Assembly: GCF_018350175.1 (NCBI RefSeq)
Contig: NC_058382.1
Coordinates: forward strand, 3,782,001-3,846,000
Origin: Felis catus
Lineage: Eukaryota
Direction: 5' to 3'
DNA: 64,000 nt
Shown: positions 1 through 64,000 of the stretch, one piece after another
How positions within the stretch are numbered: the first letter of the stretch is position 1
Layout of the letters: each line of letters begins with the position of its first letter
The notes under the pieces: model-generated
The model's database searches: none
Seen by the model: the letters and a program-made list of their open reading frames with translations, nothing else
What the model was told of the DNA's origin: nothing
Made by a program: the position numbers and the translations under genes

Positions 1-154
1 TGGCCAGGCTAATCATGAAAAATGGAAGACACAACTTGCCAAAATCTGGAATGAATGACAGGACATCACTACAAACCACACTGACATTAATAGAATATAA
101 GAGAACACTGCAAACTCTGTGCCCCAAAATTTGGCAACTTGAATGGTTCAACTC

Positions 155-560
155 TCTTTTTCTTTTTTCAGTATAGTTGACATACAATGTTACATTAATT
201 TTAGGTTTACAACTTAGTGATTTGACAGCTTTATACATTATGCTATGTTCACCAAATTATAGCTACCCTCTGTCCCATCACATTGCTATTACAGTATTGT
301 TGGCCATAGTCCTTGTGCTGTGCATTTTATTCCTGTGACTCACTCCACAACTGGAATCCTGTATCTCCCACTCCCCTTCACCCATTTTGCTCATTCCTCC
401 TTCCTTCTTCCCGCTGGCAACCATGAGTTTGTTCTCTGTATTTGTAGGTCTAATTCTCCTTTTTGTTTGTTTGTTTATTAGATTCTACTTATGAGTGGAG
501 TCATATGGTATTTGTCTCTCTCAGTCTGACTTATTTCACTTGGCATAACAACCTCTAGGT
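155..560 (-). mobile_element. Carnivore L1 3'-end fragment, antisense
   Basis: Poly-T start then typical L1 3'UTR reverse complement; flanked by imperfect repeats CTTGAATGG..CAACTC at ~137 and ~562. Confidence 0.7.
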
Positions 561-1145
561 CCTTGAATGGACCAACTCCTGAAAGACAGAAACTACCAAG
601 ACTCGTTCAAGAAGAGATAACCTTAATATTCTTTAAAATATTAAATTGCATATGTAGTTAAAACAACTTTCCAACAAGGAAAACTCTCAGCCACAATGTT
701 CTCACTGGCATGCACCACCAAACATTTGGGGGAAAAATACAATTCTACACAATCTCTTCCAGGAAGTAGAAGAGAAAGGAAAACTTTGAACAATATTGTG
801 AGCAAGCATTATTCCAAACTCAAATTAGAAAAAGACAGTACAAGGAAATAAAGCTGCAGACCAGGAGTCCTCAAAAACATAAGTGCTAAAACCCTCACCA
901 AAATATTGATAAATAAAAGCCAACAGTATATGAAAAAGATCCTAGCATCACAACAAAGTGTGATGTATTCTCAGATGACAGGCTAGTTGAACATCTGAAA
1001 ATCAATAAAGGTAATCCATCGCATTAATAGACTAACAACAAAAACAACAACATCATGATAAATACATGCACAAAGATTTGATAAATAAAACGCTCAGCTG
1101 TATGCACTTATGAGGGAACTTCCTTAATCAGATAAAGAGCATCAA

Positions 1146-1585
1146 CGGGGGCACCTGGGTGGCTCAGTTGGTTAGCGTCCAACTCTTGATTTTGGCCCAG
1201 ATCTGATCTCACAGTGAGATAGAGCCCCACATTGGGCTCTGCACTGACAGCATGGGGGCCTGCTTGGGATTCTTTCTCTTCCTCTCTCTCTGTCGCTCCT
1301 CCGCTGGTGCTCTCTCTTTCTCTTTCAAAACAAGTAAATAAAAGTTTTTTTAAAAAAGAAGAGAATCAGGATGCCTGGGTGGCTCAGTTGGTTAAGTGCC
1401 CAACTCTTGGTTTAGGCTCAGGTCATGATCTCACAGTTTGTGAGTTTGAGCCCCACATCAGGCTCTGTACTAACAGCACGGAGCCTGCTTGGGATTCTCT
1501 CTCTCCCTCTCTTTCTGCCCTTCCCCTGCTTGCACCCACTCACTCTCTCTCAAAATAAATAAGTAAACTTAAAAAAAAGAAGAAG
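1146..1585 (+). mobile_element. Two tandem Can-SINEs (1146-1360, 1367-1585)
   Basis: GGG(C/T)GCCTGGGTGGCTCAGT head, (CT)n-rich body, AAATAAA/poly-A tail. Confidence 0.92.
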
Positions 1586-2061
1586 TTCTATGAAAAGCCT
1601 TTAACTAATATTCTGAATGCTTTTACCCTGTGAAACAAATTACTGAGAGTCTCACAACTTCTATTCAGAACTGGCTAGCAGTAAGACAACTGAAAGAAAT
1701 AAAGGCATACAGATTAAAAGGGAAGGAATATCAATGGAATTTTATTCTGTAAATCAACAAGGAACAATTGGAAATCAAAATTAAAATATTATAATAGCTC
1801 CAAAAAGCATACACATGTAGGCATAAGTATAGATGTGTAAGATATGAAGACTGAAAACTATAATACTTGGCTAAAAGAAATTAAAGAACTAAAAAAAGAC
1901 AGATACCACATTTACTGATTGAAAGACTCAACATTGGGGGTACCTGGCTGGCTCAGTTGGTGGAGCACACAACTCTTGATCTTGGGGTTGTGAGTTCAAG
2001 TCCCATGTTGGGTATGGAGCCTACTTAAAATATAAATAAACAAACAAAAGACTCAACATTG

Positions 2062-2680
2062 TCATAAAAAGAATGAAATCTTGTCATTTGCAATGACATA
2101 GATGGAACTAAAGAGTATAATGCTAAGCAAAATAAGTCAGAGTATAATGGTAAGCAAAATAAGTCAGAATTGATTTCACTCATGTGGAATTTAAGAAGCA
2201 AAATGAGGGGCGCCTGGGTGGCACAGTCAGTTAAGCGTCCGACTTCAGCCAGGTCACGATCTCGCGGTCCGTGAGTTCGAGCCCCGCGTCAGGCTCTGGG
2301 CTGATGGCTCAGAGCCTGGAGCCTGTTTCCGATTCTGTGTCTCCCTCTCTCTCTGCCCCTCCCCCGTTCATGCTCTGTCTCTCTCTGTCCCAAAAATAAA
2401 TAAATAAACGTTGAAAAAAAAAAAAAAAGAAGCAAAATGAAAGAGCAAAGAAAAAAAAAGAAAACCAAGAAACAGACTCTTAACTATAGAGAACACACTG
2501 ATGGTCACCAGAGGGGAGGTGGGGGGGGGGGGGGGACGGGTTAAATAAGGGATGGGGATTAAAGAGTGCACTTATTGTGATGAGCACTGGGTGATGTATG
2601 GAATTGTTGAATCACTATGTTGTACACAAACTAATATTACACTGTATGTTAACTAACTGGAATTAAAATTAAAAAAAAAA
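2062..2680 (+). mobile_element. 5'-truncated L1 3' fragment containing a SINE
   Basis: AAAAAGAATGAAATCTTG...GGAACT ORF2 end, G-rich 3'UTR and poly-A; target-site repeat AAAGACTCAACAT at 2047 and 2680. Confidence 0.8.
2207..2430 (+). mobile_element. Young full-length feline SINE (SINEC_Fc-like)
   Basis: CpG-intact consensus-like body; TSD AAGAAGCAAAATGA on both sides. Confidence 0.95.
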
Positions 2681-2752
2681 AAGACTCAACATAGTCAAGA
2701 TATCAGGTCTCTCTAAACTGATATGCAAGCCAAATCAAAACCCCAACTAGCT

Positions 2753-3140
2753 GGGGCACCTGGCTGACTCAGTCGGAAGAGTAAGTGACTCTTGATCTCG
2801 GGGTCATGTACTACAGCCCCATGTTGGATTACTTAATTAAATAAATAATTTTTAAAAAATCCCAACTAGCTGTTTTAGCAGCTGACAGGCTGATACTAAC
2901 ATGTATGTGGAGATATGAAAGCAATAATAGGGGCACCTGGGTGGCTCAGTTGGTTGAGTGTCCAACTTGATTTTGGCTCACATTGTGATCCCAGGGTCGT
3001 GGGATCAAGCCCCTCATCGGGCTTTGTGCTGACGGTTTGGAGCCTGCTTGGGTTTCTCTCTCTCTCCCTCTCTCTGCCCCTCCCCCATTCATGCACTCTT
3101 TCTCTCTCTCAAAACAAATAAACTTTAAAAAAAAAAAAAG
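2753..3140 (+). mobile_element. Short Can-SINE (2753-2868, TSD CCCAACTAGCTG) and a full Can-SINE (2929-3140)
   Basis: tRNA-like heads, A-rich tails and target-site duplications. Confidence 0.85.
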
Positions 3141-3514
3141 AGCAATAATAGCACAACAATTCCGAAAAGGAATAAAATTGGACATCTTCTTACTCCAAGA
3201 TTTTCTGTGAAAGGAACAAATGTAATGGATGGTGTGGTATTTGCATAGAGATAGGAAGGTGGAAAAAAGAAACAATAGAGATGCCAGAGGTAAACATGTA
3301 TGATTGGTTGACTTTTAACAAAGTGACAAAAAGGAGGAAATTGAGGAAAAGATAATAGCTTCAACAAATGTTGCTGGAACAACCAGATACCTTTTTGGAA
3401 AAAAAAAAATAAACCTAGACCTTTACCTCACATCATACACAATAATTCACATGAAGTGGATCTAAGACCTAATAGCAAAAGTCAAAACCATAAGGCATCT
3501 AAAAGAAAATATTT

Positions 3515-4250
3515 TGGGGAATGCAAGCTGGTGCAGCCACTGTGGAAAACAGTATGGAGGTTCCTCAAAAAACTAAAAATAGAACTACCCTACGACCCAG
3601 CAATTGCACTACTAGGCATTCATCCACGGGATACAGGTGTGCTGTTTTGAAGGGACACGTGCACCCCAATGTTTATAGCAGCACTATCAACAATAGCCAA
3701 ANNNNNNNNNNNNNNNNNNNNNNNNNNNNNNNNNNNNNNNNNNNNNNNNNNNNNNNNNNNNNNNNNNNNNNNNNNNNNNNNNNNNNNNNNNNNNNNNNNN
3801 NNNNNNNNNNNNNNNNNNNNNNNNNNNNNNNNNNNNNNNNNNNNNNNNNNNNNNNNNNNNNNNNNNNNNNNNNNNNNNNNNNNNNNNNAACTATGTGGAT
3901 GGAACTGGAGGGTATTATGCTAAGTAAAATTAGTCAGAGAAAGATAAAAATCATATGAGTTCACTCATATGAGGACTTTAAGAAACAAAACAGATGAACA
4001 TAAGGGAAGGGAAACAAAAATAATATAAAAACAGGGAGGGGGACAAAACAGAGGAGACTCATAAATATGGAGAACAAACTAAGGGTTGCTGGAGGGGTTG
4101 TGGGGGGGGGGGTGGGCTAAATGGGCAAGGGGCATTAAGGAATCTACTCCTGAAATCATTGTTTCACTATATGCTAACTAATTTGGATGTAAATTTTAAA
4201 AATATATAAATAAATACAATTAAAAAAAGAAAGTTATCAGAATGAAAAAA
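3515..4250 (+). mobile_element. 5'-truncated feline L1 (L1_Fc-like) ORF2 C-terminus and 3'UTR
   Basis: ORF 3456-3650 [33 protein letters not shown] is the L1 ORF2 C-terminus. The 3'UTR ends CTATATGCTAACTAA plus A-rich tail; TSD-like AAAAGAAAA(T/C)ATTTT at ~3501 and ~4248. Confidence 0.92.
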
Positions 4251-6039
4251 AGAAAACATTTTTAAAAATCTTTACAACTTTGGATTAGACAAAGATTTCT
4301 TAGTGAGGAACAAAAAGCACAAACAATAACCAAAAAAGATTCTTGGACTGCATAAAACTAAAGACGTATGCTCTTCAAAAGACAGAATTGATAATGGAAA
4401 CAGCAAGCCAAGACTAAGAAAAGTCTGTGTGTATGTGTGCATGTCTGATAAAGGATTATATATAGAACAAATAAGGACTTTTACAAATAATAACAAACCC
4501 CCCCATATGAGCAAAACAATTTGAACAGACATTTCTCAAAGAAGATATATAAATAACAATGAAGACATGAAAAATGCTCAACATCTATAATTAGAGGAAT
4601 GAAAATTTAAAAGATATCAATAAAATGGATAAGTTTTTCAGAACATACTGCACAAAAGAGTGCAGATGTGACAGAGCACATGTTTATGATTTCATTCCTG
4701 CGAAGTTCTACAATGAGCAGGACTAACCCGTAGAGAAGGAAAGCTGGTTGCTGTTTACTTCCATCAGGTTGACCGACAAACTCAGCATGGAATTTTAAGG
4801 AGTGATGGCAATGTTTTAGTATTGATTGTGGTGGTGGTTTTTAAATGAGTTCTGCATTTGCCAAAGGTGAACACACTGCACACCTAAAGGGGTACATCTT
4901 ACAACTCAGTGCACACACACACACATACTAGTTAGGCTCCATCAGTGTCCATTCCACCGGGGATGAAATCTTCTTGCAACCACTTGTCTGATTTGCTTCC
5001 ATAGGAATGAAACACTACTAAGGACTTGGTGTCGGTCTCCGCTGCTGAAGCGATGGACGTTGAGCAGTGTGTGTAGTTCAGTCACTCTTGGTGAAAGGCA
5101 TACCATAATATGAGGCTCCCAAGTGCCCTCTGTCTTCTGCCACCTGTCCATAGGCCCCTGCATAAACACTGGGAAAGGAAAAACAGAGGCTGGCTGACAT
5201 CTGCCCAATAAGCCACGTTGTCCTCTTGGCCATTAAGGACCATGTGTACAGGGGGCTCTCTTGGGGACATTTATATCTGATTCAAAGACCAAAGTGCTTT
5301 GTGCCCACCCCTACACATCTATGCATACACATGCCTCCTTCCTGGATATCCCTATCTCCTCCCTACCTGATTCTGCTCCTTCCAGTCCCCTGACCATGGA
5401 GGTGAGGCATTTGCTACTATCCAGGAGTCTGTGTACATCACATCTAGCCAGATCTCTTTCCACAAAAAGTGTATTATTGTTTCATCCTGCTTATTACTCA
5501 CATACCTGTTCACTAAGGGCATTTTCCCTCACTGACATTTTTCAGAGTCCCACCAGTGTAGCTGTAGAGCAACACTACTCCAAAACCTCACACCGCCCCA
5601 ACACAAGCCAGGCCACGCAGCTGTTGATGACCCCTGAAGAGAGGCGTCATTGTGAGAGCCTAGGTGTGTCCTCTGGACCTTTTCATGGCCACAGGCCTAC
5701 CACTCACCCAACAGTGGGTTGCAAACTTACGAAAGGGTGGAAAATGGCCACAGCTAGCTCATCGTGGACACTTCCAGTTGTGTACACACACGTGTCTCTC
5801 GTCAGTCATACAGTTTCTATTGGGATCAGGGGCATCTTTTTATTTTTGTATTTTTTTAAGAAGCTTTAATTCACTTTATTTTTCTTGTACAAAACTGTGT
5901 GGTGGACACCAGAAGCAGCTTTTTAAATGGTGCCTAGCTGCCTTGTGTGGGTGATGTGTTGACATGAGCCCAAAGCCCATTTGGGCTCGGCAGAAGGGTC
6001 ACACAGCATCCCGACACACATGCCTACTCCCAGCAGCAA

Positions 6040-6346
6040 GATTGGGCAGGTCATGGACAGGCCACGGGGGTCCTGGTGGATATGAAAAAGTTGTGCTTAT
6101 GATAGACTCTAGCCTATCAGGTGTGCATTATGTCTAAAAAAACCAATGTACATACCTTAATTTAAAAATACTTTATTGCTGGGGCACCTGGGTGGCTTAG
6201 TCGGTTAAGCATCTGACTTCGGCTCAGGTCACGATCTCGCGGTTTGTGAGTTCAAGCCCCACATCGGGCTCCGTGCTGACAGCTCGGAGCCTGGAGCCTG
6301 CTTTGGATACTGTCTCTCCCTCTCTCTCTACCCCTCCCCCAGTTGT

Positions 6347-6393
<47 letters not shown>

Positions 6394-8457
6394 AATAATA
6401 AACATTAAAAAAATTAAAAATGCTTTGTTGCTAACAAATGTTAACCATCAGCTGAACTTATAGCGAGTCATAACCCTTCTGCTGACGGAGGGTCTTGCCT
6501 CCATGTTGGTGGCTGCTGACTGGTCAGGGTGGTGGTTGCTGGAGACGGGGTGGCTGTGCCAATCTCTTCAAGATGACAACAGGGAAGTTTTCCACAACAG
6601 TTGACTCTTCCTGTCACAGTTTCTCTGTAGCAGGTTTCATACCATTTTACCCACAGTAGACTTCTTCCGAAATGGGAGTCCATTCTTTCAAATCCCGCTG
6701 CTTTACTAAGTTTGCGTGAGGTTCTAAATCCTTTGTTGTCATTTCTACAGTATTCACAGCGTCTTCTCCAGGAGTCAGTTCCATCTGAGGAAACCGCTTT
6801 CTTTGCTCATCCTTCAGGAGTGAGTCCTCATTCATTAAAGTTTTGTCATGAGAGCAGAGCAATGTAATCTCTTCTTCAGGCGCCNNNNNNNNNNNNNNNN
6901 NNNNNNNNNNNNNNNNNNNNNNNNNNNNNNNNNNNNNNNNNNNNNNNNNNNNNNNNNNNNNNNNNNNNNNNNNNNNNNNNNNNNNNNNNNNNNNNNNNNN
7001 NNNNNNNNNNNNNNNNNNNNNNNCTTCCCATGAATCACGAATGTCCCTCGTGGCATCTAGCATGCTGAGTCTTTTCCAGAAGGTTTTCAACTGACTTCGC
7101 CCAGATCCATCAGACGAATCACTGTCTATGGCAGCTATATGCTTACGAAATGTATGTCTTTATTGCTAAGACTTGAAAGTTGAAATTCCTCCTTGATCCA
7201 CGGGCGGCAGGATGCGTGCTGTGTCTGCAGGCATGAAAACAGCATTCCTCTCATTGTGCATCCCCATCAGAGCTCTTGGGTGACCGGGTACACTGTCAGG
7301 GAACAGTCATATTTTAAAGGATTTTTTTTCCCTGAGTGGTAGGTCTCCACAGTGGGCTTAAAATATTCAGTAACCCCGTGGTAAAGAGATGTGCTGTCAT
7401 CCAGTCTTTGCTGCTCTGTTTATGGAGCAACATTCTTAAGGGCCCTGGGATTTTCAGAGTGGTCACTGAGCTCTGACTTCCACTTAAAGTCAGCAGCTGC
7501 GTTAGCCCCTAACAGGAGTTGGGCTGTCCTCTGAAGCTTTGAAGCCAGGCCTTGACTTGCCCTGTCTGGCGATGAGAGTCCTATGTGGCATCTTCTTCCA
7601 GTAGGAGGCTGTTTCGTCTACACTGGAAATCTGTTGTTTGGTGTAACCACCTTCACAAGTGATCTCAGCGAGCTCTGGAGAACCTGTTGCAGCTTCTCCA
7701 TCAGCACTTGCTGCCTCACCTTGCACCTGATGTTATGGAGATTCCTTCTTTCCTTCAGCCTCCTGAAGCACTTCTGCCAGCTTCAGACTGGTCTTCTGCC
7801 GCCTCCCCGCCTCTCTCAGCATTCACAGCATTGAAGGGAGTCAGGGCCTTGCTCTGGAGTAGCACTTCCAACATCCTTCACGAATTTCTCCTTTACATTT
7901 ACAGCGGGGCTGTCTGGCACCACAGGCCTAGCTTCTGGCCGTCTTGGCCTTCGACCTGCCTTCCCCATTGAGCTTAAGCACTTCTCGTTTCTTCTGATTT
8001 AAAGGGAGAGACGTATGACTCTTCCTCTCACTTGAACACTTGGAGCCACTGTAGGGGTATTAAGGGGCCCAATCTCACCACTGTTGTGTCTTTGGGAACA
8101 GGGAGGCCCATGGAGAGGGAGAGAGATGGGGACCGGCTGGCCAGTGGAGCAGTTGGAACACACACAACATTTATTAAGTTTTCCCTCTTATGAGGGTGTG
8201 GTTCATGGCACCCCAAAACAATGACAATGGGAACATCAAAGATCACTGCTCACCCATCACCATCACAAATATAATAATCATGATAAAGCTTGAAATACTG
8301 GGATAATTACCAAAATGTGACCCAGAGACATGAAGTGAGCAAATGCTGTTGGGAAAATGGCACCAGTATATTTGCTTGACGCAGGGTTGCCCAAACCTTC
8401 AGTCTGTAGAAAACTCAGAGCGCCATGTGTGGAGCGCCATGAAGGGAGAGTGCCTGT
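6040..8457 (-). mobile_element. Near full-length Tigger1 (TcMar/pogo) DNA transposon fossil, with a Can-SINE inserted at 6181-6420
   Basis: Minus-strand transposase fragments KTFWKR...[11 protein letters not shown] (6647-7090) and GEAASAD...[20 protein letters not shown] (7502-7726, pogo DDE). Terminal-repeat-like end ...GTGCCTG at 8457. Frameshifted and dead; left end approximate. Confidence 0.92.
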
Positions 8458-8537
8458 CTTTCCTCCAGCCCCTTCCCGTCTGGAGAAACGCCATTCACGC
8501 CAGTGGTGCACTGATCACCATTAGAAGTATGCATGCA

Positions 8538-8656
8538 TTGACGTACTTAGTCTCCACATGCGTTGACGTACTTGGTCCCCACATGCGTTGACGTATTTAG
8601 TCCCCACATACATTCACGTACTTAGTCCCCACAAGTGTTCACGTACTTAGTCTCCA
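8538..8656. repeat. 25-bp minisatellite, about 4.8 copies (TTGACGTACTTAGTCCCCACATGCG)
   Basis: Units start at 8538, 8563, 8588, 8613 and 8638. Confidence 0.95.
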
Positions 8657-8699
8657 GCACTGCTTCAGGAGCTCCTCCAGGAAAGCTGCCCTCCCTCAT

Positions 8700-9213
8700 G
8701 ACAAGGAGTCACTAATACAGTCATTAGACCTGTTGTGCAGAGGCAGATCTGAGGCACCAAGCTTGCCCAAGATTACACGATGTGGAAACCAGCAAAGACC
8801 GGGCAAAGGAGAAGAAACAACGGCCACTGTGGCCAAAACACAAAGGCAGGAGGAGGAGTGGGAAATCTCAAAGTGCAGACCGAGGAAAGCAGGTGCCCCC
8901 TGCCCGGAGCCTGTGGGCCCAGGGGAGCTGAGGCAGGCTCACTGCAAGTCGCTGTCTTACCTTAGTGGTTACGGGAGCATATTTGCCTGTCTCTTGTTGG
9001 TCCAAAATTAGAGTCAGGGACACAGATTAGGGGAGCTGGTGGTCACTCCTCAGGCCCTGGCCATTTTGGAGCGATTGTTACAGGGTTATCGTCTGGCTTC
9101 CTGCATGGCTACTAGAGCTTGCAGGCAGGCCTTCTGGGCAGGTGGCCACAGGCTGTGGGTCAGAATTCTATCTCGTGTATGGTCTGGCCATCCGTTTGCC
9201 GTGTAGTCTCTCA
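8700..9213. mobile_element. ERVL-type solo LTR remnant (MER77-like)
   Basis: GGCCATTTTGG..GATTGTTACAG..CTGTGGGTCAGAATTCT..TGGTCTGGCC..AGTCTCTCA resembles the recalled MER77 consensus. Confidence 0.55.
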
Positions 9214-9339
9214 ACAAAGGAGGTCAGGCCAAGGCTGGAGCTGAGACGGTCCGGCCCTATGCTCCCAGCGGGCAGTGCCCCCTCCTCTGACAGGCGGCTC
9301 CACTCTAGCCAGACCCGTGGACAAAAGTCCTGCAACCCC

Positions 9340-9525
9340 TTGCTCGCTAAAATCCCCTGGACAAGTTTTGCAACCGTTCCCTGCCTCAGCTTCCTCCCCT
9401 GTGAAATGGGGGTGTTGGCGGGGCCTACCTCATGGGGTCGCGGTGAGGACTGATGAGACAGTCCACACAGAGTGCTGAGGGCAATGGCCGCGCAAGGAAA
9501 GCACTGTCAGCATCATTGTTGTTAC
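9340..9525. mobile_element. MIR fragment
   Basis: CCTCAGCTTCCTCCCCTGTGAAATGGGG...CCTACCTCAT MIR core. Confidence 0.75.
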
Positions 9526-9705
9526 CCTCACCATGTATTGCTGTCTTTCAGGCTCCCTTGTTCATTTTTACTTTCTTGTTTAAAGAGTAGGTCCCAGACG
9601 AAAAAGCTGTAGGAGGGCAGAGGCCTCATCTTTCCTAGTGATCAGTGTCTTAGGAGAGGCTCAACTATAGTTAATAGTCACTAAATTATTAAATGTATGA
9701 ATAGC

Positions 9706-11048
9706 AGGGGTGCCTGGGTGGTTCAGTCGGTCCAGTGTCTGACTCTTGGCTCAGATCATGACCTTGTGGTTCGTGGGATCGGGCCGCACATTGGGCTTCC
9801 CACTGGCATTGAGAAGCCGGCTTGGGGTTTGAGATTCTCCCTCTCCCTCTCTCTCTGCCCGTCCCCTACTTGCATGTGCGCTCTCTCTCTCTCTCTCTCA
9901 AAATAAATAAAATAAAGTTAAATAAATAATTTTAAAACGTTAACTTAAAAAAAGTTAAATATATGAATAACTCTATGTATGTGTCATCAATGATTGACGT
10001 TTCTCACAACCCCCTCCTCCAGTTCATTAATTTGCTAGAGCGGCTCACAGAACTCAGAGGAACATGTTACTTACCCGATCACTGTTTCATTACAGAAGAA
10101 TGCAATGTAATGGAGACGCGTCGGCCAGGTATGGGGACAGGACGTGGGGCCTCCGTGCACCCTCTAGGTACGCCGCTCTCCCGGAACCTCTCCGATCCCA
10201 TCCTTTGGCATTTTTATAGTGGCTTCATTACATGGGCACGATTAATTAAATTGCTGGCAATTTGTGAGCAACCCAACTTTCAGCCACTCTCTCTTCCCTG
10301 GAGGCCACTTCATCAATATAAACCCAGGTGTGGTTGAAAGGGCTGTGTTAGAAATATCAAGACACCTTTATTGCTCTTAAGAAACTGCAAGGGTTTTAGG
10401 GGGACTGTGCCAGGAATGGGGCTGAAGACCAAATGTGTATTTCTCATTATAAATCACACCAGTGATCATGGTGAGGCAAATAAATCAAGAAAGAAGGGGC
10501 ATACAGGAGGGGTGTTCAATTTTTGGGTCAGGTTACCATGGAAGGCCTGAGAAGGTGATATGGAAGGAAAGGCCAGTGGGCAGTGGGGGACAAGACCATG
10601 TGGCTACCAGAGGAAGAGCATCCCCAGTAGAGTCATGGGAGCCCGCGTGGACGGAGCAGCATAAGCAAGGAGCGGGGCACGGATGGGGACGGAAAACGTG
10701 CACCGTAGGGCCTTTGCTTTGACTTTGCGATGGAAATTACTGGAGAGTTCTAAAGGGGAGGGACACGTCAGACCCACCTATTGACCCAATTACACCAGCC
10801 GCCAGCCATGCTGTTGAAAACCGATGACAGGGGCGCCTGGGCGGCTCATTCGGTTGAGTGTCCGACTTCAGCTCAGGTCACGATCTCGCGGTCCGTGAGT
10901 TCGAGCCCCACATCGGGCTCTGGGCTGACGGCTCAGAGCCTGGAGCCTGCTTCCGATTCTGTGTCTCCCTGTCTCTCTGCCCCTCCCCCGTTCATGCTCT
11001 GTCTCTCTCTGTCTCAAAAATAAATAAATGTTAAAAAAAAAAAAAAAA
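9706..11048 (+). mobile_element. Can-SINEs at 9706-9955 and 10830-11048
   Basis: Typical head, body and tail; the second has TSD GAAAACC(G/C)ATGACA. Confidence 0.9.
9985..10465. mobile_element. MER21-family LTR remnant
   Basis: ATTAATTTGCTAGAGCGGCTCACAGAACTCAG...GGCTTCATTAC..GATTAATTAAAT...GACCAAATGTGTATTTCTCATTAT. Confidence 0.75.
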
Positions 11049-11214
11049 GAAAACCCATGACAGAGGGGCAAGGGTGGAGTCCAGGGAGAGGAGTCAGGAA
11101 GCCACTACAGTCATCCACGTGCGTAATGTCGTTGCCTTTGCCAACGTGTTGGCCGTGAAGGTGAAGTGGTCAGATCAGGTCTACAGCGTTTGGAAGGTAG
11201 CACCTATAGAGGTT

Positions 11215-12710
11215 TTTCTTAGACCAGTTTTAGGTTCGAAGCAAAGGTACAGAGGAGTGTGCCCCCTGCCCCCACTCATGCACAGCCTGCCTCTCCCATC
11301 CTCAACATCCCCTGACAGAGGGTACATTTGTTACCACCGATGAGCCCACACAACACGTCATTAGCACCGAGGCCGTAAACATCAGGGGTCACTCGTGGTG
11401 CTGTGCCTTCTGCGGGTTTGGACAGATAATGATATATATCCAACATTTTGGTCTCACAGAGTAGTTTCACGGGCCTAAAACTTCTCTTTGCTTCCCCTGT
11501 TCATCCCTCCTCCCCAACCCATCAGCCACTCATCTTTTCAGTCTCCAGTTTTGTCTTCTCCACAAAGTCATACAGTTGGAATCGTATGGCATGCAGCCTT
11601 TTCAGGCTGGCTTCTCTTACTTAGGAGTGTGCATTTAAGGGTCCTCCATGGGAGCGCCTTGGGGGGCTCAGTCACTTAAGCCTCCGACTCTTGATTTCAG
11701 CTCAGGTTGTGATCTCACAGTTTGTGAGCTCGCTGAGAGCACAGAGCCTGCTTTGGGTCTCTTTCCGTTTCTCTCTCCCTCTCCCAAAATAAATAAACTT
11801 AAAAAAAAAAAAAAAGGATCCTCTATGTATTTTTGTGGCTTGACATTTCGGCTCTCTTTAGCACTGAGTAGCATTCCATCATCTGGAGGGACCACAGTGT
11901 ATTTTTCATTCATCTACAAAGGACCTTGGTTGCGCCCGAGTGTCGGCAATTGTGAATAACGCTGTACTAAAAACATGCACGTGCAGGTTTTGTGGGGTCA
12001 TAAATGTCGGACTCCTCTAGGTAAATCCAAGGAGCATCACTGCTGGGGACAGTGGCACCCACTGCGGATGGTGAGGGTACACTCAAGTTTTGTGAAAACT
12101 CTCCACACCATCCTCCCAAGTGGCTGTGCCACCCTGTTCCCTACCAGCCAGCCGTGAACCAGAGGTCCTGGCGCTCCATGCCTCGTCAGCACTCGGTGGT
12201 GTCGCTGTTCTGGATTTCCGCCCTTCACGCAGGCATGTAGCGGTATCTCACTGTTGCTTGACTCTGCACGGCTCTGATGGCACAGGGCGTGGGGCACCTT
12301 CTCACGCGCTTGCTTGCCAGCTGCGGGACGCCTTCAGCGAGGTGTCCGTTAGGGCCTCCGATCGATTTGTTTTTTGGGCAGATTGTTTCTCATTGTTGAC
12401 TTGTAAGAGCTACAAAATATTTTGGACGACAGTCCTTTATCAGCTGTCTTGGACAGGACTTTCTCCGTTTTTCATTGTAATGAAGTCCAGCTTACCAATT
12501 CTTTCATCGGGCACACCTTTGGTGTTGTGTCTGGAATATCACTGCCACACCCACGGTCATCTACGTTTTCTCATTACCTCCCACAAGTGGTCTAGCTCTG
12601 CATTTTATATTGAGGTCTATGATCTATTTTGAGTTAATGTCTGTAAAGGGTATGAGGTCCATATCTGGATTTTTTGTTTGGTTTTTGCATGTGGATGTCC
12701 TTACAAATTT
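11215..12710 (-). mobile_element. L1MC-like 3' region, antisense, with a SINE at 11654-11816
   Basis: CAGTTTTAGGTTC..GCAAA..GGTACAGAG..GGTACATTTGTTAC signature and L1 ORF2-end reverse complement. Confidence 0.75.
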
Positions 12711-13160
12711 TGTTTAAGCAAGCTCTAGGCCCAACATGGGGCTCAAACTCACGACCCTGAGATCAAGAGTCTACTGAATGGGCCAGCCAGGCATCCACAT
12801 GTTTTTTAGTGAGGAATTTTTGAGAGAAGACATAGGTACTGAGTACTGAGTCAACTAAGTACTTTGTTGGAGAGAAGAGAGAGCCTGGAGAAGATATTTA
12901 CAAGCCAGTTACCAAAGAGGCACAAAGAACAAAGCATTAACCAGGCTGGGGTTAGTGTCCTGTTTTAAATTAATCTAAGATTACTGGCAGTTGTGGTTCT
13001 AGCAAATGTGTTTACTGTGAAGGGTAGGAGAGAAAGAAGAAACTGGGGGCACAGACTGAGAAACTAGAGAAACAGACTTTCAGCCCCAGAATCATTAACC
13101 ATGTGACTAGACTTCAGTAACGAAATCTATTTGACAAACCTATACATTTAAAATATACCT

Positions 13161-14042
13161 AGGGGCACCTGGGGTGGCTCAGTTGGCTGAGTGACCGACT
13201 TCGACTCAGGTCATGATCTCACGGTCTGTGAGTTCAAGCCCCATGTCAGGCTCTGTGCTGACAGCTCAGAGCCTGGAGCCTGCTTCAAATTCTGTGCCTC
13301 CCTCTCCCTCTGCCCCAACCCACTTACATTCTGTCTCTGTCTCTCTCAAAAATGAAGATTAAAAACAAAATTTTTTTTAATAAAAAAAATAAAAAAGAAT
13401 TTGGGAGCACCTGGGTGGCTTAGTCAGTTGGGCATCTGACTCTTGAATTTGGCTCAACTCATGGTCCCAGGGTCATGGAGTCAAGCCCCATGTCAGGCTC
13501 TGCGCCGAGTGTGGAGCCTGCTTAGGATTCTCTGTCTCTCTCTGCTTCTCCTCCCCCAACAATTGCACACACACTCTCTCTAAAATTAGAAGAAAACAGG
13601 CACCTGGGTGGCTCAGTTGGTTAAGTGTCCAGCTTCGACTCAGGTCACGATCTCGCGGTTTGTGAGTTCAAGCCCCATGTCCGGCTCTGTGCTGACAACT
13701 CGGAGCCTGCTTCAGATTCTACGTCTCCCCTTCTCTCTGTCCCTCCCATGCTCATGCTCTGTCTCTGTTTCTCAATAATAAATAAACGTTAAAATTAGGG
13801 GAAAAAAAGAGGGGGGAGTCCCTGAGTGGCTCAGTGGGTTAAGCATCCGACTTCAGCTCAGACCATGATCTCATGGCTTCTGGGTTTGAACCCCACCTTG
13901 GGCTCTGTACTGACAGCTCAGAACCTGGAGCTGTTTCAGATTCTGTGTCTCCCTCTCTCTCTGCCCCTCCCTGGCTCGCGATCTGTTTGTCTCTCTTAAA
14001 AATAAGTATTTAAAAATTTTTTTTTTTAAATTAAAAAAAAAA
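13161..14042 (+). mobile_element. Four head-to-tail Can-SINEs
   Basis: Heads at ~13161, 13402, 13597 and 13812, each starting in or next to the previous A-tail. Confidence 0.93.
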
Positions 14043-14475
14043 GTATAGGTGTAGGGTAAAAATAATTCTAAAAATAATTCTATACACCTGAATAAACACC
14101 ACCCAGGTCAAGAAAAAGACCACCTCCAGCATTCCCCAAGCCTCAAGTGCCCTTCTGGACACTCCCCTTCCCTCCCCTAACTCCTGTCATGAAATTGCAA
14201 ACTCACGTCCTTCTTTTCTGCAGGTGTATAGGCATTATTTCATTTATGCCTTTGTATGCATCTGAAATGTTCCGTGACAATCTTTTCAAAAGGAGGTTCA
14301 GTGCGGTGGACAGAGTTCAGACTCTGCAATCAGCAAGACCAAGTTTTAAATGTCAGCCTGCTGGATACCTCCTAGATGTGTGACCTCCTTCAGGCCTTTC
14401 CCTCGCCGGCTTAAACAAATGCAAAGGCCCACGCTTCCCAGGATTGCCGTCGGGATTGAAATCACAGACTCCATG

Positions 14476-14481
14476 TTTATT
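14476..14481 (-). terminator. Candidate TSEN34 polyadenylation signal
   Basis: TTTATT on plus (AATAAA on minus), about 300 nt past the TSEN34 stop. Confidence 0.5.
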
Positions 14482-14784
14482 CAACAAGTTTACTGGGACC
14501 TGTTGGGACCTGTGCCCGGTAGAAAACAGACATGAATCAAACCCAGTCTTCACCCTCAAGAAGCTCACAGTTTGGAAACAGGTAACTACAAAAACATTGC
14601 AGCCAATAAGTGCTTTGAAACAGGGAGGGAAGTAAGAAGGTGTAGTGTTTATAAATCCGGACTCAAAACTTAACCGCAGAGAGAGGGAGGAGGGTGTTGA
14701 GGCCTCCCGCGCAGATGTGAGCATGGGACCATCTAGAAAGGCTCTTTCCACAGATGCAGCCACGTCCCCCTAGGTCTCTGGAGT

Positions 14785-16776
14785 TCACTGCAGGCTGGCC
14801 CACTGCAGGGAGGTGTAGACCACCTTACCGTCAGGCTGAGGAGAACACAGGAGCAGCGTCTTTTTGACGCTGGTTCCCAGGCGGCCGGCAGAAACCAGGT
14901 CCTGGAGTGGAATGGGGTCCCCAGGAGCCCAGCACTGAGCAATGTAATGGGCGTGGAAACGAAGTGGGTCACCTGGGCAAGAGAGAGAGACATGTGGCAA
15001 TTTCCAGGGGCAGAGGGCCGGAAGACGCTGGAATGTCCATAGGTAGGACATGGGAACCATCTTCGTAATCGCTATGAATATTTAAAAATAGCTATTCTTG
15101 GACCCAGCAATTCCACTCGTGGAATTTTTTTCTTACAAGGATAGCACCCCTAAAATGCAGAATAAAGCTCTTCACCCTGTTATCATTTACAACCGCTAAG
15201 AAACAGAAATAACCAAGCCACAGACTTGTTAAATTCAGGGTCTCTCAGTAACACTGGATAGCATACAGCCTTTAAAATCGAAACGGTGTACCAACTTGGA
15301 AAAGCCAATGATACAGTGGGACAGGGGCAGGAAGCTGCCACACACCAACAGCATAATCGTCCTTAAACGACAAACCGAACAAGTAACTGAATATGTCACT
15401 GTCGTGACGTAAGAACCAGGATCACAAAGTCAGGGAAAGCCGTGAGGAACACATAGGACATCACGTCAATGTCCAGGAAGAAGTGACTCCAAGAGACTAA
15501 AAGAAAAAAAGAATTTACAACGGGACGGAGTAATGAATAGATGGGATAACGGAGTTAATACAGCAAAGGGCCACACAGTAAATATTGTTTTGTGGGTCAT
15601 GTTACAGGTACACACCTCGCTCCTGTAGCACAGCAGAAGCCACAGACCATACGTAAATAAATGCATCGGCCTGCGTCCCAGTAACTTTCTCTTTAAAAAC
15701 TGGTGGGCCGCATTTGATGGGGGCTGCAGTGTGCCCCTGGATTAGATAAATGTGATCGAGCAGAGTAGGAACCAGTGGGGCACGACACAGAAGATTAAGT
15801 GGTAGGTAATGGAAGTCTCCAAGAGCAAGGCTACGAGACATCCCATCTGACAGGGGAGTGTCATGGCAACAGGAAAACAAGGCCCAGGCTGGCAGCTGGG
15901 CCTCCAGCAAGAACCCGGCCAGGAGCCAGGCATCTCTCTGCCTGGTATGATACCTGCTGAGAAGTAAGCATCAAAGACTTGAGAAGTTACCCCAAAACTG
16001 TTCTTAGAGGCTTACTGTCTTTAAAGTTCAGGAGGATTTACTGTTAGAAATATTTAAGGGGCGCCTCGGTGGCTCAGTTGGGCAAACGTCCAACTTTGCC
16101 TCAGGTCACGATCTCGCGGTTCGTGGGTTTGAGCCCCACGTCAGGCTCTGTGCTCAGAGCCTGGAGCCTGCTTCAGATTCTGTGTGTCTCTCTCTACCCC
16201 TCATCTGCTCGCGCTCTGTCTCTCTCAAGATAAATAAATGTTTAAATATATTTAAGGGATCCAGACCTTGACTATTAATCTTCAGGGGACAAGGATTCCA
16301 CGTATATTTCATATACTGAGTATGTATCGTTTTAGAAATATTGATCCACTAGAGCTAACAGGCCAGTCTTGTGATTCAGTTTCAAATGTGTGATCGAGTT
16401 ATTGGTGGGGTCAAACTTTTTTTAACCTGAAATTTTGTAAGTGTATTAACAGCATTAGAACATATAAACTTAAAAAGCACCCCATTTGTAGTTTTTTAGA
16501 TCTGAGTTAGCGGCAAGTTCTATAACCAGGAAAACCATTTTCCTTAAAAAGGAAAATATATTAAAATTTAAAATGCAGCTTATCACATTGAAAATTACTT
16601 AACTCCTTTTGCAAGTGGGATCAAACTTAGACCAAGAGTCCCCTTAAAATCTGCTAGACTGAAAAGATTTATAAATTGAACTGGAAGCTTCAAAAAGAAC
16701 TGGATATTAGCATTCATATGATTAGTAAACTGACTATTCATTTTCAAAACCAAAATAATCTCTTACATACGGGAGT

Positions 16777-16835
<59 letters not shown>

Positions 16836-19147
16836 AAGTAATCAAAGTGTGGTTATCTGCAGAGCACAGGGCAGGCACACTGTCCTGGGTTCCTAAGCCA
16901 GTCCCTTAGTTACGTGTTCAGTCTCAGAAGAGACGCAGGCCCTCGCCTCACCTCAGACACCCCAGTTGGTCTCCAGTGAACAGCTAAGACCTGACTACTT
17001 ATCAGGTGCTCCTATCTTTCTACATTCTCAGGAGGAACAAAGAGGTTGATTTTCCTGCAGACTTATTTTTCTTAACCTTTCAGTTACACAATAAAGGCAC
17101 TCTTACTACAAATTCAAAAATTAACTGATACAGCAAAAGGCTCGTGTTCCTACACCTGATGCAAATTCCCTCCCAGAGGAAACCACTGTACTTGGGCTGG
17201 AGTCCGTGTTTTCACACCTTTTTCCACTTGTTTGATAGGATTCTCTTCATCTACTCACACCGTTTTATCTTAAGTTCTGTCCACATTCTTTCACTGGAGC
17301 CGTAATTTTTAATGCTACTTAAATAACATGCATAAGACTGCACGGGAACATAAACTATAGAGTATTTGACCATACACGTTTTTGACAAGTGGTTCTTTTT
17401 CTCCCCCTTTGGTCATCTTTTCATAAATGTACATGGACCTACGTTACTCTGACGACTAGCACCAGTGTTTAACTGCTAACCCATTCATAATCATTCTGGG
17501 GGCACCTGGGTGGCTCAGTCGGTTATGCGTCCAACTTCAGCTCAGGTCATGATCTCGAGGTTCGTGGGTTCCAGCCCCACGTCGAGCTCTGTATTGACAG
17601 CTCAGAGCCTGGAGCCTGCTTCAGACTCCGTGTCTCCCTCTCTGCCCCGCCCCCGCTTGTTCACAGTCTCTCAAAAATGAACATTAAAAACAATTTTTTT
17701 TAATTCTGCTTGTTTTCTAATATTTCACTACTTTAAAGGATCCTGTGATGATGATTTCTTGTATGTTCTGTGCACATATCTAAGTGTCTCTAAGTGAAAT
17801 TTGGGGGTCAAAGTAAGTGCTTAATGAAATTTACTAAACTGCCCTCCAAATGAGCTTGGGTTCCCAAGTGTCTCCTGTCCTTCCACAGGTTTCAGACGCT
17901 GAGAAAAGGCAAAAAGGAAACATGCGGACTGTGGAGGGGTTGTGAAAAAAGGGGCCACAACTGGAGGTCCCCACCCAAACTCACCAGGATAGACCAGGAA
18001 GTCACCCCCAAACTTGCCAGCAGCACTGAGGAAGAAGCCTCGCTCCCACAGGTCTCTGTAGATGCTGTAGCGAAGTTCATGGAGAGGACGGCCAGCATGG
18101 GGCCAGTCTTTGGACTGGACGCGCCAATCCAGGGGTCTAGCCTTGATGGGTCGGGGCCTAGCAGTGGCCAACTGGACCAGCAGGGCAGACCTGGGCAAGG
18201 GGGCCACTCCATCTGAAGGCCCTGGCTGGGGAGAAGAGGAACCTGGGGGAGGTGAATCCAAGAGAACTGGGTGAATTCAAGGACGACGTCTTTTCATCCT
18301 CCAGGGAGTCCCAGGCCGGGATTCCAGCCAGGATTCCCAAAAGACCTCTCCCTCCCTTCCCCTGGTCCCTGGACTCCAAGTCTCAGCCTCACCTGCTTCC
18401 TCGTGCTCTCCAGAAGCCTGGCTGGCACTGGCCTCATTCTCCGCGGGAGCCTGGTTCCCACCGGCCTCCTGGCTCCCACCGGCCTCCTGGCTCCCGCTGC
18501 TCCCTGATTCCTGTTCCAGCCTCTGCTTCTTCGCAGCCTGGCCCTCCGCAATCTTCTCTAGGAGCTCCTGACGACGAGTCTCACGGGCCTCGGCTGCCAG
18601 GGCGCTTTGCTCCTGGAAGTCTTGCTCTTGCTGGCGTTTGAAGGATGCCAGAGCCTGACAAGTAAATCAGCGAGAATCCCAGGATCCAAGTATATCCCGC
18701 TTTAGAAAGCCAGGTATCCTGACCCCCTGACCCCTCCCAACCTCAAAGCCCGAACTCGGGGATGCCAATCTCCTGCACCCACATTCTTCCAGAATCGAGG
18801 ACGCCCTGACCCCTCCCACCTTACGGACCGAACCCGCGGAGTCCAGGTGTCCTGCCTGTACTTCCGCAGGTCCAGGGCGTTCGCGCCCCTGGCCCGCCCC
18901 TTACCAGGCTGTGTTGGCGTGGATCCGGGCGCGGGGCGCTGACCAGGGTCACGGCACCGATCTCGGCCAGGAGCCGCGCCTCCTCGGGCATCAGCAGCAG
19001 CGGGAGGCCCAGGCGCGAGTTCTGGCGGGGTCCGCGAGGCAGGGCGCCCACTGTGCGGCCCCCCACTCCCAGACGCTCCCGCAGTGCCTGCACCGCTTCG
19101 GCCCCCCATACCAGGGAGCGGCCGTTCGCCACCTCCACCACCAGCAT
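14785..19147 (-). CDS. TSEN34: tRNA-splicing endonuclease catalytic subunit Sen34; 4 coding exons, 316 aa
   Basis: Exons 19147-18905 (243 nt), 18654-18393 (262), 18242-17985 (258), 14972-14785 (188), total 951 nt. All boundaries are GT-AG and phases agree. Translation MLVVEVANGRSLVWGAEAVQ...[21 protein letters not shown]...LQWASLQ matches TSEN34. Confidence 0.98.
15560..15755. mobile_element. MER58-like hAT MITE (second copy at ~39460-39655)
   Basis: AAAGGGCCA.ATAGTAAATATT...AAGCAGC..TAGAC...TAAATGAATG...GTTCCAATAAA.CTTTATTTACAAAAAC pattern. Confidence 0.7.
16058..17705 (+). mobile_element. Can-SINEs in the last TSEN34 intron (16058-16250, 17499-17705)
   Basis: Consensus heads and tails; antisense to TSEN34. 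Confidence 0.9.
16779..16835. repeat. Compound microsatellite (CA)18(GCA)7
   Basis: Read directly from the sequence. Confidence 0.97.
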
Positions 19148-20950
19148 CCTCCTGCGGGAGCCAGGGGAACACAAAGGTCACCGACTTAGCGCTCCCACCG
19201 CTTAGGGGTGGGGAGTGAGGGGGCGGGGGTTCAGCGGGGCCCCGCCCCTGAGCCCCGGGGGTGGGGCCTCGTCAAGGCAGCCTTTGCCACCTGCTGAATC
19301 TCCAGGCCGAGCCCCGCCCCCTCAGCGATCCCGCCAGGCCCCGGGGCCGCCGAGACAAGACCCCGCCCTCCGCCGAGTCGCTGGGGCCCCCAGGACCCCG
19401 CGGTCGGCGTCCCGGCCATCTCGCCTTCTGGCTCCGAGACAAGCCTCCGCTAGTGCAGGGCCACGCCCCCTTCGGGTGGCTCGGAACTCGGGCCCGCCCC
19501 CTTCCGAAGCCCCGAGGCGCGGCCTCCGGGCCCCCTCGCACTGGGTCGGACGCCCACGACAGAAGGCCCGCCCCCGCCCGGCGCCAGATTTCGGGCATTC
19601 GGACCGCCTCGACGCGGCCGAACTCGCAGCCCCGCCCCCTCCCGAACGCAGCGGTCCCGCGATCGGGCATCCTCGGCTCCCGTCAACCCCGCGGCCAGGC
19701 CCCGCCCCCTCCGGCCTCAAGCACTCCCAGTTGGGGAGTACCCGCCCCACTGAGCGAACCCCGCGGCCGGAAGCCCCTCCCCCTGGGCACCACGGTCCGT
19801 TCTCCGTCCGGGCGGGCTCACCCCCTCGTGAGCGCTCCCCTCAGAATGCGGCACCGTCCTCTGACAGAACCAGTTAGTCACCTCGTAAACACCAACTCGC
19901 AGTCCCGGCGGAGCCACCCCCTACGTAGCGCGCCACGCGCTGCTTCCTCCACCCCTCCGCATCCCGACCCCCTGCGTCAATTTCGTCACACCGCCACCTC
20001 AGCGAAGCGGGAAGTCTAGGATCCGCCCCCAGCGGCGCCGTAGCCCCGCCTTCCTCGTAGAGTGGAACACCTTGGCCCCGCCCTCGCGAAGGGAACGTCC
20101 CCGCCGCTAGGGTTCCGCCACTAGAGAAAGTGTGGCTTATTAACCTGGCCCCGCCCTATGGTGACGTCATCCCCAGGCCCCCGCCCCCTCCGGCCGGGAT
20201 GCTGTTCGTTCCGCCCCTTGAAATGTTCCAGATCGCTGCCTCCTTCGTGTTGCCTAAGTCTGTGGCCCCGCCTCCTTCTCAAAGAACGAGACTTCGCCTA
20301 TCTCCTAACCTGGGTCACTGGTACCCAACTATGCTCGAAGGAAACCAACGATATGACCCCGCCCACATCCGGCCGAGGCTCTTGGCCCCGCCTACATCCG
20401 AATGGAGACCTCCGAACGGAGGCCGAAGCTTGTGGCCCCGCCTCCAAACTGCCGCCGATTCTGCCCGAAGGAACCCGAAGCGGAGACCCCGGCTTCTCCC
20501 GGCTCCGAAGCGTCCGTCCGAGCCCGAAGCTCCGGGCCCCGCCTCTTTACGTGCACTGGGCTCGGCTGCCGAGGCGTAAAGGTGCAGCCACGGGCTGGAG
20601 CTGTCGGGTGCCGGTTGCTGGCCGCTTCCCTGCCCGGCCCGCAGCCTGACGGGGCAGCACATCCGGCCCGGGACCACGACAGAGCAGCGCACGCTGGGCC
20701 GGGGAGGCGTGGCCACAGCCGGGGCGCCCGTGGGCCCGGACCGCTTGGCCGCCTCCCGCCCGGCGGGCGGCGTGGAGCCAGGCCCAGGTGGGCGGGGGCA
20801 CGGGCGACCTGGGGTGAGGCGGGGGCTGCGGACCGGCCGGCGGACGGGGGCGGACTCGGCCCCGGGAGCGCGGCGGAGCAGGGGGTGGTGTAACCGCCTG
20901 TGGCTCTGCCGGAGCCGGTCTGACCTGTGCTGGGGGAGTGGGGACGTACG
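18800..20950. promoter_or_regulatory. CpG island, shared head-to-head promoter of TSEN34 and MBOAT7
   Basis: Very CpG-rich sequence between the divergent ATGs (19147 minus, 21522 plus). Many GC boxes and a full CRE TGACGTCA at 20162-20169. Confidence 0.9.
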
Positions 20951-21521
20951 GGGTGGGGGGCGCCCTCCAGGCTTTAGGTGGAAGAAACGTCTGCACCTTG
21001 GATGGAGGTGGAGGCTGGAGTCTGGGGTCTCAGAGAGGGAGGGCCCGAGTCCCTGGATCCTTCCAGGAGGAAGGGGCTGGGAGCTCTGGAATCCTGGGCT
21101 CTGCAAGGGAAAGGCCTGGGACTAGGGTTGTTGCTGGGTTCTCAGCGAGCGATGACTGAATCCGTGGGTCCCCAATGGGGGTTGGGGGATTAGCTTCGAT
21201 TTCTGCGATCGCAGGGGGAGGGGCCGGATTCCTGAATCCTCGGAGGAGGGGCTGAGAGGTCTGGATTCCTGGGTTCTCAGAGGAGGACTGGAGGCCTGGG
21301 TTCTCCAAAAAGCGGGGCTGGGGGTGTATTGCTTTATCCTTGAAGGAGGAAGGTCCTGGAGGTCCAGATTCCTCTGTTCTCAGAGGAGAGGGGCTGAGGG
21401 TAGGGCTCCACGATCCTCCACACTGGGGACTAGAGGGGGTGGGTTCCTGAATCCTGTAAGGGTGAGGGGCTGATGGCCCGGATCCCTGGGTTCTCACAAA
21501 CCCTCTGCCCCTCCCCAGACC

Positions 21522-24500
21522 ATGTCGCCTGAAGAATGGACTTATCTAGTGGTTCTTCTTATCTCCATCCCCATCGGCTTCCTCTTTAAGAAAGCTGGTG
21601 AGTCAGGTTCCCTCCCTAGTGGAAAATTGGGGGGTGGGGGGCACCTGGCAGGGGACTCCCTGGAAGGGTCCAGGCTTATGCTGTCCCTTCTCCCCGCAGG
21701 ACCTGGGCTGAAGAGATGGGGGGCAGCAGCTGTGGGCCTGGGGCTCACCTTGTTCACCTGTGGCCCCCACACTTTGCATTCTCTGATCACCATCCTTGGG
21801 ACCTGGGCCCTCATTCAGGCGCAGCCCTGGTGAGGATTTGGGGTGGGGGGGGGCGGTGTGGAGGGAGAACAGAGGGGAGGAAGCAACCTGTTTCCTTTTT
21901 GGGTCTATCTCCCTTTCTGCCTTTGTCTCTGGGTGTCTCTTTTTATCTCTGGATTCTCCGTGTGGTTTGGTCTGTGTTTCTTCCTGTCCGGCCTTTTTTT
22001 CTGGGTCTTGTCCCTGCGTGTTTGTCCTGGTTCTTAATATCCGTATCATGTATTCGGGAGAACGGGGGACCGGTGGGCCGGCCCTGCCACCATTCATATT
22101 TGTATTACGTCTCCCTTTCTTTCTCCGTGTTTCTCGCCTCCCTCGGAAAAAAATGGAGGCCTGAAGGGTTTTCACCCTAAAGCTTATCTTAACCCCTCCT
22201 CATTCTCTTCTCCGTTGTGGCGCATTTCTGTGGGGCTGAGCCCCCTCTTGCACTGGTTCAGTCTGGCTCCTCCTGTCCTTCCCCCCCTTATCTGTTGGGG
22301 GGGGGTGAGGGAGGGCTTGTAGCTAGAATCTGGGGGAGGCGGAGTCGAGGTCCCTGTACCCAGCTCGCGCGTCCTCCTGCTCTGCCCCAGCTCCTGCCAC
22401 GCCCTGGCCCTCGCCTGGACCTTCTCCTACCTCCTGTTCTTCCGCGCACTCAGCCTGCTGGGCCTGCCCACTCCCACGCCCTTCACCAATGCCGTCCAGC
22501 TGCTGCTGACACTGAAGGTCAGACGCCCCTCCACCCCTCTCTTGGTGTCAGGGAACGGCCCATCTTCTCGTCCTCCTCCACACCCACTCTCGGGGGGCAG
22601 TAGGGGAGGTGGGATTTTTATCTCCGGAGCACCCCCAGGGGCAGGACTTCACCTCTCAACTGTTCCCCGGGCGGGGAACAAGTAGTCCCTCCTTTCCCGC
22701 GCCAAGTAGGGTGACCGCGGCCAAGTAGTGCAGGTGTCATTTGGTCTTTGCCTGTGCCAAAGGTTGAGCTAAGTGCTTTACGGACCAGTTCTCGAGGAGT
22801 GCATCTTGGTAGCAAGCCATTTAGCGAAGGAGGGGGAAACAGCTTTGGAGAGAAGGCACTTCTCTGAGGGCACAAAAACAGGACACCCGTGTCTGGCTCG
22901 AAACCACCTGGGGAGATGGGTGAAAGCAGGTTCCCAGGCCCCACCCCAGACCGAAAAGTCCTGAGTTCCTGTGTGCTGGGCTCCAGCGACATGTCACACA
23001 GGACACAGGACAGTCACGTGAGGTAGCGAACCAGGTCTCCCGAGCATCTTGTGTTCTCGGTGGCCCGGGATGCAAGGGCAGGCCGGAGTTGGTTGGCTGA
23101 GAGTTGGAGGAAGAGCCTTTCGGCATGTAGGAACAGAACGTGGAAGGGAGCAGGCTGAGCCTGGTGACTGGGCGCCAGCCACAGCGAGTGTTCATCGAGA
23201 GACGGAAGGGGAAGGGGAGTGGGGCCAAGGTGAGGGGTTTAGGCTTCCCAGGGGGCCCAGGATCCACCGGAAGCGGTTTTGGGGTTTGTCGCCAGAAGAG
23301 GTAAGGTGACCACATTGACGTGTTTGGAACTGCGCCCTGGATGCCCACAGAGTTGCCACGGGGAGCGCAAGAAGGGATGAGGGCAGCCTCCTTGACCAGA
23401 GTCCCGCTGACGAATAGTGGTGGCCTGACCCAGGCCATCGGTAGGCCAGTCAGAGCCCCAGGAGCAAGTGCCGCGTTGGGGATACTTTGAGGAGTCCTTC
23501 TTGACAACAGTGTGGGTGGGCGGGGGGCGGAGGAGCCAGAAGGGACAGTGAGGATCCTGGGCCAGCCACGGGAAGCCGGTACCAACCCTGGGGACGAGAG
23601 CGGGGCCGGTAGTCGAACAGAAAGGAGAGTGTTGTGTGGAGTCCTCCCTCTGCCTTGAGAGGATGGACCAAGGGACACGGCCCAGCCCTCACACCTGCCT
23701 TCCCCCCTCTGGTCCTGGGGCTCCCTTCTGGCAGAACCCAGGGGGAAGCCGGAAGGCCGGCTGAGGCCTGTGGCTGCCGTGTCAGCCTTGGGCCTGCGAA
23801 GAAGGTGGAGAACAGGCCTGCAGGGGCAGGCCCGTCACGTTCAGCCTGGGGGCTGGGCAGCAGAACAGAGGCCAAAAGCTACAGACTCAGAGACCTAGGG
23901 TAGATTTGGGGAGTAAGGAAGGTTCCCCGCCTGAGCAGTTAATTGCCTGATGGTGGCATTTGCCGAGGGGAGAGCGCCGCCTCTGGGGAACGGTAACGTG
24001 TTCCGCTCTTGAGGCCATGAGTTTGAGGAACGCGGTAGGCTTGTATTACTGACAAGAGGCACTTTGAATGGTTTTGGGGATGGAGGGAGGAGCCCAGACA
24101 GGGTACAGCTTGGAGATCATGAGAGCGTGTGTGGTATGAAGCCACGGCCCGCGGGAGAACACAGAAGGGGGAACGAAGAGACAGAAAGGCCCAGGCGGCA
24201 GTGCTAGGGAGCACCTGTGGCCAGAAGCCGCCACCCTGCGACTCATGACTCTGGATGCCGAGAGCCGCCCATGGACTAGAACCTCAGCTCCCGGTGGCTT
24301 CCCTTGGCTGCAGGAAGGCGAGGGTGAGGAAGGCCCGGGGTCTGATCTGTCCCCCACCCGTGCCCCTTCCTCCCAGCTGGTGAGTCTTGCCAGTGAAGTT
24401 CAGGACCTGCACTTGGCCCAGAGGAAGGAAATGGCCACGGGCTTCAGCAAGGGGCCCAGCCTGGGGCTTCTGCCTGATGTCCCCTCTCTGATGGAGACGC

Positions 24501-27500
24501 TCAGCTACAGCTACTGCTACGTGGGAATCATGACAGGTGAGTGTGGCTGCGTACCCAGCCCTGCCTCCCTGCATCTCGTCACCACTGCCTGTCCCCATTC
24601 TCCACCCGGACTTTGGTGCCTGTTCTGTGATCCTGCCTCTGTTCCAACATCTGCTCCTTTTTTTTTTTTTTTTTAAATATTTATTTATTTTTGAGAGAGA
24701 GAGACTGAGTGCCAGTGGGAGAGGGGCAGAGAGAGAGGGAGGCACAGAATCTGAAGCAGGCTCCGGGCTCCGAGCTGTCAGCACAGAGCTCGAGGTGGGG
24801 CTCAAACTCACGAACTGGGAGATCATGACCTGAGCCAAAGTCAGATGCCATGCAGGTGCCCCAGCATGTGCTCCTCTTGAGGGCGAGCATCTCTGCCTGG
24901 GTCTACATCAGACTCTCCCGCTGGCCCTCCAGAGCAGAGACAGACTGTTCTTGGCCTCAGTGGTTCCTTGTGGCTTCTTGGGAGCAATCAGGAGACAAAG
25001 GAGCAAGGTCTATGCAACCCTGATGTTTCTATCACCCAAGGAACAAATACATTCACATTATGCTCCCATTTTTAGCGTCCGAAAATATTTTCCATTAATG
25101 TTGACGTCCTAGGAGGTTTTCTGTCTTTTTTTCCTAAGATTTTTTTTAAGTTTATTTATTTATTTTGAGAGAAAAAGAGCACAAGCAGAGGAAAGGCAGA
25201 GAGAGAGAGAGAAAGAATCCCAAGTAGTCAGCGCAGAGCCTGATGCGGGGCTCAAACTCACAAAGTGAGATTGTGACCTGAGCTGAAATGAAGAGTCGGA
25301 CGCTCAACCGACTGAGCCACCCGGGTGCCCCTAAGAGGTTTTCTTTTTTATGACAGCTTTATGGAACCGTAACTGATATGTTCACCCACTTAAAGCTACA
25401 TGCAGCTCAGTAGTTGTTAGCATAGTTACTGACTTGTGCGGCCATCACCACCATGTCATTGTAGACATTGCATCGTCCCAGAAGGAAACTCTGGACCCTG
25501 TAGCCATCGTCCCTCAAACCGCATCTGCCCCCAATCCCTGGGAACCACTGACTGACTCTCTGTCTCTATAGATATCCCGGTGCTGGTCATTTATGAATGG
25601 AATCCTACTCTCTTCTCTCTGTTCTTTGTGACACGTAAGGCTGTCACTTCCGTTAATCCGCACCTGCTCCCTCCCTGGGCCAGGCCGCCAGTTTATCTCC
25701 AGCGCTACCACTGTCTCCTGTTTTCCACCGGTGACCCTCTGCAGCCCCCGCCCTGCTCAGGGGCCAGGGTAAATGGCATCCCAGCACCTCTCTGTTGGAA
25801 GAGCCTACAGTGGTTTCCTGGCTCTTAGAACAAAACCCTGAGTCCTCCCTGCCTGCAACCCTCTGACCTTTTCTCAAACCACTCTGTTCCTCTCCAGTTG
25901 CACTGCCCTACTTCCTCCTTCATGCAGAGGTCACCCCCCCCCCCCCCGCCACCCCTCGGGTCCCGCCTATCTGCCCCTGTGTTTCTTGGGGACTTGTCTC
26001 CATACCCCCCACTCTCCAGCTCTTTGTTCCTCGCTACTTAGCGGTCTGTCCTTTATCTTTTTCTCTGAGCCCTTGAACTCCCCCTCTCTGGTTTCTTTCT
26101 TTGCTTTCTTTCTTTCTTTTATTTTTAATGTTTATTTATTTTTGAGAAAGAGAGCGCAAGCGGAGGAGGGGCAGAGGGAAAGGGAGACACAGAATCCAAA
26201 GCAGGCTCCAGGCTCTGAGCTGTCAGCACAGAGGGGCTTGAACTCACAAACTGTGGGATCGTGACCTGAGCCGAAGTCGAACACTTTAAGGACTGAACCA
26301 CCCAGGCGCCCCTACTTTATTTTTAAGTAATCTCTACACCCAAAGCCCCACGTGGGGCTTGAACCGCGACCCCCAAGATCAAGAGTCTAAGACTCGCTGG
26401 TTTCTTGTCCCTTTCTCTCAGAGTCTCCCTCCTCTTGTTCCCGGTTACCTAGCCCCACCCGCTCCCCCACTCCTCAGCGCCCAGTCTCAGCCCCCACCCC
26501 CCACCCCCCCCACCTCCAGACCAGTCTCTGACGGCTGCCCCTCCCTCCCGCCACAGGCCCGTTCTTCCGCTACCGCACGTACCTGGACTGGCTGGAGCAG
26601 CCCTTCCCGGGGGCCGTGCCCAGCCTGCGGCCCCTCCTGCGCCGAGCCTGGCCGGCCCCGCTCTTTGGCCTGCTCTTCCTGCTGTCCTCACACCTCTTCC
26701 CGCNNNNNNNNNNNNNNNNNNNNNNNNNNNNNNNNNNNNNNNNNNNNNNNNNNNNNNNNNNNNNNNNNNNNNNNNNNNNNNNNNNNNNNNNNNNNNNNNN
26801 NNNNNNNNNNNNNNNNNNNNNNNNNNNNNNNNNNNNNNNNNNNTTCGGGGCCTACCCCGTGGCCGCCAAAGCCCGGGCCGGGGGCGGCCCCACCCTCCAA
26901 TGCCCACCCCCCAGCAGGTCAGGCGGCGGGAGGGAGGCTTCCCAAGACCCGGCAGGCCCCGTCAGCACAGGCTGGCCCTGCCCCTAGCAGGGAGGAGAGC
27001 GGGGGAGCAGGGGGTGCAGCTTCGCCCCCTGCTGTCAGTGGAATGTCGCCCCTTGGCCACCACCGCCCACCTACCCCTGCCCTAGGGAGCAGTACTCTTC
27101 ATACCTGCCACTGCCCCCTGTTGCTAACGCTTGTCACCTCGTGGGATGGTGAATTGCTCTCTGTTGCTAGGAAAAGGTGGTATCTTAGCAACCATGTGCC
27201 TCCCCTCTGTTGCCATGGAAGTGTCACCCCGGTAACCCGGTTGTTCCTGGTTACTTGGGATACCATCTTTGGGCTGTGATGGGGCCCACCCTTTGTCGCT
27301 AGGGAGATGGTTACCTAGCAACTGGACTGCCCCTCTTTGTTAGGGGGGCGCTTCCCTAGCAACCAGGACCTGCCCCTTCCTGCTGCAAGACTCGCTTTTC
27401 ATTGCTATGTAAATGGCGCCCCCTAACCTGCCCTTGGTTACTAGACGCCAGCGCACAGGCCCCCCAACCATGTGATGTCCTCACGTAACAGCCTGCACTT

Positions 27501-30500
27501 TCTGAGGACATGGCGTCCCTGACCATGCTGTCCTCTGGCAGAGAGGACACCGCTCCCAGCAACCGCGGGTGGCTTTCCTACCACTGCTGAGGAAGTACCC
27601 CAGTAACTGTGGACTGACCTTGTTCCTAGTGCCACCCCCCCTCTTCGTTCTTGAATTGCTAGCCTGGAACTAGGGGCTATCTTGTTGCTAAGGAAGTGTT
27701 GCTCTCAGGTTGCTAGGGAAATGATGCTTCTAACCACTGGGACTGGACTCCACCTCCCCACCCCACCCCCCACTTCCCCCCTCCCCCATCCCCGGTGCCC
27801 AGCGACCATCGGTAGACCTCCGGTTACTAGTGAGGGCGTCCGCCAGAAAATGGCAAGCAGGAATTGAAGGCTTTTGTAATAGATGGCTCCCCTCCCATTC
27901 TCAGAAGCCACCTACCCTGGGGTGGGTGAAAGATGTTCGCCGCCACTGGGACTGTTGGCACCAGTGATCCAGGAGCCACTGTAGTGCTGGAGATGACACT
28001 TAACTGAATAATCATAAAGACCAGGAGGGGCCCTTTCTGGAAGTGTTTCTAAACATCCTAGGCCTTGTTCCTAAGGAATACCCTTTCCCTAGCAACAGAG
28101 ACCATCAGGTGTCACGTGGGCCTCAAACATCTCCCTAGCAATCATAGACCACCGCGTTGTTAGGGATGCTACTTCCCTAGCAACCACAGTGTCTTGACAA
28201 CTTAGGACCACACTGGGCGGCTGCTCTGAATACAGTGAGCTTGTTTGCCCTTCCCTAGCATCTGAGACCCCTGAAGGGTCAGGTTGCTGAGGACTCGTAG
28301 CTTAGCAACTGTAGCCCCTCAAGGCTTTTCGTTGCTGTTGTAGCCCTGGGACCAAGAGAAGGAGGACCCCTTGTCAGTGAACTGTTGTGCCCCCGCCCCC
28401 AGTCTTCGCCCGGGAAAAGGCTCCCTCTGGGCTACCCTCTCCGGTTGCCCTAGCAAATGTGACAGCCAGAGCTCTGGCCTGGCCGCGATCCCCTCCTTAG
28501 CATCCGGGGCTGGGACAGTAGCCAGCGTCGGGAGGGGGCCTGGCTGAGCTGCATGTCTGTCCCCCACCCTCATCCTCCACCCCCCCCAGTCCGGAGAAGG
28601 CGGCCTCCCTGGAGTACGACTATGAGACCATCCGCAACATCGACTGCTACGGCACTGACTTCTGCGTGCGGGTGCGGGATGGCATGCGGTACTGGAACAT
28701 GACGGTGCAGTGGTGGCTGGCGCAGTACGTCTACAAGAGCGCACCTGCTCGCTCCTATGTCCTAAGGTGAGCGCGCCTGCCCTGGGAAAACACGGAACTA
28801 CACCTCCCAGCAGTGCCTGGGGCTGCTTGCGGGCTCCCGGCCGGGCCTCCGCCCCAGAGGGTCATGGGAGTTGTAGTTTCTTGAGCCGGTTCCCAGCCCC
28901 TGATTTGCATTGCTCTGGGGTAAATCGTTCCCTTTCTCTGGGCCTCAGTTTCTACTTGTGTAAACTGAACATCTTCGGACAGAAGCAGTGTACTGAATCC
29001 TGTGGACTCTGGCCAGACTTTCTGGGATCCTGGCCCAGCCAGACACAGAGAAACCTTAAGTAGCTAGTTGACCTGTGTTTCCTCAACTCTTAAATGGGGG
29101 TGATGCTGTTAACTTACTTCAGAGATTGAGGAGAGGTTTAAGCGATGTGAACATACCTCACGTGAGGCCCGCCAGGTGAGTAGTCACCGTATAGTAGCTT
29201 TTATTCATTATTCATCCGATACTTCTTGAGTGGAAACTCGAGTGTGCCAGACATTGTTATGTTTACAACCTTAGGACGTAGAGCTTACTACCCTGGTTTC
29301 AAAAACAATTTTTTTAATGTTTATTTGTTTTGAGAGAGAGAGTGTGTGAGTAGGGGAGGGGCAGAGAGAGAGGAAGACACAGAATCCGAAGCAGGCTCCG
29401 GGCACCGAGCTGTCCGCACAGAGCCCAATGCAGGGCTCGAACTTGTGAGATGATGACCTGAGCCGGAGTCAGACACTTAACCGACTGAGCCACCCAGGCT
29501 CCCTGCCCTCATTTTAAAGATGAGGGAACTGAGGCTCAGAGAGGTTAGGTAACCTGCCGAGTGTCACTCCGCCTTCCCAGAGCCACCAGATGAGGTCAGG
29601 ACGCAGCTGCAGAGCTAGGAGCTAAACCTACCTGGGTGTCCGGACTGGGCACGGCCTGGATGTGGGGATGAGAACGTGAGGAAGTGAAGCGTGATGCCAG
29701 GTGATGGCTGTGAATGACTGACATGGGAAGACTGGGCAGGAGGAAGTTTCCGGAGTGGCTCGGGTGAGGGAGTGAAACTTGGGTGGAGTCCCACGGACTC
29801 CCAGGTGACTGTCAGGTTTCGGTTGGGGTTACTGGATAGGCGGTCAGTTACGGGACTCTGGCGCAGAAGGAGGAGACGGTGTGAGAAGCGGGCGCTCAGG
29901 TGCCTTCAGGTAGCGGTACCTAACACTCGGGCTGAGCAGCAGGTCAAAGCAGCGGGCGCTCCGGTGTTTCGGTTAGAGGTTCTCGGCTGGGGGCAACTGT
30001 GCCACACTCCCCGGGGGCATTCGGCAACGCCTAGGAGCCCTTTGTGCCATAACTGGGAGATGCTACTGGCAGCCAGTGGTTACAGGCCCCAGACGCTCTT
30101 CAACACCCTGCGCGGCACGGGACGGCCCCCGCTCCAGCACAGAATGATTTGGCCCCAAATGTCAGTAGTGCTGAGATTGAGAAACCCCGGTGTAGACGAG
30201 GGACGAGGAGGAGCCGGCCTAGATGGAGCCGATGAGCTAGGAGGACAGTCAGGAAAGCAGAGAGGGATCATTTGTGTCGGGTGATGTCAGGAGCTTCAGT
30301 ACAACAAAGGCTCGGGCTTGGTTGCGACGGGAGGGTGCGGGGGGAGTCTCCAGCAACCTTGACGGGAGCAGTTTGGAGAGTGGAAGTGAAAGCCAGCGGG
30401 AGTGGGTTCCAGGGAGGACGGAAGCGGGGAAAGGCTGAGGGGGAGCACGGACTGTTCTTGGGAGAGTGTGCAGGTGGGGAGAGCAGGTAGGGACCACAGC

Positions 30501-32639
30501 TCAGAGTTCAGGTGCCTGTGTGGAGTTCAAGGTGCCTGGTGGGCCGTTTATGTGCGTCCCTTCCACCCTGTTTCTCCCTGTCGGAGAACGTCTCTTGAAA
30601 TGCTCCCGACCCGGGAATTCTGTTTCCACCATTGGCAGAAAAGAAAGAACACGGTTTTGTTATTAAAGAGCTAGCATTGAGCCAGGCTGTGCACCACGTA
30701 ACCCGCTAACGGGATTACCAAAACGAAAAGAAAGCTCGCCTTGTCGGAGCCACCTGTCACCAGTCCCCTGCACAGCATGCTCCCGAGAGAAACGATAACC
30801 TGTCCTCAAGTAAGAGGAGCCATGACTGTTTGCGGTGATGCACGGTCTCCTGTTCTGCCCAAGTTCAGTTGGCAGTGGGGTAGCCACCTGTGCTGATCGT
30901 CTCTACCTGAAGGAGGAATGCAACTAGGTGTCCAGCAGGCGGTAGCGTGATGCCAGGTGCCTAGGATGAACCCCCACAGTGGCGGGGAGACAGGGGCTCC
31001 AACTCCCATGACATTTATAGTTCAAAGACTGGGTACCACCACCCTCCAGAAAAACATTCGTGGACTGTGTTTTCTTAAGGCTTATTTCCAAGCCTTTCCG
31101 AACGTTTCCATCTATATCTGAAGGACGGAGAAAAGTTTCTGAAGCACTATGTTTTTTTCGTGGAAGTGGCTGAAGAAGAGAGAGAGGGGAAAAGGTCTCC
31201 CTTTTGGGCAAGAGTGAAAATTCAGCCTTTTTACGGACTCTGTGCCTCCAAGGATGGGGGGCAGCATTATTGTGTCCTTAGGTTCAAGCACCCTGATGTG
31301 CCCCAGGGAAAGGCTGATGCCCACAGACAAGGAAGAACCCACATCTCCATTCCAGGCGGAGTCCTCTGTGGTGATTTCTGTGTCTCTGAGGAAGGAGGGA
31401 CCGGAGCCTGAATTTATAGCATTTTGGGGTCCAGAGAGAGAGGAGACCATGGCTAGAGATGACTGAGTCTTCATGAATCAGGAATTCCACTCTTAGATCC
31501 CCAAGACAAAGTGGCTAGGGGCTCAGGTTCATGGGTCTTGAGGGAAGCTGTGATAAGAGGGCATTAACTGGGTTCCTGAAAANNNNNNNNNNNNNNNNNN
31601 NNNNNNNNNNNNNNNNNNNNNNNNNNNNNNNNNNNNNNNNNNNNNNNNNNNNNNNNNNNNNNNNNNNNNNNNNNNNNNNNNNNNNNNNNNNNNNNNNNNN
31701 NNNNNNNNNNGGTCTGAAGGAGGAGGGGCTGGGGTTCTGGGCTCCTTGCTCTGAGGGAGGAGGGCCTGAGGAGTCAGGACTCCCGGGTCTCAGGGGTCTG
31801 TGCTCCTGGGTCTGAGGGAGGAAGGAGATGGGGGCCTGGACTCCTGGGTCTCACGGAGGTGGGGCTGGGGGTCTGGGCTTCTGGGTCTGGGGGAGGAGGG
31901 ACTGGGGGCCTGGACTCCTGGGTATGAGGGAGGAGGGGGCTGGGGAGGAGGGGGCTGGAGGCTGGGACTCCTGGGTCTGAGGGAGGAGGGGCGGGGGGGG
32001 GGGGTCAGGACTCCTGGTCTGAGGGAGGAGGGGCTGGGGTTCAGGACTCCTGGGTCTTAGGGAGGAAAGGCTGGGGTCTGGACTCCTGGATCTGAGGGAG
32101 GAGGGCCTGGGGAGTCAGGACTCTTGGGTCTCAGGGGTCTGTGGTCCTGGGTCTGAAGGAGGAAGGAGATGGGGGCCTGGACTCCTGGGTCTCACCGAGG
32201 CGGGGCTGGGGGTCTGGGCTCCAGGGTCCTGAATCCGAGCCCCTCCCCCAGGAGCGCCTGGACCATGTTGCTGAGCGCCTACTGGCACGGCCTCCACCCT
32301 GGCTACTACCTAAGCTTCCTGACCATCCCGCTGTGCCTGGCGGCGGAGGGCCGACTGGAGTCGGCCCTGCGGGGGCGGCTCAGTCCCGGGGGCCAGAAGG
32401 CCTGGGATTGGGTGCACTGGTTCCTGAAGATGCGCGCCTACGACTACATGTGTATGGGCTTCGTGCTGCTGTCCCTGGGAGACACCGTCCGGTACTGGGC
32501 CTCCGTCTACTTCTGCGTCCACATCCTGGCCTTGGCCGCCCTGCTGCTGGGGCTGGCTTTGGGCGGGGGCGGTCCGGGCCGGAGGAAGACCGCGCCCTCG
32601 GCCGCCAGCCTGGCCCCAGAAAAGCTCCGGGAGGAATAG
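21522..32639 (+). CDS. MBOAT7: Lysophosphatidylinositol acyltransferase 1 (LPIAT1); 7 coding exons, 472 aa
   Basis: Exons 21522-21597, 21700-21829, 22391-22517, 24377-24536, 26557-26917 (N gap 26704-26843 inside), 28590-28766, 32252-32639, total 1419 nt. Starts MSPEEWTYLVVLLISIPIGFLF, contains YWNMTVQWWL and SAYWHGLHPGYY (catalytic His), ends KLREE*. Confidence 0.98.
24657..29503 (-). mobile_element. Antisense Can-SINEs in MBOAT7 introns (24657-24865, 25138-25332, 26100-26312, 26316-26395, 29305-29503)
   Basis: Poly-T/TTTATTT start, GAGAGA body, ...GAGCCACCCAGG(C/T)GCCCC end. Confidence 0.9.
29970..30190. mobile_element. MER20 hAT MITE
   Basis: GCTACTGGCAGCCAGTGG...CCCAAATGTCAGTAGTGCTGAGATTGAGAAACCC. 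Confidence 0.8.
31530..32235 (+). repeat. MSR1-like 36-38 bp G-rich minisatellite array
   Basis: Repeated GGACTCCTGGGTCTGAGGGAGGAGGGGCTGGGG units; gap 31583-31710 inside. Confidence 0.85.
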
Positions 32640-33240
32640 GCTGCCGCGGCACCCTTTGCCAGTCGGCCCGCCCACCAAGCTTCTTGCTTGGGAATCCTGT
32701 GACCCCGGCCGCCGTCTCCTTTCCCAGAAAGATTGCTGGAGCGGCCAGGAACCTGGCGAGGATTCCCGTCTCCGCTCCGTACCCTGCGTCCGACGGAGCC
32801 GGGCTGCAGCTCTCGCTGCTTCCCCGCCCTCTGCCCTCTGCCCCGAGGGCTCAGGACAACCCTCGACCACCCAGGTGTCCCTGCCCCAGCTTCCGGAGAG
32901 AGCCGCACTCCCCGACCCTGCCAGCAGGGGCCGCCAGGCCCACGGCTTCTTGGGCACACGTCCTTTTCCTGGCACAGGGTGTGGGGTAGGAGCTCCGGGG
33001 CAGGTTCTGGGAGTGGGGAACGTCCTCCCTGGGGCTTTCGTCCCACTTGTACCAGGATTTCAGACCCGGAAGGGAACATAACCCTCCCGTTTCATAAGGG
33101 GGAAACTGAGGCACCGAGGAGCAGGCCTGCGGACATGGTTCTTGCAGCTTCCATCTGAGCCACCTCAGGGTCCCAGCGCACCTGTCACCCTCCTGTCATT
33201 CTCTGGCCTGAGACACGGTCAGAATGTGTGAGCCTCCGCC

Positions 33241-33246
33241 AATAAA
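33241..33246 (+). terminator. MBOAT7 polyadenylation signal
   Basis: AATAAA about 600 nt after the MBOAT7 stop, followed by GTGTTT. Confidence 0.8.
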
Positions 33247-33508
33247 GTGTTTCGCAAAGACCGTACGTGTGCCTGTGGGTGATCGACGGGCGTGGGGCTC
33301 CTGACGCCGCACTTTCAGGGACCACGCAGGCGTCCGTGGGCTTCTTCCCAGGACGTGTCCCAGCAGCCGCCCTGACACCGAAGTGCTTGCTGTCCTCCCA
33401 CCACCGCCACCTGGTGGCCAGGTGAGGACCTGCCCGGGGTCCCTTCCTTACCTGGGGCAGTCCCCGCCCAGCCGGCCGCTAGAGACGGAAACAGTCGCAC
33501 CTGGGGCC

Positions 33509-36500
33509 ATGGAAGCGGGCCCGACGTGGGAAACGGAGGCCTGGGGCTCCTCCGGAGGCTGGCCGGCACCCCGGGGGGCCAGAGCAGGTGGGGGGAGTGG
33601 GGGGGGGGCGTCCTGAGGGAGGCAAGGAATGGAGGCCTGGACTCCAGGGTCCAGAGGGCAGAAGGGGGGATGGTTTCGGTTCCTGGCTTTCTGGGTGGGG
33701 GAAGGGAACCAGGGCGTGGGACTCCTGCGTCCTGGGGAGGGGTCTGGAGGTCCAGATTCCAGTCTCGGGCGGGGGGGGGGGGGGTGAGGATTGCAAACTC
33801 CTGAATAAGAGAAAAGGAAGTTGAAGAATGGGCTCCTCAGCCCTGGGGGCCCACATTTGGGTGCTTGCAGAGGGGCCCTGGGTCCTGCACTCCCAGATCT
33901 GAGGGAGGAGAGGCTGGGGGGCCCAGACTCCAAGGCCTGGGGGAGGAGGNNNNNNNNNNNNNNNNNNNNNNNNNNNNNNNNNNNNNNNNNNNNNNNNNNN
34001 NNNNNNNNNNNNNNNNNNNNNNNNNNNNNNNNNNNNNNNNNNNNNNNNNNNNNNNNNNNNNNNNNNNNNNNNNNNNNNNNNNNNNNNNNNNNNNNNNNNN
34101 NNNNNNNNNNNNNNNNNNCACCCTCCCAGCCCCCGCTCCCCTGCCCCAGGCCCCTCGCTCTCCTCTGTGCTGAATGAGCTCCCCAGTGCCGCCACCCTTC
34201 GGTACCGAGGACCCGGGGTTCTCCCCTGGGGCGCATCGGGGGAGGAGGAAGAAGATGGAGAGAGCAACATCCAGGCCATGGCCGAAGCCGCCCAAAAGGA
34301 GCTGGGAGAACCCATCCCCTCCAGGGAACTCCCCTGGCCCATGCAGGCCCGCCGGACCCACAGGTGAAGCTCACCTCCCGCTTCCTACCCAGCTGTGGGC
34401 CGAGTCTAGGCGGTGTCCTCTGTCTCCCCCTGCCTGTGTCCCTGCTTCTCTGACTCCGGGGAGTCCTGCCTCCCCGACCCTGGGACTCCCTTCTCTAGCC
34501 TCCGGGCTCACGCTCTCTGTCTCCGCTCTCGCTCTTTCTCTCTGTGTGTTCCTCTCTGCTTGATGTGTGTCTCTGTGTCTGTCTCCTGCCTACTGAGGCG
34601 CTGTCCGGAGTACAGCCTTCCCAGGAAACCTTTCCTAAGCCCGCTTGGCGTAAAGCTCAGACCATGTGGCTCTTTCCTCAAAGCAAAGTGGGCGCTGGAA
34701 CTTTCGGAAGGCGCGAGAGCGTCGTGCATTCCTAGCCCCGAGCTGCACGACGTCAGAAGCAAGTGCCAGGGCCATCTGAGGACGGGCCCCGAGTCCTGAA
34801 ATTGTTCTCTGAACCCCTTCCTTTCGGGTGTTTATGGAGGTTCCCCTACACGGGCGGGCTTGATTAAATCTTGGGCCAAGGGCCATCGAACCCCGCCTCC
34901 AGCCCCGCTGCTCCCCCGGGAGGTCGGGGGTGGGGCTGCAGGTTCCAAGCCCCTCCCCCCTCCACACCTGCGGGTGGTTTCCCTGGCAAGCCCCCCCCCA
35001 CTCTTACCTGGAGTCCAAAAGTCACCTCGTTTCCGCTGCAGATGACACCAGGATCTCTTCACTTGGTCTCCCAAGGGTTTTTATTGCTCCGCGCCAGGAA
35101 CAGGGACAAACGCCAAACCAAACCTTCTTTCCTTTTCACTTTTCCTTTATGATACCTGCCTCCAGACAAGTGCAGGAGGCACCCTGCGCAGCCCGGGAGT
35201 ACTCCCACGGCGAGCGCCCGGGCAGGCTGCACCTGGGGCAGGAGACTCCGCCCTGGGGAGCACCCCCACGTGCCCCTGTCACCCCCCTCTCCCCACACAG
35301 GTCCTGTGTGATGATCTCCCAGACCTGTGTGACGATCACTTCCCTGCCTTCCACCCGGGGGCGCATCCCTAAAGAGCACGGTGTGAGCGTGCTTGTTCTG
35401 GAACTCCCAGTAGACCCCTGCACCCTCTGATTTCCGCCTGGCTTCTTATGTGTCTGCTCCTATCGCTGGAGAGCATCCCAGCCCGGTCCCACTGGCGGGG
35501 TGCTTCGCCGTTTGGGGGTGTCCACTCGGGGCTGCCAGGCCCTTCATTTTCTGTCTCTGAATCTGTTTCTGTACCAGGCAGAGCCATGCCAGGGACAAAG
35601 TGGCCCAGGGATCGGGTTCCAGGGTGGCCCAGTGGGCCCTGCGGCTTCGGCGGTCCAAGGAGAAGACCCAGGAACGCCTGCACACCTTGCAACCCTGGGC
35701 GTGGACGCTGAAAAGGATCGGGGGTGCGGCAGGGCTGAGGCTNNNNNNNNNNNNNNNNNNNNNNNNNNNNNNNNNNNNNNNNNNNNNNNNNNNNNNNNNN
35801 NNNNNNNNNNNNNNNNNNNNNNNNNNNNNNNNNNNNNNNNNNNNNNNNNNNNNNNNNNNNNNNNNNNNNNNNNNNNNNNNNNNNNNNNNNNNNNNNNNNN
35901 NNNNNNNNNNNNNNNNNNNNNNNNNNNNNNNNNNNNNNNNNNNNNNNNNNNTCTGAGGGGNNNNNNNNNNNNNNNNNNNNNNNNNNNNNNNNNNNNNNNN
36001 NNNNNNNNNNNNNNNNNNNNNNNNNNNNNNNNNNNNNNNNNNNNNNNNNNNNNNNNNNNNNNNNNNNNNNNNNNNNNNNNNNNNNNNNNNACTTCTGGGT
36101 CTGAGGAAGGAGGGGGCTAAGGGCCTGGACCCCTGGGTGTGGGGCAGGGGCTGGGGGCCAGGACTCCTGGGTCTCAGGGAGGAGGGGCTGGGGGCCAGGA
36201 CTCCTAGGTCTGAGGAAGGAGGTTCTGGGGGACCATGACTTCTGGGTCTGAGAGAGGAGGGGGCTGGGGGTCAGGACCCCTGGGTCTGAGGGAGGAGGGG
36301 CTGGGGAGCAGGACTCCCGGTTCTGAGGGAGGAGGGCCGGGACTCCAGACTCAGAAAGCAGCCCCCCGCCTTTGTGGCGCCCCCTGCAGGCCAGTTTGGC
36401 GCCGGCACCGAGTCCTACTTCTCGCTACTCCGCTTCCTGCTGCTTCTCAACGTGCTGGCGTCCGTGCTGAAGGCCTGCATGACACTGCTGCCCACCTGGC

Positions 36501-39500
36501 TGGAGGGGACGCCCCCGGGTCCCCCTGGCCCTGACACCTCCTCACCCTGCGGCTTCTACAACCCCGACCCCCAAGGCCTGGTCACCTTCCCCACCCACCT
36601 CTTCAGCTTGCTCTCAGGAGTGGTGAGTGCCTGGGTCCCTGGGAGAGCCCCCCCCCCCCCCGAGCCTGGGTGCCCCACCCCCCATTGCCTAGCCCCACGG
36701 TGACCTTTCCCTCGGCAGGGTTTTCTAGAATGGTCTCCTCTCTTCTATGGGTTCTACCCACCCCGCCGACACCTAGCGGTCGCCTACCTGTGCTCCGTCT
36801 TTATCATTGGCCTTCTGCACCTGGTGCTCATCCTCCACCGGTCAGTGACACCTGGGACCCCGGGGAGGGAGTCGTGGTGCTAGCAGACCCCTCCCCAAGA
36901 ATCCGGAGTCTCCCTCCGTGATCCTTTTCTCTCAGTTGGAGTTGAAATCACACTTAAAAACGTTTCATTCGTGCTAAAGACCAGTGACAAATTGGGAAGC
37001 TTCTCCTTCCCATGGCTTCAGAGTCTAGAGCGGGAAGGTAAGATCTTAACCACACAAATTTAACGACATCTTTTCTGGAGGGGAGCATGCTTTGTAGGAA
37101 ACAAACGGGTGATTCACTCGTTCCGGCAACAGCTGTTTATTAAGCACCTACTACGTGTCGGCCGCTGTGGTTCTAGACACAAACAGAAACCAGACAGAGT
37201 CCTGTCCTGGGGGAGCTGACAGTTTACCAGGGGGAGACAGGTGATAAGTAATAAGCCGTAAATGAGTCAACGACACGGTGCATTAGAAGGTGAGGGGGGC
37301 TCCGGACACAGATGCAGCAGGTGAGGCGGGCGGTCGGTGAGAATGCACCAGGCTACTGCATTTAGGGGTCCCCCAGGGATGCCTGGATGAGACGAGATGT
37401 TTAAATAAAGGCATTGAGGGGGTGAGGGGTCTGGTCAGAGAAATACCCAGGGAATGAGCACTGCAGAGAGCACAGCCAGAGCAAGGCAGGAGCAGGGATG
37501 CGTGGCGGAGGGTGCACGGGGGAGGTGGCGAGAGCCACGGGGGATGCGCCCCACTCCGTAAACGATGTGGCTGCTCTCCAAGCGCCAGGGGACTCGTTGC
37601 AGGCTCTTGAGCAGATCACCCCGATCTGATTTAGGTTTCAAAAGGCTTCCTCTCTGGCTCTGTGGTGGACGGAGGAGGGAGAAGGGGGGGCAAGAAGGAG
37701 AGAAGGGAGGAGAGTCAGGGATGCGCAAGCAGCAGGTGCAACAGTGACGGGGCTGTGGCGATAATCCAGGCAAGAGACCGTGGTGGTTTGCTCCGGGCGG
37801 GGGTGGTGGCAGGGGTCAATTTCGGATCTCTTTCTCTCCCTCCCTTCCTCCCTCCCTTCCTTCCATTGAATTTCTAGCCTCCCCCCTCAGCTTTCTTGAG
37901 ATATCATTGACCTAAATCACACTGCGTAAGTTTAAGGTGTTCAAGGTGCTGATTTGATACATTTATGTGTTGCAACGTGATTCCCACCCTGGCATCAGGT
38001 GACGCCTGCACGTCTTTACATTATCATGTCTTTATTTATTTATCTTGAGAGAGAGTGCGCGCGCGCAGGCCGCAGTGGGCCAGAGGCAGAGAGACGGTGG
38101 GGGGCGGAGGATCTGAAGGGGGCTCTGAGCTGTCAGCACAGAAAACGTGGGGCTCGAACCCACGGACCGTGAGATCATGACCTGAGCCAAAATCAAGAGT
38201 CGGGCGATCAAATGACTGAGCCACCCAGGCACCCCTCTATATTTTTCACTTTAAAAATATCACACATATCCAGAAACATGCAGAAACCAGAGGGTAGGGC
38301 TTGGTATGTTCCCATGAATATCAAGAAATGGAACATGGGGTGCCCGGGTGGCTCAGTCGGTTGAGCGTCCGGCTTCGGCTCAGGTCACGATCTCATGGTT
38401 CGTGGGTTCGAGCCCCGCGTCGGGTTCGAGCCTGGAGCCTGTTTTGGATTCTGTGTCTCCTTCTCCCTCTGCCCCTCCCCTGCTCACTCTCTCTCTTTCT
38501 CTCAAAAATAAACATTAAAAGTTTTTTTAACTTGAAAAAAAAAAAAAGAAATGGAACCTGACCAGCCTCCAGAAGCCCCTCAAGATCTCTTCAAGCTCTC
38601 ACGTTTCTCCCCCAACCCCCCCCCCACCATGCTTTGTGTCAACACCGTGGACTGCTTTCACCTGTTCAGCATAGAAGAGGGAGGTTCTCCATGCCTGTTG
38701 AGCAGGCCCCAGAGGATTCCCAACGACTGGTGGGTTGGGGGGTGGGGGGAGGTGGGAAGTTAGGAATGACTCCAGGTGTTGAGCCTCTGGAAGGGGCAGC
38801 GCTGTGGTCGGACGGGGAGAGCTGTGGAAAGGGCAGCACCCGTGGGGGGTGTGGTTTTGGCCGGCTGATTCTGAGATGGCTTTGGACACACGAGGGGAAT
38901 GATGACTAGGCAGTCACATGTGGGCTCTGGAGTCCGGTCTGCACTGGAGACGCAAACGTGGGACTCGCTGGCATTCAGGCAAGCCTGGGGGTTCTCTCAG
39001 TGGAGGAGAAAATAAAGTGGAGTGCCGTCTAAACTCCAGGCACTGTGCCAGGGCCCAGGGATACCAGATGAAGGCCCCCCACCTTTGTGCGGCTCACAGT
39101 TCAGGAGGGGAGATAAACTGCGAGATAAATAAAAAGCCAATTTTCTGCTGAAAAGCAAATCAGCTAGGGGCACCTGGGTGGTTCAGTCGGTTAAGCGTCT
39201 GACTTTGGCTCAGGTCACGATCTCACGGTTCATGAGTTCAAGCCCCGTGTGTCGGGCTCTGTGCTGACAGCTCAGAGCCTGGAGCCTGCTTCGGCTTCTG
39301 TGTCTCCCTCTCTCTCTGCCCCTCTCCTGCTCACACTCTGTCTCTCTCACTTTCAAAAATAAATATTAAAAAATTTTTTAAAAAGCCAATCAGCTATTTC
39401 AGTTTGGGAGCCCCATCTAGAAACCAGATGGGATGCTATGATCGAGGTGATAGGACAGGGAGCTGCGATTTTTTCTCGATAAAGGCCAGATAGGAAATAT

Positions 39501-42500
39501 TTTCATCTTTTCCGGCCACACAGTCTCCGTGTGAATTAAACTCCGCTGTTGTCCGGCTAAAGCAGCTGTCGACAGTAAGTAAATGAGTGCACGTGGCCGT
39601 GTTCCAATAAAGCTTTATTTACAAAAACTGGCCCCGTAGTTCGCCACCACCCCGTGATAGAGAATGGGCGGGGACCCTCATTAAATGGAGCGGTCAGTTA
39701 AGGACTATCTGAGGAGACGACCCGTACAGAGAGCCCAGAAAGATGAGGAGGAACGGGCCAGGTGAGCGGCTAAGACCTGGACATTCCGGGCACTGGAAAC
39801 TGCAAGGGCAAAGGCCCTGTGGTGAGAAGAGGTTGGGAGTGTTCTGAGACTTGAAAGGCAGGGGTGGGGGGGAGTGGAGGGGGAGGGACAGGATTTGGGC
39901 TTCAACAAGTAGGTGGGGGCTGGGTCAGGTGCGCGCTGGCTGGCTGTGCGATGAAGGGGCCTAAACGTCAGAACAAGGAGAGGCTGTGGAATAGGTTTTA
40001 AAGGGCAGTAATGTCTCATCTGCATAAAAAGAGGGTTCCACGGGCACAACAACAGAATGGATTCAAAAGGGCACGGGTGGAGGCAGAGGCCAGGTGTCAG
40101 TCCTTCCATAGGTGTCCACGGAAGGGGAGCTGGGGGCTCACGCCAGGCCGGTGAATGTGGAGACGGAGCCCCCTGGTCCGCTTTTCTCTGCATGTCTGTC
40201 CCCCCTCTGGGTCTTTGCCCCACTTCTCCGAGTCTCTGTCCTCCTTTCTCTGGGTCTTTCTCCCCCAACCCCCTTCTCTGGACATCTGTCCTTCTGAGTC
40301 TCTGACTCCTTTCTCTAGATTTCCTCTTCCTTGTTTCACTGTTTGTCCCCCTTCCTCTGAATCTGTCCCCTTTGGGGTCTCATTGTCCCCTCTAAATTTG
40401 TCTCTCCCCAGGGTCTTTTTCTGTCTCACTCTGGTTCCTGTCCCCTTCTCTCTGGAGCTCTGTCCCTCTCTACTGGGTTTCTGTCTTTCTCGGTCTCTCC
40501 GGTGTCTGTGTTCCCGAGTCTGCCTCTGAATCTCTCTTGGTCTCTGACTCCTTCTCTGCTAGGTAGCAGCTCGCCAGATGCCCGAGGCCCTAGGGTTCGT
40601 CTTCCGTTTGTCCCATAGGAGGGGGCTGACCTTCCACATCCTGTCTCCTGGCCCTTCCCTCCCTTAGCTCCGTGTCAGGACTGAAACAGACGTTGTTGGC
40701 TGAGTCCGGGGCCCTGACCAGCTACAGCCACCGCGTGTTCAGCGCCTGGGACTTCGGGCTCCGTGGGGATGTCCACGTGCGGCTGCGCCATCGCATCATC
40801 CTCTACGAGCTGCAGGTGCGCGTGGGGGTCTACACCCACACAGGGACCGGAGGGGGCGGGGCCTCGCCCAGGGAGGCGGCTCGCAGAGATGCCGGCTGGA
40901 GCCTTCTTCTAAGGAGGCGGGCCTTGGGAAAGGAGGGGGCTGGGAAGAGGCCACAATAGAAATGCCTGAGGTCAAAGGGCACAGGGAAAAGCCAGCAGCA
41001 GGAAGGCTGCGGGGCCTGCAGCTCCTCGGGGTAAGATCCAGGCCAGCAACCGGGAACTGGGCGCGGGGCGGGGCCTCGGAGGGGCGGGGCGTGGGGGTCT
41101 GGGGGCGTGGCCCGTGGTGCTGGGTGGGCCTCTGGAGGGGCGGGGCCGGGAGATCTAAATGGTGACCTAGAGGACCATGGAGGGGCTGGGACAAGGATTA
41201 CAGCAGTCCTCAGAGGGACGGTGCTGTATCAGTTCAAGTTGAGTAGGGGCTCTGGACCACCGGCCGGGCCTGGGGGGGACTGAGCCCAAATGCCCGTCTT
41301 TCTCGGCTTCAGGTGGAGCTGGAGGAGGCCGTGGTACGGCGCCAGGCAGCAGTGCGGACCCTGAGCCAGCAAGCCAAGGTGTGGTCGGTGCGGGTTCTGC
41401 TCAATCTGCTGGTGATTGCGCTCCTGGGAGCAGCCTTCTACGGGGTCTACTGGGCTACAGGGGCCACTGTGAAGCTGCAGGTGCGGAGGGTCCTGGGGGA
41501 GGGGAGTCCTGCGGGCCTGGGCTCACCTTTCCAAGGTTGCAGGACCTGAAGTCTAGAGTTCCTGCGATCTTGGAGAGGAGGGAGGGGGGTGTATGTTCGG
41601 ACCTCGGCCTTCGGGGCGCTGAAGGAAGAAGAGGCTGGGGGAGGGCGCTCCTCCAGAACCCCAGAGCCTCTCTGCTTGGTCCACCTTCTCTCGCAGGAGA
41701 CGCCCCTTGTCCAGCAGATGCCACTGGTGAAGCTTGGGGTGGATTACCTTCCGTCCATCTTCATCTCTGGGGTCAACTTCTTGCTGCCACCTGTGTTCAA
41801 GCTCATCGCCCCGCTGGAGGGCTATACCAGGAGCCGCCAGATTGTTTTTATCCTGCTCAGGTTCTAGCCTTTGCAGGGTGGGCGGGGGGATGATGGCAGG
41901 GCTGGTCTGAAGGGCGCTGGCTGTAGTTCATAAGGCACGGAAGTCCCCAGGATATGGGGCCCAGTGAGCTCTGTATTCAGATCCTGACTCTTACAGAGCC
42001 TCAATTTCTTCATCTGTGAAATGGGGAGAATGGTGAGTGTGTCCCGCACAGGAGGGGCCCAGCACATGGTGAGCACTAGTCAGTGCTGATTCCCCTTCCT
42101 CTCCCTTCCCTCCATCGGCTCCGCCAGGACCATGTTTCTCCGCCTGGCCTCCCTGCTGGTGTTGCTCTTCTCTCTTTGGAATCAGATCACTTGCGGGGGC
42201 AATGCTGAGGCTGAGGAGTGCAAAACCTGTGGCTACAAGTACAAAGAGCTACCGGTGAGAAGGAAAGAGAGGGGCCCCAAACCCTGGGCCCCCCTGAAGG
42301 AGAGGAGGAGCTGGGTGGGTCCAGACTCCAGGTTTAAAGTGCTAGAACACCCCTCCTCTTGAGGACATGGGTAGGGATGTTCGAGAAAACTGAGGATCCC
42401 CAGAGAAAGGATTGCAAGGATCTCATAGGCTTGCAATTTGGAGACTTGGATGCTTGGCCCTTAGCTTCCTGGGTCCTGAGGTCTTTCTGACCCGTGACTT

Positions 42501-44240
42501 CTTTCCTCAGTGCTGGGAGACTCGGCTGGGGCAGGAGATGTACAAACTCCTGATCTTTGATCTGCTGACTGGACTGGCTGTCATGCTGCTCATCCAGTTT
42601 CCTCGGAAGTGAGAGCCCCGCCCCTCGCTATAGCTCCGCCCCTTTCACAATCCCGCCCAGACACGCAGACCCCGCCCCCTTGTTACCTAGTTCCTTCTGG
42701 CCCCGCCCCTACCCCGCCCTGGGCCCCCCCCCCGCCTCTGGGCACACCCCCTCCGGGACTTTGAAAGCTCCTCCCCTCCTCAGACTTGCTCCCTTCTGAT
42801 TGGTGGGTGGGGCGGTGGAGGCGCCTCTGACTCGGCCCGGCCCCGCCCCTCAGGCTGCTCTGTGGCCTCTGTCCCGGGCCGCTGGGACGCACGGTGGGAA
42901 CCCAGGAGTTCCAGGTGCCCGACGAGGTGCTGGGACTCATCTACGCGCAGACGGTGGTCTGGGTAGGGAGTTTTTTCTGCCCTTTACTACCTATGCTCAA
43001 CACCGTCAAGTTCCTGCTACTTTTCTATTTCAAGAAGGTGAGGAGTGTGATGGACTTCTGAGTCCAGGGGGAGGCGGGTTGCGAGGGTCCCCAACCACTA
43101 GATCCTGAGAGAGGAGGGGTCTGGAGGACAGACTTCTGGATGTGGGCGGAGGGGTCTAGGGCGTCTTTTCGGTCCGAGGAAAGAAGGGCGCGGACTTCTG
43201 GGTCTGATAGCAGCAAAGGTCTAGGGACTTAAGGGGGCACCAGGGACCCAGACTCCTGGATGGTGAGAAAGGACAGGCTAGGGCTCAGATTCTTGTGTCT
43301 CAGATTTCCCCCTTCTCCCCCCAGTTCACCCTTTTCTCCACCTGCTCTCCGGCCTCCCGCACCTTTCGGGCCTCCACAGTGAACTTCTTTTTCCCCTTGG
43401 TCCTTCTTCTGGGTCTGACCATCTCTGCTGTTCCCGTCCTTTATAGCATCTTCCTGTAAGTGTGAGAGGCGCCTGCCTCTTCCTCCCTCCATCCCTTCGC
43501 TGTCATCCAGGATTCTGAATCTTGGCCATCCTTGAGCACTGTCTCTGACTTCTTCAGGATCCCACCTTCTAAGCTGTGTGGCCCCTTCCGAGGTCAGTCG
43601 TCCATCTGGGCCAAGATCCCTGAGTCAATTTCCAGTCTCCCTCGGATCACCCAGAACTTTCTCTTTTTCCTGGGGACCCAGGCTTTTGCTGTGCCTCTTC
43701 TGCTAATCTCCAGGTGAGCGGGCCCAGACTCCTAGGTCTGAGTTTGTGTATTCTGGGGCCCCCGCTGCCTGTTTCTAAGAGAGGAAGGGGCTGGGGACCC
43801 AAATTCCTGAGTCTCAGGAGGAGAGGATGCGGCGTGGACTGGTGGGTCTGAGGGAGGAGGCGGCGGCTGGGGTCCCGGACTCCTGGGTCTGAGGAAGGAG
43901 GAGGCTGGGGGTCCAGGTCTCTGGTTTCTAAGGGGCCGTGCATTGAAGATAGTCTGAGAGCGTTTCGGGTGTGGCTTCCATTGCTGTCTCCTCCAGCATC
44001 CTGATGGTGTATACCTTGGTCTTGGCTAACTCATATGGACGTCTCATCTCTGAGCTCAAACGCCAGATAGAGACGGTGAGCCAGATCGGGTTCCTGGGAA
44101 TGGGTCCTGGATATGGAAAGAAACAGTGGGGAGAGGCGTCTCACCTCTACCTCCCTTCACCCTTTACGTAGGAGGCGCAGAATAAGGTCTTCCTGGCACA
44201 GCGCGCTGTGGCACTGAGCTCGGCCAGCGGGGCTCTTTGA
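33509..44240 (+). CDS. TMC4: Transmembrane channel-like protein 4; 15 exons, 705 aa
   Basis: Exons 33509-33587, 34150-34363, 35578-35723, 36390-36622, 36719-36840, 40668-40815, 41313-41480, 41697-41860, 42128-42254, 42511-42608, 42854-43037, 43325-43455, 43558-43713, 43997-44075, 44172-44240, total 2118 nt with consistent phases. Contains the TMC-domain start [13 protein letters not shown] and [16 protein letters not shown]. Confidence 0.97.
33620..36350 (+). repeat. MSR1-like arrays in TMC4 intron 1 (33620-34118) and intron 3 (35730-36350)
   Basis: Same unit as the 31.5-32.2 kb array; flanked or interrupted by N gaps. Confidence 0.8.
34600..35150. mobile_element. MER21-family LTR remnant in TMC4 intron 2
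   Basis: TTTATGGAGG..TTGATTAAATC..CCTCCAGCCCC..GGAGGTCGGGGGTGGGGCTG..GTTCCAA..CCAGGAACAGGGACAAA. Confidence 0.7.
38030..39385. mobile_element. Can-SINEs in TMC4 intron 5: 38030-38233 (-), 38337-38550 (+), 39166-39385 (+)
   Basis: Consensus heads and tails. Confidence 0.9.
43045..43930 (+). repeat. Degenerate MSR1-like units in TMC4 introns 11 and 13
   Basis: GGACTCCTGGGTCTGAGGAAGGAGGAGGCTGGGG and variants. Confidence 0.7.
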
Positions 44241-44442
44241 CCTCCCCTACCCTTGCTCAGGACGATGTCCCACTTTCTGACCCAGACCTGCCCCCCCAGA
44301 CCCTTTGTAAGCCTCCGGCACGTCATCTGTAAAATGGAGGAAGTGGAGAAAACCCATGCCCTTAACAGCCTTGGGATTCGGGGATTCCCAGGACTCTGAA
44401 GCTCCCCCACCCTTGGACTCCAGTGAACGTCTCTCTTTTATC

Positions 44443-44448
44443 AATAAA
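44443..44448 (+). terminator. TMC4 polyadenylation signal
   Basis: AATAAA about 200 nt after the TMC4 stop, with a downstream GT-rich GTGGTTTGT. Confidence 0.8.
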
Positions 44449-44499
44449 GATGGCCCAGCTTGCAGAGAGTGGTTTGTAAATTGCATTCTGCAGCGGGGC

Positions 44500-45150
44500 G
44501 GGGGAGGAGTCGGGCGCAAGTCAATCAAGTGAATTGGCCTCGACAAGGCTTGACAGACGTGCCGGCCAATTAGCGGCCGCGTCCGGTAAGCTTCAGCGCG
44601 GGGACACGTGATTGGCTCAGAACCCTGGTAGGAGGCGGTCGCTAGGCTACAGCAACCCAAATTCGGGCATCTCAGTCAGCTCTCCTTACGGACTTGGGGG
44701 CGTGGCAATCAGCCCAGGCCCAATCCGTAGCTAAAACAGGAACAACAGGGAGGGGCACTCTCTCGCCAATAGGAAGTGGTTGGAGGCGGGCCTGCCAGTG
44801 GGTGACCGGCTACGACGCCATGAATATCTTGCCCAAGAAGAGCTGGCACGTCCGGAACAAAGACAATGTCGCCCGTGTGCGGCGTGACGAGGCTCAGGCC
44901 CGGGAGGAGGAGAAAGAGCGTGAGCGGAGAGTGCTGCTCGCTCAGCAGGAGGTAAGCCCCGAGCGCGGCCGGAGGGGAGTCCCGGGCCGATCGCGCAGGC
45001 GCTTTGGGATTGGCCGGAAGTGGGGGTGGCGCGCAGGCGTGGTGCATCCCGTGAGGTAGGAGGGGTTGGGCGCCGCTGGAGGCGCGTGTCCACCTGTGCC
45101 TGTGTCCGCCGTGCGGGGCCCGCCTAGGCCTCCGCTTTGTCTTGGTGTCC
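44500..45150 (+). promoter_or_regulatory. LENG1 CpG-island promoter with CCAAT boxes
   Basis: CCAAT/ATTGG at 44533, 44566, 44611, 44720, 44766; ETS-type GGAAGT at 44772; CpG-rich. Confidence 0.8.
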
Positions 45151-47696
45151 CCCACTTGTGTCTTTCGCGAGGCTGAAGAGTGCCTGGTACAGAGTAGCGG
45201 CCTGTGAAAAGTGAACCCCTGAGCAGTTCAAGGAAACTCGGACTAGTTTGCCTGCACAACCTCCCTGTTGAGCGTCTACTGTATGCTCGCCCGGTGCAGA
45301 GCATTTGACCTGCAGTCTCTCAAGCTGTGGGGCGAGCCCTCTCCCTGCCCTCCCCGCTCCAGGGGCTTTCCGTGTAACTCCTAACCTCCTGCTTATACGT
45401 AGTTTTGTTCTTTAGTGAATCTGATCCTTAAAGCTCACTGCACCTCGAGATGGGCTGGGCTTTTAAAATTAACCTATTGGTAGAGATTGCACGCCGTGGT
45501 GGATGGAGCCCTGCCTGTGATCCAGATCGCCTGTTGGCATGCTTTGGGCTGTTTGTCTCCACCCGAGATTGGGAACTCTGCTGGTTGACTGTTGGGGAAG
45601 GAGGCAACTTACAAACCAGGTGTCCCGCATTCCCCCACGCCCTCCGCGGGCTGGGACAGGTGCCTCTTCTGGACCCCCAGCACTAAGGACCGCGTTTTCT
45701 GTGGTCCAGTGTCACACCTATGTGAATCACATCGAGGTTCTCAATGTTGTGCCTGTGACTGACTCTTCCCCAGGCCCGCACAGAATTCCTACGGAAGAAA
45801 GCCAGGCGTCAGAACTCACTACCTGAGCTGGAAGCAGCAGAGGCAGGAGCCCCGACTCCCGGCCCTGTGGACCTATTCCGGGAGCTGCTAGAGGAAGGGA
45901 AAGGGGTGACCAGAGGCAACAAAGAGTACGAGGAAGAAAAGCGACAGGAGAAAGTAAGTTGGGCTGCCACCTCATGAGTCATGGGTGGGGCTGGGGGCGT
46001 CTGTCCTCCCGTGTGACTAACAGGAGTATGGAGTGAGGGTGGGGATTAAGTGAGCTGATAAAGAGGACCCAGAGGGGTCCCGGAACCTAGCACTCAGAAG
46101 TGCTGTTTATTGCCATCCAAGCCTGCAGCCACTTGGGAGTGGCTGCTAGTTGCAGACCCATTGGCCTGGCGTCCAGGCCCTGTTGGGGTTTGGGAAGTGT
46201 CCAGGAGCTTTGTCGGCGTAAAGCGCATCCTGTCACTCGCGCCTACTCGGGGATTCCCACCCAACTATGAACTTGCCTCCCTCTGTGCCTTGCTTGCTGC
46301 TTTGTCTTCAAATTATATCCTCAAAGATGTCTGCCTTTGAACCCTACAGGAGCACCACCTGTCCTTCCCTTCTGTGCTTTTTGTTACTGAACCTGCACTT
46401 GTGCCCAGGGCTGGAGGCTCACCTGTGCTGGTCTTTTGTGTCCCTAGAACATAGCAGAGCTGGCTCGTGACCTCTCTCCAGCACCTGTTGGCTAAGCTGG
46501 TTCTGCCTTGCCCGGGAGCCTTGGGCGTCCTGGTATCTCCTGTATCCCCTGGTATCCCCGGCGTGGTGGCCTCCCTGCGGGAGCCATTCTTGACATCCGC
46601 ACCTCCCTATTTTCTGTCCTTTCAGGAGAGGCAGGAGAAAGCTCTGGGGATCCTCACATACCTGGGCCAGAGTGCTGCGGAAGCCCAGACTCAACCACCT
46701 TGGTACCAGCTCCCCCCAGGGCGGGGGGCGCCCCCACCTGGCCCAGGTCCAGATGAAAAGATCAAGCAGCGCCTGGACCCTCTGCGGGAGATGCAGAAGC
46801 ACTTGAAGAAGAAGAGGCGGCACAGTGGTGATGGTGGTCACAGCAGAAAGGGAAAGGAGGGGCCGGACAAGCAGCGGCCGGAAGCGTAAGGAAGCTGGGC
46901 GGGCGGCGTCGGGGGCTGGCTGGGCAGAGAGGTGGCCTGGGCACCGTGTCTGGGGGTCTGCAGAGCAGTGAACTTTCAGTCTTGAGTGTGCAGTGGCTTC
47001 CAGACACTGCTGTGGTAAATCGAGGGATGTTGCCTCGTTTTCAAGATTTTGCTCCTTCTATGCTAAATAGTAACAGATAAAACCCACAGGCACACAAAGC
47101 TCTCGGGGGTCCTTGAGACCAGTTTGAGAACTACGGGGTCACTAAGAGCAGGTTTGTGTCCCTAGGAGGACAAAGCCGTGAGCAGAACTGGCATACAGTC
47201 TCTTGTCTTCTACATAAGGGGAAACTGAGGCCCCAGCTGTGCTCATCGTCACAGCTGATTGCTGCTGGGTGCCCCTCCAGATCGAGAGCGCTGCTCTTAA
47301 AGATGGGGGTGGTAGGAGCCCACACAGGGGGAGGCTGAGGTCTTAACGCACTGCATGAAGCCAGCTTCCGGCCCGCAGGCACGGGGTCCAGGTGGCAGCT
47401 CCTCCTTGGGGGGGGTGGGGGGGCGGGGCACTCTGGGGCCTATGAGCTTTTTAACCAGACTCCTGTGCCCCCAGACGCCCATCCCTGGACCAGCTTCGAG
47501 CTGAACGTCTCCGGCGGGAAGCAACAGAGCGTGCTCGGGCAGAGGCCCTGCTGGCCCGAGTGAGGGGCACGGCCCCCTCGGAGGAACAGCCTGTGGAGAT
47601 GGACGAACGGCGGGGGCGGTACAACTCCCAGTTCAACCCCCAGTGGGCCCGGCGCCCTGCCAACAAGACCCCAGCGCTTACGGACTCCTGGGGGGA
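44820..47696 (+). CDS. LENG1: Leukocyte receptor cluster member 1; 4 exons, stop codon not seen before the N gap
   Basis: Exons 44820-44951, 45774-45953, 46626-46885, 47475 to at least 47696. Starts [24 protein letters not shown] (CIR N-terminal-like); late motif RYNSQFNPQ. The frame runs into the gap at 47697-47852. Confidence 0.93.
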
Positions 47697-47969
47697 NNNN
47701 NNNNNNNNNNNNNNNNNNNNNNNNNNNNNNNNNNNNNNNNNNNNNNNNNNNNNNNNNNNNNNNNNNNNNNNNNNNNNNNNNNNNNNNNNNNNNNNNNNNN
47801 NNNNNNNNNNNNNNNNNNNNNNNNNNNNNNNNNNNNNNNNNNNNNNNNNNNNGATGAGGGCTGCCCCATGGCCTGGGGCCTCCCCCAGTCTCCCAGGGCA
47901 AGGCCCTCACCTGGGCAGGGGGATCAGCATGCGGGGGGGAGGGGAGGGTGGNNNNNNNNNNNNNNNNNN

Positions 47970-57871
<9,902 letters not shown>

Positions 57872-60800
57872 CTACAGACGCACTCTCTTCATACTCTCCT
57901 GGAGACGGACGCTGCTGAGAGATAAGGAAGGAACACAGGTATTCTCTGGCTGGTCCATCAGAGAGACACGAAAGACACTGGGAACAGCAGGGCGTGGGGG
58001 ATGGTAAAGGGAAGACGCGTTTACAGTGTAACGACTGAGACCAGGCCAAGTTCCACTTATGCAGCCTCAACAGCCCAGCATGGGGGGCTGAATGAACGTT
58101 CTGGAAGAAACGTTCCACCAGAACACTCTGGAAGTTTGTGGAAACAAGGAAGCAGACATACTTTTTGTGTAACTCTCACCCAGGCAGTGAAAAATTGCTG
58201 GAGCACAGAACACCTTCTCCCCAGGTGACACTCCAGAAGATGGTTTAGGGCAGGAAAAAGTCAAGCAGCACATCGCTGAGTGCTGGGGATGAAGGCACGG
58301 GGCCTGGAGGCCACCCTCCCACAGCGGGGCAGGGCACACGGGTGACTAGAGTCCTGACACCAGAGAAGCTACCCCTCAGACAGGTCAGAAGAGAGTCTGC
58401 AGGAAGAAGAGCCTGATGCCGTCTGTGCATGAACTGTAAGGGATGGAGGGGAAGCACCAGGGGTGGGAAATGCCTGCCATTAGGAAGAACTACTTCCCCC
58501 CCCATTAGGAAGAGTTACCCTCCCCACCCCCCCCCCCCCATCGTGACAGGGCTGGGACCAAGCAGAAGAGGGCCTCACGGCACCAAGTTTACTCCAGAGC
58601 AGGAGACGATGCTCCTGACCCAACGCCAATGCCGAGACTTAGTCGTATGGGAGCAGAAGACCACAAGAGTGCCCGGAAATGAGTGAGGTCTCACAGAGAC
58701 AAGGGTGAGGGGCCTCCGCTGTGAGGCAGCGATCTGCGCATGCAAGTACATATTGGATGCGCTGGTAACGCAGACACAGGGAAACACAAACCTCTAGGAC
58801 GTGTGCCCAGTACCTAGAGATAGGGCTATCTTCACCCTCAAAGTACACGACACGCAGAAGACAGAGCTCCAAGAGGAGTCACCAGGAGCTCTGGCCCAGG
58901 GGGAAACCAGAGCTGAGAGCCCAACACCAAGACCAACGGAGATCCAGGGGGTCTCCCGCACTGCCCGAGATCACCCCCTAGAAATGGGGCCTGACTGAAA
59001 AGCAAGGCTCCCTGAGATAGGGGGGCTCCCACTCTACAGGCCCAGGGCAGGGGGCCCCAGAGCAGCCTGGACTAAACCCAGGACTGAGCCTCAAACCACG
59101 GGGAGGCCATACCAGGAGGGTCCCTGCCCACCGGGAAGGACTGGTCTCAGGAACAGTACTTCCCAGCCAACAGCACTTCCTGCAGTGGATCTGTGCTGCC
59201 CATGCCACTGGACACGGAGAACGTGGCTCGTGCACCGAACAAGTGGAATCTTTCATTTGTATTTCAACTGTTTCAATCACACACAGCTGGTAGCTCCCGG
59301 TGGGACGGTGTACCAGAGAGCACGCTCTGGAACCAGAGGCCCTGAGCTGGTACCAGCACGGTCCACAGGGGCCCACTGTGGACAGCGGGGGCTGTGACAC
59401 CTTAGACCTGAGGGAGCACCAGTCTCCTGGAAGGGCCCACCAAGAGAAGAACAACACCCCGGGCCCAGGCCCAGCTACCACACTGAGGTGGGGCCCAGTC
59501 CCCACACAGAGAAATGCCAGCTCCAGGGCAAGGCAGCCAGAAAAAGGACGGAGGAGACAGTTGCACAGAGGGGACTCAAAGCCTTTGATCTGGGAGCTCA
59601 GGACAGAGCCAGGACTCCCAACACAGAAATGCCTCTTCCCACCTGGGATCAGGGACAGGGACGTTAACACAGGAGTTTGCACCCCTGCCTCCGGTCCAGA
59701 GGGAGGGAACCCCTACCTTCTATCCCTACACGAGGCACTCCACACCGAGGGGTTGGGACACCTGGCTCAATGGGGAGGTGATACCCCTAAAAGGGGAACA
59801 GCCTGGCAGCAAGAAGTCCTGCAGGAGTCAGAAGCAAGGTGCCAGGGGGACAAGAGCCCCAGCCTGGGGAGGTGAGGTCTCAGATCCTCAAGCGGGGAAC
59901 AGCTGAGGTCCAGAGAAGACAACACCAGGTCTGGGGGAGGCGCCACGGGCCCAGGGTACCTGCACCCCCTAGACAGGGCGGATACAACGGGGGCAGGAGC
60001 CCCTCCCTCTAAAGAGAGACCCCACTTCAAGATACCTTCGGTCCCCCAGCAAAGGACCAGAGAGAAAGAAAGCCTGGGCCCTGAAGCGGAGGTGCCACCA
60101 TGGAGAAGTTCCATTCTTAAAGGGCTGGGAGCCCCACTGCTCTTGGGGGGACCCAGCAAGACCCCGCAGCAAAAGGTGGCCGAGACAGGGGGCAGCTCAG
60201 GTACCGAAGAGCCTGCGTGCTCATGGCGAGGGGTCTTCAACAAGACGGGGGAACCTGGGAACCAGTCTCTGTCCACGAGAGCAGATCCCCTCGAGGAGCA
60301 GTGTGCCAGACGCCCAGGGGGGCCAGCAGCCATGTCAATGAGGGACACAACTGATGGAGGAGAGCCCCTGAGACCTGACCTCGGGAAGAGGATGCAGTCA
60401 CACACAGGCCTGGCAGGGACCACACAGGAGGGGTGGAAGGCCTAGTCCTGGGAGCTGACACCGGGGGATGTGGGGGGGATCCCTAACCCTGGGGGCTGTC
60501 ATGTGCCCCCAAGCAGAGGCTTCCCACTGAGCCAGGAGCTCGGCCACTGGGAGGTGATGCTGGAGGGCCATCCTCACCGAGCACCTGACACTGTGGAGGA
60601 AGGACGTGTTAGGTCCTGGGGTGGAGGTACTTATCTGCCCACTGGGAGGCCCAACACCAAGGATGGGGGGGCCTGGGAACCCCACTGTGGAAAGCTGCCC
60701 ACAGCGGGGTCTCTCCCCCCACCACACGGAATCACGTCTCAGCCGAGAACAGAAACCTTGGTCCCCCACAGCGAGACCCCATTGACAAGTGCACCAACAC

Positions 60801-61269
60801 CTGAGAGGCAGGAACCTCGACCCTGGGGGGTGGGCGGGGGCAGCGCTGAGAAAGTTTCCTGCCCCTGGAGCCCCTGGAGGACAGAACACAATCCCAGCCA
60901 GCACAGCCCACGTGTCACAGCACAGGAACCTCACATCTAGGAAGCTATTCCTCCGAGTGTGGGAGCGGGGAGGGCGAACCCCGGATCCCATCAAGTTCAC
61001 ACACTCGCGGCCAGGGGACCCAACACAAGCACCAAGGGGGGCGGGACCCCAGCCTTCTGGAAGGACTTATGTGAACGGGGGACAGAAGACTCAGACGTAG
61101 CAGCAGCAGCAAAGGGACACGCTGGGGGCAGTCCCCAAAGAGCGGGGGCGTCAATGCTGGGGGAGGGGACAGCCCTGTTCGGAGAAGCTGGCACTGCTTA
61201 GAATCAGGGGTGCTTGCACTGCCAGGGGCAGGACACCGTCTGCAACCCGGCGAAGGCAGGAGCTTTGGA

Positions 61270-62900
61270 AGGTGTCACCAAGCCGCGAGGAGGCTAAGTG
61301 GGAGTGACACCACAGGCCGGGGGCTCGGGGCCACAGCACCAGCGGCGGACACGCAGCCTGCCCCGAGCAGGTACCGCTCAGGACAGCCCTGACCCCCGTA
61401 GACTTCTCGCCGCAGGGGAAACTTTGGGGGCGCGCAGGGGGCCGGGCCCCGGGAACGGAGCCCCCCGCCCCGCCCGCGGGCCTGGCTCGGGGTTGGGGGG
61501 CCCGACCCCCAAGTGAGGGCGGCCGCCTCGCCCAGGAGGGGCTGCGGCCGAGGGGGGCGGGCACCCGCGGCCGGGGCGCGCCCGTCCCCGCGGCGAGGGG
61601 CCGAGGCCGACGCGGAGGGGGCGGCCCCGCGCACCCGCACCCCCGCGGAGGAGCCCGGCGCCGCCGCGGGGCGCGGAGGGGGCGCGAGCACCGGCGGGCA
61701 CCGGGGCCGCCCCGGTCGGGAGCCCGCGCCGGGGGCCCGTGGGGGGTCGGCCATGTCGCGACAGGCGGCGGTGGCGCCGGGGCGGGAGGCGGCGGGGAGG
61801 GCGGTGGTGGCNNNNNNNNNNNNNNNNNNNNNNNNNNNNNNNNNNNNNNNNNNNNNNNNNNNNNNNNNNNNNNNNNNNNNNNNNNNNNNNNNNNNNNNNN
61901 NNNNNNNNNNNNNNNNNNNNNNNNNNNNNNNNNNNNNNNNNNNNNNNNNNNNNNNNNNNNNNNNNNNNNNNNNNNNNNNNNNNNNNNNNNNNNNNNNNNG
62001 GCCCGGGGTTGNNNNNNNNNNNNNNNNNNNNNNNNNNNNNNNNNNNNNNNNNNNNNNNNNNNNNNNNNNNNNNNNNNNNNNNNNNNNNNNNNNNNNNNNN
62101 NNNNNNNNNNNNNNNNNNNNNNNNNNNNNNNNNNNNNNNNNNNNNNNNNNNNNNNNNNNNNNNNNGGCCTATGATTGCTCCTGCGGCACGTCGCTCTTGC
62201 CCCTCGGACGCGCTCTATTGGCTCTTGGCAGGGATGCAGCCGGCCCCCTCTTGCCGAATGGGCAAGCTCTCCAAGGCGCGGCGTTCGATTGGCCTCCCGC
62301 GCAGACTGCTAGGATTGGCTCTGGTTTTCTTCCCCGCTCCTCCTCCTCCCCGCCTCAGGGCACAACACGCCAGCGCGAGGGCCCGTGCGTCAATCAAGAG
62401 ACCATTGGCGTGCTGATTGGATACACCCGCCCCCCTCTCCTAAACTAATTGGTCGGGGGGAGGAGCTAGGCTGATCAGGGGCGGGAAGTCGTCCGTCAAG
62501 TTTAGAGCCATTTTTAATTGGTTCTGAGGGGATATTCGACCCCGCAGCCATTGGTTGGCTCCGGAAGTAGGCGGGGAAAGCGGAGGAAGGCATGGAGCGT
62601 GGGCGTTAAAGGCCGAGCACCTAATGAGAGAGAGACAGGTACCTTCAAGCAGGGGCCGAGCTGGAGCCGTCTGCCACTCAAAACAGCCCTGGGGCCACCG
62701 GGGAGGAGCTGGGCAAGAGGGCCCACCCCCTTCCCCTCGTTGGCCCTGGCCGTTGCCATTCGCCCCAGCGTATCGTGCAACGCCGAGAGGGGGTTGGTAC
62801 CCGCCCCTGAGGCGTGTGAAACGGGGCGTAGCAGGCAGCGTCGACTCCTGGACACATCCTTCCGCATCCCTTGTGTCCCAGCTGCGTCGTCTTCCTGCAA
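61270..62900 (-). promoter_or_regulatory. CNOT3 CpG island, promoter and non-coding exon 1 region
   Basis: Extreme CpG density; eight ATTGG in 62217-62554; YY1-like GCCATTTT near 62507; ETS CCGGAAGT at 62562. Partly hidden by gaps 61812-62165. Confidence 0.85.
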
Positions 62901-63429
62901 GTGTCTGTTGGGCATATCTCTGAGTCTCTGTACGGTGAACGGAGGGAAGGAAGCAGTGGCCAGTGCCCCAAGTCACTGGCACCTCGCATACCCATGGCAG
63001 GGGCATGGCGTTTCTGTCCTGCCTCGGCCTAGTTGTGCGGTTACTGTGGGGCACTGTCCTCCGCAGCCCGCTTCCTCGGTGTTGTGGGTACGCTGCAGAA
63101 GGGACAGAGGGGGCTACCCCGTCCTCTCCCGCTCTCTGCTCTGCGCTCCAGCGGCGAAGACTTGCCGACCTCGCGTGCAGGATCCACTTTTGCACTTCTA
63201 CCGTCGTTTCCACGATAATTCCAGTTTGCCCTTCCGGGGTTTGCATTCGCAGAAGTACAGTGACTTGTTTGCTGAATGAATACGAAGGATGAAGTGTGGT
63301 TGACGACTCGGTAGGCAGTGGTACCCGAACCACCCACGAGGTATTTGCTCCGGGTCACATAGTCAATACATAAAAAAGATAAACCCAAGGAAGATGCAAT
63401 TAAGAGCCGCATCTGAATCATCTGACAAG

Positions 63430-64000
63430 GGGAGATGACTAAAAATGCAGTGGTCTTAGGCCCACACGGACCTGAGGAGTGAAGCCTAGAGATCTGCGCT
63501 TTTACACACTTCCCTGGGTGATTCCCATGCTTACTGGGGTTTGAGAGTCATTCATCAAGAGCTTCGCTCTTCAAAGTGTGGCCCTTGGATGGAGCAGGGC
63601 CTCTCAGAGGTCTTGGGAACCATTTGAAGACTTGCTAAAATGCAGATTCTGGTTCAGGAGATCCCAGATTCTGGTTTTTGACAAGTTTCCACGTGATGCT
63701 GATGGTCCACACTTGGCACTTTTGAGTAGCAAGGATTCAGATCAGTGGTTCTCAAACTCAGCTGCAATTAGAATCACCTGGGTGGCTTGGAAAAAAAAAG
63801 CCAGACACTCAGGGCTTACCCTAAATGAATGAAATCTGAATTTTCGAGGATATGAACCAGATAGTAATTTTTAAATCTGCTCAGATGATTCCAACATGCA
63901 GCTAATCTAACAGAGAATTTTATGGAGCAGTGGGTTCTCAGTGACGTACCTGGACCAGCAGCATAAACATCACCTGGGAACTTATTAGAAATGCACATTT
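63430..64000. mobile_element. Cluster of MER5-type hAT MITE remnants
   Basis: CAGTGGTTCTCAAACT, AGAATCACCTGG, AAATGCAGATTCT and CATCACCTGGGAACTTATTAGAAATGC motifs. Confidence 0.75.

Follow-up and report, generated by a model that had tools for sequence, protein, structure and literature searches.

An intronic array of convergently paired RFX-type X-box sites in MBOAT7 as a candidate homotypic cis-regulatory element

The window, a 64 kb stretch of DNA analyzed over its whole length, carries a cat-family MBOAT7 gene on the + strand. This gene had been named as the host of a cluster of RFX-type motifs in an initial annotation, an assignment borne out by PF03062 in the translations of exon open reading frames (ORFs). 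A word search with the exon at 28591-28767 returned 13 exon-sized MBOAT ORFs, the MBOAT7 exons being searched one by one. The motifs occupy the penultimate coding intron (26918-28589, + strand, 1,672 nt), which follows an exon with its last base at 26917, opens with a GT donor and closes with an AG acceptor before the exon at 28590-28767. The translation of this latter exon matches the MBOAT exon ORFs with PF03062, and the last coding exon lies at ca. 32250-32640. No relative was found when metagenome contigs were searched with the neighboring MBOAT7 exon; one sequence in the alignment used for this search may derive from a human or another primate.

RFX-type X-box sites are concentrated between positions 27110 and 28510. 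As initially annotated, the half-site GTTGCTA/TAGCAAC occurs here exactly ten times (27120, 27163, 27186, 27316, 27357, 27684, 27709, 28090, 28178 and 28303), while the window as a whole holds 11 copies, the remaining one at 6427. Dinucleotide shuffles yield 4.75 expected copies per 64 kb, or about 0.1 per 1.4 kb, so that the earlier expectation of 0.17 was of the right order of magnitude. For the degenerate half-site GTTRCY, densities of 15.6 per kb within the array and 1.04 per kb outside were obtained. With longer motifs, 23 sites were found at up to three mismatches from the 12-mer GTTGCTAGGGAA. Exact matches to the published RFX motif GTTGCYAKGGAR numbered 5, rising to 11 when up to one mismatch was allowed and to 17 when up to two were; at the two-mismatch level, Markov shuffles of the region averaged 1.0 sites and never exceeded 5. 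Within its 1.4 kb, the array contains all 5 exact matches to GTTGCYAKGGAR in the window, 11 of 14 at one mismatch and 17 of 59 at two. The X-box pattern is genuine and greatly exceeds chance expectation. With 12 sites per kb and no second motif enriched, the array is a homotypic cluster in the sense of several sites for the same factor within ca. 1 kb, above chance. Nothing comparable was seen elsewhere in the window using the 7-mer, GTTRCY, the 12-mer or a whole-unit profile, as had been claimed.

The repeated 12-mer GTTGCTAGGGAA combines one strong half-site (GTTGCY) with one weak half-site (GGAR) and fits GTTGCYAKGGAR, the RFX motif that a ChIP-seq study of FOXJ1 in human airway cells derived from its peaks (PMC13720309). 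When sites are picked by the 7-mer alone, the resulting ten prove conserved at positions 8, 9, 11 and 12 as well (R-G-n-A-A) while both flanks stay near background, and the conserved block thus corresponds to a 12-nt RFX footprint. Three full-consensus X-boxes were detected in the region by the regular expression GTNRCY-N0-3-RGYAAC. The three X-boxes cited in the initial annotation are all present: the complete palindrome GTTACC-T-AGCAAC (GTTACCTAGCAAC, of the form GTNRCY-N1-RGYAAC) at 27310-27322, GTTGCCATGGAAG at 27209, and the near-complete GTTGCC-CT-AGCAAA (GTTGCCCTAGCAAA) on the + strand at 28444-28457, which marks the 3' edge of the array and differs from a full X-box by a single base. 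Further, a 16-mer at 27350-27365 (+ strand) exactly matches the core of the EMSA probe for the human DYX1C1 promoter X-box, and a copy with one mismatch is located at 28171-28186. This probe supershifts with anti-RFX1 and anti-RFX2 antibodies, and its mutation lowers promoter activity (PMC5024701). Judged by identity to the DYX1C1 probe and not by data from the MBOAT7 locus itself, the site at 27350-27365 has a sequence of an experimentally shown RFX-binding type. Together with the fit to GTTGCYAKGGAR, this 16-mer lends good support to the RFX identity first proposed for the motif.

The sites are mostly arranged in convergent pairs in which a + strand site is followed by a - strand site 15-18 nt further on. 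For offsets of 14-18, five pairs were observed where 0.47 would be expected (P = 8.5e-5). Each pair forms an imperfect palindrome of 27-30 bp, GTTGCTAGGGAA-N3-6-TTCCCTAGCAAC, which is repeated approximately every 44 bp. Neighbors of the same orientation are 41-47 bp apart, and weak autocorrelation peaks appear at 41-44 and 86 bp (z = 2.4-3.3). The description of the spacers as simply non-periodic needs amending, and the convergent-pair architecture had been overlooked. Based on direct-repeat families (D1 and D3), profile matches and spacings, a left sub-array of about 8 units of 41-46 bp extends over 27110-27445, with convergent pairs at 27163/27181, 27209/~27225, 27295/27311 and ~27336/27352; its units partly share an upstream CTGCCCCTCT. 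The right sub-array (28057-28320) contains pairs at 28067/28085, 28156/28173 and 28283/28298 as well as single sites at 28131 and 28251. Two further + strand sites 25 bp apart occupy 27684-27720, the one at 27684 having one mismatch and the one at 27709 being exact. Across seven aligned units, pairwise identity is 71-76% in site columns and 29-42% in flanks and loop, a contrast that is partly inflated because the units were found and aligned via the motif. Under uniform decay to flank level, the probability of four of seven 9-mers staying intact is ca. 4e-9. The two arms of the pairs are unequal, with TAGCAAC kept in the right arm of six of the seven units and GTTGCTA in the left arm of only one, and single unpaired sites are conserved as well as paired ones.

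We consider the best explanation to be a homotypic RFX docking array that would act as an intragenic cis-regulatory element, and we give this reading about an even chance of being correct. It is favored by the number of sites, the matches to published RFX-bound sequences and the confinement of unit likeness to the site columns. Counted against it are the absence of partner motifs, the lack of a CpG island and the inactivity reported for composite RFX reporters other than GLI3-RFX3 (PMC12119339). A palindromic X-box unit was probably duplicated in tandem to give the array, after which only the RFX contact positions would have been retained. The array could take up many dimers in cells that express RFX1, RFX2 or RFX3 (RFX7 and RFX5 being further possible candidates) and may, once loaded, serve as an intragenic cis-regulatory platform that enhances or silences MBOAT7 or an adjacent gene. 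Where FOXJ1 is present, RFX could recruit it to the array. The initial annotation had proposed a putative enhancer or an internal promoter that would serve MBOAT7, TMC4 or nearby genes in ciliated cells, testis or brain.

RFX factors control ciliogenesis, spermiogenesis and MHC class II expression and, via RFX7, tumor-suppressor genes. The known sites of these factors are, with few exceptions, lone X-boxes close to a promoter, and MBOAT7 is not known to have a ciliary role. An intronic array of at least 17 sites of a proven type in regular pairs would represent a different mode of RFX recruitment, which might involve two dimers loading cooperatively per palindrome, and would provide a clean natural test case for whether activity can come from RFX sites alone. 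In humans, MBOAT7/TMC4 is a risk locus for fatty liver, so that an overlooked intragenic regulatory element at this locus would have practical relevance, provided that it is conserved.

The array was compared with known RFX modules and promoter features. Neither CCAAT nor TGACG nor TGCGTCA is present on either strand of 27100-28510, and the CpG observed/expected ratio of the array region is 0.34 at a GC content of 56%, below the ~0.6 or more of a CpG island. An MHC class II S-X-X2-Y module, in which RFX5-RFXAP-RFXANK is combined with CREB and NF-Y, was rejected since the region has no X2/CRE next to an X1 box and no CCAAT Y box; one version of the array half-site, CCCTAGCAACAGAG, appears similar to the HLA-DRA X1 box. 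The RFX-FOXJ1 composite module of ciliary genes, which places a FOX core 1-9 bp downstream of the RFX motif (PMC13720309), was likewise rejected, as the FOX core RTAAAYA is found on neither strand of the array region. In the same study, an RFX motif was present in 71% of FOXJ1 peaks and, for human airway cells, MBOAT7 was counted among the direct targets of FOXJ1 (PMC13720309). With respect to the array, this listing is only a lead because the peak position is not given. In E11.5 mouse embryos, composite-motif reporters with RFX sites were reportedly inactive, GLI3-RFX3 excepted (PMC12119339).

Single X-boxes in the promoters of ciliary genes such as DYX1C1/DNAAF4 and DCDC2, bound by RFX1/2/3 (PMC5024701), share their motif with the array, including the type with a strong and a weak half-site and the DYX1C1 probe core. 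They are promoter-proximal and conserved across species (PMC5024701), whereas the MBOAT7 array comprises at least 17 sites over 1.4 kb of intron in convergent pairs. Homotypic transcription factor site clusters, or 'billboard' enhancers, resemble the array in having many sites for one factor per ca. 1 kb, in both orientations and with unconstrained spacers. Compared with these, the array is unusual in its density, its purity and its regular pair and period structure.

The main rival, which we judge unlikely but worth serious attention, is a functionless decayed minisatellite in which a palindromic X-box-like unit of ca. 44 bp multiplied through slippage or unequal exchange and is at present being eroded, with any RFX binding being of no consequence. 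The 41-47 bp spacing and weak autocorrelation, the partly common CTGCCCCTCT of the left sub-array and the lack of partner motifs and of a CpG island all fit such an origin, and cryptic minisatellites are abundant in GC-rich, gene-dense regions. As in minisatellites (VNTRs) with factor-binding sites, the unit is arranged head to tail and plausibly arose by tandem duplication. In contrast to such loci, the units are too diverged for TRF, which finds no 40-47 bp array down to a score of 30, and together with the low flank and loop identity this led us to reject a tandem repeat with units alike over their full length. Uniform neutral decay would also not produce the observed contrast between a retained 12-nt site and flanks and loops of near-random identity. 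Further, every sampled word of the intron is present in all 13 runs from six studies (library type unstated, presumably DNA), which gives no sign of an unstable VNTR, length instability or copy-number variation among these runs. Even if the array were only a decayed minisatellite, it would still be a clear example of tandem duplication creating a dense cluster of transcription factor sites.

A dispersed repeat family with the X-box palindrome in its consensus, for instance the remnant of a transposon or a mobile minisatellite, appears improbable, since further copies or fragments are absent from the other 62 kb of the window, neither terminal repeats nor a target-site duplication could be seen, and the spacers within the array are unrelated to one another. 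The least probable alternative, and a very improbable one, holds that the palindromes act as RNA or DNA structure (intronic hairpins with an RNA-binding protein, cruciforms, or sites of a non-RFX factor): each convergent pair could make a stem of ca. 9-12 bp in pre-mRNA of either strand and 83-94% of the sampled intron words are present as contigs in four RNA (metatranscriptome) runs, but 27100-27460 folds no more stably than shuffles (z = -1.38), the arms differ without compensation, unpaired sites are kept equally well, and no Rfam family reaches threshold in 1-28486 and 28523-64000 of the window (the best hit scored 23.5 bits where 80 were required). An Rfam match to MIMT1_1 (22.9 bits, threshold 45) was dismissed as GC-rich chance similarity.

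Returning to the homotypic RFX array, its membership in a genome-wide class of 'X-box palindrome arrays' is a speculative extension that we regard as rather doubtful. Such elements would span 0.7-1.4 kb in gene bodies and 3'UTRs, consist of convergently paired RFX sites whose offset is fixed, with selection acting on the sites alone, and function as high-capacity RFX landing pads, be it as enhancers, silencers or factor sinks. A metagenome pattern scan for two copies of TCCCTAGCAA 25-45 nt apart returned 120 loci, none of them mammalian-looking and most representing a 36-bp AT-rich satellite; in only about 17 of 45 classes was the searched 10-mer followed by a C, and the scan thus lends no support to a general rule. 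Our search of the literature on RFX/X-box arrays, MBOAT7 and TMC4 found no description of a comparable array, which makes it plausible that the element is undescribed, as initially stated. Some eukaryotic contigs recovered in the metagenome scan carry CCCTAGCAAC arrays in one orientation. Separately, a supplementary table of RFX targets reports lower Hapln4 in Rfx2-knockout testis.

An exact search placed GTTGCTA or its complement 11 times in the 64 kb, with 10 of the 11 between 27120 and 28309, and every half-site coordinate of the initial annotation was borne out by this search and by the sequence of 26900-28700. Its three fuller X-boxes were all present as well. Shuffling of the whole window gave 4.75 occurrences of this 7-mer, or about 0.1 per stretch of the array's size. 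GTTRCY half-sites reached 15.6 per kb in the region (27110-28510) vs 1.04 per kb outside, and no other 1.4 kb stretch approached this density, in agreement with the claim that nothing comparable lies elsewhere in the window. The dense RFX-site cluster was thereby confirmed and is sharper than originally described.

The + strand encodes the host gene, MBOAT7. Upstream of the array an exon ends at 26917; the exon on its other side (28590-28767) encodes a peptide that matches ORFs of exon size in which the MBOAT Pfam domain is present, and the final coding exon is located near 32250-32640. Judged from these exons, which were searched one by one and not joined into a spliced model, the intron filled by the array (26918-28589) is the penultimate one of the coding region. 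The end of this intron (28463-28589, the last ca. 100 nt) is in frame with the next exon and, in that frame, matches N-terminal extensions of exon-sized ORFs from other mammals (P0001, P0002, P0005 and P0006). The intron is thus conserved at its 3' end, while the same cannot be said of the array. A scan of metagenome contigs for the exon adjoining the array, with an alignment of such ORFs (A1) that included P0001, an ORF of possibly human or primate origin, found no relative; P0001 was left out thereafter. All sampled intron words were present in 13 runs (library type unstated) from six studies, giving no hint of an unstable VNTR. Carnivore tRNA-derived SINE copies, two of which score as tRNA in Rfam, were seen in the flanking introns and upstream (26100-26400, 29320-29500, 1942-2014 and 6186-6270); none is inserted within the 1.4 kb array. 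These SINEs mark the window as carnivore DNA, and part of the stretch is present in runs labelled 'feline metagenome'.

The repetition extends beyond the 7-mer: the 12-mer GTTGCTAGGGAA occurs in the region as four exact copies and four with one mismatch, and the rest of the window holds none with fewer than two mismatches. For the ten sites picked by the 7-mer alone, the unselected positions 8, 9, 11 and 12 were still conserved (R-G-n-A-A) and 20 positions on each side were near background. The conserved block thus corresponds to a 12-nt X-box footprint, in which a strong half-site is combined with a weak one. The RFX motif GTTGCYAKGGAR, derived de novo by FOXJ1 ChIP-seq in human airway cells (PMC13720309), has all five of its exact matches in the window inside the region, together with 11 of 14 one-mismatch and 17 of 59 two-mismatch copies; first-order Markov shuffles of the region gave a mean of 1.0 and a maximum of 5. 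Further, positions 27350-27365 match, over all 16 nt, the core of an X-box probe from the DYX1C1 promoter, and 28171-28186 do so with one mismatch. Both anti-RFX1 and anti-RFX2 supershifted this probe, and promoter activity fell when its X-box was mutated (PMC5024701).

The spacer had been called non-periodic, which holds only in so far as the autocorrelation of the array is weak (peaks at 41-44 and 86 bp) and Tandem Repeats Finder found no array of ca. 44 bp period in the region. Convergent pairs nevertheless recur, and same-orientation sites are spaced 41-47 bp. Repeat finding, a seven-unit profile and neighbour distances agree on a + site followed 15-18 nt on by a - site, the pair forming an imperfect 27-30 bp palindrome, GTTGCTAGGGAA-N3-6-TTCCCTAGCAAC. 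Five convergent pairs were counted among 23 sites vs 0.47 expected under random placement (P 8.5e-5), and two more have a weaker partner. Pairwise identity across the seven aligned units was 71-76% in site columns, with 35% in the 5' flank, 42% in the loop and 29% in the 3' flank. A C-rich polypyrimidine low-complexity tract with periods of 7 and 12 (27740-27795) divides the array into left and right halves.

Overall, the array consists purely of RFX sites of a proven type, arranged as convergent pairs with a period of ca. 44 bp and with similarity confined to the sites. Most likely, a palindromic X-box unit was tandemly duplicated and the units were afterwards kept at their site positions. 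We give about an even chance to its being a docking array for RFX that takes part in cis-regulation. A functionless minisatellite in decay is a less likely reading, and uniform decay of whole units to flank level fits poorly with four of the seven keeping an intact 9-mer (probability near 4e-9, a figure inflated by finding and aligning units via the motif, though the contrast is still large). Membership in a dispersed repeat family is improbable; the seven-unit profile had no match at E below 3 in the rest of the window. RNA-level or other-factor readings are less probable still, as sense RNA of the left sub-array (27110-27445) folded no better than shuffles (z -1.38), no Rfam family came near threshold for the array up to 28486, and the differences between the pair arms are not compensatory. 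TAGCAAC is retained in the right arm of six of seven units and GTTGCTA in the left arm of one of seven, which favours independent protein sites over RNA stems. Four metatranscriptome runs contained 83-94% of the intron's sampled words as contigs, which may represent pre-mRNA or carried-over DNA.

Regarding the docking array, no description of X-box arrays was found in the literature searched. In human airway cells 71% of FOXJ1 peaks carry an RFX motif, and MBOAT7 is listed as a direct FOXJ1 target (PMC13720309); the peak position is not given by that study and the link is a lead only. Composite-motif reporters with RFX sites other than GLI3-RFX3 were inactive in E11.5 mouse embryos in a CAP-SELEX study (PMC12119339), which calls for caution in presuming enhancer activity.

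Neither strand of the region contains a CCAAT, a CRE, an X2-like box or a forkhead core, so that both an S-X-X2-Y module of the MHC class II type and an RFX-FOX composite as in ciliary promoters were ruled out. A CpG-island promoter was likewise rejected (CpG observed/expected 0.34). Enriched 7-mers were X-box pieces only, plus four copies of the ETS-like core GGAAGTG (27217, 27590, 27692 and 28039; ca. 11 times the frequency elsewhere in the window), two of which are fused to a weak X-box half (GTTGCCATGGAAGTG and GTTGCTAAGGAAGTG). The last MBOAT7 intron contains, 30-110 nt from its start, two ZNF143/Staf SBS-type motifs, ACTACA-NN-TCCCA (28797-28809, +; 28865-28877, -), that face each other at a distance of 56 nt; the 64 kb contain no others, and 0.01 would be expected. 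No Rfam gene was found near this pair. Situated ca. 300 nt downstream from the RFX array, the pair may be a looping or promoter-like element.

A metagenome pattern scan for two 10-mers 25-45 nt apart yielded satellites unrelated to the MBOAT7 array and some arrays from eukaryotes with no clear bearing on it. It was dominated by a 36-bp AT-rich satellite of one organism that contains the searched 10-mer and is unrelated to the MBOAT7 array (L010, L024, L045, L053, L072 and ca. 50 more loci). Contigs of eukaryotes carried one-orientation CCCTAGCAAC tandem arrays with periods of 19-46 bp (L077, L101 and L115; also L002/L046, L061/L055, L062, L097 and L103). A second X-box, GTTGCCATGGA, comes immediately after GGTTGCTAGGGAA in the L077 family, and CCAAT boxes come after the motif in L002 and L062.
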